Shown here: piece after piece, positions 1 to 64,000 of the stretch
Numbering within the stretch: the stretch's first letter is position 1
How the letters are laid out: every line of letters begins with the position of its first letter
From: Myxococcales bacterium
GTDB lineage: Bacteria; Myxococcota_A; Polyangia; Polyangiales; DASUME01
NCBI GenBank assembly: GCA_047601445.1
Contig: JASGJH010000001.1
Coordinates: 384,001-448,000 of the forward strand
Reading direction: 5' to 3'
Length of the DNA: 64,000 nt
Translations under genes and position numbers: made by a program
The notes under the pieces: generated by a model
What the model was told of the DNA's origin: nothing
The model's input: the letters and a program-made list of their open reading frames with translations, nothing else
Database searches by the model: none

Positions 1-2
1 TC

Positions 3-857
3 GCCAAAGCCGCCACGCTCCACGAAGCGCTCCCTTACATCCGTCGCTTCCACGGGCGCACCGTCGTCATCAAGTACGGCGGGCACGCCATGATCGACCC
101 GGGGCTCCAGCAGAGCTTCGCCCGCGACGTGGTGCTGATGCGCTACGTGGGCATCGACGTGGTGGTGGTGCACGGCGGAGGGCCCCAGATCGACAAGGAG
201 CTGGCGGCCATGGGCGTGGTCTCGGAGCGCATCGACGGACTGCGCGTGACCGATGAGCGCACCATGGAGGTCGTGGAGATGGTGCTGGGCGGGCGCGTCA
301 ACCACGGCATCGTGGCGTTGATCAACAACCAGGGTGGTCGCGCCGTGGGGCTCAACGGACACGACGACCGCTGTGTGCGCGCCGACAAAGTGACCCAGAT
401 GCGCACCAAGAGCGGCAACCTGGTGGATCCCGGGCGTGTGGGCGCTGTGAAGGAAGTGCGCCCGATGGTGATCCGCGGTCTGCTCAAGGAGGGCGTAATC
501 CCCGTGATCGCGCCGGTGGCGGTGGACGACGACGGGCGCTCGCTCAACGTGAACGCCGACACCGTGGCCGGCGCCGTGGCGCGCGCACTCGACGCCGAGA
601 AGTTGGTGCTCATGACCGACATCGAGGGCGTCAAGGACGCGGCGGGCGCGCTGATCGCGTCGCTGACGGCCGGCGATATCGAGCGCCTGAAGCGCGAAGG
701 CGTGATCAGCGGTGGCATGATCCCCAAGGTGGATTGCGCGCTCGACGCGCTGCGCGCGGGCACCTCCAAGGTGCACATCATCGACGGGCGCTTGCGGCAC
801 GCCGTGTTGCTCGAGGTGTTCACCGACAAGGGTGTCGGCACCGAGATCCGGGCCTGA
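3..857 (+). CDS. argB: Acetylglutamate kinase (5' end lies outside the window)
   Basis: Frame is open from base 3 (AKAATLHEALPYIRRFHGRTVVIKYGGHAM). Motifs VHGGGP, NVNAD, LMTDIEG, GGMIPK, HIIDGR and GTEI are present. Confidence 0.97.
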   Translation, partial: AKAATLHEALPYIRRFHGRTVVIKYGGHAMIDPGLQQSFARDVVLMRYVGIDVVVVHGGGPQIDKELAAMGVVSERIDGLRVTDERTMEVVEMVLGGRVNHGIVALINNQGGRAVGLNGHDDRCVRADKVTQMRTKSGNLVDPGRVGAVKEVRPMVIRGLLKEGVIPVIAPVAVDDDGRSLNVNADTVAGAVARALDAEKLVLMTDIEGVKDAAGALIASLTAGDIERLKREGVISGGMIPKVDCALDALRAGTSKVHIIDGRLRHAVLLEVFTDKGVGTEIRA

Positions 858-900
858 CCTGGCACTGCCCGCGCGTGACGGGAAATTGGAGCAGATCGTC

Positions 901-2121
901 ATGACCAAGACCGACAAGCTGATCGAGACCGCCAAGCAGGTGCAGCTCGGCAACTATCGCCCCGCGCCGCTGGTGCTGGCCGAAGGGCACGGGGTTCGCG
1001 TGCGAGACGTCGACGGCCGAGAATACCTCGACCTGTCCGCGGGCCTGGCGGTGACTTCGGTGGGCCACTCCCACCCCAAGCTCGCGCGCGCCATCGCGGA
1101 GCAAGCCTCCAAGCTCATGCACGTATCGAACCTCTGGTACAACGAGCCGGCCATCCTGTTTGCGGTGGCGCTGACGGCGCGCACGGGCTTCGACCGGGTG
1201 TTCTTCTGCAACAGCGGCACCGAAGCCAACGAGGCGCTGCTCAAGCTGGCCCGTCACTATCAGTTCGGTGCGGGCCATCCCGAGCGCGTGGGCATCGTGA
1301 GCACCATCGCGAGCTTCCACGGGCGCACCATGGGCGCGCTCACTTTGACCGGCCAGCCCAAGTACCACGAGGGCATGGGGCCGATGGTGGGTGGCGTCAC
1401 GCACGTGCCCTACGGCGACCTGGCGGCGATGGAAGCCGCGGTGGGAGCCGACACCGCGGCGGTGATCGTGGAGCCCATCCAGGCCGAGGGCGGCATCTTC
1501 GTGCCGAGCTCTGGCTATCTGGCCGGCCTGCGCGCGCTCTGCGATCGCACGGGAGCGCTGTTGCTGTTCGACGAGGTGCAGACCGGTTGCGGCCGTACCG
1601 GCCCATACCTGGGCGGACAAGCGGACGGGGTCACTCCCGACGCCTGCAGCCTCGCCAAGGGCATCGCGGGGGGCTTCCCGCTGGGGGCCATCCTGCTGCG
1701 GGAGAAGTTCGCAGGTGCGCTGCCGCCGGGGACCCACGCCAGTACCTTCGGCGGCAACGCCTTGGCCTGCGCGGCGGGGCTCGCAGTGCTCGAGATTTTC
1801 GAGCAGGAGAACGTGCTGGCCAACGTGGTCGCGCGCGGCGCCGAGCTCGAGGCGCAAACGCGCGCCATCGTGGCCCGCTTCCCCCAGCTGGCCCTGGAGG
1901 CGCGCGGGCGAGGGCTCTTGCGCGGCATCGTGTTGGCCAAGGTGCTCGATCCGGCCGCGGCCCTCGCGCGCCTGCGCGAGCGTGGCGTGTTGGCGACCCT
2001 GGCTGGCGGAAACGTGCTCCGGATTTGTCCTGCCCTTACCATCAGCGCCGAGGAGCTCGCCGAGGGCATGGCCATCGTGGAAAGTGCCTTCGGAGAACTC
2101 GCGCAGGAGATCGCGGCATGA
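901..2121 (+). CDS. argD: Acetylornithine aminotransferase (class III PLP)
   Basis: Motifs NSGTEANE, SFHGRT, EPIQAEGG, FDEVQTG, LAKGIAGG and HASTFGGN. ATG at 901 follows GGAG. Lies between argB and argF. Confidence 0.95.
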   Translation: MTKTDKLIETAKQVQLGNYRPAPLVLAEGHGVRVRDVDGREYLDLSAGLAVTSVGHSHPKLARAIAEQASKLMHVSNLWYNEPAILFAVALTARTGFDRVFFCNSGTEANEALLKLARHYQFGAGHPERVGIVSTIASFHGRTMGALTLTGQPKYHEGMGPMVGGVTHVPYGDLAAMEAAVGADTAAVIVEPIQAEGGIFVPSSGYLAGLRALCDRTGALLLFDEVQTGCGRTGPYLGGQADGVTPDACSLAKGIAGGFPLGAILLREKFAGALPPGTHASTFGGNALACAAGLAVLEIFEQENVLANVVARGAELEAQTRAIVARFPQLALEARGRGLLRGIVLAKVLDPAAALARLRERGVLATLAGGNVLRICPALTISAEELAEGMAIVESAFGELAQEIAA

Positions 2122-3032
2122 CGAACCACTTCTTGACGCTCGATGACCTCGGCACCGAGGGCCTCCTCGCATTGCTCGATCGCAGCGCCGAGTTGAAGCG
2201 TTTGCGTGGCAAGAGCGAGCACCCACGACCGTTGGCGGGCAAGAGCGTCGGCATCCTGTTGGAGAAGAGCTCCACGCGCACCCGCATCTCGTTCGAGGTC
2301 GGCGTGCACGAACTCGGCGGTCTGCCGCTCACCCTCAAGGCCACCGACATTCAGCTCGGGCGCGGCGAGAGCATCGAGGACTCCGCGCGCATGTTCTCGC
2401 GCTTCTTGCACGCCGTGGTGTACCGCACGTTTGGGCACGAGCGCGTGGAGTGCCTGGCCCGCTCCAGCAGCATTCCCGTGATCAACGGCCTCAGCGATCT
2501 ACACCATCCCTGTCAGATCCTGGCCGACCTGCTGACCGTGCGCGAGAACCTCGGCCGCGTGGAGGGCACGCGCGTGGCCTGGATCGGCGACGGCAACAAC
2601 GTGGCGCACTCGTGGATCGAAGCCGCCACACTGCTCGGGTTCGAGCTGATCCTCGCTTGTCCCGAGGGCTACGACCCACATCCCGAGGTGCTCGCCGCGG
2701 CCAAGCGCCGTGGCCGTGGTCGCGTGGAAGTCGTGCGTGACGCCGATTCCGCGTGCCGTGGGGCCGACGTGGTGACGACCGACGTTTGGGTCAGCATGGG
2801 CCAGGAGGGCGAGACCAAGGACCGCAACAAGGTCTTCGAGGGCTACGCCGTGGACGAGCGCCGCATGGAGCTGTCGTCCTCGCACGCTATCTTCCTGCAC
2901 TGTCTGCCTGCCCATCGCGGCGAGGAAGTCACTGCGGCGGTCATCGACGGGCCGCGCTCACGGGTGTGGGACGAAGCCGAAAATCGGCTGCATACACAAA
3001 AAGCGCTGCTCGAACGCCTGATCCAACCCTGA
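2118..3032 (+). CDS. argF: Ornithine carbamoyltransferase
   Basis: Motifs SSTRTR, HPCQ, GDGNN, WVSMG and HCLP. ATGA overlap with argD. Confidence 0.97.
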   Translation: MTNHFLTLDDLGTEGLLALLDRSAELKRLRGKSEHPRPLAGKSVGILLEKSSTRTRISFEVGVHELGGLPLTLKATDIQLGRGESIEDSARMFSRFLHAVVYRTFGHERVECLARSSSIPVINGLSDLHHPCQILADLLTVRENLGRVEGTRVAWIGDGNNVAHSWIEAATLLGFELILACPEGYDPHPEVLAAAKRRGRGRVEVVRDADSACRGADVVTTDVWVSMGQEGETKDRNKVFEGYAVDERRMELSSSHAIFLHCLPAHRGEEVTAAVIDGPRSRVWDEAENRLHTQKALLERLIQP

Positions 3033-3111
3033 CCTGCCGGCTCGCATGCGCACGGCGGGCGTCGCGAGGCTTCGTGCGGCCGGCGCAAACGCGGTATTCT
3101 CCGGTCCAGCC

Positions 3112-4926
3112 ATGAGTGATCCCCTCACACGCGTGCCCGAGCTGGTCCAAGGGCTCGACGTGCGCAAGCTGCCGCTGTCGGCGCTCGAGGGGTTCGTGCT
3201 CTCGCGCATCGATGGCCGCGCGCCTGTGCGTGAAATCGTGGCCGTGACGGGGCTGCCCGCCGAGCAGGTGGTCGCCATGCTGGATCGGCTGTGCAGCCTG
3301 GGGGCGGCACGCTGGAAGGGTGAGGGCTCCATCAGTGGTGCATCGGCCAGGCCGGTGGCGACGCCGCCTGCGCCCGAGCGTCCGGCCGTGCCGCCGGTTC
3401 GCACCGAAGCGACGCGCCCCGCCAGCTCAGCGAGCCCGGCCGCAGCGCGCGACGCCGGCCCCAGCACGCCGCCCACGCGCAAGAAGTCGAGCGGCAACCA
3501 CCCGCCCGTGCGGCGCCCGATGGGTGAATCCGGCGTCAGCCAGCCCCCGCCCGACCTGCGGCGCCCGGCCGTCAGCGCGCCGACCGCGAATTCCCAGGTG
3601 CCGACGACGCCGCCGACAACCAGCAGGGGTGAGGTGTTCGATACTGCCAAGACGGAGCCCGCCATCAAGGCGGTGCCTCCTGGCGACCCGACGCCGACTC
3701 TGTACGACCCGCGCGAACTCGACGAGGAGTGCGAGCTTCCGCGCGAGCGCCGCAAGCAGGTGCTCGACCTCTTCTATCGCCTCAAGGATCTCGACTTCTA
3801 CGAAGCGCTGGAGATCCCCTACGACGCCGACAAGAAGCAAATCCGCAGCGCCTACTTCGCACTCTCCAAGAGCTTTCATCCGGACACGATGTTCCGCAAA
3901 GAGCTCGGCTCCTACAAAGCCAAGATGGAGGCGGTCTTCAGGTATCTCACGGAGGCCTACGACACGCTGAGTAAGAAGAAGGCACGCGACGAGTACGACG
4001 CCTATTTGCAGTCCACCAAGGCCACGCAGATCGCCGAGCGCGCGCTGGTGATGGCGGCGCGCGACCAGGCCGAGGCCGCGCGTGCGGTCCAGGTCGAGGT
4101 CCCACCCCTGCCGCCCATGCCAGGGGGGTTCGGCGGCAGCAGCGAGGTGGAGGTGGCCCCCCCGCGTGAGGCTTCGGACGAAGCCCGTAAGTTGGCCCAG
4201 GAGGTCGTCAGCCGGCGCTTGCGCGGCGTGATGCCCGCGCGCTCCAGCCAGGTTCGCCTGCAGCCCGTGGGGGCCGAGCAGCCGGCTCCTGCTTCACAGC
4301 AGCCCCCCCAGGCTCCTCAGGCCCCCGCCGAGCGCGGCGCCAACCAGCAGCAGCTGCTGCAGCAGCTAGGGCGGGCCCTGAAGGGCGCCAGCGAGGCCAC
4401 GACGGGGCGCCCCGCCGACCGCCTGACCCAGCTACTCGAGGCGTCGCAAGTGGCCCTCGGACAAGGGGAGCTCGAGCAGGCGACCCAGCTCATGCGCCGG
4501 GCCATTTCCCTGGCGCCGGAACGTCCGGACCTGCGCGCGGACTACGAGAAGCTCTCCAAGCAACTCTCCGAGAAGCTGGCCGACGAATACGTGGTGCAGG
4601 CCCAGTTCGAGGCCAAGCACGGCAAGTGGGCCGCGGCTGCCCTCGCGTGGGGCAAAGTGTGCGAGGGCAGGCCCCAGGACTTTGGGGCGCATCGACAGGC
4701 CGCCCTGGCGCTGTTCAAAGTCGGTGGCGACCTACGGAGTGCGCAGAAGTACGCGCAGCAAGCCGTTTTCCTCGCACCGGGAGACGTAGACGCTCGTGTA
4801 CTCCTGGCCCAAATCTATCTGACCTTGGGCCTCAAGCTGAACGCCAAGCGCGAGCTCGACGCTGCGCTGAAGCTGGATCCCGGGAGCGAAATAGTAAAGA
4901 ATCTCCTTTCAGACCTGAAGGGTTAG
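3112..4926 (+). CDS. J-domain (DnaJ-like) protein with N-terminal winged-helix-like domain, Pro-rich linker and C-terminal TPRs
   Basis: J-domain DFYEALEI...IRSAYFALSKSFHPD...EAYDTL; N-terminal EGFVLSRIDG; TPR-like C-terminus; directly upstream of dnaK. Confidence 0.88.
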   Translation: MSDPLTRVPELVQGLDVRKLPLSALEGFVLSRIDGRAPVREIVAVTGLPAEQVVAMLDRLCSLGAARWKGEGSISGASARPVATPPAPERPAVPPVRTEATRPASSASPAAARDAGPSTPPTRKKSSGNHPPVRRPMGESGVSQPPPDLRRPAVSAPTANSQVPTTPPTTSRGEVFDTAKTEPAIKAVPPGDPTPTLYDPRELDEECELPRERRKQVLDLFYRLKDLDFYEALEIPYDADKKQIRSAYFALSKSFHPDTMFRKELGSYKAKMEAVFRYLTEAYDTLSKKKARDEYDAYLQSTKATQIAERALVMAARDQAEAARAVQVEVPPLPPMPGGFGGSSEVEVAPPREASDEARKLAQEVVSRRLRGVMPARSSQVRLQPVGAEQPAPASQQPPQAPQAPAERGANQQQLLQQLGRALKGASEATTGRPADRLTQLLEASQVALGQGELEQATQLMRRAISLAPERPDLRADYEKLSKQLSEKLADEYVVQAQFEAKHGKWAAAALAWGKVCEGRPQDFGAHRQAALALFKVGGDLRSAQKYAQQAVFLAPGDVDARVLLAQIYLTLGLKLNAKRELDAALKLDPGSEIVKNLLSDLKG

Positions 4927-5023
4927 CCGCGGATCCGAGATCGCACTGCGCGATGTTTAGAGCCCGCGGCGTGTGCCAGTCAGTGTTGCTCGCGCGCGGC
5001 TTCGCGTGCTTTCGGGAGCGGGG

Positions 5024-6850
<1,827 letters not shown>

Positions 6851-6854
6851 GCGC

Positions 6855-7655
6855 GTGAAGAAGGGTGACCAAGAACCCAGCGATGGGACACCGCGTGGCG
6901 AATCGCGCGCGGGTGCGGATGGCCGAGGGCCGGACCGCGTGGTCTCCAAGGGCCGTAAGGTCACGCTGACGCTGGAAAGCGTCTCGCTGCACCTGCCTGG
7001 CGAAGAACCGGCGCGCGCTTCGACGCAGGACTCGCTGCCGAGCGTGCCCGCGGTGGGGGTTGCCAGCGATGACCACCTCGACGGCTGGAACGCCGATAGG
7101 ATCCGGCGCTCGAGCTTTCCACCGAGCGCGAGCAAGCAGACGGCAGTGGCCGCCAAGCCGCTCGAGCTCGTCTCCGGGCACGTGTTGGAGGCCAGTGACG
7201 AGGGAGATGCCTTGGCTTTGGCCGGGCGCCGCTCGCGGCCTACGCCCACCCTGGACCTGGTCAGCGAGATGTCCGAGCGTTTTGCCTTGGGGGACTTCAC
7301 GGGCGCGCTACGTGCCGCCGAGCTGGTGCTGGGGCAGGACACCGCGGGACTTCCGCCTGGGGACGCGCGGCTCTCGGCCCAGGACCTGGCGCGCCACTAC
7401 GCCCAGGAAAGCCGCCAGAAACTCGAAGGTCTCTATGTGTCGCGCCTGGACGCCCAGGGCAGGGTGCCCAAATTGGCGGTCCCAGAGAGCGAGATTCGTT
7501 GGCTAGGTCTCGATTCTCGCATGGGTTTTCTCTTGTCACGCATCGACGGAACGAGCGACTACGAGACGATCCTGGAGCTCAGCGGCATGCCGCGCCTGGA
7601 AGCACTGCGCTCGCTGGTAGAACTCGTGGACGCCAAAGTGGTTCGAATTGTGTGA
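6855..7655 (+). CDS. Hypothetical protein with disordered N-terminus and C-terminal GFLLSRIDG winged-helix-like domain
   Basis: GTG 4 nt after the dnaK stop (start uncertain). C-terminus LDSRMGFLLSRIDGTSDYETILELSGMPRLEALRSLVELV. Confidence 0.75.
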   Translation: MKKGDQEPSDGTPRGESRAGADGRGPDRVVSKGRKVTLTLESVSLHLPGEEPARASTQDSLPSVPAVGVASDDHLDGWNADRIRRSSFPPSASKQTAVAAKPLELVSGHVLEASDEGDALALAGRRSRPTPTLDLVSEMSERFALGDFTGALRAAELVLGQDTAGLPPGDARLSAQDLARHYAQESRQKLEGLYVSRLDAQGRVPKLAVPESEIRWLGLDSRMGFLLSRIDGTSDYETILELSGMPRLEALRSLVELVDAKVVRIV

Positions 7656-7740
7656 CAATGTACCTTGGGGCTGTCCGGCTGCGTTCTGCAGCGGTAACTT
7701 GTGATGGTGCGCCGTCTGGCGCCATGCGAAGCGATCTGGT

Positions 7741-9034
7741 TTGAGCGACTCTCCACACGGTCCAAGTACTCTCTGGTTTGCTGCCGCCGCGTGCGTGGTG
7801 CTCGGCGCATTGTGCGCTGCACTCGACGGAGCGCTCAGGACGCTCGGCGAGGCGCGCATCCGCGGTGCGCGTGAAGAACACGAAGGGCAGCGCGCGCGCG
7901 AGGCGGACCGCTATCTGGTCCAGGGGCGTCGCATCCACACGCGGCTCTTGGCGGGACGCGTGGTGTGCTTGGCGTGTGCTGCGGCCATCGCCGCCATGCT
8001 GGGCGGGCAGTGGGGCGGCATCGCTGGAGGCAGCCTCGCCACCGGCGGCGTTTCGCTGGCCTACAGCCTGCTCGCCGAAGCCGCCACCCGCTTCGCGAGC
8101 CGCCGCGCCACCGGTATCGCGTTGTCGCTGATGTCGGTGCTGCGCCCGATCGAGATTTTGTTCTGGCCCTTCGGTGCCGTGATCGGCCTGGTCGGAACGC
8201 TGGTGGACAAGCTGTTTCCCATGCGACCGGAGGACGACCCGGAGCGCATTACCGAGGCCGACGTCGAGTCAGCTGATCGTGCAAGGGCAACAGAGCGGCG
8301 CCATCAATCAGGATCACGCCGCCATGCTGCGCGCCGTGCTCGACTTCCACGACATGACCTCGCGCGAGATCATGGTGCCGCGCACGCAGATGGTGGCGAT
8401 CGAGATCAGCACGCCCATCGACCAGGTGCTGGAGCTCATCATCGAGAGCGGTCACAGCCGCTATCCGGTGTACCGCGAGCGCGCCGATCAGGTGGTCGGC
8501 GTCCTGTACGCGAAGGACTTGTTCCGGGCCGTGCGCGAGCGTGGACACGACTTCAAGCTCTCCGAGGTGGTGCGCAAGGACGTCTTCTTCGTGGCGGAGA
8601 AGCACAAGATTGGCGCGCTGCTCAAGGAAATGCAGTCACGCCGCGTGCACCTGGCCGTGGTCACCGATGAGTTCGGCGGCACCGCCGGCGTGATCACGCT
8701 CGAGGACATCCTCGAGGAGATCGTGGGCGACATTCAGGACGAACACGATCGCGAGGAGCCCGAGGTCCGCATGCTCGGGGCGGGCCGCTACGAAGCCGAC
8801 GCCAGCGTGTCGTTGCATCACCTAGAGGAAGTGGTCGGCGTGCCCTTGAAGCCTCAGGACAGCGCGTCGGACTCCCTGGGCGGCCTGTTGGTGGAGACGG
8901 CCGGGCGCGTGCCGGCGCCGGGTGAGCGCATCGAGCTGGGTGGGCTCGCGTTCACGGTGCTCGACTCCGATGCTCGCAGGGTTCAGCGCGTGGAAATCGG
9001 GCGGGCGAGCTCGGCCACCGACGCGGCAGAGTAG
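7741..9034 (+). CDS. HlyC/CorC (CNNM-CBS-CorC) family membrane protein, interrupted by a +1 frameshift at about 8269
   Basis: TM-rich N-half (ORF at 7741) plus a CBS pair (EIMVPR, SGHSRYPVY, DEFGGTAGVITLEDILEEIVGDIQDE) and CorC domain (ORF at 8279). Removing T8269 joins them as ITEADVE-QLIVQGQQSG. Confidence 0.88.
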
Positions 9035-9077
9035 GGCAGCTCCCGGCCGATCGGGCGCAGAGGTCACGGGGTCTTCG

Positions 9078-9555
9078 ATGTTCGGAGCAGGGCGCGAGAT
9101 GCGCAGCGTGGAAGCGGCGAGTGGCGCATTCCTGCGCGGCGCCCGCTGCGGGCTGGTGATCGGCAAGCGGCTCCCGGCGCTGGAGAACAGTCGCGAAATT
9201 TCCGCGTTGAGCGAGCTCGGCGCGGTTGCGGGAGGCTTCGACGCGGTGTTGTGGCGGCTCGATCGCAACGCACGGACGGCGCTCGGCGAGCTGCGCGTTC
9301 ACCTGCTGCCGGGGGCTCGCTTGTTCTTGCTGGCCGAGCTGGTGCCGAGCGTGTGGGGGGTCACCAGGGAGCTGCTCGGGGGCAAGGAGATCGTGCGCTT
9401 CAGCCGCGAGGTCATTTGTGAAGACGTGCTGGTGTCCGGGCTCTTGAACCCGCGGATCTCGGATCGACACGCCACGACTGTTGGGCATCTCGGCGAGCTT
9501 GCCCGACCCACTCGAGTCGCTCGACGCGGTTTTCGCGCAACCTCCGGTCGGTTAG
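9078..9555 (+). CDS. Hypothetical protein, probably frameshifted at about 9460
   Basis: Fills the gap between genes with GC3-rich codons. Removing C9460 gives ...LLNPRIWIDTPRLLGISASLPDPLESLDAVFAQPPVG* (TAG 9553-9555). The uncorrected frame ends at 9563. Confidence 0.5.
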
Positions 9556-9588
9556 GCCGATAGCTCCCTCGAAATCGAGGGAGGACTC

Positions 9589-10308
9589 ATGTTTCAGCGC
9601 GGCTGGTTTCTGGTGGAGGCACGGGAGGCGCTCCTGGCCGAGACGATTGCCGAAGTTCTGCAGCGCTACGGGGTGGGAAGGGCGCTGCGCGCCGACCTGG
9701 AGGGCGCTGTCGCTCCGTTGCTGCGCGAACGGGGACGTGTCGCGGGCATCGTGGTGGAGCTAGGAGAGGACGCGGTCGAGCGGGTGCAGGCGCTGGCGTG
9801 CCTCGCGCCAGGGCTCCCGCTCCTGGCGCTCAGCCGGAGCGCGGATTGGCAGCTGGTGAACGCGGTGCAACGGTTGGGCGCGGAGCACGCCATGCTGCCC
9901 CTGCAGCTGCCGAACGTGGTGAGCTTCGCGCAGCGCGCGCTCTGCGCGTCATTCTTGCCGCACGCGGGGGTCGCCAGGACCGTGTCGTCGCTGGCGCGGG
10001 CCCGCAAACTGACGGCGCGTGAAGTGCAGATACTGAGCTACTGCCTGGGAAACGAACCGCGGGCACGCGTGCGCCGTCGCCTGGGCATCGCCGAAAACAC
10101 GCTCAAGACGCAGGTGCGCTCGCTGCTCCGCAAGTGCGACGCGCGCAGCGTGGACGCGCTCGCCAAGAACGTGCTGCGCGCCGCCTTGCTGGAGGGACGT
10201 GCTCAGCGCGAACCGGTGTTTCCCTGGGGGCCGCTGGCGGTGGAGCCACTTCGAGGCTTGCCCGGCGAGCCGACACGCGACGACGATGGCCTGGCCGAGA
10301 GCGCGTAG
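9589..10308 (+). CDS. LuxR/NarL-type HTH regulator with degenerate receiver-like N-terminus
   Basis: LTAREVQIL...LGIAENTLKTQVRSLLRK; strong GGAGG SD before ATG. Confidence 0.85.
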   Translation: MFQRGWFLVEAREALLAETIAEVLQRYGVGRALRADLEGAVAPLLRERGRVAGIVVELGEDAVERVQALACLAPGLPLLALSRSADWQLVNAVQRLGAEHAMLPLQLPNVVSFAQRALCASFLPHAGVARTVSSLARARKLTAREVQILSYCLGNEPRARVRRRLGIAENTLKTQVRSLLRKCDARSVDALAKNVLRAALLEGRAQREPVFPWGPLAVEPLRGLPGEPTRDDDGLAESA

Positions 10309-10312
10309 CGTT

Positions 10313-11173
10313 TCAGTTCGCCAGGAGCGCGCCCTCGAGCACTCGGCGGACCTCGCCATCGGTTTCCGTGTGCAATAGGTTGTTGAGGGTATCCTGCGTC
10401 AGTGTCCCGAGCTTCGTCAGAGCGTTGGCGGCGGCGAGCCTCACCAGCGGGAGAAAATAGCTGGTGTCATCGCTCAGCACCGAGAGCAACCGAGGCGTTG
10501 CCAGCTCGGGAACCCGCTCCGTGATGGCCAAAATCGCCGCGATGCTGACCTCGGCGTCCACGTCCTGCACCACATCGAGCACGGGACCCGCACTGGCCGC
10601 GTCCACGCAGCGCGCTAGACCGTGTACGCAGGCTGCACGCGTGACCGGGCTGAAGTAGCCGTCGCGATTCTCCAGGACCTCACGCAGAGCGGCCAGGGCG
10701 CGCGGGGTGCCATGACGCGACAGGGATACGGCTGCGGCCGCCGCGACCTCTGCGCTCTCGTCGCGCAGTGCGCGATGGAGGAGCTCGGCCACGCCTTCCG
10801 CCTGCAACTCTGCGAGTCGGTTCGCGGTGTCGGCACGCACGTGCCAATTGGGATCGGCCATGGATGCCACCAAGGCTTCGAACGAGATCGTCGGTCGACT
10901 CGCGCTGGGCTCGTCGAGGACGGGGCCGTGGGTGGCAGCGGTGCCGTTCGGGGGCGTCGTGGGCGTCGCAGGGGCACGCTGCTGGCGCTCCAAGCGCGCG
11001 CGAGCCGTTTCGAGCAGCTCCTTCAATGCGGGGAAGCGCTGGGCCACCCGCTCGAGCGCCTGACTGCCCATGCGCTGCACGCGCGTCGGTACGGCCTTGC
11101 GCAAGACGCGCTCCACGAGTGGAGCCACACGGAGCCTGGTAATCGCAAGGAGACGTGTTCCCGCTGAGCGCAT
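10313..11173 (-). CDS. HEAT-repeat protein
   Basis: Repeats DPNWHVRADTA, DESAEVAAAAA, DVDAEVSIAAI and DGEVRR. Start uncertain (11173 or 11284). Confidence 0.8.
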   Translation of the reverse strand: MRSAGTRLLAITRLRVAPLVERVLRKAVPTRVQRMGSQALERVAQRFPALKELLETARARLERQQRAPATPTTPPNGTAATHGPVLDEPSASRPTISFEALVASMADPNWHVRADTANRLAELQAEGVAELLHRALRDESAEVAAAAAVSLSRHGTPRALAALREVLENRDGYFSPVTRAACVHGLARCVDAASAGPVLDVVQDVDAEVSIAAILAITERVPELATPRLLSVLSDDTSYFLPLVRLAAANALTKLGTLTQDTLNNLLHTETDGEVRRVLEGALLAN

Positions 11174-11340
11174 GGATGCTGCCCTACCACGCAGGCCTGC
11201 CTTCAAACAGGGCGTGAAGCGGAAACTAGGCATGCTGGATGCGGGTTTTGCGCGCTCGAAATACAGCGGCTTCCGCGATGACATCCGCCCGTCGGCGCAG
11301 CCCGGAGACCTGACTCCAAGCGCGCCCGCGCTCTTCGCGC

Positions 11341-12009
11341 TCAGTATTCGACCCAGTTCTGCTCGACCGTACGTGCACCAGGCGTGGGGGTCAGGATGCT
11401 GTAGTGCGCGATGCGGCCCTCGGGGGCGGCGCCCACCGAGCCCACGTTGACCACGTGAACCCCATCGAGCGCGCGCTGAAAGGGCACATGGCTCGCGCCG
11501 CAGACGACCACGTCGGCAGGATCGTCGGAGACCAAGGCGAGCACCTCGTCGTCGTCCATGTCCTGGGTGATCTCCTGGAAGGGATCGTTCGGCGAGCCGT
11601 GCACCATGATGACCTCGCTGCCGTCGATCAGCGGCACGCGCAGGCTGAGCGGCAGACGGCGCAAGCTCTCCAGCACCAACTCTCCCACGGTCCGCCGCGT
11701 CCACAGGAAGGCCTCAAGCTTCTGTCGCTCGATGTCGTTCATGGGGACCAACTTGCTGGCATCCACGCTGCACAGGGCCGAGTCGCTGATGCCGCGCACG
11801 CAATGGGCCTTGATCTCGGTCAAGCGTCGCCATACCCCAAGTGGGTCGGGACCACCGTTGAGTAGGTCCCCAGCCACGTACACGCGCTTCACCCCGCGGC
11901 GCAGGTTTTCCTCGAGAACGGCGTCGAGCGCGTCCAGCCGCCCATGGATGTCGGAGATGAGCAGCATGGGCTCGGAGACGGGCGCACGTGAGGAGTCGAG
12001 GGAAGCCAC
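11341..12009 (-). CDS. Calcineurin-like metallophosphoesterase (YfcE-like) with altered ligand motifs
   Basis: SDIHG, AGDL, VHGSP and VNVGSVG are present, but GISD replaces GNHD and GASH replaces GHTH. Confidence 0.85.
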   Translation of the reverse strand: MASLDSSRAPVSEPMLLISDIHGRLDALDAVLEENLRRGVKRVYVAGDLLNGGPDPLGVWRRLTEIKAHCVRGISDSALCSVDASKLVPMNDIERQKLEAFLWTRRTVGELVLESLRRLPLSLRVPLIDGSEVIMVHGSPNDPFQEITQDMDDDEVLALVSDDPADVVVCGASHVPFQRALDGVHVVNVGSVGAAPEGRIAHYSILTPTPGARTVEQNWVEY

Positions 12010-12096
12010 GTGCGGAATCTAGCTTCGTGGGCCGGCTTCGGCCAACGCGCGCGAACTTGAGAATCGCTCGCTTGGCCAGTTACGATCTGCAAGTCC

Positions 12097-12546
12097 ATGA
12101 GTAGTCCACGCATCAAGGGGCTTGCGCGTGTGCGGCGCGACGCCTTCGTTGCCAGTCATCCAGCTCGATTTCTCTCACGCGGCGCCGAGGAAGCACTGTT
12201 CCGTTCGGCCGAGGTCCTCAGCGAAGGCTCACAGCGGGTCCTCGCTGGCGGCGAGCAGCGCTACTTCGGCAGCACGATGATCACTTTCGATCTCGCGCGT
12301 TTAGCGGAGCACTGGCGCGGATCGTTCGAGGCCGACGAAGTCGCGCGTCTGGTGGAGGGGTCGGTGCGTATGCGCCTGCGAGCCACGCGGATGGCTTGCG
12401 CCGAGGTCGCGCGCAGGGTAACCGAGCGCCCCCTCGGATCGGCGATCGTGGAGACCAGAGTACGCGTGGCCGGAAACACCTTGCAGATGGACGTCGACCT
12501 CGAGGTGGGCGTCGGCGTATGCTCGCCGGCGCGGAGGGCGCCTTGA
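12097..12546 (+). CDS. Hypothetical protein
   Basis: 149 aa ORF divergent from the phosphoesterase. Its TGA overlaps the next gene's TTG start. Confidence 0.7.
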   Translation: MSSPRIKGLARVRRDAFVASHPARFLSRGAEEALFRSAEVLSEGSQRVLAGGEQRYFGSTMITFDLARLAEHWRGSFEADEVARLVEGSVRMRLRATRMACAEVARRVTERPLGSAIVETRVRVAGNTLQMDVDLEVGVGVCSPARRAP

Positions 12547-13541
12547 GCGGCGGTGACAACGTCATCCACGTTGCTTTTGGTCAAGGAGGCGGGCGAATCC
12601 AGGTTGTGCCTGGGTTGGGAGCCGGGCCGGAACCAGCGCGCGCTTCGGAAGAACGCGAAGACCCCTTGGCCGACCTCTATTCGGCCGGTGACGTGGCCCG
12701 CCTGTTCGCGGTCACTGCCAGCCGTCTGCGCTACTGGGATCGTACAGGCTTTCTCACACCTTCCGGGCGGCGCGGCCGCCGGCGCTACTACACCTTTCAG
12801 GACCTGATCGGCCTCAGGGCGGCCAAAGCCTTGCTCGACGCGGGCCTGCCCCTGCAGCGCGTGCGCAAGAGCGTGGAGTCCCTGCGCGGCCTCTTGCCCA
12901 AGGTGACACGGCCGCTCAACGAGCTGCGGGTACTCGCCGATGGCCAGAGCGTCCTGGTGCGCGATGCCCAGGGGCAATTCGATGCCCGCACCGGACAGGG
13001 ACTGCTCGACTTCGACGTGAGCGAGCTGCGCGACGACGTGGTTCGGGTGCTGCAGCGGCACGGCGAGTTGGCGGAAGACAAGCGTAGCGCCTACGAGCTG
13101 TACCTGGAGGGTTGTCGTCTGGACGAGGACGAAGCGACCTTCGAGCGCGCCGAGGAGATGTACCGCAAGGCACTCGAGCTCGATCCTGGGCTCGCGAACG
13201 CCCTGACCAACCTGGGCAATGTGCGCTTCCGTCGTGGTTACCCCGAGGAAGCCGAGCAGCACTATCGAAAAGCGCTCGCCATCGACGCCGATCAGCCCGA
13301 GGCCTACTACAACCTTGGCTTCCTGTACTACGAGCGGGGTGACGCCGAAGCCGCGGTGCCTTGCTTCCAGCGGGCCGTCGAGACCGACCCCGCATTTGCA
13401 GACGCGCACTTCAACTTGGCGATGGCGCTCGAAGACGTGGGCAAGCACATTCCCGCCAAGAAGCACTGGCAGATCTACCTGCAGATCGAGCCGCAAGGTG
13501 CGTGGGCCGAGGTGGCGCGCCGCCACCTGCGTAAGCCCTGA
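12543..13541 (+). CDS. MerR-family HTH protein with C-terminal TPRs
   Basis: YSAGDVARLFAVTASRLRYWDRTGFL...RRYYTFQDL, followed by canonical TPRs (ALTNLGNV, AYYNLGFL, AHFNLAMA). Confidence 0.88.
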   Translation: MSGGDNVIHVAFGQGGGRIQVVPGLGAGPEPARASEEREDPLADLYSAGDVARLFAVTASRLRYWDRTGFLTPSGRRGRRRYYTFQDLIGLRAAKALLDAGLPLQRVRKSVESLRGLLPKVTRPLNELRVLADGQSVLVRDAQGQFDARTGQGLLDFDVSELRDDVVRVLQRHGELAEDKRSAYELYLEGCRLDEDEATFERAEEMYRKALELDPGLANALTNLGNVRFRRGYPEEAEQHYRKALAIDADQPEAYYNLGFLYYERGDAEAAVPCFQRAVETDPAFADAHFNLAMALEDVGKHIPAKKHWQIYLQIEPQGAWAEVARRHLRKP

Positions 13542-13704
13542 AGGACCCCGCGCCGCACGGAGACGCGGTTGCCTGCAGTGCGCCAGGCGTGGGTGCGCTT
13601 CGGGCATGACGCACGGACCTGTGCCTTCGAGCCTGCATGAGCGCGCATCCGGGACCGGCTTCGCTGCGACTAGCGCAAAGCCGGGACCCAGGGGGTAGCG
13701 TGAC

Positions 13705-16700
13705 CTAGCCGCGGCGGGGGGGCGGCGGCATGCTCGGGCTCGGCCGAGCGGGAGGCGCGCTGCGTCCACCCGGCGGGGGCGGCACGCTGCGGCCGCTCGG
13801 GGGTGGCGGAGCGGGGGGCGGCACGCTCCGGCTACGCGCTGCGTTGGGTGGTGGTGGCGGCACGCGCGTGGGAGCGCGGGGCGGCGGTCGCGAGGCGCTC
13901 AGGTCGACCAACGAGCTAAGCGCGTCGAGGTCTGCGGGCGCTGGCACCACGACCTCCTCGGCGGACTCGAGCTCCATCGTGGCGTCCTCGAGTTCGACCT
14001 CTGCGTCTTCCTCTGCCTCCTCGCTCGTGCGCGCATCGAAGGATGCGAGCTCGAGGAGGAGCGCCGACGGTGCGGCCGCAGCGGCCCGCAGCGGGGCTTG
14101 AACCATGTCCCAGGGCGAGGGGGCGGCGAGTTCGTGGGGAGTCGACTCGATCGACGTCGGGCGGGAAGCGCGCTCCTCCCGGTCGGCGTCCGCTTCCTCC
14201 AGCTCCTGCACGATCGTCGCGTCGGTCAGGTCGGACGCTTCGGCGGCGATCAGCACTTCGTCCGCGGCGGGCGCTTCCTCCTCGGGCACGGCGGCCTCTG
14301 GAGCGTCGTCGCTGATGTCGTCGCTAACATCGTCGTCAACGGCGTCGTCTACTTCGGGGCTGGCAGCCGCAGCGTCCGCGTGCTCTGCGGGCGCGGCGGC
14401 GACTGGCTCCGCGGGCTCCTGCGCGTCTGCGTTCGGCTGCGCTTCCGTCGAAGATTCCACCTGGTCCCCGGGCGCATCGAACGCGGCCGCTGCTTCGGCC
14501 ATCAGGGACTCGGTCCTCGCGTGGGCGGCGGGCTCACCATCCTCGAAGCTCATGGCGCTCGGCGTCACGCTGGAGCCGGGCTCCGGCGAAGATTCCGAGC
14601 CCAATGCCGGCGGCGGCATCGAGGGATGCAGATCCTCGGGCAACACCACCACGTTGCTCTCGAGCAGGCTGGCCTCGTCGATGCTTGGACGTGCGTCGAG
14701 GCGCTCGATGGCGCTCGTCGCTTCCGCATCCTCGGGTGACAGCGCCAGCACCTTCTTCCAGGCGTCTCGCGCCTCGAAGCGATTTCGCAGGCCGAGTTCC
14801 CAGGCCGTGGCGGCCTCGCGCAAAAGCGCGAGGCGCTCCTCCGGCTCGGTGACCAAAAGCAGGTGCCGGTCGATGGCCGAGAGCAGCTCCTGGTGACGTC
14901 CGGCAGCGCCCAAGCAAGCGCGCAGGCGCTCCGAGGCGAACACGTCGCGCGGCCTCAGGGTCACCAGTTGTTTGTAGGCCTCGGCCGCCCGCTGCGGGGA
15001 CTCCAGGGGTCCCTCGAGGAGCACGCCCAAGCGCCGCAAGATGGCGCTGGCGGTGGCCGAATCGATCGCGTCATCAGCGATTTGCTGTAGGTGCGCGGCG
15101 AGCGCCGGCAGCTTATTCGCGCGCAATGCGACCTGCTCCAGCGCGTCGAGCACGCCTTCCGCGTTGGGCGCGAGTGCGGAGGCGCGTTCGAGGGTGCGGA
15201 ACGCGGCTTCGATGTCGTCGAGGGAGCCGTCCAAGATCTTGGCAGCGCGCAGCGAGAGGAGGGCCACCACCTTGTCGTCGCGCCGCATCTCTTCGACGCG
15301 CGTGCGGTAGGCCTCAGCCACCGCGAAGGTCAGGCCTCGCCCATCGAGCGGCGTCTCGGCATGGTCCAAACTGCTGGCCCGCGCCTCGATACGATCGAGC
15401 AAGCTCGCATCCTGGCCTGCCATGGTGACTGCTCGCACCAAGTAGCCAATGGCCTTGGGCGGCTCTTCCATCACCTGTTGCGCGATCGAGCAGGCCTCGA
15501 GTAGGGCGTCGAGCTTCTCGGCCCCGGAGGCGCCGGAAGCCGCGCGCTTCTCGTGCAGGGCGAGCAGCGCGTCGCCACGTCCGGCGAGCGCAGCAAGGCG
15601 GCGTGCTTCGGCGTAGGTTTCCGCCGCGCTCGGGTCGAGTTGGAAAGCCAGCGAGACCCGCTCGAACGCGCCGTTCTCGTCGGCCGCGTTGTTCTCCAGC
15701 AAGGCAGCGTGACGCATCAGGATGCGCACGCGACCTTCGACGGTCTCGGCGCGTCGCACGAGCGCGTCGTAAACCTGATGCAAGCGCGCCCAGGCCGCGG
15801 CGAGCTGAGTCAGGCGTTCGGCTTCGTCCAACAGGGTGGGGTTGTCGAGATCCTTCGCGAAGGCACGCAGGGTCGCTTCGAGCGCCTTGTCATAAGACCC
15901 GAGCATCACCTCATAGGTCTCGGACGCGTCCATCCAGCGCTGCTTCTCGCGCTTGGGATCGGACGCGCGCTGCGCCAGCCCCACGTACAGCTCGGCGAGC
16001 TGCTCTCCACGTTGGGAGAGCTCGGCCAGCTCACGCAGCTGCACTTCTGCAGCTTCATCATTGGCCTCGGTCACGCGCGGCAAGAGGCGGTTCCAGGCGC
16101 CCTGATAGTCCGTGAGCTCGACGGCCACGCGCGCTGCGCGCAGCGTGAAGTCGCTGATCTCGTCGTCGGCCATGGCCAGCGAGGTCAGCTTGTCGAAGGC
16201 CGTCAGTAGCTCGCGTCGGCGTTCGAGCTTGGTGAGCAGCGGGATGCTGCGCAGGTAGGGCTTGGGGGCGGACGCGTCGAGGCGGGCCCAGCTGGCGAGC
16301 ACGCGCAGTGCCGACTCCGGATCCCCGAGCTCCTCGTAGCTATCGGCGAGGCCCAAGGCGAGCTCTGCCCGCGCGTCCGCCGTGTCCAAGAGCGGCAAGA
16401 GCCGCTCCTGCGTCTTGGCGGCGCGCACGCGATCGCCGGTCTCACTCGAAAGGGCGATCAGTCGCCGCAGCACGGCGAGATCCTTGGGGGCAATCTGGTC
16501 GAGCACACGCTCGAACTCGAGCTTCGCCGCTTCCTTGTCTTCGAGGCGACCTGCCAGGAGCTCCGCGCGCTCTACGCGCAGGTGGCGGGCCTGCTCGGGG
16601 CTCGCCGTGGCAGCCAGCTGATCCAGCCGCTCCGCCAGATCGCGATAGCGCTCTCCTCGCCGCAGCAGGTCCACCACGATGGCGAGCACGCCGGCGTCTT

Positions 16701-19700
16701 GGTTGTGCTCGAGGAAGGCCTCGTAAGCTTCGAGGGCACCCTCGTGATCGCTCGCCTTGGAACGCAGCTCCGCGACCTCGCGCGTGAGCGGCCCATGGAC
16801 GGCGCGGTTTTCGGGCGCTTTCGACGCGTCCCACAGCAGCTCGCTGAAGTCGCCTTCGCGCTGAGCGTCGCGGTAGAGCTCCTGCACGCGCGGCCAGAGT
16901 GCTCGGTTTGCCGGGTCCACCTCGAAGGCGCGCCGCGCCGAATCCAGGGCGCGCGGGATGTCGTGCAGGTGCTCCAGCGCCAGCTCCGCGATGCGCAGCA
17001 GGGCGTCGGGCAGCGCGGCCTTGGACGTTGCGGCCAGACGCGTCTCGAGGGTTCCGAGCAAGCGGTCGAAGCGCTGGCAGCGGGTATCGATGCGCTCGAG
17101 ACGATCGAGTGCCCCCGTATCGAGGGGCCTGAGCGCGAGCAGCATCTCGCTGGTCTCGTAGGCGCGCTCGAGAATCACTCAACTTGTCTTCGTAGAGCTC
17201 CGACAGGGTGGTCAAGAGCGCGCTGCGCGTCTCGTGCTCGTCGGTGCGGACCAGCTGCGCCTCGAGGGCCTTGGCCGCCTCGGCGAGCTGATTGGTCTGC
17301 AGGTAGAGCTGCCCGAGGATCACGTCGTCCGCGGGGATCGGCTGAAGGGACTGAGCTTCGCGATAGGTCTCGATGGCACGCTCGGGGGCCTCGAGCTTCT
17401 CGCGGTGCAGGGCGCCCAGCTCGCGCAGCAAGGCGGAGCGCTGCCCGGCGTCGCCGGTCAGTGCGACGCGCGCCTGCAGCAGTTCGCTCAAATCGTCCCA
17501 ACGCGCCGTGCGCGTGTAGCCGGCGCGCAGCTTGGTGACCGTCGCTTCGTCGGACGGTTCGAGCGCCAAGACGGCCTGCAGGGCGCTGAAGGCGCCGGGC
17601 GGATCGCCGAGTTTCTCCTCGCTCAGCGTGGCGGCTTCTCGCAGGTACTGCAGACGCAGCTCGCTCGTGAGACTCGGCTCATTGCCGAGCTTTGCGGTCA
17701 GGTCGCGCAAACGTCGGTAATCCCGGGCCGCACGCAGGTGATCCTGGAGCGCCTTGAGTGCGTCGGGATCCGTGGGCTCGCGCGTGAGGATGGCCTCGGC
17801 GATCTCGGCTGCACCGCGTCGATCCTTGAACTTGAGGCGACGCTCGAGTTCGTTGCGCAGCTTGGTGAGCTCGTCCAGAGGCGCTTGCGGAATCGCCGTG
17901 GGGGGCTCGGACACGGACGCGCGTTCGGCACCGGGGTTGGCCGACGGACGCTCCGAGCGCGCCGCTGGGCGCTCCGACCGCGGGGACGGACGCTCCGAGC
18001 GAGCTGCCGGTGGGCGCTCCGAATGGGGCATGCGGATCGGCACGTGTGGCGTGCGCTCCAGTACCTCGGATTCGGGGCCGTCTGCGCGCGCGGCCGCGGG
18101 GATGTCCACGAACGTGCGCGGCTGCGTAACCTCGCCACCGATTTCGGTCTCACCGTTGTCTCGGTCGTCGTCGTCCGGCAGCGCGTCCAGGGCCGCTTGC
18201 ACCGCCAGGCGCGCCGAGGCCTTCGCGTCTTCCGCCGCCGTCACGCTGCGCTCGCTGCTAGCAGGCGAGCTCGCCTCGACTTGCTGCGCGGCCACCGGGG
18301 GCTCTTCGTCGATGTCGCCTTCGCCGATCTCCTCGTCGTCGTCGGCTTCCTCGCCCAGCTCATGCTCGTCGAGCTCTTCGGCGACTTCATCTTCGGCGAC
18401 TTCGTCGGCTTCCTCGTCTTCGTCTTCGTCTTCGTCGAGCTGGTGGGCCGCGGCTTCCTCTTCGTCGCCCTCGAGCTCAGCGGCCAGCGGCGAGATCTCC
18501 TCTGGGGTCCGCACCGCTGCGTTCGCCGCGCCGCCCGTCAACTCGACGCGCGCAGCCAAGGATTCATCTGGATGCGCTTCGACGGTCTCGAGCTTGGCCA
18601 GATCATCCAGCGAGGTGGTGATGGTCGTGGGCTCGGGCTCGTCGCTCGCGGCGACCGGCGCCGGTTCTTCGACGATGGTCGCGTCGGACCGCGCGAGCAG
18701 CGCCAAATCGTCGATGACCGAACCCGCGATCGCCTTCTTCGCCGACTGCTTGACCGGCTGGGTGGCCTCGGCCTCGGCTTTTGCCTTCGGCCGCTTGTCA
18801 CGCGCAGGCCCCTGCGTGATGGGGCCAGTGTCGTCTTCACGCTTGACGACAGCAGGATCGAGCAAGGTGACTTCTTCCTTGTCGTCCTCTGTAGCCGCCG
18901 ACGCAGGCGCAAAGGGCGGCGCAGGCGGGGCAATGGAACGCGTGGGCTGCTGTGCCTTGCCCAGGATGGCCTGAGCTTCAGCGTCGTTCTTCTCGAGGAG
19001 GGGCGCCAAGCAGGCCTTGGCGTCCGCGTCTTGGCCCGCCTTCTTGTAGGCGCGCGCCAACTTCAGCCGCAGCTCGCGCGTCTCCGGCGCGTTGGGAGCA
19101 GCCTGAATCGCCGCCACCCAGCGGGCAGCGCAGACTTCCTTGCGTCCGATGCGCGGCGCCACCGTATCGAGTAGCGCCAGGCTGCGTGCGTGCTCGGGGA
19201 CCGCGTCCAGCGCGGCTTCCAGATACGCCAACGCGTAATCGTCCGACACGGCTTGAGCCATCGCACAAAGCACGTCCGCGGCCTCGCGGCGCTGTTGCCC
19301 CGCGCGCTTGGGGTCGCCCTCGGCGTCGGCCAGGTCCAGCAACACCGTGGCCAACTGGTGGCGCACGTGCAGATCGTTCGGTGCCAGCTCGGACGCCTCG
19401 CGCAGGGCTTCGAGGGCCGCACGGCGCTCGTTGAGCCGCTCGCTATAAACTGACGCCAGCTCGGCCAGCAAGGCCACGCGCTTCTGGCCCTTGGGCAACG
19501 AGTCGGCCTCGCGCGAGAGCAGCTTGGCGACCTGATCCCAGCGTCCGGCCTCGGTGTAGATCGCACGGGCTGCCGTCATGGCAGCGCGCTGCGCGGCGTC
19601 GAAGTCGATGGCCGCGCGGTAGTGCGCCAACGCGCGATCGGAGCGGCGCAGTTCGTCGCGCCACAGGTTGCCTAAGCGAAAGTGAAGCTCCCCAATCTCG

Positions 19701-19870
19701 GCCGGATCTTCTTCGGCTTCCGTGAGCGCGCGGGTATGCAACTCCAGGGCCTCGGCCCAGGTGGCAAAGTCGGCCCGGTCATCGCAATACTCGCGCACCG
19801 CCTCCAAGGCGTCCGTGTCGAGCGGGCTTTGGCGCAGTCGCGCCATTAAATTGGTAGCCGTTGCGTCCAT
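13705..19870 (-). CDS. Giant TPR-solenoid protein (about 2054 aa if joined) with acidic and Pro-rich disordered regions; frameshift at about 17173
   Basis: ORFs 16442..19870 and 13705..17178 join as YEDKLSD-LERAYE when one A at 17173/17174 is removed. TPR helices throughout. Confidence 0.85.
17944..18023 (-). repeat. Coding tandem repeat (R/H)SERP x4
   Basis: GCTCCGA on the + strand at 17950, 17971, 17992 and 18016 (spacing 21/21/24). Confidence 0.85.
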
Positions 19871-20059
19871 CGAGAGGCGCGCACGTTACCACCCGAACCT
19901 ACCTTCTGAGAACAGCTAAAAAGGAACGGCTCGAACAACGAAAAAACGAGCGATCTCGCGGTCATGCGAAGTGTGCACGCTCACGAAACCCCTGTCTCGC
20001 GAAGACGGGGCGGGCGTGAACGTCGAGCCAGACGGCGCCCGTTGGGGCCCCTCAGGAGC

Positions 20060-20539
20060 TCACTCGCGCAGCTGACCTGTAGGACTCGGTTCCGAGTGGA
20101 ACGTGTGTCCCTCGATGGGCTTACGCCCCCGGAAGCCGGCCGAGTTGGTGTGGAAGTATCGAATCTCGCTCTCGCCCAGGCGCCAGCACAGAAGGACCTC
20201 GGTGCGACCGTCGAGCAGCGAGGGGAAGTCGAGCAACCCCATGCTGAGGTCCTTGACCTCCACACCGAGACCCTCGAGTACCTTCAGTTCCTGAGACAGC
20301 GTCTCGTAAAGGGACGCCGCGAGGACCCGAGTCTTCTCGGCATCGGGTGCCTGCCACGCGGCCACCACGGGATCCGCCAACCACGGCGTGCCGGGCGGGG
20401 TAGGGGTCTTGCCGCCATCTGCATTCGAGCGCAGGTGGGCACTGAGCTGCATCATGCGCTCGACGCGCGGGCGAAGCCGCGGAATCAGCGCGTTTGCCTG
20501 CGTGAGCGTGAAGTATCGCTTGCGCACGAGGGTCGGCAT
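20060..20539 (-). CDS. DUF2203 family protein
   Basis: FTLTQANALIP...GVEVKDLSMGLLDFPS...LLCWRLGE..IRYFH..AGFRGRKPI. Confidence 0.88.
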   Translation of the reverse strand: MPTLVRKRYFTLTQANALIPRLRPRVERMMQLSAHLRSNADGGKTPTPPGTPWLADPVVAAWQAPDAEKTRVLAASLYETLSQELKVLEGLGVEVKDLSMGLLDFPSLLDGRTEVLLCWRLGESEIRYFHTNSAGFRGRKPIEGHTFHSEPSPTGQLRE

Positions 20540-20630
20540 ACCCGCTCTGCGCGCAAAGGGCAATGATTTGCGCGCGACACGGGGCCCGGGAGGCTGCCAG
20601 AGCCGTGCATCGGCGCTACCTTTTTTCGAG

Positions 20631-21212
20631 ATGACCGAGCCCGACCCGATCGTCCGCTTCAACGAGAGCTTCGCGCGCGCCGCCCAGAGCGAGCCCTTCG
20701 CTGCCGAACGCGTGGCCCTGGCCACCGCCGACGCAGCAGGGCACCCATCGGTGCGCTTCGTCTTGCTGAAAGGCGCCGACCCGCGTGGCTTCGTGTTCTT
20801 CACCAACTTCGAAAGCCGCAAGGGGCGCGAGCTGCGCGACAACCCCCGAGCCGCACTGGCCTTTCACTGGTCGACGACGGGAGAGCAGGTGCGCGTGGAG
20901 GGCCGGGTGGAGCGCGTCGCCGCCGAGGAAGCGGATGCTTACTTCGCCTCACGCCCGCGCGGCAGCCAGCTCGGTGCTTGGGCAAGCCGGCAGAGCCAGC
21001 CCATCGGGTCACGCGAGGAGCTCGAGCGGCGGGTGGCAGCGCTGGACCAGCAGTACGCGGGGCGCGCCGTGCCGCGGCCGGAGTTTTGGGGTGGTTTTCG
21101 CGTCGTTCCCTCGGAGATCGAGTTCTGGCACGATCGAAGCGATCGACTTCACGATCGCGCGCTCTACAGGCGCACGCCGAGCGGCTGGGCGCTCACTCGT
21201 CTGTCTCCCTGA
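20631..21212 (+). CDS. pdxH: Pyridoxamine 5'-phosphate oxidase
   Basis: Motifs PSVRFVLLK, FFTNFESRKG, YFASRPRGSQLGAWAS and IEFW...RLHDR. Confidence 0.96.
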   Translation: MTEPDPIVRFNESFARAAQSEPFAAERVALATADAAGHPSVRFVLLKGADPRGFVFFTNFESRKGRELRDNPRAALAFHWSTTGEQVRVEGRVERVAAEEADAYFASRPRGSQLGAWASRQSQPIGSREELERRVAALDQQYAGRAVPRPEFWGGFRVVPSEIEFWHDRSDRLHDRALYRRTPSGWALTRLSP

Positions 21213-21221
21213 ACAACACGT

Positions 21222-23159
21222 ATGAAGCTGCTCGAATCGGTGCTGCGCCTCGACCCGGAACGCCTCGAAGCGTTGGCGGCGCGTTGGCACATCGTGCTCG
21301 ATCCCAAGAAGCGCCTCACCATGGCCGAACAGGTCGCACGCGGCCTGGTGCTGGTGCCGCGCTGGCTCGAGCCTGGGCGCTTGAGCGAAGGCGCGCGTGA
21401 GGCCGTCCGCTTGCTCGCGGCGGCGCCACGTGGGCTGAGTGAGGATTCCCTGCCGGGCGGTCTGCGGGATTTGCTCGAAGAAGGCTTCCTGTTTCGTGAT
21501 GCGGCCCGGCCCGAGCGGATCTGCATGCCCTCCGCCTACCGCTTGCAGCTTCCGGCATCCCCCTCCGACAGCCCGCGCGCATCGCGGCTGCTCCTGCAGG
21601 GCATCACGGAGGAAGCACGGCGCGAGCTCTGTCATCACCACCTCAAGCGTGTTCCGCCGCTACCGTGGCCCATGTTGCTCGAGCCGGTGCTGGAGCGGCT
21701 CGAAGACGCCGAATGGATCAAGCACGAGATCGCGAGCGCCAGCGAGGGCGAGCGCGCGCTCTTGTGGGCCATCGATGCCTTGGGCGGCGAGGTCAGCGGC
21801 GAGGAGGTGCTCGAGCTCGAGCGTGAGCCGGTGCGCATCGCCCATGGTGGCAGCGTCCAGGTCCCGCGCCGCAGCGCGATCTACGGGTTGGCCCGGCGTG
21901 GACTGGTGCTCACGCGCAAAGAGGGCTGGGTGGTGCCCGACGAGGTGGAGCGCGTGGTCGGGCGGGAGCGCCGCAAGCGCGCGGGCATCGAGCGTCAACG
22001 CCTGCTGATGAGTCGCCACACGCAGGAGCTGACGCCGGCGCGCGCCGTGCTGGCGGAGCCCGCGGGGCCCCTGGCGGTGGCCTTGATGGCGAACCTGGCC
22101 TCGGCCTCGGAGCTGCCCAGCGAGGGGCGCGGGCTTTCCAAGGGGGCCGTGCGGCGCGCCGCCCACGACTTCCATGTGGACTCGGAGCGCGCGGAGCTGC
22201 TCCTGTGCTTGGCTCGTGCGGACGGGCTCTTCAGCGCCCGCACCAGCATCCGCTCGGCGTCGGAGCGGCTAGCCAACGCCTGGCGCCGCGGAGGGGCCTG
22301 GGACGAAGCAGCGCTCGAGCCGGACCTGTTTCGGCCCGGGCAGCGTGCCACCTGTCGCGCGACCTCGTTGATTCGCGAAGCTCTGCTCGACACGCTGCTG
22401 CTGGTCGCGCCCGGTGAGTTCGCCCTCAGCTCGGACATCGAGGCCGTCACCTGCGCCGACCGTCGGGCACTCTCGGCGCAACGCGCCCTGGCACTCGCGG
22501 CGCGCACCGGCCAGGAGATGCGTGACGGCGTGCTGGACGTCGTGCGCGTGCTGCTGGAGCGCTCGCTGCTCTGGCTCGGTTTGGTGGACCGCGGCCAGGT
22601 GGAGCAGGGCCCGGTGGTGCGCCTGTCGACGGACGCCAGGCGCTGGCTCGAACGGGCGCCGGGCGGGCAGGAATCACGGGATGAGGCACCCGAGGGCCAC
22701 GCCGAATTTCGCGACGACCTACGCTTGGTCGCGGGCTTCTCTTGCGACGTGGGGGCGCTCATCGAGACGGCTCGCTACGGCAGCGTATGGCTCGAGGAGC
22801 GCGGCATCGGGATCGCGTTCGGAGAGTCGTCGCTCGCGCACGCAGCCGACCATGATCCTGATTTGGCAGGCTTGCGCGCGGGCCTCGAAGCGCTCGGAGC
22901 GCAGAACTTGCCGGCCAAGCTTTCGGCGTCGATCCAACACGCGAGCGAACAACGGCCCATGTGCACCTTCATTCGCGCCTCTGCGTTCGTCGAAATTGAC
23001 GACCCTGCATTGCGCGATGCGGTCTACCAAGATCCAGACGGTGCTGGCTTGTGGGCTGGATCACCTCTGGCCAACGGATTGCTCGTAAAACCCGGGGCCA
23101 GCGCGAGTCGCGTCCATGAGCTTCTCACTCGGCATGGTGCGCGGCTTTACACCGATTAG
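21222..23159 (+). CDS. Hypothetical protein resembling XPB 'helicase-associated domain' (Helicase_C_3-like) proteins
   Basis: 645 aa with wHTH-like segments. C-terminal FGESSLAHAA...LEALGAQNLPAKLSASI...VEIDDPAL pattern. No Walker motifs. Confidence 0.6.
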   Translation: MKLLESVLRLDPERLEALAARWHIVLDPKKRLTMAEQVARGLVLVPRWLEPGRLSEGAREAVRLLAAAPRGLSEDSLPGGLRDLLEEGFLFRDAARPERICMPSAYRLQLPASPSDSPRASRLLLQGITEEARRELCHHHLKRVPPLPWPMLLEPVLERLEDAEWIKHEIASASEGERALLWAIDALGGEVSGEEVLELEREPVRIAHGGSVQVPRRSAIYGLARRGLVLTRKEGWVVPDEVERVVGRERRKRAGIERQRLLMSRHTQELTPARAVLAEPAGPLAVALMANLASASELPSEGRGLSKGAVRRAAHDFHVDSERAELLLCLARADGLFSARTSIRSASERLANAWRRGGAWDEAALEPDLFRPGQRATCRATSLIREALLDTLLLVAPGEFALSSDIEAVTCADRRALSAQRALALAARTGQEMRDGVLDVVRVLLERSLLWLGLVDRGQVEQGPVVRLSTDARRWLERAPGGQESRDEAPEGHAEFRDDLRLVAGFSCDVGALIETARYGSVWLEERGIGIAFGESSLAHAADHDPDLAGLRAGLEALGAQNLPAKLSASIQHASEQRPMCTFIRASAFVEIDDPALRDAVYQDPDGAGLWAGSPLANGLLVKPGASASRVHELLTRHGARLYTD

Positions 23160-23205
23160 GGAGCCTATCCCCCCGAACACACTGCCACGAACCCGCACGG
23201 GCCTG

Positions 23206-23233
23206 TTGACTCAAACGGGCTTTTGCATACCCT
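23206..23233 (+). promoter_or_regulatory. Putative sigma70 promoter of the first csp gene
   Basis: TTGACT-N16-TACCCT, about 40 nt upstream of the ATG. Confidence 0.45.
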
Positions 23234-23272
23234 GGCTTTGGCCCCAGGGGGGCAGTTTAGTGGGAGGGGAAC

Positions 23273-23479
23273 ATGGCCGTAGGCACTGTGAAGTGGTTCA
23301 ACGACTCGAAGGGTTTTGGCTTCATCAAGCTCGAGTCGGACGCGTCGGACGTCTTCGTTCACTACAGTCAGATTCAGGGCGATGGGTTCCGGACGCTGGA
23401 GGAGGGGCAGAGCGTCGAGTTCGAGCTCCGCGATGGACCCAAGGGCCGCTTCGCGCAGGCTGTCACCAAGCTCTCTTGA
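23273..23479 (+). CDS. csp: Cold-shock protein (CspA family)
   Basis: GTVKWFN, KGFGFI (RNP1), DVFVHYS (RNP2); GGAGG SD. Confidence 0.97.
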
Positions 23480-23543
23480 GCTGAGTACCGGCTCTTCGAC
23501 CCAACCAGGCGGGTAGTGCCACCGCCTGGGTCGAGCAACAAGA

Positions 23544-23578
23544 AAGGCCGCGCTCATCGAGCGCGGCCTTCTTCGTTT
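23544..23578. terminator. Bidirectional intrinsic terminator between convergent csp and panD
   Basis: AAGGCCGCGCTC-ATC-GAGCGCGGCCTT 12-bp stem, A-rich on the left and T-rich on the right. Confidence 0.85.
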
Positions 23579-23631
23579 CAGTGCAGCAGGGCGAGGCTCG
23601 CTTCAGCGGGCGAGCACAGAGGGCGCAGACG

Positions 23632-24036
23632 TCAGGCGACGATTTCGAGCTTGCGCGGCATCTGCGGGCCGGCGCGCTCCTGGTCGATCTCTACGATGCG
23701 GTTTTTGCTGTCCACGAACACGACCTTGGGCTCGTGCTTGCGGGCCTCTTCGACGTCCATATCGCCGAAGGTGGCGATGATGCAGAGGTCGCCGGGCTTG
23801 TTGAGGTGGGCCGCCGCGCCGTTGATGCAGATGACGCCCGAGCCGCGGGGGCCACGCAACGCATAGGTCATTAGACGGGTACCCTGGGTGACGTTCCACA
23901 CGTGGACCGCCTCGTGCTCCAGGATGTCGGCCGCCTCCATGAGGTCGGTGTCGATGGTGACGCTGCCTTCGTACTCAAGGTCCGCATGGGTGATGGTCGC
24001 CCGGTGGATCTTGGACAGGAACATCTGCTTTCGCAT
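23632..24036 (-). CDS. panD: Aspartate 1-decarboxylase
   Basis: [17 protein letters not shown] cleavage site, TYA and INGAAAH; AGGAG SD. Confidence 0.97.
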
Positions 24037-24049
24037 CGGTACTTCTCCT

Positions 24050-24087
24050 CTCCGTGGCGTCCCATCGTGGATGGGTACACCCGGAAG
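24050..24087 (-). ncRNA. Putative pan RNA motif (single stem, two bulged A) in the panD 5' UTR
   Basis: UUCCG-GGUGU-[A]-CCCAUC-CAC-GAUGGG-ACGCC-[A]-CGGAG, immediately followed by SD AGGAG. Confidence 0.75.
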
Positions 24088-24327
24088 CCTGTGCACCTGG
24101 ATCTAGAAAATCGCGCGCTCTGATTACTGGTATGTGGGCGGGAAGGCAACCGTTTTTGGGACGGCCTATCCGGCCACTCACATTGCTATAGCGTAGCGAG
24201 ACGATTACTGGACTGCAACGGGGTCCCGTGGGGTAGCGGGGCCCACACCTGACTAGCCCGGGGGAGCTAGAACGGGCGCGTTAGACGAGTCGTTTCTGAC
24301 GTTTAGCGAGCAATCCGCCAGTCGGTC

Positions 24328-25431
24328 TCAGAGCAGGGCGGCGCACGGCGCCGAGATGTCGACCGGGTGGATCTTGCCGTCTTGGACACCTTTGCAGGTG
24401 TCGCCGTTCAGCTTGACGATGTTCTTGTCGAGCGACCACCCGTTGCTGTCCCCGGCCGCCACGTCCTGCCCGTCGATGTTCACGGTCACGGCGCTGGGGT
24501 CCTGGGGCTCGCCGATCAGCGAGAACTGGCAGGGCGTCGTCGCGCCCGAAATCGCGCGCAGGGCATCCTCGAGCTCCTTGCCGTTGGTGACCGGGATGTA
24601 CTTCTTCGTGCCGCCCCGCATCGCGAAGCCGTCCATCGTGGCGGCTGCCGTGGTGACGTCGTAGCCGACCACGAAGGTCTTGATGTCGGCCTTGAGGAGG
24701 GCGTCGATGGCGGCGTTGGTCATGTCCACGGCGCCCTGGGTGCTCACGGCTTCCTCGCCGGCGCCACCGCCGCAGGTCGGCTCGCCGTCGGTCACGAGCA
24801 ACACGTAGCCAGGCGCGAGGAACGAGTCGACGTCGTTGGGGCGCGCGTTGAAGATGGCGAGGGCCTGCTTCAGTGCGCCGGCCGTGGGCGTATACGAGAG
24901 GTTCAGCAGGCTGCCCGGAGGATTGGCGTCGAGGGCCGAGCCGATCTTGCCGCTGGTCTTGGGGCCGATCGGGACTTCAGGCTTGGTCGGCACGTTGCAG
25001 CCGTTGCTCTTGCTGTCGGGGAACAGCAGCATGCCGAAGTTCACCACTTCATCGAGTCCCTTGGTGGCGGACTTGAGCGCCATCACCGAAGGATCCCAGC
25101 GCACGGTGCCGAGGCTCCCGCTGAGCGACAGGCCCGACATGCTGGAGGAGCGATCCTGGACGATGAGGATGTCCGGGGGAATCGGCTGCGCCTTCACGAT
25201 GAGGCCATCGCAGCCGTTCATGTGCTCGGTGCTGTCTCCGTCGCCGCTTCCCACGTCGCCGTCGCCGCTTCCATCGTCACCGTCACCGTCGCCATCGCCG
25301 TCACCATCGCCATCACCATCACCTTCACCGGTGCCGGGCTGTTGGGAGCCGTACGTGCTCGGCGGTTCACTGCTGCAAGCCGTTAGAGCGAGACCCATGA
25401 GCAAGGACAAGAACGCTGGGGAGCGGAGCAT
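24328..25431 (-). CDS. vWA-domain lipoprotein of myxobacterial type
   Basis: Lipobox LTAC, Gly-Asp linker, MIDAS DRSSSM...TPT...LVTDG, C-terminal Cys pairs. Confidence 0.88.
   Translation of the reverse strand: MLRSPAFLSLLMGLALTACSSEPPSTYGSQQPGTGEGDGDGDGDGDGDGDGDDGSGDGDVGSGDGDSTEHMNGCDGLIVKAQPIPPDILIVQDRSSSMSGLSLSGSLGTVRWDPSVMALKSATKGLDEVVNFGMLLFPDSKSNGCNVPTKPEVPIGPKTSGKIGSALDANPPGSLLNLSYTPTAGALKQALAIFNARPNDVDSFLAPGYVLLVTDGEPTCGGGAGEEAVSTQGAVDMTNAAIDALLKADIKTFVVGYDVTTAAATMDGFAMRGGTKKYIPVTNGKELEDALRAISGATTPCQFSLIGEPQDPSAVTVNIDGQDVAAGDSNGWSLDKNIVKLNGDTCKGVQDGKIHPVDISAPCAALL
25234..25330 (-). repeat. Coding (Gly-Asp)n hexamer repeat
   Basis: GGYGAY tandem units encoding GEGDGDGDGDGDGDGDGDDGSGDGD. 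Confidence 0.9.
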
Positions 25432-25447
25432 CGGACACCTCATTCCA

Positions 25448-25463
25448 AGCAAAGCGTGGGCCG
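25448..25463 (-). promoter_or_regulatory. Possible sigma54 (-24/-12) promoter of the vWA gene
   Basis: Minus strand CGGCCCACGCTTTGCT gives GG-N10-GC with TTGCT. Confidence 0.4.
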
Positions 25464-25751
25464 GAAGCAGCCGCAGACGGACACCTTCAGTGACCGCCGC
25501 GAACCCTTTGAATGACGGCCAGACCGCTTCCTGATGCTCGCTAGCTATCACGAGGGTTCGGGCCGACGCCTCAGAAATGCTGTGAACTTGTGCGCAGAAC
25601 TCTCAAATTGAGCCCTGCGGAGAAGCTTCGTGCGTCCGCGGACGCAGCTTGCGTGTAGTTTCGCAACCGCGTGAAAGTGGGCTTCGTGCGGGCAGCGGTG
25701 AGCTGCGGATCAAGGCCCTGATTTCGAGCGTCAATCGAGGTGGACGCCTGC

Positions 25752-25777
25752 AAAGCGAAGTTCCTCGCGAGAGGAAC
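25752..25777 (-). terminator. Putative intrinsic terminator after the small ORF
   Basis: GTTCCTC-TCGC-GAGGAAC then TTCGCTTT on the minus strand. Confidence 0.6.
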
Positions 25778-25783
25778 CGAACG

Positions 25784-26017
25784 TCAGTGGGCGGCGACCA
25801 CGGCGGGCGCGACGGGTGCGACCCGCACACGCTCCTCACGTACGAGCTGCAGCATCGACTCCTGCTCCATGATGCCCGCGTCGAGTAGCGCCGCCATGTA
25901 GCCGTCGGCATAGCCGTGGGCGCGCGAGAGCTTTGCGTATGCTCCGCCTTCGAAGCGCGCGGTGACTACGGCGCGCAGTAGGCGACGCAGGGTATTCATG
26001 AGTTCCTCTTTCGCCAT
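25784..26017 (-). CDS. Small hypothetical protein (77 aa)
   Basis: AGGAG SD, GC3-rich codons, RAHGYADGYM motif, downstream terminator. Confidence 0.8.
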   Translation of the reverse strand: MAKEELMNTLRRLLRAVVTARFEGGAYAKLSRAHGYADGYMAALLDAGIMEQESMLQLVREERVRVAPVAPAVVAAH

Positions 26018-26144
26018 GATCGTTGCTCCTCGAGCCCGGGGTCGCGGAGCGCTTCAGGGCGTGCTCGGCGCGCAGGTCGTTGGCTTGTTTTCGAGGAACT
26101 GTCGATCTTCGTCAAAAAAGCTGTATACCTTGCCCTACATCCAG

Positions 26145-26227
26145 GCCGGGGTGGCGAAATGGCAAACGCGGGCGACTTAAAATCGCCGGCCGGCGACGGC
26201 ATGCGGGTTCGAGTCCCGCCCTCGGCA
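26145..26227 (+). tRNA. tRNA-Leu (anticodon TAA), CCA not encoded
   Basis: Acceptor GCCGGGG/CCTCGGC+A, D-loop TGG, anticodon arm GGCGA-CTTAAAA-TCGCC, long variable arm, T-loop GGTTCGAGTCC. Confidence 0.97.
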
Positions 26228-26308
26228 CTCAATCCTTACGCACCCCACCGCGGAAAAGCGGGCCTTGGTCGTTGGCCACCAGTTATCAGGTCAGACCGGG
26301 GCCTGCGG

Positions 26309-27184
26309 TTACGCGCCTTCGACGGGCAGGTAGCGACTCACCAGCAAGCTCAGCTTCTCACGGGCCTGGGGGCTGACGCGGTTGCGATCGGTGATGAGCG
26401 CGTGCGCTAAGGCGTTGCTCGCGGGGCTCGTGCTGGGGTCGGGCCAGGCTTCGATGCTCGCCAGGATGCGCCGGGCCGTGGCGACGTTGCGTTGCATGAC
26501 TTCGACCACGTGGGCCACGGAGACGTCGGCCTCCTCCTCGTGCCAGCAGTCGAAGTCCGTGACCAGGGCCAGGCTTGCGTAGGGCAGCTCGGCTTCTCGG
26601 GCGAGGCGTGCTTCGGGTAGGTTGGTCATGCCGATCACGTGGGCCCCCCAGCTGCGATAGAGCATGGACTCGGCTCGCGTGGAGAACTGCGGACCCTCCA
26701 TGCACACGTAGGTCCCGCCGCGGTGCACCCGGGCCCCGGCGCGCTCGCCGGCCTGGGCGAGGCAATCGCTGAGGGCCGGGTCCGTGGGATCGGCCAGGCT
26801 GACGTGGGCGACCAGGCCGTCGTCCTCGAAAAAGGTGTCGGTGCGGCTCTTGGTGCGGTCGATGTACTGGTCCACCGCCACCAGGTCACCCGGTCGCATG
26901 TGCTCCTGGAGCGAGCCCACCGCCGAGATGCTCACCAGCTGCTGGGCGCCGACCAGCTTGAGCGCATAGATGTTGGCCCGATAGTTGATGCGATGGGGCG
27001 GGATCAGGTGGCCCCGGCCGTGGCGCGGCATGAAGTAGAAGCGGGTATCGCCGAGCGTCCCCATGACGACCTGGTCGGAAGCGTCCCCGAACGGGGTGCG
27101 CACGTATTGCTCGCGCACGTCCGTCAGGCCTTCCATCGCATAGAGCCCGCTGCCACCGATCACGCCGATGTGGTGCTTGGTCAC
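26309..27184 (-). CDS. mtnP: S-methyl-5'-thioadenosine phosphorylase
   Basis: Motifs IGGSGLY, RHGRGH, INYRANI, MEGPQFSTRAES, GMT and VTDFDCW. Confidence 0.95.
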   Translation of the reverse strand: MTKHHIGVIGGSGLYAMEGLTDVREQYVRTPFGDASDQVVMGTLGDTRFYFMPRHGRGHLIPPHRINYRANIYALKLVGAQQLVSISAVGSLQEHMRPGDLVAVDQYIDRTKSRTDTFFEDDGLVAHVSLADPTDPALSDCLAQAGERAGARVHRGGTYVCMEGPQFSTRAESMLYRSWGAHVIGMTNLPEARLAREAELPYASLALVTDFDCWHEEEADVSVAHVVEVMQRNVATARRILASIEAWPDPSTSPASNALAHALITDRNRVSPQAREKLSLLVSRYLPVEGA

Positions 27185-27211
27185 TTCGTCCCTCTCCGCT
27201 GAGTGCGGCTA

Positions 27212-27631
27212 TTATTCGCCGGCGCGCTCATACGGCATGCGCTTGATGCGCATTTTCAGGGTCTCTTCGCCCCGGAGCACCACCAGGTCCACATAGCTCC
27301 CCACCTCCCCGGTGAGCAGGTCGTGGACCTGTACCTGGGTCAGCCCGGCGGTCGGCTTGCCATCGATGGCCAGGACCCGGTCGTCCGGGAGGAGGCCCGC
27401 CTCGGCCGCCGTTCCGTCCGGCGGGACCTCGATCACCCGTACACCTCGGGGCGACCAGGCCAGATTGGCGTGAATTCCGCCGGCCCAGTTGGGTCTGCCA
27501 CAGGCGGCGAGGATCGCCCACAAGGCCAGGGTGAAAGCCGCGGGCCAGACCGAGTATTTTCTCGGCGCAGAAGCATTTTCTTCGGCTGGCTCGCGGTTTC
27601 GATTCCGAGATGGGAGGGAGGAAGGCTGCAT
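27212..27631 (-). CDS. PDZ-domain lipoprotein
   Basis: LAAC lipobox; AAEAGLLPDDRVLAIDG PDZ motif. Start uncertain. Confidence 0.8.
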   Translation of the reverse strand: MQPSSLPSRNRNREPAEENASAPRKYSVWPAAFTLALWAILAACGRPNWAGGIHANLAWSPRGVRVIEVPPDGTAAEAGLLPDDRVLAIDGKPTAGLTQVQVHDLLTGEVGSYVDLVVLRGEETLKMRIKRMPYERAGE

Positions 27632-27680
27632 GGCGGCTAAGTGTGCGTGGACGCAAAAGGATGCGGTATGACGCTGAACG

Positions 27681-27718
27681 TTGACACCCCAACCCTGTTC
27701 TGTACCATCGTTGTTACT
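27681..27718 (+). promoter_or_regulatory. sigma70-like promoter with overlapping GTACCA-N4-TGTTAC inverted repeat
   Basis: TTGACA-N16-TACCAT; TGTACCATCGTTGTTACT at 27701-27718. Confidence 0.6.
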
Positions 27719-27758
27719 GTTCAGCCCCCCCTAGGGGAGAGTCGGATCGCCGCGACCG

Positions 27759-29465
27759 ATGTACAAGCTCGTCATCTCTGACGACGAAGGGAAAACCATC
27801 ATCGTTCCCCTCGTCCGCGACCTGATCACGGTCGGCAGACAAGATGGGAACACGATTCGCTTGACCGAGCGCAACGTGTCGCGTCAGCACGCGCGCCTCG
27901 TTAAGTCGGAGTCCGGCTATCGCATCGAAGATCTCGAGTCCTACAACGGCGTGAGCATCAACGGCTCACGCATCGCGAAGGCTCACGAGTTGAAGGATGG
28001 CGATCGGGTCGGCATCGGTGACTACGTCATCGCGCTCAAGGCCGAAGCCGATCTCGCCGTGGAGACGCCGCCGGTCCCCGCGCGGCCCTCGGCGCCCGCC
28101 GGGGTGGTCAACTCACCCCCGGCGCGCCTGGTGATGGTTTCCGCACCGGCGCCAGGCGCCGAGTTCTCCATCGCCAAGGCCCTGGTTCGAATCGGCCGGC
28201 TCGAGGAGCTCGATCTCTGCATCAGCCATCGTTCCATCTCGCGTGAGCACGCGCGGGTGACCCAGAAGGAAGGCAGCTTCGAGATCGAGGATCTCCAGAG
28301 TGCCAACGGCGTCCGGGTCAACGGCAGCAGCGTCAAGCGCAGCGCGCTGCGCTCGGGAGACGTGGTCGAGCTCGGCCAAGTCCGCTTCCGCTTCGTGGGG
28401 TCGGGCGAGGCCTACACCTTCGATCCAGCCGAAGAAGAGCAGATTGCCGCGCCCCAGGCGCGTGGCCTCGGACCCGAGAAGCGCACGGTCGCCGTCATCG
28501 TCGTGACCGCAGCGGTGGTCGGTGGAGCGCTGGCCTGGCTCGGGGAGGGTGGCCGACAGGCCGGGGCAGCCAACGTGGCGCAGCCCGAGACCACCACCAC
28601 ACCCGTGGAGACGATGGGCACGGCCCCGGTTCCGGCCCAACCGACGGCGGCCGCCCCTGAACAACCGGAGGCCCAGACGCAGGCCCTGCTGGCTGCGGCC
28701 CTCGAGGGGTGCCGCACCATGCTTGCCGCCGAGCGCTTCGATGATGCGCTTCGGGCCGCTCAGAGCGGGCTCACGGTTTCGCCGCGCGATGCCGATCTCA
28801 ACTCGTGCCGACTCCAGGCCGATGAGGCGCTGCGCGCGCAATCAGCCTATGAACAGGGCAAGAAGGCGCTGTCCGAGAACAAGTTGGACGATGCTTACTT
28901 CCTGTTTGCAGGCATCCCCGAGGGCAATCCTTACCGTCTCAAGCCCGACGTGACCCAGACCATGCAGCGCGTGGCCATGGGGCGCTTGAGCCAGGCGCGG
29001 AAGTCCCTGAAGAGCAATCCGGCCGAGGCGCGGCGCCTCGCGACCTCGGTGCTCGACATGTACGGACTCACCACCGCCATGGTGGACGACGCGAACCACA
29101 TCCTCGCGATTTCCGGTCGTCCCGCAGGTGCCCCTGCGGCAGCTGCCGCTCCGCGCACGGCGCGTCCTGCGACGCCCAGCACTAGCGCCGAGCCGAAGCC
29201 CACCGAGGCGGCCCCGACCACGGAGGCTGAAAGCCCCGCCAAATTGGCCCGAAATTGCCTGGCACGCGGCGATCAACGCTGCGCGGTGCGGGCGCTCGAA
29301 GGGCACGCCGAGAACTCGCAAGAGCTGGCCCTGCTCATCGAGACCTACCGAGCACTCGGTGAGACGAAGAAGGCGGTGCGCCACATGGAAAACTTTGTGG
29401 CTCGCTATCCGACAGCTCGTCAGACGCCGCAATACAAGCAGTTCATGACCAAGCACGAAGAGTGA
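27759..29465 (+). CDS. Double-FHA membrane protein with extracytoplasmic TPR-like region
   Basis: Two FHA domains (VGR..VSRQHA..SYNGV; IGR..ISREHA..SANGV), one TM helix, helical C-terminus. Confidence 0.9.
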   Translation: MYKLVISDDEGKTIIVPLVRDLITVGRQDGNTIRLTERNVSRQHARLVKSESGYRIEDLESYNGVSINGSRIAKAHELKDGDRVGIGDYVIALKAEADLAVETPPVPARPSAPAGVVNSPPARLVMVSAPAPGAEFSIAKALVRIGRLEELDLCISHRSISREHARVTQKEGSFEIEDLQSANGVRVNGSSVKRSALRSGDVVELGQVRFRFVGSGEAYTFDPAEEEQIAAPQARGLGPEKRTVAVIVVTAAVVGGALAWLGEGGRQAGAANVAQPETTTTPVETMGTAPVPAQPTAAAPEQPEAQTQALLAAALEGCRTMLAAERFDDALRAAQSGLTVSPRDADLNSCRLQADEALRAQSAYEQGKKALSENKLDDAYFLFAGIPEGNPYRLKPDVTQTMQRVAMGRLSQARKSLKSNPAEARRLATSVLDMYGLTTAMVDDANHILAISGRPAGAPAAAAAPRTARPATPSTSAEPKPTEAAPTTEAESPAKLARNCLARGDQRCAVRALEGHAENSQELALLIETYRALGETKKAVRHMENFVARYPTARQTPQYKQFMTKHEE

Positions 29466-29642
29466 GGCCTCGGCCCCTCTGCATGTTGAGCATGGTGCGC
29501 GTGCTCCTGGCGACCGGTCCAGCCACTGCGTGTTCGCGCGGCTCAGGTGACGAACGCCGGAAGGCCTGAAAACGGGCTGCTTCAGGACCACATCGGTGGC
29601 GTGTCTTTTCGCGTCGCAAACGAGTCCGAGCGCTCGACTTCG

Positions 29643-29669
29643 TTGACATAAGTAACATGCGTTGTTACT
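29643..29669 (+). promoter_or_regulatory. TTGACA -35 box followed by perfect AGTAACA-N5-TGTTACT inverted repeat
   Basis: CGTTGACATAAGTAACATGCGTTGTTACT upstream of the OmpA gene. Confidence 0.65.
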
Positions 29670-29710
29670 CAAGCTCACACTCCGTGGCTATCTCGCCAGG
29701 AAGGAAACGG

Positions 29711-31783
29711 ATGGCCCGCGCCCTCTGTCGTCAGAGTCTCGAATCATCGCTCGTGCGCTCGACAGCGCGCTTCGACAGCGCTCGCGCGCTTGGATTCGCC
29801 CGTTGGTTGCTGCTGGTGCTCGTTCTCGCACCGGCCTTTGTCCTGGCCACTGGCCGCGCTTCTACGGCGCACGCTCAGGAGCTCACCAAAGGAGGCTTCA
29901 ACCTGAGATTGTTCCGCCCTGCGGTGGACTCCAAGGGCCTCGCCTCGGTGAACGGCACCGATATCCTCGGCCACAAGAGCTACAGCTTCGGCCTGATCGT
30001 CGACGGTGCGTTCCACCTGGTGCCCTATCAGGGGTACGAGAACGACAAGAAGACGCTGGCCACCAAGGCCGATCGCACGCACTTCCTGGTCGACCAGTAC
30101 TTCACTGGCGTTCTGCACTTCAACTACGGCTTGTTCAACCGCGTGGTGGTCGGCGCCCAGCTGCCCATCATCATCGCGTCCGGCCAGAACGTGCAGGCGC
30201 CCGACCAGTACAACGTGGCCGCTTCGGGTGGCCTCGGGTACCAGGGCATCGGCAACCTGGTGCTGCACGCCAAGTGGCGCATCCTGCGCATGGAGTCGGC
30301 CCCGGTTGGCCTGGCGGCCATCATGCAGGTCGGCATGCCCACGGGTAGCCCGGAGTCCTTCGCCGGCGATCCCGGCTGGATGTTCTGGCCCGAGTTGGTG
30401 CTCGGCTATCGCCCCCACCGCATCCTGCGCTTGAACGCGGAAGCTGGCTACCGTGCGGTCACCGGCACCGGTGCCACCATCAACTTCAACCGCCGCACCG
30501 TGCCAACCGGCGAGGCCCTGGTCGGCATGCCCAACGCCACCAATGCGGTGGTGACCGAGAACGGCACGCCCGTCACCTACAACAGCCACTTCACCTACGG
30601 CGCTGGTCTCGCTCTACGCGTGTCCCCCGCCGTCGACGTGATCTTCGAGGGTTACGGCAACTCCATCGTGGCTTCGCCCAAGTCCACGGCCACCGAGCTG
30701 CTGGCGGGCCTGAAGATCTTCGTTCAGGAGAACAGCTACCTGATGTTGGCGGGCGCCTGCGGCAATGCTTGCATGCCCCTCGACGGCTTCGACCAGCCTG
30801 ATTATCGCTTCGTGCTCGGCTTCATCTTCGAGCCCTCCATCGGAGACCGCGATGGCGACGGCTACAAGGACGACGTCGATCACTGCCCCGACGATCCCGA
30901 AGACTTCGATGACTTCGAGGACAAGGAAGGCTGCCCCGATCCCGACAACGATCAGGATGGCATCCTCGACGTCGACGACGAGTGCCCGTTGGTCCCCGAG
31001 GACCACGACGGCGACGCGGACTACGACGGCTGCCCCGAGGGCGACGACGCGGACCGCGATGGCGATGGCATCCTCGACAGCGTGGACCAGTGCCCCGACG
31101 ACCCGGAGGACCTCGATGGCTTCCAGGACGAAGACGGCTGCCCGGATCCGGACAACGACAAGGACGGCATCCTCGACGTGGATGACCTGTGCCCGAACGA
31201 TCCCGAGGACAAGGACGGCTTCAAGGACAAGGACGGCTGCCCGGATCCGGACAACGATCAGGACCGCATCCTCGACGTGAACGACTCCTGCCCGAACGAC
31301 CCCGAGACCTACAACGGCTTCGAGGACAAGGACGGCTGCCCGGACCGCGGCTCGGTCATCATCGAAGAGAACCAGATCGTGATTCTGGAGAAGATCTACT
31401 TCGAGACCGACAGCGCCGAGATCCAGCACCGCAGCTATCCCATCATCGATGCGGTGGCGGCCACCCTCATCGGCAACCCGCAGATCTCGCTCATCGAGAT
31501 CCAGGGCCACGCCGACGAGCGCTCGAGCGACGAGTACAACGTACGCCTCACCCGCGACCGTGCGGCGGCTGTGCTCGAAGCCCTGAACCAGCGTGGCGTC
31601 GACCGCCGTCGTATGCGCAGCGCGGGCTACGGTGAGCGCTGCCCGATCGACCCCTCGCACAACGAACCGGCCTGGGAGAAGAACCGCCGCGTGGAGTTCA
31701 AGATCCTCGAGACCGAGGAAGGACCCACGGGCGTGGAAGTGGTCTGCCCGGCTGGCCGCGACTTGATGCCCAAGAGCAAGTGA
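29711..31783 (+). CDS. Outer-membrane beta-barrel + thrombospondin type-3 repeats + OmpA peptidoglycan-binding domain
   Basis: Signal peptide (AHA-Q), amphipathic beta strands, DxDxDG..D.CP repeats, IQGHAD...NRRVEF. Confidence 0.93.
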   Translation: MARALCRQSLESSLVRSTARFDSARALGFARWLLLVLVLAPAFVLATGRASTAHAQELTKGGFNLRLFRPAVDSKGLASVNGTDILGHKSYSFGLIVDGAFHLVPYQGYENDKKTLATKADRTHFLVDQYFTGVLHFNYGLFNRVVVGAQLPIIIASGQNVQAPDQYNVAASGGLGYQGIGNLVLHAKWRILRMESAPVGLAAIMQVGMPTGSPESFAGDPGWMFWPELVLGYRPHRILRLNAEAGYRAVTGTGATINFNRRTVPTGEALVGMPNATNAVVTENGTPVTYNSHFTYGAGLALRVSPAVDVIFEGYGNSIVASPKSTATELLAGLKIFVQENSYLMLAGACGNACMPLDGFDQPDYRFVLGFIFEPSIGDRDGDGYKDDVDHCPDDPEDFDDFEDKEGCPDPDNDQDGILDVDDECPLVPEDHDGDADYDGCPEGDDADRDGDGILDSVDQCPDDPEDLDGFQDEDGCPDPDNDKDGILDVDDLCPNDPEDKDGFKDKDGCPDPDNDQDRILDVNDSCPNDPETYNGFEDKDGCPDRGSVIIEENQIVILEKIYFETDSAEIQHRSYPIIDAVAATLIGNPQISLIEIQGHADERSSDEYNVRLTRDRAAAVLEALNQRGVDRRRMRSAGYGERCPIDPSHNEPAWEKNRRVEFKILETEEGPTGVEVVCPAGRDLMPKSK
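30845..31345 (+). repeat. Coding TSP3-like Ca-binding repeats (about 33 aa units)
   Basis: Repeated D(N/R)DxDGILDxxDxCPxDPEDxDGFxDxDGCP. Confidence 0.9.
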
Positions 31784-31817
31784 GGGGTGGGCCTCCGGGG
31801 CCCCTCGCACGCACCCT

Positions 31818-31866
31818 AGAGACCCGCGTTCTGCCCGCCTGCCGGGGCCGGAATGCGGGTTTCTTC
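31818..31866 (+). terminator. Putative terminator after the OmpA gene
   Basis: ACCCGCGTTC...GAATGCGGGT stem followed by TTCTT. Confidence 0.5.
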
Positions 31867-31901
31867 GTGCCGGGCGGGGCGGTTGGTACCCTCGGTGATC
31901 C

Positions 31902-33584
31902 ATGCTTCGTTCGGCACTTTTGGCGCTGCTTCTGTGTTGCCTGGCGGTACCTGCTCAGGCCTGGACTCGGGCCCACGTGCGCGAGGTGGACGTGGCGATT
32001 GCCCACCAAGATGCCTCCGCGTGGGTGGTGGACCTGACGCTGGGCGTCGAGGTCGGGGGCGGCTGGCTCGAGCGCCTGGAGTTGCCGGGGCTCGCGGGCT
32101 TGCCAGCGGAGACCGAGCAGGTGGACGCCTGGTGGGAGACCGAAGCGGGGGACGAGGTGCGGCCCGAGGTGCGCGTGCGCGAGGCACAGCTCGAGCTGCG
32201 CTTCACGCGTGCGAGCGCGCCACGCCGGGGAGTTCACCGCCTGCGGGTTCGCTACACGCTGGCGGCCGGGGCCGGGGCGCTGATGCCCGAGGCGCCGAGC
32301 TACGAGGCCGAGGGGGCCCAGACGCTGGCCTGGACCCTGCCGGGCTGGGAGAGCGGCCTGACCCACGCCAAGGTGCGCTGGCTCGTGCCCAAGGGCACCC
32401 ACGCCACGCGAGATGCCGCTTCGGCGCAGCAGATCAGCGAGCGGGCGGTCGAAGGGAATCGGCGAGAGATCAGCTTCGAGCGCGTTCATGTGCCGCGTGA
32501 GTCCCCGTGGCGGGTAGCGGTGGTGATTCCGGGAGCAACCCTTGGAGATTCACCGTCGATGACGAAGCAATCGGTCCGCGACCCGCTGGCGGATCTCCGT
32601 GCGCGCTGGCCGTTCGGGCTGGCCACGCTCGGCGTGGGGCTGCTTTCGTGGGCAGGACGTCGCCGCGCTCGGGCCTGGGCGGCGCGCGAGGGCGCAGCTG
32701 CAGAGGCCTGGTGGTCGCGCCCCCTCGGACGAGCTTTGGGTTCGCGTGCGAACCTCCATGTCGGCGCAGCGCAGCTGCTGCTTGCGGGGCTTACGGTGGT
32801 GCTCGGCGAGCAGGCCCTCGGGCCGGCCCTGGTGTGCGTGGTCGTGATGACGTTGCTGGCGGTGGAGAGCGTGGTGCCAGCGCCGGCAGCTCGCAGCGAG
32901 GGACACTTCGGCCACTTCGAGGCGATTTCAGGGCGCGCGCTCGCGGATGCGCGTCGCGGGCGCTGGCGCGAGCGTTTTGGGCCAGGTGCCGTACTGGACG
33001 CGGGGAGCGTGTTCGGCGGGCTCGCCCTGGGCGCGTGCGCGGTGGCGGCGTGGTTCGGAGCGCAGACGTCGATCCATGGCCAGCGCGCGGCGTGGGCGCT
33101 GGTGATGGCGTGCGGCGTGATCCCGCTGCTGGCTGGAGCGCGTGTGCGGCTGCCGCGCTCGTTGAACGAGCGTGTCGTGAGCTTGGCCGTCGAAGCCGCC
33201 AAACTAGAGCTGATGGGCGTGGGCTTGCGCTTGATTTGGCGCAAGACGAGCGAGGATCGCCGCAGTGAGCCGCGCCTGCGCGTGGTGCCTGCGCGTCCGC
33301 ACCAGGGACTCTTGCGCATCGACGTGATGGCGGACTCACGTCCCTCGAATCCGAGCCTGGTGCTGTGCGTGGTGGTGCTCTCCGACTCGAGCGCGGCGCG
33401 CGCTTTGGCGAACGCCTGGTCGGGCGCCGCGAACGTGCAGAGCGGCGCCGGAAAGCGTACCGCCTATGTCGTGCCTTGCGCGGATCTCGCGCGCGACCTC
33501 GAGGGCTTGCTCGGAGTGCTCGCGGAGTACGAGCGGCGCGCCGTGGAGAGCCTCGCTACGGATCGAGCGCGCGAAGCGGCCTAG
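31902..33584 (+). CDS. Hypothetical membrane protein (signal peptide, beta-rich ectodomain, several TM helices)
   Basis: 560 aa; AQA-W signal peptide; hydrophobic segments in the middle third. Confidence 0.75.
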   Translation: MLRSALLALLLCCLAVPAQAWTRAHVREVDVAIAHQDASAWVVDLTLGVEVGGGWLERLELPGLAGLPAETEQVDAWWETEAGDEVRPEVRVREAQLELRFTRASAPRRGVHRLRVRYTLAAGAGALMPEAPSYEAEGAQTLAWTLPGWESGLTHAKVRWLVPKGTHATRDAASAQQISERAVEGNRREISFERVHVPRESPWRVAVVIPGATLGDSPSMTKQSVRDPLADLRARWPFGLATLGVGLLSWAGRRRARAWAAREGAAAEAWWSRPLGRALGSRANLHVGAAQLLLAGLTVVLGEQALGPALVCVVVMTLLAVESVVPAPAARSEGHFGHFEAISGRALADARRGRWRERFGPGAVLDAGSVFGGLALGACAVAAWFGAQTSIHGQRAAWALVMACGVIPLLAGARVRLPRSLNERVVSLAVEAAKLELMGVGLRLIWRKTSEDRRSEPRLRVVPARPHQGLLRIDVMADSRPSNPSLVLCVVVLSDSSAARALANAWSGAANVQSGAGKRTAYVVPCADLARDLEGLLGVLAEYERRAVESLATDRAREAA

Positions 33585-33599
33585 AGGTGTCCGCGAGGC

Positions 33600-34523
33600 T
33601 CAGCCGACGCTTAGCCATGTGGGCATGAACAACAACAGAAACCAGGCCAAGGTTACGTAACCCAGCAGGCGCCGCGTGGGCGTGAGTTCGCTGGGCTCGG
33701 TCGGCGGATGCTGATCTCCGTTCATGCGCGTCATGATGGCGAGGATCACTCCCCACAGCATCCAGTTGGCGCCACCCATCAGTGCCACCTCGAGTTGCTC
33801 TGCGGACGCGTTTTGAGACCACGCGTACAGGCCTTTGCCACAGCTGATGGCCAGGCCCACGAGGAACAATCCCCGCCGCACGTAGCGCGAGTAGGTATCC
33901 TGCTTGGGCCCCAACAGTGCGTAGGCCACGTGACCTCCGTCGAGCTGCCCCGCGGGCACCAGGTTCATCATGGTGACGAGCAGCCCGACCCAGCCCGCGA
34001 AGGCGGTCGGTGAGAGAAAGATGTCCTGGCCGGCGGGGATGGGACCCTTGAGAAGCCAGAGTAAACCTTCGTAGAACAGTGAGTGGCCTTCGGCGGTGCC
34101 TCCGGCGACGAGCGGGGCGACCTCGGAGTGCACGATGCCGTACACGAGGATGGGGATCGCCACCGTCAGCCCCGCGAGCGGACCCGCTGCTCCGATGTCG
34201 AGCAACGCGTTGCGCTGGCGAATGGGGGCGCGCATCTGGATCACGGCGCCCATCGTGCCGATCAGTGTGAACGGCAAGGGCAGGGGGATGAAGAAGGGGG
34301 GCGAGACATCGACCCCGTGGATCCGCGCGGCGACATAGTGGCCCATCTCGTGGCAAAGCAGGATGGTCATCAAGGGCAATGCAAACGCATAGCCCCGCCA
34401 GAGCTCGAACGGGTCCGAGATGCCCTGCTGCAAGGCGCCCGCGTAGAGTGTGGAGCCGAGGGTCAGCACGAGCAGCACGGCGGCTCGTCGGAAGTCACGG
34501 CGTGCACGTGTGGGGTCGCTCAT
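33600..34523 (-). CDS. Site-2 protease (M50) family intramembrane metalloprotease
   Basis: Motifs HEMGH, IGAAGPLAG and NLVPAGQLDGGH. Confidence 0.95.
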   Translation of the reverse strand: MSDPTRARRDFRRAAVLLVLTLGSTLYAGALQQGISDPFELWRGYAFALPLMTILLCHEMGHYVAARIHGVDVSPPFFIPLPLPFTLIGTMGAVIQMRAPIRQRNALLDIGAAGPLAGLTVAIPILVYGIVHSEVAPLVAGGTAEGHSLFYEGLLWLLKGPIPAGQDIFLSPTAFAGWVGLLVTMMNLVPAGQLDGGHVAYALLGPKQDTYSRYVRRGLFLVGLAISCGKGLYAWSQNASAEQLEVALMGGANWMLWGVILAIMTRMNGDQHPPTEPSELTPTRRLLGYVTLAWFLLLFMPTWLSVG

Positions 34524-34840
34524 CGATCGGGTGCTCCCACGAGGCGCTCCATCAGCGCCTGCAGCGTGAGCTCTTCCGAGCGCTGCACCTCCGCGGCTTG
34601 CGAGTCGATGCGACACCCTCCGCGCGCGATGGAGGGATCGACGGTGATCTCGAGCATGGAGCCCCGCGCGCTAGAGAGGGTGGGCACGCGCAGCTCGCCG
34701 CGCTGCTCGAGGTCGGCGGGATGCACCCTCAGGGTCAACACGGGCGGGGGAGCCTGCTCGGGCTGACGTGAGAGCAGGTCGCGCACGCTCGGAGCCGCCT
34801 GGGCGCTGGGTGCCTCAACCTTCGGGAGTCTGCGCAGCAT
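34520..34840 (-). CDS. Short FliH/SctL C-terminal-domain protein
   Basis: LRVHPADL...VDPSIARGGCRIDS; ATGA overlap with the S2P gene. Confidence 0.65.
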   Translation of the reverse strand: MLRRLPKVEAPSAQAAPSVRDLLSRQPEQAPPPVLTLRVHPADLEQRGELRVPTLSSARGSMLEITVDPSIARGGCRIDSQAAEVQRSEELTLQALMERLVGAPDR

Positions 34841-35222
34841 GGTCGTGGAGTTCCCTCGCTTCTCGTCGTGCCCAGTACAGCAAGGTTTGAACGAGCTCTG
34901 GTTCCGCACTGTAGTCCGTCCGGGCTTCGCTCGCGCCGTCCAGCAAGCGGCGTCCCGCCGCGCGTGGGACGTGGCGAGCGAGCAGCGCTCGGGCGCGCAC
35001 GGGTAAATCCTCGAGCCTGTGTGGTTCGGCGCGGACTTCGTCGACCAGGTCGCGCACGAGACGCCGCTTGGCCTCGGCTGTCTCGCCGCCAGCATCGAGC
35101 GAGCGAAGCCGCGCGCACGCCTGCTGGCGCAGCTCGGGCAATAGTGCCACCTGCTCGAGTGCGCGATCTCCCCACAACAAGCCGGCGAGGACAAGACCCG
35201 CGCTTTTTCGCTCGCTCCACAC
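34815..35222 (-). CDS. Hypothetical helical protein
   Basis: 135 aa, GC3-rich; overlaps the FliH-like ORF by 26 nt. Confidence 0.65.
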   Translation of the reverse strand: MWSERKSAGLVLAGLLWGDRALEQVALLPELRQQACARLRSLDAGGETAEAKRRLVRDLVDEVRAEPHRLEDLPVRARALLARHVPRAAGRRLLDGASEARTDYSAEPELVQTLLYWARREARELHDHAAQTPEG

Positions 35223-35310
35223 GGAGACATCCTTAGCACGGCGGTTTTCGGCCGGGGCTTGCTAGACTCTCGCGGCGCCGCCGTCTGCGCGCCCAGGTCT
35301 GTTCCACACC

Positions 35311-36312
35311 ATGAGCCAAGCCGTTCGCATCACGTTCGTCCGTCACGGAGAGTCCCTGTCCAATCACGCCCAGAGGTGGCAAGGACAAGGCGACTCACCC
35401 CTCTCGGAGTTGGGCCGCAAGCAGGCCCGCGCACTGGGGCAAAGGCTCGCGGGACGCCGCTTCGATCGCGTGGTCGCTTCGGACCTCGCGCGTGCGGTCG
35501 ACACGGCTCGCGCCACCGGGTTTGCATTCGAGCAGGAGCGCGCGCTTCGGGAGTTCGATGTCGGCGTCTGGGAAGGGCTGACCCGCGACGAGGTCGCGAC
35601 GCGCTATCCGGAGGAGATCGCTCGTCTCAAGGCCGGTGAGGATCTTCCGCTGGGCGGCGGTGAGTCTTTCGCGACGTTCTCGCTGCGCGTGGACGCAGCG
35701 TTGGCGAGGCTGCGCGACGCGCTGGAGCCTGGTCAGCACGCCCTCGTGGTCTGTCATGGAGGTGTCATCGGCGCGGCGCTCTCGGGTCTGTTGGGCTTGC
35801 GCGGTGGCCGTCGGTTCCCCCTCGCCAGTGCCAGCAACACGTCCATCAGTGAGGTGGTGCTCAGCGGGGAGCGCCGCGATCAGGTGCTGCTGCGGGTGTT
35901 CAACGACGCGCGCCACATCGCCGAGCTCACGCGCTGGCCTACCTTCGAGATCAAGCACGGTTGCATGGCCCTCGTGTGCGACGGTCCGCCTGCTTCGGCC
36001 TTCGGCCGCTTCGAGGCGCACTACGATGCCCACGGCAGCTTGCTCGAGCTGTCACCCGACGAACAGCGCGAGGTCCCCGCGTTGCGTCTGCGCAGCGTGA
36101 TGAGCGCGCTCGGACAGCGTCATCCCGAGCAGCGTGTCTCGGTCTCGGCGCCCGCCGACGTGATCCACAGCTGGGCGTCCAGCGCGCTTTGGCCCGAACC
36201 ACCGAGCTCGGTGCGCCTCGACCCGCCGCGCAGCGGCCAGCTGTGCCACGTGGGCAGCTGGGGAGAGGGGCCGGTGCTGCAGGACTACGGGGTGTCTCTC
36301 GCGGACGACTAA
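35311..36312 (+). CDS. Histidine phosphatase family protein with C-terminal extension
   Basis: Motifs VRHGES, SDLARA, LREFDVGVWEG, GGES and VCHGG. Confidence 0.92.
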   Translation: MSQAVRITFVRHGESLSNHAQRWQGQGDSPLSELGRKQARALGQRLAGRRFDRVVASDLARAVDTARATGFAFEQERALREFDVGVWEGLTRDEVATRYPEEIARLKAGEDLPLGGGESFATFSLRVDAALARLRDALEPGQHALVVCHGGVIGAALSGLLGLRGGRRFPLASASNTSISEVVLSGERRDQVLLRVFNDARHIAELTRWPTFEIKHGCMALVCDGPPASAFGRFEAHYDAHGSLLELSPDEQREVPALRLRSVMSALGQRHPEQRVSVSAPADVIHSWASSALWPEPPSSVRLDPPRSGQLCHVGSWGEGPVLQDYGVSLADD

Positions 36313-37121
36313 GAGGTGAGGGCCGCGCTCAGGCCTTCGAAGTCGTCCACATGTACCCAGTGGCCGGCCTGCGGCAAGACGTGCAACCGGAACTGTTTAG
36401 GATGGCTGGCTGCCAGTCGCTCGAAGCGCGCGCGGTCCTCGGCGCGCCACACCGCCGAACGACCACCGATGACGACGTCGACGCGCGCTTGCGAGCCTTC
36501 GATGACCGGCCACAGGTCGAGGCTGAAGTAGTCGCTCAAGAGTTCACGGATGCCTCGCGTGTCGAGCCGCAATCGAAAGCCCTCGCTGGTGCGTTCCAGG
36601 TTCATCCCCAGCCATTCGGCGATGGGGCGGGACTGGCCCTCGGCTACGACACGTTCCAGAAACATTTCGCGGGTGGCGAACGGGCCCGGTAACCGCTCGA
36701 GCAGGGACAGGATCTCGTAGGTCTGTTCCGAGCCGTAGGCGTTTTCGCGGGCGCCGGGCATGCTGTCGAGCAGCATCACGCGCTCGAGGTCCGGACGCTG
36801 GGCGTGGAAGGCCAGGGCCACCTTGCCGCCGAAGCTATGGCCCAGCACCTGAGTGACCGGCGTGGGCAATCCTTCGATCAGCCGGACCAGGTCGTCTGCA
36901 CAGGCTTGCACCGAATGCGGCTCCGGGAAGTTCTGGGAGCGACCGTGCAGACGCAGGTCCACCAGCACGGCCGAGAGTCCGGGGTCTGCTTGGACCAGAC
37001 GCTGCGCCAGACTTCGCAGGTTACTACCACTGCCGAGGATGCCATGGAGGATGAGGACTGAATGACTCGCCTCGGTGTCCTTGGGACGAACCAAGCTGGT
37101 GTTCAACGCAGGGACGAACAT
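36309..37121 (-). CDS. Alpha/beta hydrolase (YbfF-like esterase)
   Basis: Motifs LHGILG, DLRLHG, GHSFGG and AGHWVHVD. Confidence 0.92.
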   Translation of the reverse strand: MFVPALNTSLVRPKDTEASHSVLILHGILGSGSNLRSLAQRLVQADPGLSAVLVDLRLHGRSQNFPEPHSVQACADDLVRLIEGLPTPVTQVLGHSFGGKVALAFHAQRPDLERVMLLDSMPGARENAYGSEQTYEILSLLERLPGPFATREMFLERVVAEGQSRPIAEWLGMNLERTSEGFRLRLDTRGIRELLSDYFSLDLWPVIEGSQARVDVVIGGRSAVWRAEDRARFERLAASHPKQFRLHVLPQAGHWVHVDDFEGLSAALTS

Positions 37122-37459
37122 CTGGCGCGGAACCTAACCTCAAGCTGTGGACCCTGACAGCAGACTGAGTGAAATGCCTCACTTGGGGTGGCCGGAAGCG
37201 TGGCGTTGCGGTCACAACCACAGCTCGGAGGGGTAGCAGTAGCCTATTTTGTTCGGGTGGATGTGGGAAACGTCTTGACATGCCCTCCAGGATTGAGAAG
37301 GTAAGGGGCCCGTGAGCGAGCACTGCTCCGGAGGCTCGCTTGGTCTACGACCGATGGTTAGAGGCGTAGGACTCAGCGGGTTGACGGTTTCGCAGCGTGA
37401 GCTTGCCGGGGGGGCAGCAGGCAGCCGGCGCGCGACGCCGCAAGCGGAGAGACGACGGT

Positions 37460-37666
37460 ATGGCAGTTGGAACGGTCAAGTGGTTCAACGATGCGAAGGG
37501 CTACGGCTTTATTCGGCCAGAGAGCGGGGGCCCCGATGTCTTCGTGCACTATCAGCAGATCGTAGGTGACGGCTTCAAGACCCTCGAAGAGGGGCAGACC
37601 GTGGAGTTCGAGTTGAAGGAAGGCCCGAAGGGCATGCTCGCCGAGAAGGTCGCCAAGGTCAGCTGA
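37460..37666 (+). CDS. csp: Cold-shock protein (CspA family), second copy
   Basis: GTVKWFN, KGYGFI, DVFVHY; 49/68 residues identical to the first copy by hand alignment. Confidence 0.97.
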
Positions 37667-37734
37667 AGTAACTCGAGCTTCGTCGGGCTCGACCTGGGCG
37701 GCTCGCTCCGCCAAAGGGTCCCGCCACGCGCTCC

Positions 37735-37772
37735 GAACGCCGCGCTCCGAAAGGACGCGGCGTTCTTCTTTG
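37735..37772 (+). terminator. Intrinsic terminator after the second csp
   Basis: GAACGCCGCG(C)TCC-GAAA-GGACGCGGCGTTC followed by TTCTTT. Confidence 0.85.
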
Positions 37773-37997
37773 ATTCACCCGAACCCGCTCGCGCTCCGAC
37801 GCGACGCCGAACCCCCACCCGCCAGCTACACGTGCTGGCAGTGGGAGAGGGTAGGCGCGTAGCGCGAAACTGCGGTGCCCGTCGCAGCGACCTGCATGTA
37901 CGCATCACCAACGCGAGATAGTCCGCGTGCGCGTGCTGATATGCTCGTAGGTCCAAATTCCCTGGCTGCGCCGCCGCGCTGAGTGTGTCCACGCAAC

Positions 37998-40900
37998 ATG
38001 ACGAACCATCACAAGGAAACGGGTTTTTCTTCGCTGCTTGCCGATGTTCGCAAGCGCCCTGATGATCTTGCCGGTTGGGATGAGCTCGAAGCGTATGCGG
38101 CTTCCGAGCAGACTCCCGAGCCCGTGGCAGAAGCGTACGCGGAGATCCTCGCGCGCGATTTGCCGCTGGCCGTGGCGAAACGCCTGGGCGAGCACGCGCT
38201 GCGCTTCTGTGAGGAATGGTTCGCCGACGAAACACCGCTGATGCAGGCGGTGCTGCTGCGCGTGTTCGATCGCGACCCCGCCGATGAAGCGGTGTTCGAC
38301 CGACTCTCGATGGGCCTGACAGCGACCGGGTCATGGGAGCGTCTGCTCGAGGTGTACGAGAAGGCGGTGGACGCGACCGATAGCCTCGAGCGCCGCATCC
38401 AGTTGCTCGACGACGCGGTGCGGGTGGCCAAGGACCTCGCGCACGACACCGATCGCGCCATCGTGTTCATGAAGCGCCTGGTGCCGCTACGCCCCAGTGA
38501 CAACGCGCTGCGTAGCGCACTGGAGCGCCTGTTGGAGCGCGGCGAGCGCTGGCGGGAGCTGATCGCACTCTGGGATTCAGGGACCCAGGGGGCATCGCCC
38601 GAGACCGCGGCGCGCATCAAGGTGCAGATTGCGTCGTGCTGGCTCGACCGCCTGAAGAACGCGCCGGCCGCGCTCGAGGTGCTGCGCAAGGTGCTGGAGA
38701 ACGGCCCGGGTCACGTGGATGCCCTGGCGTTGAGCGAGCGCTTGCTCGGGTCCGAGGACGCTTCGACCGGTACGCGCCGCGAGGTGCTCGACCTGCTGCG
38801 CAAGACCTTCCTGCGCGGCAACCGACCGCTCGACGTGGCCCGCGTGGTGCGCGCGAGCCTGAGCTTTGCGCAAGGGCAGGAGCGCGAGCAGCTGCACCGC
38901 GAGGCCGCCAAGTTGTGGCTCGAGCAGGGCGCGGGCAGCGAAGCGCTGAGCGACCTGGGCGAGCTGTTCGTGCTGCGTCCGGAAGACGAGCAGCTGGCCA
39001 GCGAGAGCGCGGAGCTCTCGAGCAAGCTGGGGGAGCAGGGCCGCTGGGTCGGCTACCTCGAGCGCGCGGCGCAACACACGTCGCAGCCCGTGCGCGCGGC
39101 CCAGCTGCGCTTGCGCGCGGCCACGCTGGCGCACGATCCGGTCGGCGACACCGAGCGGGCCATTGCGCTGTGCGAGCGGGTGTTCTTGGACGACGCGGAG
39201 TCGGGTCTGGCGCTCGACGCCGGGCGCGCGCTCGACGCATTGCTCGAGGCGAACGGCCGGCACGCTGCGCGGCTCTCGGTGCTGGAGCGACTGGCCCGGC
39301 TCGAGACCGACGTCGAGCGCCGTCGAGAGGTGCTCGGCGCGTTGGCTCGCCTCGCGAGCACGCAGGGTGCAGGCGCCCGGGCGGTGTCCACCTGGTTGAA
39401 GCGGCTCGAAGAAGACCCGCAAGACCGCGAGGCGCTGGACGGGTTGGTGGAGCTCTACGAGGGAAGCCAGGACTACCGCGCGTTGGTCGACGTGCTGCGG
39501 CGACGGGTCGCGCTCAAGGAAGGGGCTGCTGGCGGCCGTGATTTGGCGCGCATCGCCGAGGTTCACTCCGAAGCACTCGACGAGATCGAGTCGGCCCTGA
39601 AGGCATGGGGCGAGCTGCACTCCGTCGCGCCGGACCTGGTCGCTGCGCTCCACGTGGGGGACTTGCTGCAACGCGCCGCCACGCGTGAAGGCACCCGCAC
39701 TGCGCGCGTGCTGTGCGCCCTCGGTGACGCCTACCGCGTGCTGCTCGGGGAAGCCGAGCGCGCGCTGTTCTACTACGCGCGTGCGCTCGCCAGCGACGCT
39801 AGCTTGGCGGCGGCCCAGACGGGGCTCGGCGCGCTGCTGGAGAACGACGCAGTGCGAGCCGGGGCGGCGGATGCCCTGGCCGGTGCCTATGCTTCCACCG
39901 AGAACAGCGAAGGCTTGCTCTCGCTGTTGCCCCACCGCCTGTTCGGCGCCAGCACCCCGAGCGAACGCGCGCGTCTCTTGCGCCAGGCCGCGATGTTGGA
40001 GGAGCGCAAGGAGCAGAGTGCCCGGGCCTTTGCACACTTGTGCGCGGCCCTGGTCGAGGACCCGGAGTCCAGCGCGAACGACTCCGACTTGCGCCGTTTG
40101 GCCCAACAGGAGGCCGGCTGGCAGGCGTTGGCCGATGCCGCGCTTTCGGCCTCCGGCAAGCTCGCTGCCGAGAGCCCGCGAGTGGCGCAGCTGCGTGCCC
40201 TGGAGGGTGAGATTGCGGAACGCGCACTCGATGACTCGGGGCGCGCGCTGGAAGCGTACTCGAGCGCCCTTCGCGTGTCGCCGACCGACACCAGCCTGGC
40301 GCGCACGGTCGTCCGCGTCGGCGCGGCGCGCGGCGAGTACAAGCTGGCATTCGAGGTGGTGCTCGCGGCCGCCCAGAAGGCCGATCAAGTTCCCGATGAG
40401 CTACTCGCGTTGATCGAAGCTCAAGTCGAGGGCGAAACAGCCTACCGCGGCCTGACGCGGGCGGCCGAGGAGTCCCTCGAGTCGGCGCGGCTGAATGCGC
40501 CCGTGAAGCGCGAGCTCGCGACACGCATCGCCGGCTGGCAAGAGAAGCACTGTCAGGACCTCGAGGCAGCACAGAGCCTGCTCCAGAAGGCCTATCAGTT
40601 GGGGGCTCCGCACGCGGAGACCTTGCGCCGCCTGATCACCGTGCAACGGCGCGAGCCGGGCCAGGCCCTGTTCGGATCGCTGATGGCGTTGGCCGAGCTC
40701 TCGCAGGAAGAGTTCGCGGCGCTGATCGAAGCGCAGGAGCTGGCGCGCGACGTCTTGCGCGACGGCGACCTCGAGCGGCGCGTCCTGGGGCTCACCTTCC
40801 GCCGCAGCGCCACGGCGCTCCTGCAGGGACAGAAGCAGGTCGCCGGGCTCTCGCTGGAGCAGCTCGCCAACGGCTCCGCCCTGCGCATCGCGGAGCTTTC

Positions 40901-43900
40901 GGGCGAGGCTGGCGACGTGAAGACGCAGGTGCAGGTGTTGCGCGAAGCGTCCCAGCTGCCCATCGATTCGGCCTTCGCGCGCGAGCTGGCGGAGCGCGCC
41001 GCGGCCATTGCCTCGGCTCGGCTCGGCGACGCTACCCTCGCTGCTGCCCTCTATCAGCGCGCCCTCGAGCAGGCGCCGGACTCCACCGAACTCTTGGCTG
41101 CGCTCGCGGTCGAGTACGACAAGCTCGGCCGGCTCGAGGAGCTCCTGGTGCTGCGGCGCCGCGAGCTCGCGCTCACGAGCAGCGTGGCGCGACGCCTCGA
41201 GCTGCGCCTCGACATCGCCCGCGTGATGGCCGAGATCGAGGCAAGGGGAGGGCGCTTCGGGGCCCTGCGCGACAACCTACGCGACGCCCCCGGACACGAA
41301 CCTTCGCTGTTGGCCCTCGAGGCCGCGCTGCGTGAGCGTGGCGCCCTGCTCGATGTGCACGAGTTGTTCGCCTCGCAGGCGGCGCAGCTCGAAGGGCTGG
41401 GCGATTCGGCGCGTGCGGCGCAGTTGTGGTCGAGCGCAGCGCGACTCTCGGACCAGGAGCTCGGTCTCCCCGAAAAGGCCCTGTTCGCCTACCAGCGCGT
41501 CTGTGACCTCGCCGAGAACAACGACGCGCTCGACTCGCTCGCCCGCATCCGCCTGGCGCGCAACGAGCACGCGCAGGCGGTGCCGTGGTTGGCGCGACGC
41601 CTTGAGCGCATGACCGGTGACGAGCGCGTTGGGGGCGTGCTGCGCCTGGCGCGCGCGTATCAGCAGGCCGCCGATGCAGGGCGTGCCATCGATTGCCTCG
41701 TGCGCGGGGTCGGTGAGGCGCCGGATGCTTCGGAGCTGCGCGACCTCCTGTCCGATCTGTATCGTAAGACCGGCCGCGTCGGCGAGCTCGCCCCGCTTCT
41801 GGCCGAGAACGCGCTGCGGGCTACGGACAAGACCCAGGTGCTCGCCTGCGCACGTGAGGCGGCAGAGCTGTTCTGCGGCCCCTGCGGGCAGCCGGAACGC
41901 GCCGTAGCCGTGCTGTCACGCGCGGTCGAGATGGATCCCGAGGACCGGACCCTCAAGTGTCTGTACGCCGACGCGCTGGTGGCCGCGGGCCGACTGCCCG
42001 AAGCCCAGGCCGTGCTCGACGGCATGATCGCCGCGTTCGGTCGGCGCCGCTCGGTGGAGCGTGCCGAGGTCCACTTGCGGCTCTCGCGGGTGGCTCAGGC
42101 CGCAGGCAACCTGGAAGAAGCCCTGGCTCAACTGGACACGGCCTCCTCCATGGACCGCAGCCACACCGGGATCCTGCGGGCTCTCGGCGAGCTCTCGTAC
42201 GACTCGGGGCAGCTCGATCGCGCGGAACGCGCCTATCGAGCGTTGTTGATGGCGCTCAAGAAGCCGCAACCTGGGGTCGTGCCCGAGGTGGGTGTGGCCG
42301 AGGTCCTGTACCAGCTGCATCGCATCGCCGCGCAGCTGGAGCAGAGCGAGAAGGCCGCGGAGTTGCTCGAGAGCGCCGTGCAAACTGCGGTGCACAGCGA
42401 GGACGAGACCGCGCGGCTCAAGCAGTTGCTTGCCGGACGTGGTGATCCCGCGCTGCTCCTGCGCGTGCTCGAGCTTCGCCTGATCCAGGTGAGCGATCCC
42501 ATCGCCGAGGCGGCGGCGCGTAGCGACCTGGCCGACGTGCTCGAGCTCGTCCCGGAGCGCAAGGCGGAAGCTCTCGAGGAGCGCCTGCGCGCGCTCTCGT
42601 GTGCGCCGGATCATGACCCGCTCCATCGCAAGGCCCTCGCCCTGGCAGAAGCCGGCGGCGAAGTTCGCAAGTACGCCGAGGCGGTGCGCTCGCTCTACGA
42701 GCGCGCGCGTCGCAAGGAGGACCTGGGGCTCGCCAGTGATCTCGCCTTGCGCGCGGCTTCGGTGTACGAGCACGCGCTCGGTGACCTGACTGCCGCCGAG
42801 GCACAGTACAAGGTGGTGCGAGAGGACGCGCCGGGCTTCGTGGAAGCCCAGTTCTCCCTCGCGCGCGTGGCCGGCAAGCTCGGTCATGCCGACGAGGAGC
42901 GCGCGGTGCTCTCGCGCATCGTCGAGCTGCCCGAAGATCCAGCCCACGCCAACAGCAAGCGCAGCGCTCGCTACCGCCTGGCAGAGCTCTTGATCGAAGC
43001 ACCTTCCACGCGCGACGAGGGCTTCGACGTCCTGGTGGGCCTACTGAAGGAGATGCCCGACCACGCGCGGGCAGGCAGCATCTTGCAGGCGGCGTGCTCG
43101 CGCGATCCGAAGGACGTGCGCGCGCTCGAGCTGCTCGAGCAGAACGCCCGCAAGAGCGACGAACCCGGCCTCTTGCTGGACTTCGTGGAGCGTCACGCCA
43201 AGAGCCAGGAGCCTTCGCTGGGCTTGATTCGCGAAGGTGCGGAGCTCGCCCTGCGCATTCAGGAAAATGCTCGTGCGGAGGCCTTGCTGCGCCGGGCCAT
43301 CAAGCTCGCCGAGAAGGGCGAAGGCTTGATCGAGGCCCTGTGGGCACCGATCGCACTCGGGCGCCTGCGCAACCAACTCAACGACGTGGCCGGAGCCATC
43401 GACTGGCTCGAGCGCGCCATGAAGGCCAGCGACTCCTACGAGGCCTTCGAACTCGGGCTCGAGGTGGGCGCCCTGGCAGAGGGCCGCGGGAAGGATCCCG
43501 AGCGCGCCATCCGCATCTACGAGGCGCTGCGTGAGCGTGATCCGGCCGACCGCCGCGTGTGGAGTGCCTTGCTCGCGCTCTACAAGAAGGGGCGCAACCT
43601 GGACGGTGCCCTCGGCGTGGTGAGGACCACGCTGGAGGCGCTGATCGATCCGGCGGAGCGCAACGCGCTGCGCATGGAAACTGCCAAGCTGTTGCTCGAG
43701 AGCAACCGCGAGGACGACGGCCGTACGCTGTTGCAAGAGGTGTTGGGCGAGGACCCCGACAACGAAGAGGCGGCCCTGCTGCTGGCGGATCTCTACGAGC
43801 GCAACGGTGAAAACGAGGCCATGGCCGAACTGCTCGGGCGCAAGCTCGAGAGCGCGCGCGAGCGTCGCAGCCTCTCGCTGGTGCCCATCTCGCTGCGCAT

Positions 43901-45707
43901 GGGCCACCTGCTGGAGGAGACCCGGCCCGAGCAAGCGGTGGAGATCTACCGCGAGGGCTTGGCGCTCTTGCCCGACAGCTACGACCTGATGCGCGCCACC
44001 CTGTCGATGCTCGATCCGGAGCGCGATGCCGTGGAACGCGCGAACCTGCTCGAGCGTTACCTGTCCGGCGACGGGCGCGAGGACGAGCATGCCCTCGGTG
44101 CGGCGCTGTGGCTGCTCGAATATCAGACGCAAACCGGAGACGAAGCGGCCTTCGAGCGCGCCCTTGCCATCGCGTACCGCGTTTCGCCTGGTCACGACGA
44201 GATCCGTTCGCGCCTCGAGCAGTGGTACCGCCAGCGCAACGACTTTGCGAACCTGGCCTTGATGCTCGAGCAAGAGGCCGGTCGCGCCGAAGATCCGAAC
44301 CGCGCCTTCGCGCTTCTGGTGGAGGTGGCGGACATCCGTCTGCACAAGCTCGCGCAACCTTCGGAAGCGGCGGCCTTGCTCCGCCGCGCACGTGCCTACT
44401 CCCCGAACGACTTCGAGCTCCTCAAGCGCGCCGTGCTGGCCAGCGCAGCCTCCGGCGAGCTCGGACCGGCCCTCGCCGAGATCGATCAGGCGCTCGAGGA
44501 GCGCTCGCGCAAGAAGAGCGAGCGCGTCGAGCTACTGCTTCTGCGTGCCGAAGTGGCGGGCGCCGCCGGCATGCACGACGAGGCCGTGGAGGCCCTCGAC
44601 AAGGCCCACCAGTACGCTGGCCAGGCCGTACTCGGGCACCTGATGACGGGCCTCGAGCAGGCGCGCTTGGGCTCTCAGGCCAGCGCCAACGTGCACCGCG
44701 AGCGCGAGCTCACGCTGCGCCTGGTGGACCTGCAGAGCCAAGCCGGCGCCGTGGCGGAAGCGAGCGAGTTGCTCATCGCGTGGGTGGCCCGTGCCCCGCG
44801 CGACGTCGAAGCGCTACGCATCCTGATCGAGCTATTGGGCAGCGCCGAGCGCTGGACTGCGGTGATCGGCGTGGCCGAGTCGCTGCTGCGCGAGGACGAG
44901 CCCGAGGTGCTGCCCGCCGTGTCGGAGCGCCTGGTGATCGCCGCGCGCGCCCTGGGACGCCCCGAACTGGCCCGCAAGGGTCTCGAGCGGGCGCTCGAGC
45001 GTGCACCCGAGCAGCTGCAGCTGGTGGACCTGCTCTCCGAGCTGTACGCCGAATTGAGCGAGAAGCAGGCCCTGGCGGAGCTCATGCTGCGCTACCTGTC
45101 GCCGCAGGATCCCGCCGAGAAGCGCTTCGAACAGCTGCGCCGCATCGGCCAACTCTTGCTCGATGCGGGCGACTCCGAGCGCGCCCTCGCTGCCCTCACT
45201 CAGGCCTGGGAGCTCAAGCCCGACGACATGGTGACGGTGCTCTTCATTGCCGACGCCCAGATCGCCGCGCGCCGCTTCCAGGAGGCCCAAGACCTGCTCG
45301 AGAAGGCCATGAACGCCTGCAAGAGCCGACGCTCCCCCGAGCTCGCGCAGCTGCGCTACCGCATGGCGAAGCTGAGCTCCGCCGCAGGCGACTCCCAGGC
45401 ACGCCTCGAGTGGCTCAACAGCGCGCTCGAAGCCGACATGAACAACGGCGATGTGGCGAGCGAGCTGGCCGTGGTCGCGCAGAACATGAACGACCTCGAC
45501 ACGGCGCTCAAGGCCTTGCGCGCCATCACGATGCTCAAGACGGACGCGCCGATGACGCGCGCCGAGGCGTTCTATCGGCAGGCCGTGATCGTGGCGCAGA
45601 AGGGCGAGCCGCGGCGCGCCGTGCTGTGGGCCAAGAAGGCGAAGGCAGAGAACGCCAACTTCCCAGGCGTGGACGCGCTGCTGGCCGAACTTGGCGAGGC
45701 TTCCTGA
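37998..45707 (+). CDS. Giant TPR-solenoid protein (about 2570 aa)
   Basis: Uninterrupted ORF of TPR-like helical repeats (DP.D..AL..L..LY, W..L...L). No signal peptide or catalytic motif seen. Confidence 0.9.
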   Translation: MTNHHKETGFSSLLADVRKRPDDLAGWDELEAYAASEQTPEPVAEAYAEILARDLPLAVAKRLGEHALRFCEEWFADETPLMQAVLLRVFDRDPADEAVFDRLSMGLTATGSWERLLEVYEKAVDATDSLERRIQLLDDAVRVAKDLAHDTDRAIVFMKRLVPLRPSDNALRSALERLLERGERWRELIALWDSGTQGASPETAARIKVQIASCWLDRLKNAPAALEVLRKVLENGPGHVDALALSERLLGSEDASTGTRREVLDLLRKTFLRGNRPLDVARVVRASLSFAQGQEREQLHREAAKLWLEQGAGSEALSDLGELFVLRPEDEQLASESAELSSKLGEQGRWVGYLERAAQHTSQPVRAAQLRLRAATLAHDPVGDTERAIALCERVFLDDAESGLALDAGRALDALLEANGRHAARLSVLERLARLETDVERRREVLGALARLASTQGAGARAVSTWLKRLEEDPQDREALDGLVELYEGSQDYRALVDVLRRRVALKEGAAGGRDLARIAEVHSEALDEIESALKAWGELHSVAPDLVAALHVGDLLQRAATREGTRTARVLCALGDAYRVLLGEAERALFYYARALASDASLAAAQTGLGALLENDAVRAGAADALAGAYASTENSEGLLSLLPHRLFGASTPSERARLLRQAAMLEERKEQSARAFAHLCAALVEDPESSANDSDLRRLAQQEAGWQALADAALSASGKLAAESPRVAQLRALEGEIAERALDDSGRALEAYSSALRVSPTDTSLARTVVRVGAARGEYKLAFEVVLAAAQKADQVPDELLALIEAQVEGETAYRGLTRAAEESLESARLNAPVKRELATRIAGWQEKHCQDLEAAQSLLQKAYQLGAPHAETLRRLITVQRREPGQALFGSLMALAELSQEEFAALIEAQELARDVLRDGDLERRVLGLTFRRSATALLQGQKQVAGLSLEQLANGSALRIAELSGEAGDVKTQVQVLREASQLPIDSAFARELAERAAAIASARLGDATLAAALYQRALEQAPDSTELLAALAVEYDKLGRLEELLVLRRRELALTSSVARRLELRLDIARVMAEIEARGGRFGALRDNLRDAPGHEPSLLALEAALRERGALLDVHELFASQAAQLEGLGDSARAAQLWSSAARLSDQELGLPEKALFAYQRVCDLAENNDALDSLARIRLARNEHAQAVPWLARRLERMTGDERVGGVLRLARAYQQAADAGRAIDCLVRGVGEAPDASELRDLLSDLYRKTGRVGELAPLLAENALRATDKTQVLACAREAAELFCGPCGQPERAVAVLSRAVEMDPEDRTLKCLYADALVAAGRLPEAQAVLDGMIAAFGRRRSVERAEVHLRLSRVAQAAGNLEEALAQLDTASSMDRSHTGILRALGELSYDSGQLDRAERAYRALLMALKKPQPGVVPEVGVAEVLYQLHRIAAQLEQSEKAAELLESAVQTAVHSEDETARLKQLLAGRGDPALLLRVLELRLIQVSDPIAEAAARSDLADVLELVPERKAEALEERLRALSCAPDHDPLHRKALALAEAGGEVRKYAEAVRSLYERARRKEDLGLASDLALRAASVYEHALGDLTAAEAQYKVVREDAPGFVEAQFSLARVAGKLGHADEERAVLSRIVELPEDPAHANSKRSARYRLAELLIEAPSTRDEGFDVLVGLLKEMPDHARAGSILQAACSRDPKDVRALELLEQNARKSDEPGLLLDFVERHAKSQEPSLGLIREGAELALRIQENARAEALLRRAIKLAEKGEGLIEALWAPIALGRLRNQLNDVAGAIDWLERAMKASDSYEAFELGLEVGALAEGRGKDPERAIRIYEALRERDPADRRVWSALLALYKKGRNLDGALGVVRTTLEALIDPAERNALRMETAKLLLESNREDDGRTLLQEVLGEDPDNEEAALLLADLYERNGENEAMAELLGRKLESARERRSLSLVPISLRMGHLLEETRPEQAVEIYREGLALLPDSYDLMRATLSMLDPERDAVERANLLERYLSGDGREDEHALGAALWLLEYQTQTGDEAAFERALAIAYRVSPGHDEIRSRLEQWYRQRNDFANLALMLEQEAGRAEDPNRAFALLVEVADIRLHKLAQPSEAAALLRRARAYSPNDFELLKRAVLASAASGELGPALAEIDQALEERSRKKSERVELLLLRAEVAGAAGMHDEAVEALDKAHQYAGQAVLGHLMTGLEQARLGSQASANVHRERELTLRLVDLQSQAGAVAEASELLIAWVARAPRDVEALRILIELLGSAERWTAVIGVAESLLREDEPEVLPAVSERLVIAARALGRPELARKGLERALERAPEQLQLVDLLSELYAELSEKQALAELMLRYLSPQDPAEKRFEQLRRIGQLLLDAGDSERALAALTQAWELKPDDMVTVLFIADAQIAARRFQEAQDLLEKAMNACKSRRSPELAQLRYRMAKLSSAAGDSQARLEWLNSALEADMNNGDVASELAVVAQNMNDLDTALKALRAITMLKTDAPMTRAEAFYRQAVIVAQKGEPRRAVLWAKKAKAENANFPGVDALLAELGEAS

Positions 45708-45799
45708 GCTAGTTCGGGGAGCGCGTTCGGGCACGGGCGCGCTTCGCTGACGCGAAGCTGGCACGGGAACAGGGCGCTGACTTGGTCAGCGCCCTGTTG

Positions 45800-46639
45800 T
45801 CAATTCATGAGCGGGACGGCCTTGCGCGACTTGGCGAGCGCGGTCCGCACCTCGCTGGCGTCGCTGGCGTTCGGTCGCTTGAGCAAGTAGTGCGCGAGGT
45901 CGCTCGAGGCGACCTGGTTTGCGCCCAGCTTGAGCGCGAGCATGCCGCGGTCGCGCCGCAGCTCAGGCGAACCGGTGAGCTCCACGAGCCGATCGGTGAC
46001 CAGCAAGGCGCTCGGGAAATTGCGCTGGCTCTCATGGATGCGCTTGAGGTTGGTGAGCATGCGCTGCGCCACCTCGGACACGCCCACGGGTGCCAGGTAC
46101 TCCGGCTTCATCACGCTCTGCGGGCCCAGGCTCTTGTTCAAGAGCGCCGAGAGCTCATCGCCCTGGATCAAGCGGCCCTCGAAGGCATCCACCAGCACGC
46201 CGGTCGGCGCGCCCACGCGCACCAAAAAGTGCCCTGGGAAGCCGATCGGCAGCACCGGAACACCGAGCCTGCGCGCCACGGCCATGTACACCACCGACAG
46301 GCTGATCGGGATCCCCAGGCGTCGCTTGAGCACGCTGTCGAGGTAGCTGTTGTCGGCTTCCTCGTAGCTTTGCCGATTGCCCTGGAAGCGGTTTTCGATC
46401 GCGAGGTGGTGCACCAGCGCGCTGGCCTGTTCGTGCGCATCCAGCGCCTCGAAGCCCTCCACCTGGAAGCTCTCCGCCAGTGCGTCGAGCTCGGCGAGGA
46501 CCTGCTGCGGCGAAAGCTGCGGGTGCGCGTCGCGCGCGATCCAAATCGCGACGTGCTCGACCTGTACGCCCCGCTGCTTGACCAGTTCGCCAAGGTTGCG
46601 GCAGCTGAAGAAGTCGTGCGCGGAGTCCGCGATGGTCAT
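45800..46639 (-). CDS. SirB1-like protein (transglutaminase-like core + TPR)
   Basis: FQGNRQSY...NSYLDSVLKRRLGIPISLSVVY...IGFPGHFLV...RMLTNLK...RDRG. Confidence 0.92.
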   Translation of the reverse strand: MTIADSAHDFFSCRNLGELVKQRGVQVEHVAIWIARDAHPQLSPQQVLAELDALAESFQVEGFEALDAHEQASALVHHLAIENRFQGNRQSYEEADNSYLDSVLKRRLGIPISLSVVYMAVARRLGVPVLPIGFPGHFLVRVGAPTGVLVDAFEGRLIQGDELSALLNKSLGPQSVMKPEYLAPVGVSEVAQRMLTNLKRIHESQRNFPSALLVTDRLVELTGSPELRRDRGMLALKLGANQVASSDLAHYLLKRPNASDASEVRTALAKSRKAVPLMN

Positions 46640-47586
46640 CCGGTGAACTCGTGCTCGGCCCAGGAACCGAGGCTTGGGATGGATTCACCCACCTGGGTGG
46701 GCATGATGCACCAGCGAAGCACGTGCTCACCCAGCGGCACGTGGAAGGTATCGCGATCCTTGTTCACTCTGATCACCGGCGGAGGACTGACGAGTGTTTC
46801 CTCGTCTGCTTCACACACGCCCCACTCGACCTCTTGTTTCCAGGTCGTAATGGCGGCCACCGCAATCAGGTCGCACAGCGCCTGGAACACGATGGGATCG
46901 ATCCAGCGAATGACGAAGGGCGTCTGGTGGAGGATCAGCGACTCGAGGCGCTCGATGCCTCCTCGGGTGGGCGCCACGCCCCGAAAGCCCTGCGCGTCCA
47001 ACCAGCTACACAGCTCGCGCGCCAGCGCACCTGGCTCGGCGCCGAAGGGCCCCTCGGTGCGCTCGAGCAAGGCCTCCGCGAGCGGTCCACACAGGGCCTG
47101 CTCGGAGGCTACGACCCGCGCGGTGTAGCGCGCGAGGGGCTCGTCGGTGGCCAGACCGTCCACCAGTTGGCACTCGCGACGCAAGAGGCCCAGGGTGCGA
47201 CGCACCTCGTTGCCTTCGATGGGCGCCGAAGAGAGGCCGAACGTGCTCAGCGCCGGCGCAGGATCGAAGGGCTGCTGGGCGAACGCGTAGAGCTCTAGTC
47301 CGCGCAGCGCGGCGGTGCGCTCACGCAGCTCCTCCACCGGGCGCGACAGCTCGGACAACAGCGAGGCTTCCACCAGAGGCTTCAACGCGGCGTGATAGGT
47401 CTTGAGGTTGGCGGCCGGCGCAAAGGACGCCATCACCAGGTTGCGCGAGCCGTCGTCGCGCTCCGCCTCGAGGATACGCGGGTGTACGGGCAGGGCTGGC
47501 CAGCGCTCGCTCTTGCGCCTGAGGCCCGGCACCAGTTCATCCAAGGGGCCGGGCATGAAGCCTTGGGTCTCTTCGTCGCCGATCAT
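46636..47586 (-). CDS. Hypothetical protein
   Basis: 316 aa, GC3-rich; ATGA overlap with the SirB1-like gene. Confidence 0.8.
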   Translation of the reverse strand: MIGDEETQGFMPGPLDELVPGLRRKSERWPALPVHPRILEAERDDGSRNLVMASFAPAANLKTYHAALKPLVEASLLSELSRPVEELRERTAALRGLELYAFAQQPFDPAPALSTFGLSSAPIEGNEVRRTLGLLRRECQLVDGLATDEPLARYTARVVASEQALCGPLAEALLERTEGPFGAEPGALARELCSWLDAQGFRGVAPTRGGIERLESLILHQTPFVIRWIDPIVFQALCDLIAVAAITTWKQEVEWGVCEADEETLVSPPPVIRVNKDRDTFHVPLGEHVLRWCIMPTQVGESIPSLGSWAEHEFTG

Positions 47587-47766
47587 GGTGATTTCCAGGG
47601 TGTAGCACGGAGTTTCGGGCCATTGCGCGGGCCCCGAGCTGACTCGTTCACGGGAAGCTTTGACCGGTCGTTTGCGGCGCGGCGCCGGGCGAGTTGACAG
47701 TGCTCGCGCGTGGCTCCGCAGGGGTGACCAAGGCTAGGTCAGGGGCCCACCGTCGACGTCGAGCGG

Positions 47767-48615
47767 CTACGGCGCGCCGTCCCCAGCTTCGGGTTCGTCC
47801 GGGTCGGCTTCCGTCGCTTCAGAGGTGCTCGGAGTTACATGCCCAGGATGGTGTTTGCGTGGGTGGCAAACGATGGCCTTGGGGCGGCGCTTGGCGTCGG
47901 GCCACGTAGTGCGCGCTATCCGCATCGTGGAGCCGTCCCGGTGGCGTACCCCCGGCCGAAAAAGCCCCGCTGGGTCGCAGTTCTGGCCCGCATGAAGGAA
48001 TTCGAAGTGCACGTGAGGGCCCTTGCTGCGGCCGGTGCTGCCCAACTCGGCGATCACCTGTCCGCGTTCCACGCGCTGTCCGGGCACGACCCGGTTCTTC
48101 GAGTTGTGTGCATAGGCGGTCACGAAACCGCCAGTGTGGATGAGAATCACCAGGTTGCCGTAGCCGGACAACTCGTTGCCGGCGTAGCCCACCAGGCCCG
48201 GCGCCGCCGCGCGCACGTTCGAGCCGATCTCACCGCCGATGTCCATCGCTTGATGGTAGCCGCCTGCGCCCGAACCGAAGCCGCGCACGAACCAGCCCTT
48301 GGCTACGGGGAACTTCAGGGTCGTGGGCGCTTTGTCGCTGCCGACACTGCGGAGCCAGTTTTCGGAGACGCGCCCGGCCAGCAGCTCGCCCGCCGCGCGA
48401 CGCGTGCCGAGCCCCAGGCGCTCTGCGCGCTGACGCGCCGGGGTGTCCCGAGGCGGCGAGCTGGCCTTGCGGCTCGCCCTGGGCTTACGCGAGTCGCTGG
48501 CGGCCGCCTCGAGCTTGCTCCGTTTGGGAGCTGCGAACGTGCGACCGTTCCACGCGAAGCTCAGCCACGCCGCGAGGACGAGGATCCCGATTCGTTCGCG
48601 ACGAAGAGCTCGCAC
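47767..48615 (-). CDS. M23 family metallopeptidase (exported)
   Basis: HQAMD, YGNLV, YAH and STGRSKGPHVHFE. Start uncertain. Confidence 0.9.
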   Translation of the reverse strand: MRALRRERIGILVLAAWLSFAWNGRTFAAPKRSKLEAAASDSRKPRASRKASSPPRDTPARQRAERLGLGTRRAAGELLAGRVSENWLRSVGSDKAPTTLKFPVAKGWFVRGFGSGAGGYHQAMDIGGEIGSNVRAAAPGLVGYAGNELSGYGNLVILIHTGGFVTAYAHNSKNRVVPGQRVERGQVIAELGSTGRSKGPHVHFEFLHAGQNCDPAGLFRPGVRHRDGSTMRIARTTWPDAKRRPKAIVCHPRKHHPGHVTPSTSEATEADPDEPEAGDGAP

Positions 48616-48700
48616 CGGCCCATGCGTTAGCACGCCGCGCGCGCCCGCGAGAGAAAGCCTACTTGCGCGCGAGCAGAGTCGCGGGCACTCCTTGAACGGT

Positions 48701-49492
48701 ATGGTCTCGGTGGCGCTCACGATCGCTGGTTCCGATCCGTCTGGAGGCGCGGGCATTCAGGCCGATCTGAAGACGTTCCAGCTCCACGGGGTTTACGGCG
48801 AAGCCGTCATCTCGCTGCACACGGTGCAAAACACCCTGGGCGTGTCGCGCGTCGAAGCCGTCGACCCTGCGTTGATCGCGGAGCAACTGGCGAGCTTGTG
48901 GGCCGATCTCCCGCCTCAGGCCGTGAAGACGGGGGCGCTCGGCGACCTCCGATGTGTCCGCGTGATCGCGTCGAGCCTGGCGACCTTGTCGGTGCCTCTG
49001 GTCGTGGATCCCATCCTGCGCGCGAGCTCGGGGGCGGCCTTCTCGCGTGAAGACTTGGTGCGCACCTACCTCGAACACCTGGTGCCGCACGCACATCTCC
49101 TCACGCCCAATACGGTCGAGGCCGAGGCGCTCACCGGGGTCAGCGTGACGGACCTGGAGAGCGCAGCGCGCGCCGCCGCGGCGCTGCGATCCTACGGCGC
49201 GCAGAACGTGCTCCTGAAAGGCGGTCATCTGCCGGGAGAGCCGGTCGATCTGCTGCTTTGTGAGGGCGGGAGTCAGCTGCTCTTGCCCGCGCCGCGTGTC
49301 GACACACCGCACACGCATGGCACCGGTTGTACCTATTCGGCGGCGATCACCGCGCGGCTCGCACGCGGCGAGCGGCTCGAGCGCGCCGTGCAGCGCTCCA
49401 AGGAGTGGCTAGCCCGGGTCATCGCCCAGCCGCTCGGGCTCGGGCACGGGCGTGGGCCGCTGAACCATTTCGTCCCGCCGGAGCTCGACTGA
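48701..49492 (+). CDS. thiD: Hydroxymethylpyrimidine/phosphomethylpyrimidine kinase
   Basis: Motifs LTIAGSDPSGGAGIQADLKT, KTG, VVDP, TPN, KGGH and HGTGC. Confidence 0.96.
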   Translation: MVSVALTIAGSDPSGGAGIQADLKTFQLHGVYGEAVISLHTVQNTLGVSRVEAVDPALIAEQLASLWADLPPQAVKTGALGDLRCVRVIASSLATLSVPLVVDPILRASSGAAFSREDLVRTYLEHLVPHAHLLTPNTVEAEALTGVSVTDLESAARAAAALRSYGAQNVLLKGGHLPGEPVDLLLCEGGSQLLLPAPRVDTPHTHGTGCTYSAAITARLARGERLERAVQRSKEWLARVIAQPLGLGHGRGPLNHFVPPELD

Positions 49493-49617
49493 GCACCCCG
49501 CGTCGGTGTGGCAGACGCGATCACAGCGACCGACCAAAGCGCTCGTTAGGGCCCGACTGAATGCGGTTCAAGCGGGGGTCCGTGATAAGTTTTTGCAGGT
49601 AATTCCAGGGGCGGGGA

Positions 49618-51099
49618 GTGGTGCGCCGGCTGCAGGCCAATCAGGGTACGAGCGACACCGAGTTGGTGCTCGACAACAAGTTTCGCGTGCTCGAGGTGCG
49701 CAGCGAGAGCGCCGAGCTGCGAGTCTGCGCAGGGCTCCACCTCCAGACCGAGCGCCAGGTCGAGCTGCACATGTTGCCAGCGGGACTCGCGGCCAGCGGA
49801 CCCGAAGCCGAACGCCTGGTGAGAGCCGCGCGTGCTTCGGGACGCGCCCCCCACGTCAATATGCTCAACGTGCTCGATTCGGGCACCGACGCCGACGGCC
49901 GCCCGTTCGTGGTCTACGAGCGCTTCGAGGGCACGCCTGCCGACGAGCTGATCCGTCTCTCGGGGCCGTTTCGCTTGCGCGAGGTAGGGCACATCATGGG
50001 GCAGATCCTGCTCGCCCTGGAGACCCTGCATGCGCGCGGCGTGGTCCATCGCTTCCTGCGCCCCGATCGTCTGCTGATCGAGCGACGCGATGGCGCGGCG
50101 CCGCGGGTCAAGTTGAGTGGGCTGCACTACGCCATCTGGAACGCCAAAGCCGCTGGCAAGGAGCCGGCGACCGCGCCCGAGCTGCCGCGTGGTTTCTCGC
50201 GCTTCTTGGCCCCCGAGGTGCGGCGCGGCGAAGCCAGCACCACACCGGCCATCGACATCTACGCGGCGGGCGTGCTGATGCGCTTCCTACTTACGGGCGA
50301 CAGCGACCCGAACAGCGAGCTCGATGCGACCGCGGCGCGCGCGATCGAGCACGCCACGGCCGACGATCCCGACGAGCGCTTCTTGACGGCCGAGACGTTC
50401 GCCTCCGCCGTCGCGCAGCTGGTGCCCGAAGAAGAACGTCTCAGCATCCCGCCTGCCGATCCACTGGCGGCCGACCTCAAGTACATGCACCGTCGGCGCG
50501 CAAAGGAGAGCGGTGTCGTCGCCACGCCCAACGGCGAGGGCCGGTTGGAGCTGCACCCCGTGCTGCTGATGGTGGAGGCGCTCTACGCGCGCTTCGGTGC
50601 GCAGGGCTGGCCAGGCTTGGTGAACGAGGTCCCCGACGTCGAGCAGCTGCTGCCCGCCGCGGGTCGCCGCGATTACTACCTCGAACAAGGCGTGCCGATG
50701 GATTTGGTAGCCCGCTTCTTGAGCGCCGCCGACAGGCTGCAGGGCACGGGGGATCTGCGCTCTCTGGCGGACCTGGGACAAGCGCTGGTGAAGCGCGGTC
50801 TGGGACGTTTCTGCAAGGAGCTCCCGCACCCGCTCACGGCCGACGGGTTGATCGACTGCGTGCCGGCGATCTGGTCGAGCCTTTCGCGTCACGGCGAGGT
50901 GGCCGTGCTGGAGCGTAAGCCGCAGGCGGCGCGCATCGCCGTGCGCGCGCAGGTGGAACCGAGCCTCGAGCTGTGCGCCGTGATGGCAGGGCTCTTGCGG
51001 GCGCAGCTGCGGGCGGTCGCCCAAGAAGCCGAGGTAAATACGGTGGCTAGCCAGTCCCTAGGCGACGCAGCGGACGTCTTCGTGTTGAGCTGGAGCTGA
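49618..51099 (+). CDS. Ser/Thr pseudokinase fused to a C-terminal V4R/H-NOX-like (DUF2378-like) domain
   Basis: Kinase fold (APE, DIYAAG) but VAIK is VELH, HRD is HRF, and DFG is absent (SGL). C-terminal ...W.....GE......CAVMAG......VFVLSW. Confidence 0.8.
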   Translation: MVRRLQANQGTSDTELVLDNKFRVLEVRSESAELRVCAGLHLQTERQVELHMLPAGLAASGPEAERLVRAARASGRAPHVNMLNVLDSGTDADGRPFVVYERFEGTPADELIRLSGPFRLREVGHIMGQILLALETLHARGVVHRFLRPDRLLIERRDGAAPRVKLSGLHYAIWNAKAAGKEPATAPELPRGFSRFLAPEVRRGEASTTPAIDIYAAGVLMRFLLTGDSDPNSELDATAARAIEHATADDPDERFLTAETFASAVAQLVPEEERLSIPPADPLAADLKYMHRRRAKESGVVATPNGEGRLELHPVLLMVEALYARFGAQGWPGLVNEVPDVEQLLPAAGRRDYYLEQGVPMDLVARFLSAADRLQGTGDLRSLADLGQALVKRGLGRFCKELPHPLTADGLIDCVPAIWSSLSRHGEVAVLERKPQAARIAVRAQVEPSLELCAVMAGLLRAQLRAVAQEAEVNTVASQSLGDAADVFVLSWS

Positions 51100-51106
51100 G
51101 CGCATC

Positions 51107-52603
<1,497 letters not shown>

Positions 52604-52996
52604 ACGGGGGTGGGCCTAATTCCTGCCCACGCCAGCATCGCGCCTTTCGGCCGCAGCGCGGCTTTCGTCCTCCGCCCGACCTTCCAGTCGAGCCTGCGGG
52701 CGCGCTCGCGTTGCGACGGAAATCCGCGCGCTGACGCGCACCGGAACGAGGGCCACCCCCCGCCCTGGACCGCCCCCAAGTGGCGGTTTTCACAGGGCTC
52801 GGGTGCGAAAAGGCGACCCTGTCTCGCCCCCCGAAACCTTGCGCGCCCCTCACGGGGGCTGTACACAGGGGGCCGGTCCTGGCCTGAACGAGAGTGCAGG
52901 CGAAGCGCGTGATCTCGCGCGCTTAGGACGCTCGGGGGCACGCGCTCGGCGTGCCGGCGAAGGGGTTTCGCACGCGCGAGCGTGTGAACGAGAGAG

Positions 52997-55384
52997 ATGG
53001 AAGCACGCGCCCTGCGTGCGAGCGAGAGTCGGGGAGAACCGTCGCAAATGGACGCCATTCTGGAAACGTCGCTGGCCCAAGAAACGCAGCGCCGCTACCT
53101 CAACTATGCACTCAGCGTCATCACGGCCCGTGCTTTGCCCGACGTGCGAGACGGTCTCAAGCCCGTTCAGCGGCGCATCCTCTACGCGATGCAGAACGAG
53201 CTGCACCTGCGCTACGACGCAAAGTACATCAAGTGCGCCCGCATCGTCGGCGACGTGATGGGTAAGTTCCATCCGCATGGTGACGCGTCGATCTACGACG
53301 CCCTCGTGCGCAAGGCGCAGGACTTCACCATGTCCGCGCCGCTGGTGGACGGCCGTGGCAACTTCGGCTCACCCGACGGCGACTCCGCGGCGGCCATGCG
53401 TTACACCGAGGCCCGGCTCTCCAAGCTGGCCAGCGAGCTGCTCAACGAGCTCGCCAAGAAGACGGTCAGCTTCCGCCCCAACTACGACGGCACGCGCTTC
53501 GAGCCCATCGTACTCCCGGCGCGCTTCCCGAACCTGCTGGTCAACGGCTGTCAGGGCATCGCCGTCGGCATGGCTACCTCGATCCCGCCTCACAACTTCA
53601 AGGAGGTCGTCGACGCCACGGTAGCCTTGATCGACAACCCCGACGGTGGACTGACCGAGGTGCTCAAGCACGTGCGCGGTCCGGACTTCCCCACCGGAGG
53701 CCAACTGCTGTCGAGCAAGCGCGAGCTGCGCGAGGTCTACGAGAACGGCCAGGGGTCGCTCAAGCTTCGCGCCGAGTACAAGCTCGAGGAGCCCAAGAAA
53801 AAGGGCAATCCGTCGCTCGTCGTCACGTCCATCCCGTACGCCGTCGAGCGCCGCTCCATCGTCGAGAAGATCGCCGAGGTGATCATCTCCAAGAAGCTGC
53901 CCGCGCTCCTCGACGTGCGCGACGAGAGCACCGACGTGTGCCGCATCGTCTGCGAGATCAAGGCCGGGACCGATCCGCAGCTCGTGATGGCCTACCTCTA
54001 CAAACACACGCCGCTCGCCACCAACGTGCAGGTCAATCTCACCTGCCTCGTGCCTGTGGCGGGTAGCGATGTGGCGGCCCCGCAGCGCCTCGACCTGGTG
54101 AGCATCCTGAAGCACTTCCTCGACTTCCGCATGGAGGTCGTGAAGAAGCGCCTCGAGTTCGACCTCGAGCAACTCAAGCGCCGCATCCACATCCTCGAGG
54201 GCTTCGAGAAGATCTTCGACGTCCTCGACGAGACCATCGTCATCATCCGCAAGAGCGACGGCAAGGAAGACGCCGCGCAGAAGTTGATGAAGCGCTTCGG
54301 CCTCGACGCCGAGCAGGTGGACGCCATCCTCGAGCTCAAGCTGTACCGCCTGGCCAAGCTCGAGATCCTGCTGATTCAGAAGGAGCTGGCCGAAAAGCGC
54401 GCCGAGGCCGACCGCACCGAGAAGTTGCTGAAGAGCGAGAAGGCCCGCTGGAACCTGATTCGAGCCGAGCTGCTCGAGCTGGCGAATGAGTACGGCCAGC
54501 GCAGGCGTACGCGCGTGCTCGCCAGCGTGGACGAGCCCGAATTCCAGGCCGAGGACTTCATCATCGAGGAAGACGCCATGGCCGTGCTCACGATGCAGGG
54601 CTGGATCAAGCGTCAGCGCGAGGTGAAAGACCTCGCCTCCACGCGTCTGCGCGAGGGCGACCGCGTGATCGACGTGGTGGCGGGCTCCACCAAGTCTTCG
54701 GTGGCGTTCTTCTCCAACCAGGGCTCCTGCTACGTGTGTCGCATGGTCGATATCCAGCAGGCCACCGGCTACGGCAACCCGGTGCAGACCTTGTTCAAGC
54801 TGGCCGATGGCGAGAAGATGATCCGCATGATCGGCTTCGATCCGCGGCTGCTCGAGGTGCCCGAGGCCCAGGAGAATGCCGAGCCGGAACCGCCGTTCGC
54901 GCTGGCGGTCACGCGTCAGGGCCAGTGCCTGCGCTTCTCGCTGCGTGCCCATCGCGAGCCGTCCACGCGCACCGGACGCAAGTACGCGAGGTTGGGCGAG
55001 GGCGACGAGGTCATCCACCTGGACGTCGCCGGCAAGGGAGACTTCGTGGCGGCTGCCAGCGTCGAGGGCTACGCGCTCATCTGCAAGGCCGAAGAGGTCG
55101 CGATCCTGGCCGGTGCCGGCAAGGGTGTCATGCTGATGAAGCTGGACGAAGGCGACGAGCTGGTCGGTGCCAAGGTGCTGCACGCCAAGAGCGAGCAGTT
55201 GAACTTGGTGAACGAAAAGGGCACCGAGTACGACGTGACCCTGCGCAAGTACAACGCGGTCTCGCGCGGCGGCAAGGGCCACCAGCTCTTGAAGCGCGGC
55301 AAGCTCGCATCCAAGATCCCCGACGAACCGGTCATCCCGGAGCTTCCCGAAGCACCTCGCAACAGCCGTCCTCCCAAGGCGTAA
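52997..55384 (+). CDS. parC: DNA topoisomerase IV subunit A (GyrA/ParC family)
   Basis: [26 protein letters not shown]. No GyrA-box at the start of the CTD. Start at 52997 or 53048. Confidence 0.88.
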
Positions 55385-55395
55385 AGGACTGAGCG

Positions 55396-57306
<1,911 letters not shown>

Positions 57307-57386
57307 AGGGTAAGCGCAGGCGTGGTCGGGTAATCGTCGGTAGGTTCACCCGAACTGGCAAGCAGGCCTGCAGGAACGCAGTGTTC

Positions 57387-57416
57387 TTGCGGGCTTAAAT
57401 TTGCCCTGTGTACAAT
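57387..57416 (+). promoter_or_regulatory. Putative sigma70 promoter of the second OmpA gene
   Basis: TTGCGG-N18-TACAAT with an AT-rich spacer. Confidence 0.4.
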
Positions 57417-57424
57417 CGCTTACG

Positions 57425-58949
<1,525 letters not shown>

Positions 58950-58953
<4 letters not shown>

Positions 58954-60164
58954 GACCCATGACCTCCTCGTTCCTGCGTTCGTTGATTGTCGCCTTCGGG
59001 ATCGCTGGCTGTGGCAGTCCCCTCGTGGGGCTCGAATGCGCCAAAAACCTCGACCGCTGCGGTAGCGGTTGCTTCGACTTGCGCGCCGACGAGGCGCACT
59101 GCGGTGGTTGCGACGTCGCATGCGCGAGCGGCGAGCAGTGCGTGGACTCCATGTGCATGCCTGGTCTGCCGAACGACGGAGGCCCGGGGGACGCCGGCAA
59201 CGACGCGGGCCCGCAGGACGCCGGCAATGATGCCGGCCCCGTGACGCCGCCCGCTTGCATGGGACCGGGCTCGCCTGCCAACTGCGTGTGCGGACTGGGC
59301 CAGCTCAAGTGCGTCGACACCTGCAAGGACGTGGCGACCGACCCCGAGAACTGCGGCACCTGCGGGCACGCGTGCGATCCAGGGGACTTCTGTGTAGGCG
59401 GCATGTGCTTCGCCACCTGCGAGCAGCCCCTCGCTCAGTGCGGTCCGTACTGCATCGATCTGCAGAACGATCCCTTCAACTGCGGCGCGTGCGGCAACGT
59501 GTGTGAGTCCCGCATCTGCACCGAGGGCGAGTGCATCGGCGCGACCGCCGGCCATCTGGTCGCCATGGGGCACGACCTCACCAACAACACTCCGGCCACA
59601 CGTCGCCTGCTCGGCAATGCCGTGTTCATCCCGCTGGCCGATCCGGTCCGCGTGCTGGTGTTCGACGAGAAGTCGACCGACGCGGTGAAGATGGGCGTCG
59701 AGAGCGCGCTGACCACGATGGCCAACACGACCGGTCGCATGTACACGCCCACCACGACCACCTCGCTGGCCGTGACCTTCTTGCTCAGCATGTCGGACGT
59801 CTTCCTCATCGAAGCGCAGTCCGCGGCCACCAACGAGCAGCTGATCAAGAATGGCGAGACCTGGTCGGTGGCGCTCCAGCAGTTCCTGCAGCGGGGCGGC
59901 GTGATCGTGATGATGGACGGCCCCGGTGGGTCCAACGACGGCACCTACCAGATCCTCAAGGCGGCAGGACTGTTCGATGCGGCCGCGCGGGTCCCGGTGG
60001 GCCGCAAGCCGCTCTCGCTGGTGGCGCCCTCGGACGCCGTGGCAACGGCAGTGCCCACCATGTACCAGGGCGGCAACGAGACGGTCGGCTTCGACATCTC
60101 GGCCAGCACCGTGGTGGTGAAAGACGATCAGAACACGCCTGTGGTCATTCACATCGCGCGCTGA
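58950..60164 (+). CDS. Cysteine-rich lipoprotein with C-terminal alpha/beta domain
   Basis: IAGC lipobox; three D..(N/H)CG.C...C.....C....C modules; DAGNDAGP repeat; ATGA overlap with the OmpA gene. Confidence 0.88.
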
Positions 60165-60167
60165 GCG

Positions 60168-61025
60168 TCAGTCGCCGCGACGCAGCACTTCCACGGCCTC
60201 GGCGTGGTCCCCGTCGATGAAGAGGTCGACGTGGTGATGGAAGAGCCCATTGCGGTCCTCGAAGATGCGCGGCACCCGGGCTGCGTTGATGTAGAGGATT
60301 CCCTCGTTGCGCTCGTACCAGCGCCGGCGTCCGCCGCCGAGCAGGCGGTGGTGCATGTGACCCGCGACGACGGCCAATACCTTCTTGCCGATGGCGCGCG
60401 CATGCTCGATGGCCACCCGCAGGTCCTCGTCGCCGAAGTCGCCTTCTTCACGCCGAAAGTCCACGCCCCATAGGTCGGTCCGGCGCGGTCCGAGCCCGGT
60501 GGGCCCGTTGTGCGCCAGGAAGATCACGCGCTCGGCGGTGCTCTCGTTCACACACTGCTTGAGGCGCTCGATGCTGTCCTCCAGGCTGCGCACGCCGAAG
60601 GCCGTGGCCATGTGCGGGGCGAAGCTGATGCTGGAACCGCCCATGGCGTGGGGACGCCCAGCGATCACGTCCAGGCCGTGCTCGAGTTGGTGCACGCTGT
60701 AGCCGCCCACCTGGACGCCGCCCACGGCCTCCCGGAGCGCGTTCACGCGCTTCTCGTGTCCGAGCGAGGTGATGCGGATGAGGCTCGGCCGACGGGTGAT
60801 CTCCGCGGCGAGCTGGGCGGGGTGCACCGCGTCGTGGTTGCCCGGCACCAGCAAGGCCGGCTTGTCCAGCTGAGCCAGTTCGGCCGCGGCAAGCAGCCCG
60901 CGCTGAAGCGAGTAATTGTAGATGTCGCCCACGAACAACAGAGCGTCGTGGTCGGACGCATTGAAGTAGGCCGTGTCGACCTCATTCCACGCGTGATGCA
61001 CGTCGCCGATGATCGCCAGCTTCAT
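60168..61025 (-). CDS. Metallophosphoesterase (TIGR04168/DevT-like)
   Basis: Motifs GDVH, VGD, GNHD, AHNGPTGLG, DFGDEDL and GHMHH. Confidence 0.88.
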   Translation of the reverse strand: MKLAIIGDVHHAWNEVDTAYFNASDHDALLFVGDIYNYSLQRGLLAAAELAQLDKPALLVPGNHDAVHPAQLAAEITRRPSLIRITSLGHEKRVNALREAVGGVQVGGYSVHQLEHGLDVIAGRPHAMGGSSISFAPHMATAFGVRSLEDSIERLKQCVNESTAERVIFLAHNGPTGLGPRRTDLWGVDFRREEGDFGDEDLRVAIEHARAIGKKVLAVVAGHMHHRLLGGGRRRWYERNEGILYINAARVPRIFEDRNGLFHHHVDLFIDGDHAEAVEVLRRGD

Positions 61026-61080
61026 GACCCCGGATCTCGGAACCTCGACGTAGCACGCTGCGCCCGTCGGACCAAGCTGC

Positions 61081-62055
61081 TCACAGGCGCTTGGAGATCA
61101 GGCTCTGCTTGCGAAGCTCGGAGAGGTAGGCGACCTCCTGCTTGGCCATCGATTGATCGAGCATCTCCCGATAAATCTCGTTCTTGACCTGCTGATAGCT
61201 ACCGATGGCCTGCTCGCCCTCGCGGCGTTCCCGCAACAGGAAGATGTGGTAGCCCGACGGTCCCCGGACCGGGGCGCTGATCTGGCCGGGCTCCAGGCTC
61301 ACCAGGGCCTGGGCCAACGACTCGGGTAGGTCAGATTGCCGTACCCAGCCCAAGTCTCCACCGCCCACGCTGGCCATGGTGCCGTCGAAGGTCTCGGGCG
61401 TGAGCCCTCCACGCACGCGCTCCGCGCGCGTACGGGCCTCGGCGAGCTGGGTCGCGGTGCTCTCCTCGACTGGGACGAACACGTGCGCCACGTGGAACTG
61501 CGCCGCCTTGCGGGCGTCGCGCAGCTGCTCCTCGTATTTCCGGCGCACGTCGTCCTCGGTGATGTTCACGCGCGTGCGGACCTTCTGGTTCACCACCTTG
61601 AGGCGCAGCAGCTGGCGCCGCACGTCGGCCTTGTACTGCTCCTCCACGAAGCCCTGTCCGCGCACGGCTTCCCAGAAATCGGGCTCGCTGAGGCCGCTCT
61701 GCTTCTGCACGTTCTCGATGGCGCGGTCGACGTCGGTGCTGGTCACGCTGACCGTCAGCTTGCGCGCCTCCTGCTCCAGCAGGCGCTCGTCGATCAGCTG
61801 GTTCAACAGCTCGCCGTAGAGCTGCGCCATGAGCGACATGCGCTGCATTTCCGGCGCCTGCATCAAGCGTGGCAAGAAGGGGGTGGCTCGGGTGCGCAGC
61901 TCACTCAAGAGCAGCGGATCACCGTTCACCACCGCCACCACGCGCTCGATGGTCTCGCCGAGCTGGGGCTTGGCCTCTTCCGCGCGCGCGCTCGGCAGCG
62001 AGGCGAGCGAGAGTAGGGCGGCAGCGCAGCAGGCGGCGAGGGAAGGGGTCTTCAC
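61081..62055 (-). CDS. surA: SurA-like periplasmic chaperone/PPIase
   Basis: ERVVAVVNG, LIDERLL, GGDLGW, ISAPVRGPSGYHI; signal peptide. Confidence 0.85.
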   Translation of the reverse strand: MKTPSLAACCAAALLSLASLPSARAEEAKPQLGETIERVVAVVNGDPLLLSELRTRATPFLPRLMQAPEMQRMSLMAQLYGELLNQLIDERLLEQEARKLTVSVTSTDVDRAIENVQKQSGLSEPDFWEAVRGQGFVEEQYKADVRRQLLRLKVVNQKVRTRVNITEDDVRRKYEEQLRDARKAAQFHVAHVFVPVEESTATQLAEARTRAERVRGGLTPETFDGTMASVGGGDLGWVRQSDLPESLAQALVSLEPGQISAPVRGPSGYHIFLLRERREGEQAIGSYQQVKNEIYREMLDQSMAKQEVAYLSELRKQSLISKRL

Positions 62056-63125
62056 GGGGCGGGGCTTTCCTTGGCGGCGGCAGGAGCCTGCTTCTTGGGC
62101 TTGGCGGGCGAAGTGGGCGCTACGGCTGGCACGGCCCCGAACTCGACCTTGAGCTGATCGAGCAGCGCCATGTTCTCCTCCACTTTGGCCTTATCGCGCA
62201 GGGATTTCACGAAGCTCTCCACCATGGCCTCGCGCTTTTCGCGCCACAGCTTGTGCTGAATCGGGCGGCGCGCCTGGTCGAGCGTGCGAGCGAGCTCCTT
62301 GCGGCGTCCGGTGAGCTTCAGGATGTGGTAGCCCTCGTTGCTCTTCACCAGCTGGGGGTAAATCTCGCCGACCTCGTTGAGCGTGAACGCGGCGGTAGCG
62401 ACGGAGTCGGGGACGGGTGGGTCTCCCTCCACGCGCTGCGCAGGCAACGAGAAGAACTGCAAATCTCCGAAGCGCTGCGCGGTGACCGGGTCTTCGCTCT
62501 GATTCGAGGCGAGCTCCCGGAACAGCTTGTTGTCGTCCTTGTTGTCGAGGACTTGCTTGAGGACCTTCTTGGCCTTGGCCTCGTCCTTGATGAGGATCTG
62601 GCTCGCGCGCACCTGGGCAGGCTTGTTGTACTCCTGCGGGTGGCCGTTGTAGTAGGCCTCGATCTCCTGATCGGTGATGTCGCTCAGCTTGACCTTGTCC
62701 TCGAACTCGGACTTCATCATCTGCTGGATCATCACCTGCTTCTTGGTGTTCACCACCTCGTCGGTGGCATCGAGTCCGCGCCGCGTGGCTTCGCGCGCCA
62801 ACAACTCGAACTTCACGAGCTCGTCGAGCAGCTCACGACGGCGCTCTGGGCTCGTGTAGCGCGCGCGCAGGTAGGGGCTCTTGTCGGCTAGCTGATCCGC
62901 AAAGTCGCCGACCGTGATGGTGGTGTCACCGATCACGACCAGCGGCTGCTTGGCTTGATCGGGCGTGAGACCGTGCTTGGTCGCCGGCGCTTTGTCCTGC
63001 ACCTTGTTGGCGTCGGACTTATTGCACGCCCCCGAGAGCAGCAGGCTCGACGCCAACACCGCGTTTCGAAGGACCCCGGACCAGCTGCCCGATAGGGCTC
63101 CCAGCTTCACCGATTTTCGCTGCAT
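62052..63125 (-). CDS. PpiC-type peptidyl-prolyl isomerase lipoprotein
   Basis: SGAC lipobox; VRASQIL, F.ELA...SED, GDL, VKSNEGYHIL. Confidence 0.9.
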   Translation of the reverse strand: MQRKSVKLGALSGSWSGVLRNAVLASSLLLSGACNKSDANKVQDKAPATKHGLTPDQAKQPLVVIGDTTITVGDFADQLADKSPYLRARYTSPERRRELLDELVKFELLAREATRRGLDATDEVVNTKKQVMIQQMMKSEFEDKVKLSDITDQEIEAYYNGHPQEYNKPAQVRASQILIKDEAKAKKVLKQVLDNKDDNKLFRELASNQSEDPVTAQRFGDLQFFSLPAQRVEGDPPVPDSVATAAFTLNEVGEIYPQLVKSNEGYHILKLTGRRKELARTLDQARRPIQHKLWREKREAMVESFVKSLRDKAKVEENMALLDQLKVEFGAVPAVAPTSPAKPKKQAPAAAKESPAP

Positions 63126-63263
63126 ACGCGCGACTTTACCCCACTATAAGGCGAACCTAGGGTGGGTACCATAAGGGCCCCGCCCGAGCAAGCATGGCGC
63201 ACCCTTCGGACGGCCCATTTGACGGGCCTCCCGGGGGAGGTTTCTGTCACACTCGGGCCACCG

Positions 63264-64000
63264 ATGAACGTGGAAGGACCCGATCCCGGAATGCGCGAGA
63301 GCCAGCTCTTGCGGGCCCTGGCCGAGCAAACCGCGCCGCGGCCGGTGAGTTGGCTGATGGTCGTGGCCCTGGTGGTGGTCGGCTCGGCGGCGATCCTGCT
63401 CCTCGTGGGCAGCCTGGGACCCCTGCGCCACAAACCCCGCCTCACGCTGGAACCACCGGTGGACCCCCAGCTTCTGAAGGCTGCCGTGTCAGCCTACGAG
63501 CGCGCCGACTGGGACAGCGCCGAGCGCTATTTCCGCACCATCCACGAGCGCTATCCGGCCAATGCCCGAAGTCAGGACTACCTGGATCGCATCGAGCTCA
63601 CGCGCCGGGACGCGGAGCTGTTGGCGCGCGCCGAGGAGTCGCTGGTGGCGGGCCAGCCCGAGCGTGCACGCATCCTTTCGGAGCGCGTGTCCCCCAACAG
63701 CCGCCTGTTTGCGCAGGCCGAGGGGGTCACCCGCAGCGCGCTCGCCCACGGGTCGTCAGCCGAGCCACCGCGCCAAGACGGGGTGGCCGTCGACGTGAAG
63801 GCGGCGCTCGGCGAGGCCCTGTCGCGCTACGAGGACGGCAAGTTCCAGGAAGCAGTCTCGAGGGCGCAGGGGCTCGCTCAACGCGCCACGGGTGTCGCCC
63901 AGCTGGAGCTGCAGCGCTGGGCCTCGGATGCGCGCGAATTCGGCGGAATCCAGCCGGTCGTGAGCAGCCTCTCGGCGGGCACGGACGACGCAGCCGTGTT
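63264..64000 (+). CDS. Membrane-anchored TPR-like protein (3' end outside the window)
   Basis: Frame is open from ATG 63264 to the window end: TM WLMVVALVVVGSAAILLLV then helical repeats. Absent from the ORF track because it has no stop. Confidence 0.8.
   Translation, partial: MNVEGPDPGMRESQLLRALAEQTAPRPVSWLMVVALVVVGSAAILLLVGSLGPLRHKPRLTLEPPVDPQLLKAAVSAYERADWDSAERYFRTIHERYPANARSQDYLDRIELTRRDAELLARAEESLVAGQPERARILSERVSPNSRLFAQAEGVTRSALAHGSSAEPPRQDGVAVDVKAALGEALSRYEDGKFQEAVSRAQGLAQRATGVAQLELQRWASDAREFGGIQPVVSSLSAGTDDAAV

Follow-up and report, generated by a model that had tools for sequence, protein, structure and literature searches.

The window, by which we mean the whole 64,000-nt stretch of Myxococcales DNA analysed here, carries a stand-alone panD gene on its minus strand, preceded by a hairpin of the pan family at 24086-24050. 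The features of the locus are listed below; helix strands, loop and start codon were read from the sequence.

23543..23571, called on both strands: terminator-like hairpin 3' of panD
23632..24036, minus: panD, aspartate 1-decarboxylase, stand-alone (TIGR00223, 154.1 bits; cut-off 106)
24036-24034, minus: AUG of panD
24049-24045, minus: Shine-Dalgarno-like AGGAG, 8-nt spacer to the AUG
24050..24086, minus: whole hairpin of three helices (outer; middle, 5 bp with U-G at its centre; inner)
24086-24082, minus: outer helix, 5' strand UUCCG
24081-24077, minus: middle helix, 5' strand GGUGU
24076, minus: bulged A of the 5' strand (A in 25/25 panD and 41/41 panB hairpins; an A is demanded by the selecting descriptor)
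24075-24070, minus: inner helix, 5' strand CCCAUC
24069-24067, minus: loop CAC (3 nt)
24066-24061, minus: inner helix, 3' strand GAUGGG
24060-24056, minus: middle helix, 3' strand ACGCC
24055, minus: bulged A of the 3' strand, followed by C (conserved; demanded by the selecting descriptor)
24054-24050, minus: outer helix, 3' strand CGGAG, containing a GGAG
24097-24093 with 24042-24038 (span 24038..24097), minus: weak predicted outer helix enclosing hairpin and Shine-Dalgarno sequence (minimum-energy fold; uncertain)
24190..24195, minus: predicted -10 hexamer TACGCT, 17-nt spacer (sequence pattern)
24213..24218, minus: predicted sigma-70-type -35 hexamer TTGCAG (sequence pattern)

The helices, the bulged A24076 and A24055, and a Shine-Dalgarno sequence starting at the next base had all been described in the original prediction; each was confirmed in the sequence, and the hairpin also in the fold. 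Folded alone, the 37-nt hairpin reached -22.9 kcal/mol (z = -4.93; 0 of 200 shuffles were equally good), its outermost U-G pair being unpaired in the predicted structure, and z was only -1.73 when it was folded within 111 nt of context. The predicted enclosing helix was present in several members of the genus, without covariation. A descriptor of the hairpin shape that allowed no mismatch matched 2 of 1500 70-nt windows drawn at random from the genome, and the bare descriptor matched 178 places across the genome, so that shape alone is not diagnostic.

From the -35 and -10 hexamers, transcription is predicted to start near 24183, upstream of the hairpin, as the original prediction requires. 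In the 130 nt preceding the hairpin, a TTG..TANNNT pattern was present in 20 of the 25 hairpin-bearing panD leaders and 7 of the 41 panB ones, compared with 4 of 2000 random windows, and a stricter promoter-consensus scan called no promoter upstream of the window panD. Contigs from RNA libraries of relatives spanned the hairpin and the panD start in four of four runs, ending by 24167; they carry no information on strand, start or level and the libraries may contain DNA, so they were not counted as evidence. The 9-mer CCAGTAATC (minus strand) occurs twice in the window, at 24203-24211, inside the predicted promoter spacer, and at 24122-24130; several leaders of the genus retain a similar word, and the 9-mer is a possible DNA site. 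The upstream gene (25551-24328, minus strand) is a lipoprotein-like open reading frame whose match to the gliding motility protein CglB is weak (50 bits; cut-off 200). A tRNA gene lies at 26145-26227 on the plus strand (RF00005, 58.1 bits), and a similar tRNA is found 3' of panD in a related genome (G002).

Using a strict descriptor, we found the hairpin in 25 of 33 panD leaders of the order: 24 of 28 readable leaders, two of the 30 loci in the first set being too short to read, and 1 of 5 further leaders. The corresponding count for panB leaders was 41 of 58 (18 of 28 in one set and 23 of 30 in the other, where one additional descriptor match was left out as chance), compared with 6 of 600 random 250-nt windows. 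The bulged adenosines, which had been expected upstream of related pan genes, were kept in every one of these hairpins, as the descriptor that selected them demands. Among the 61 genomes sampled in the order, the hairpin was present in 54 (48 by the strict descriptor and 6 by eye) and absent from 5, and 2 were not assessable. Alignment of 24 panD hairpins gave a 13-pair structure with 94% of cells paired (38-49% in slid controls) and two-sided change at 10 pairs, a covariation that is partly circular because the rows were selected by a pairing descriptor; RNAalifold yielded the same structure on the panD leader alignment. The central pair alternates, being U-G in 18 and C-G in 5 of the 24. As an independent test, a model built from the panD leaders alone matched the leader hairpin in 22 of 30 panB loci. 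About half of its weaker matches that were inspected (5 of L053-L062) did not precede pan genes and were set aside as chance, as were four more.

The host genome contains a second pan hairpin before panBC (L031; C1:1040249-1040220, minus strand), with an outer stem of 1 bp and a z of only -1.04 when folded alone; none was found before coaX in this genome. The presence of the hairpin at both panD and panBC makes it a regulon element that covers both branches of pantothenate synthesis. A control specific to a stand-alone panD, as originally envisaged, is at odds with this copy and with the many hairpins in panB leaders. Among the 25 panD leaders, the Shine-Dalgarno core began 1 nt past the 3' bulged A in 15, where it forms the 3' strand of the outer helix, and was no more than 8 nt from the bulge in 24. 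The described position at the ribosome binding site stands, in the window as an AGGAG next to the stem, and is weaker for panB, since 29 of 41 panB leaders have no Shine-Dalgarno core beside the stem, which in most of them ends some 10-25 nt ahead of the apparent start codon. In one panD leader (L027) the hairpin stands 241 nt upstream of panD, with repeats of about 13 nt between them.

In its original description, the pan RNA is a stem bearing two bulged As that lies ahead of pan genes, usually in tandem; seven rows of the published alignment are single-stemmed (PMC2864571; Weinberg et al. 2010). The Rfam model of this motif, RF01749, has two stems over 92 positions and a cut-off of 36.2 bits. 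This model had been suggested as a check on the hairpin, and it gave no match at any threshold in the window or the leader, none in the host genome, none above cut-off in 141 phylum genomes and none in 20 phylum leaders. Because it needs two stems, these misses were not taken as refuting pan identity. Like the pan motif, the window stem has one bulged A on each strand, 5 bp apart, a G-C below the 3' bulge and covarying pairs, and lies upstream of panB, panC or panD; like the second stem of the motif (P2), it adjoins the Shine-Dalgarno sequence and has a central U-G. In contrast, the hairpins of the order are single (a second hairpin within 250 nt was found in 0 of 66 leaders), their first inner pair is mostly C-G and not U-A as in 36 of 36 canonical hairpins, and panD and panB each have middle-helix sequences of their own. 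One leader (L028) bridges the two forms, with the canonical CCUGG/CCGGG middle helix of P2.

A model built from the 36 canonical hairpins ranked the window hairpin first in 67.8 kb and in the exact register, but at no more than 17.7 bits (E 0.1), leaving the panB copy unmatched; in 28 loci of the order it gave 9 matches, every one on a leader hairpin. A first relaxed descriptor, which demanded a C-G first inner pair, missed canonical hairpins and was dropped. In the phylum, 34 of 80 panB leaders scored as hairpins, mostly single and of the canonical P2 type, compared with 3 of 600 random windows and 0 of 80 reverse complements, a count that is not blind because the score was set after those leaders had been viewed. 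The proposed pan-type identity is borne out by structure, covariation and the leaders of panD and panB relatives, and we are highly confident that the hairpin is a real single-stem pan RNA, a variant of the motif overlooked by RF01749. Since the model overlooks this form across the whole phylum, the regulon is much wider than catalogued. The statement that pan RNA is single-stemmed in deltaproteobacteria proved too broad: only the seven published rows are single, and several tandem rows carry accessions that we take to be deltaproteobacterial.

Across all hairpins, the loop ranges from 3 to about 40 nt, and what is fixed is the two bulged As with their flanking pairs. In three panD leaders (L460, L461 and L456, from G099, G118 and G166), the 3' bulged A doubles as the first base of the AUG, and a Shine-Dalgarno-like sequence lies within the stem-loop. 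The panB leaders of family f53 (L160, L173, L188 and L204) show by eye a variant with a G-C first inner pair, which the phylum descriptor missed. In six Megasphaera leaders (L218, L251, L262, L267, L281 and L285), the gene after the pan hairpin encodes a PanS-like BASS transporter (NF047939; scores of about 300 bits in the 2 of 6 scanned, below the cut-off of 400), which would extend the pan regulon to uptake; these loci did not separate the binder candidates, because panB and panC are present there too. At L247, a pan hairpin precedes a Rossmann-fold protein, presumably PanG-like, for which NCBIfam gave only weak dehydrogenase matches. A record titled Chryseobacterium (L214) has a Bacillus-type pan leader and a PanB that falls within Bacillaceae, and is possibly mislabelled.

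The occurrence of the hairpin followed that of CoaX, the type III pantothenate kinase. Of the five genomes of the order without the hairpin, two (G012, G023) gave no CoaX match and three have a strongly diverged CoaX of 102-176 bits; in all 54 hairpin-bearing genomes it exceeded 230 bits. PanC also splits off these five by a smaller margin, being not found or at 229-264 bits versus at least 275 for full-length matches. PanB does not separate them; G034 has a PanB of 338 bits without the hairpin and without the CoaX loop described below. In a sample of 151 genomes of the class Bacilli, 138 have panC, 120 of them with CoaX and 18 without. RF01749 matched at E<=0.05 in 102 of the 120 CoaX-bearing and 0 of the 18 CoaX-less genomes; with the descriptor, 11 of the 18 CoaX-bearing genomes that RF01749 had missed were gained and none of the CoaX-less ones, for a total of 113/120 versus 0/18. 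The 18 CoaX-less Bacilli form two clades only, both on long PanB branches, so the Fisher P of 5.6e-13 is far overstated, the comparison resting on two events. Elsewhere in the phylum, G101, G133 and G127, in which CoaX is not found or diverged, have no panB hairpin, and the family of G101 and G133 lacks it throughout; G120 and G158 keep the hairpin despite a moderately diverged CoaX.

Within CoaX, the presence of the hairpin was tracked by a non-catalytic loop, GPGxKTG, whose G-x-K/R-T-G corresponds to residues 91-95 of the host protein, encoded at C1:3345877-3346497 on the minus strand. Among 50 aligned CoaX sequences with retained catalytic motifs, G-x-K/R-T-G was present in 29 of 29 hairpin-bearing genomes (3 of which were initially listed as negative and moved once their panD leaders showed hairpins) versus 5 of 21 hairpin-less ones. 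Identity outside the loop was no lower in hairpin-less genomes (0.40-0.58 versus 0.36-0.63), so overall divergence of CoaX does not explain the loop signal. The columns that best tracked the RNA were K93, G91, P90, R254, R104, T94 and R166. Lineage-weighted scores reached 0.64 for K93 and 0.62 for R104 of CoaX, 0.50 for the best PanB column (with two basic columns at 0.42) and 0.34 for the best PanC column, the CoaX and PanB scores coming from different genome sets. In a prospective set of 30 genomes, K/R93 was found in 12 of 12 hairpin-positive versus 13 of 18 panB-negative genomes, a difference that is weak by itself; 10 of the 12 positives had the strict motif, the exceptions being GPGIRSG and GKKLKTG. 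For the 18 panB-negative genomes, panD was sought in 15 and found in 11, and its leader had the hairpin in 8 of 8 loop-keepers (scores 7.0-9.5, one by eye) and in 0 of 3 loop-less genomes.

In total, all 49 hairpin-bearing genomes examined had K/R93, and the hairpin was seen in 0 of 20 genomes that had lost K/R93 (15 from the alignment and 5 from the prospective set), hairpin-less status being judged from one or two leaders per genome. The converse is loose: the full loop persists in 5 of 21 hairpin-less genomes, and also in G061 and G162, where no hairpin was found. Family f43 is divided, with loop and hairpin in G099 and G118 and neither in G079, G126 and G161. G065 and G071 likewise carry a CoaX without the loop. 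In the predicted model of the host CoaX (pLDDT 94.1), residues 87-96 form a loop without regular secondary structure. The solved chains 2H3G, 9B78 and 3DJC, which we take to be CoaX of B. anthracis, M. tuberculosis and Legionella, keep the loop, and 3BEX/2GTD, presumably from Thermotoga, are without it.

We propose CoaX here as a new candidate binder of pan RNA. Support for it comes from the structure, its covariation, the position at the ribosome binding site, the two copies per genome, and the co-occurrence with CoaX and its GPGxKTG loop. G-N5-A-C recurs on both strands of the hairpin, a pseudo-twofold element that would be suited to a dimer; the motif description in PMC2864571 likewise suggests a dimeric protein as the binder and names none. 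On the sequence evidence, CoaX probably binds the hairpin and represses translation when pantothenate is ample, the sign of the effect being taken from the published coaX deletion in M. tuberculosis. Loading with pantothenate would favour binding, and the CoaX dimer would use a basic surface, formed in the host protein by K93, R104, R166 and R254, to recognise the two bulged As in their pseudo-twofold arrangement. Bound CoaX would block entry of the 30S subunit at the panD and panBC leaders, and this block would shut the beta-alanine and pantoate branches together once pantothenate is ample. For the broader claim, that CoaX is a widespread RNA-binding regulator of pan hairpins in Bacillota, myxobacteria and other phyla, acting via the GPGxKTG loop and nearby basic residues to repress genes of pantothenate synthesis and uptake, we see a chance slightly better than even.

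CoaX could instead be needed indirectly, its loop binding a partner such as PanB, and the partner or the complex binding the hairpin. PanB does have co-varying charged columns and long branches in both CoaX-less clades, and an interaction of CoaX with PanB is suggested in PMC11626117; however, basic residues make up four of the top seven CoaX columns, which would suit an RNA surface, and the PanB of G034 scores normally in a genome with neither hairpin nor loop, so that we regard an indirect role as unlikely. It is distinctly improbable that PanC or PanB is itself the hairpin-binding autoregulator and that the link to CoaX stems from shared history: 18 Bacilli keep panB and panC without CoaX and without the hairpin, and the PanC column score stays low, although panC occurs in all 102 Rfam-positive Bacilli and PanC is missing or lowest-scoring in the five hairpin-less genomes of the order. 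For a putative RNA-binding-like fold of PanC, no paper was found in the open-access literature. PanD was rejected as the binder, since three genomes rated 100% complete (G030, G050 and G060) have the panB hairpin and no panD was found in them using the window's protein as query.

The anatomy of the hairpin appears to favour a protein-bound translational operator over a riboswitch or a DNA site. An aptamer that binds pantothenate, beta-alanine or CoA directly would fit the presence of the hairpin in leaders of all pathway branches and of the Megasphaera transporter, and no CoA riboswitch is known according to a passage in PMC9971707. Such an aptamer is nevertheless very unlikely, because there are few fixed unpaired positions (the two bulged As), the loop varies widely, the alternative helix found when a competing fold of the window leader was sought was 13 kcal/mol worse, and a sensor that works by itself would not be expected to follow a loop of a protein. 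If the imperfect inverted repeat were a DNA operator for a transcription factor, the many relatives in which the hairpin begins 9-15 nt past the predicted -10 element would be accommodated; however, the central pair alternates between U-G and C-G, spacer length varies freely, reverse-complement leaders gave 0/80, and the window hairpin is about 100 nt from the predicted promoter yet adjoins the Shine-Dalgarno sequence. We give this reading almost no credence.

No ligand or binder has been assigned to the pan motif since 2010, and how the genes of vitamin B5 synthesis are controlled is for the most part unexplained. In line with the original prediction, we found no established ligand or binder in the literature, and within open-access PMC and bioRxiv no paper was found that ties CoaX to pan RNA. 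The relevant passages of PMC5670726 and PMC4342826 only list pan before panBCD, and PMC4607514 reports a pan-like RNA in M. avium. Taken alone, the RNA extends a known family only modestly; the importance rests on the assignment to CoaX, which names one protein, one loop, one residue and a 37-nt RNA as testable candidates. If CoaX is the binder, the orphan pan motif would be solved, CoaX would be the missing feedback regulator of vitamin B5 synthesis, and a core metabolic kinase would double as an RNA-binding feedback regulator, with a bearing on CoA biology and on vitamin B5 production strains. B. subtilis is reported to possess CoaA as well as CoaX, whereas staphylococci have neither kinase and lactic acid bacteria have CoaA instead of CoaX (PMC11487621); B. 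subtilis coaX mutants were viable in culture in that study. Binding of pan RNA by CoaX would give a reason for B. subtilis keeping CoaX beside CoaA. The distribution in lactic acid bacteria may conflict with some rows of the published pan alignment, which we take to be Enterococcus.

M. tuberculosis offers the closest physiological comparison. CoaX of this organism binds pantothenate, and deletion of coaX raises PanB, PanC, PanD and PanG together with their transcripts (PMC11626117; Kahne et al. 2024). That paper demonstrates that a pseudokinase controls depupylation of PanB, leaves the mechanism of the transcript rise unknown and favours an account based on proteolysis; it suggests that CoaX touches PanB, proposes no RNA target and explains the transcript rise differently from a CoaX-RNA model. 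RNA binding by CoaX would account for the rise. The M. tuberculosis protein resembles the one proposed here in being a pantothenate sensor that lowers pan enzymes, and the solved chain 9B78 keeps the loop (EPGVRTG); it is a pseudokinase, whereas the host CoaX has G, the usual kinase residue, at position 8. Metabolic enzymes such as PyrR moonlight as RNA-binding regulators. CoaX differs from PyrR in its fold (ASKHA-type) and in its RNA, and its RNA binding is a proposal; like PyrR, it would be an enzyme-fold protein that binds a metabolite of its pathway and reads a leader hairpin.
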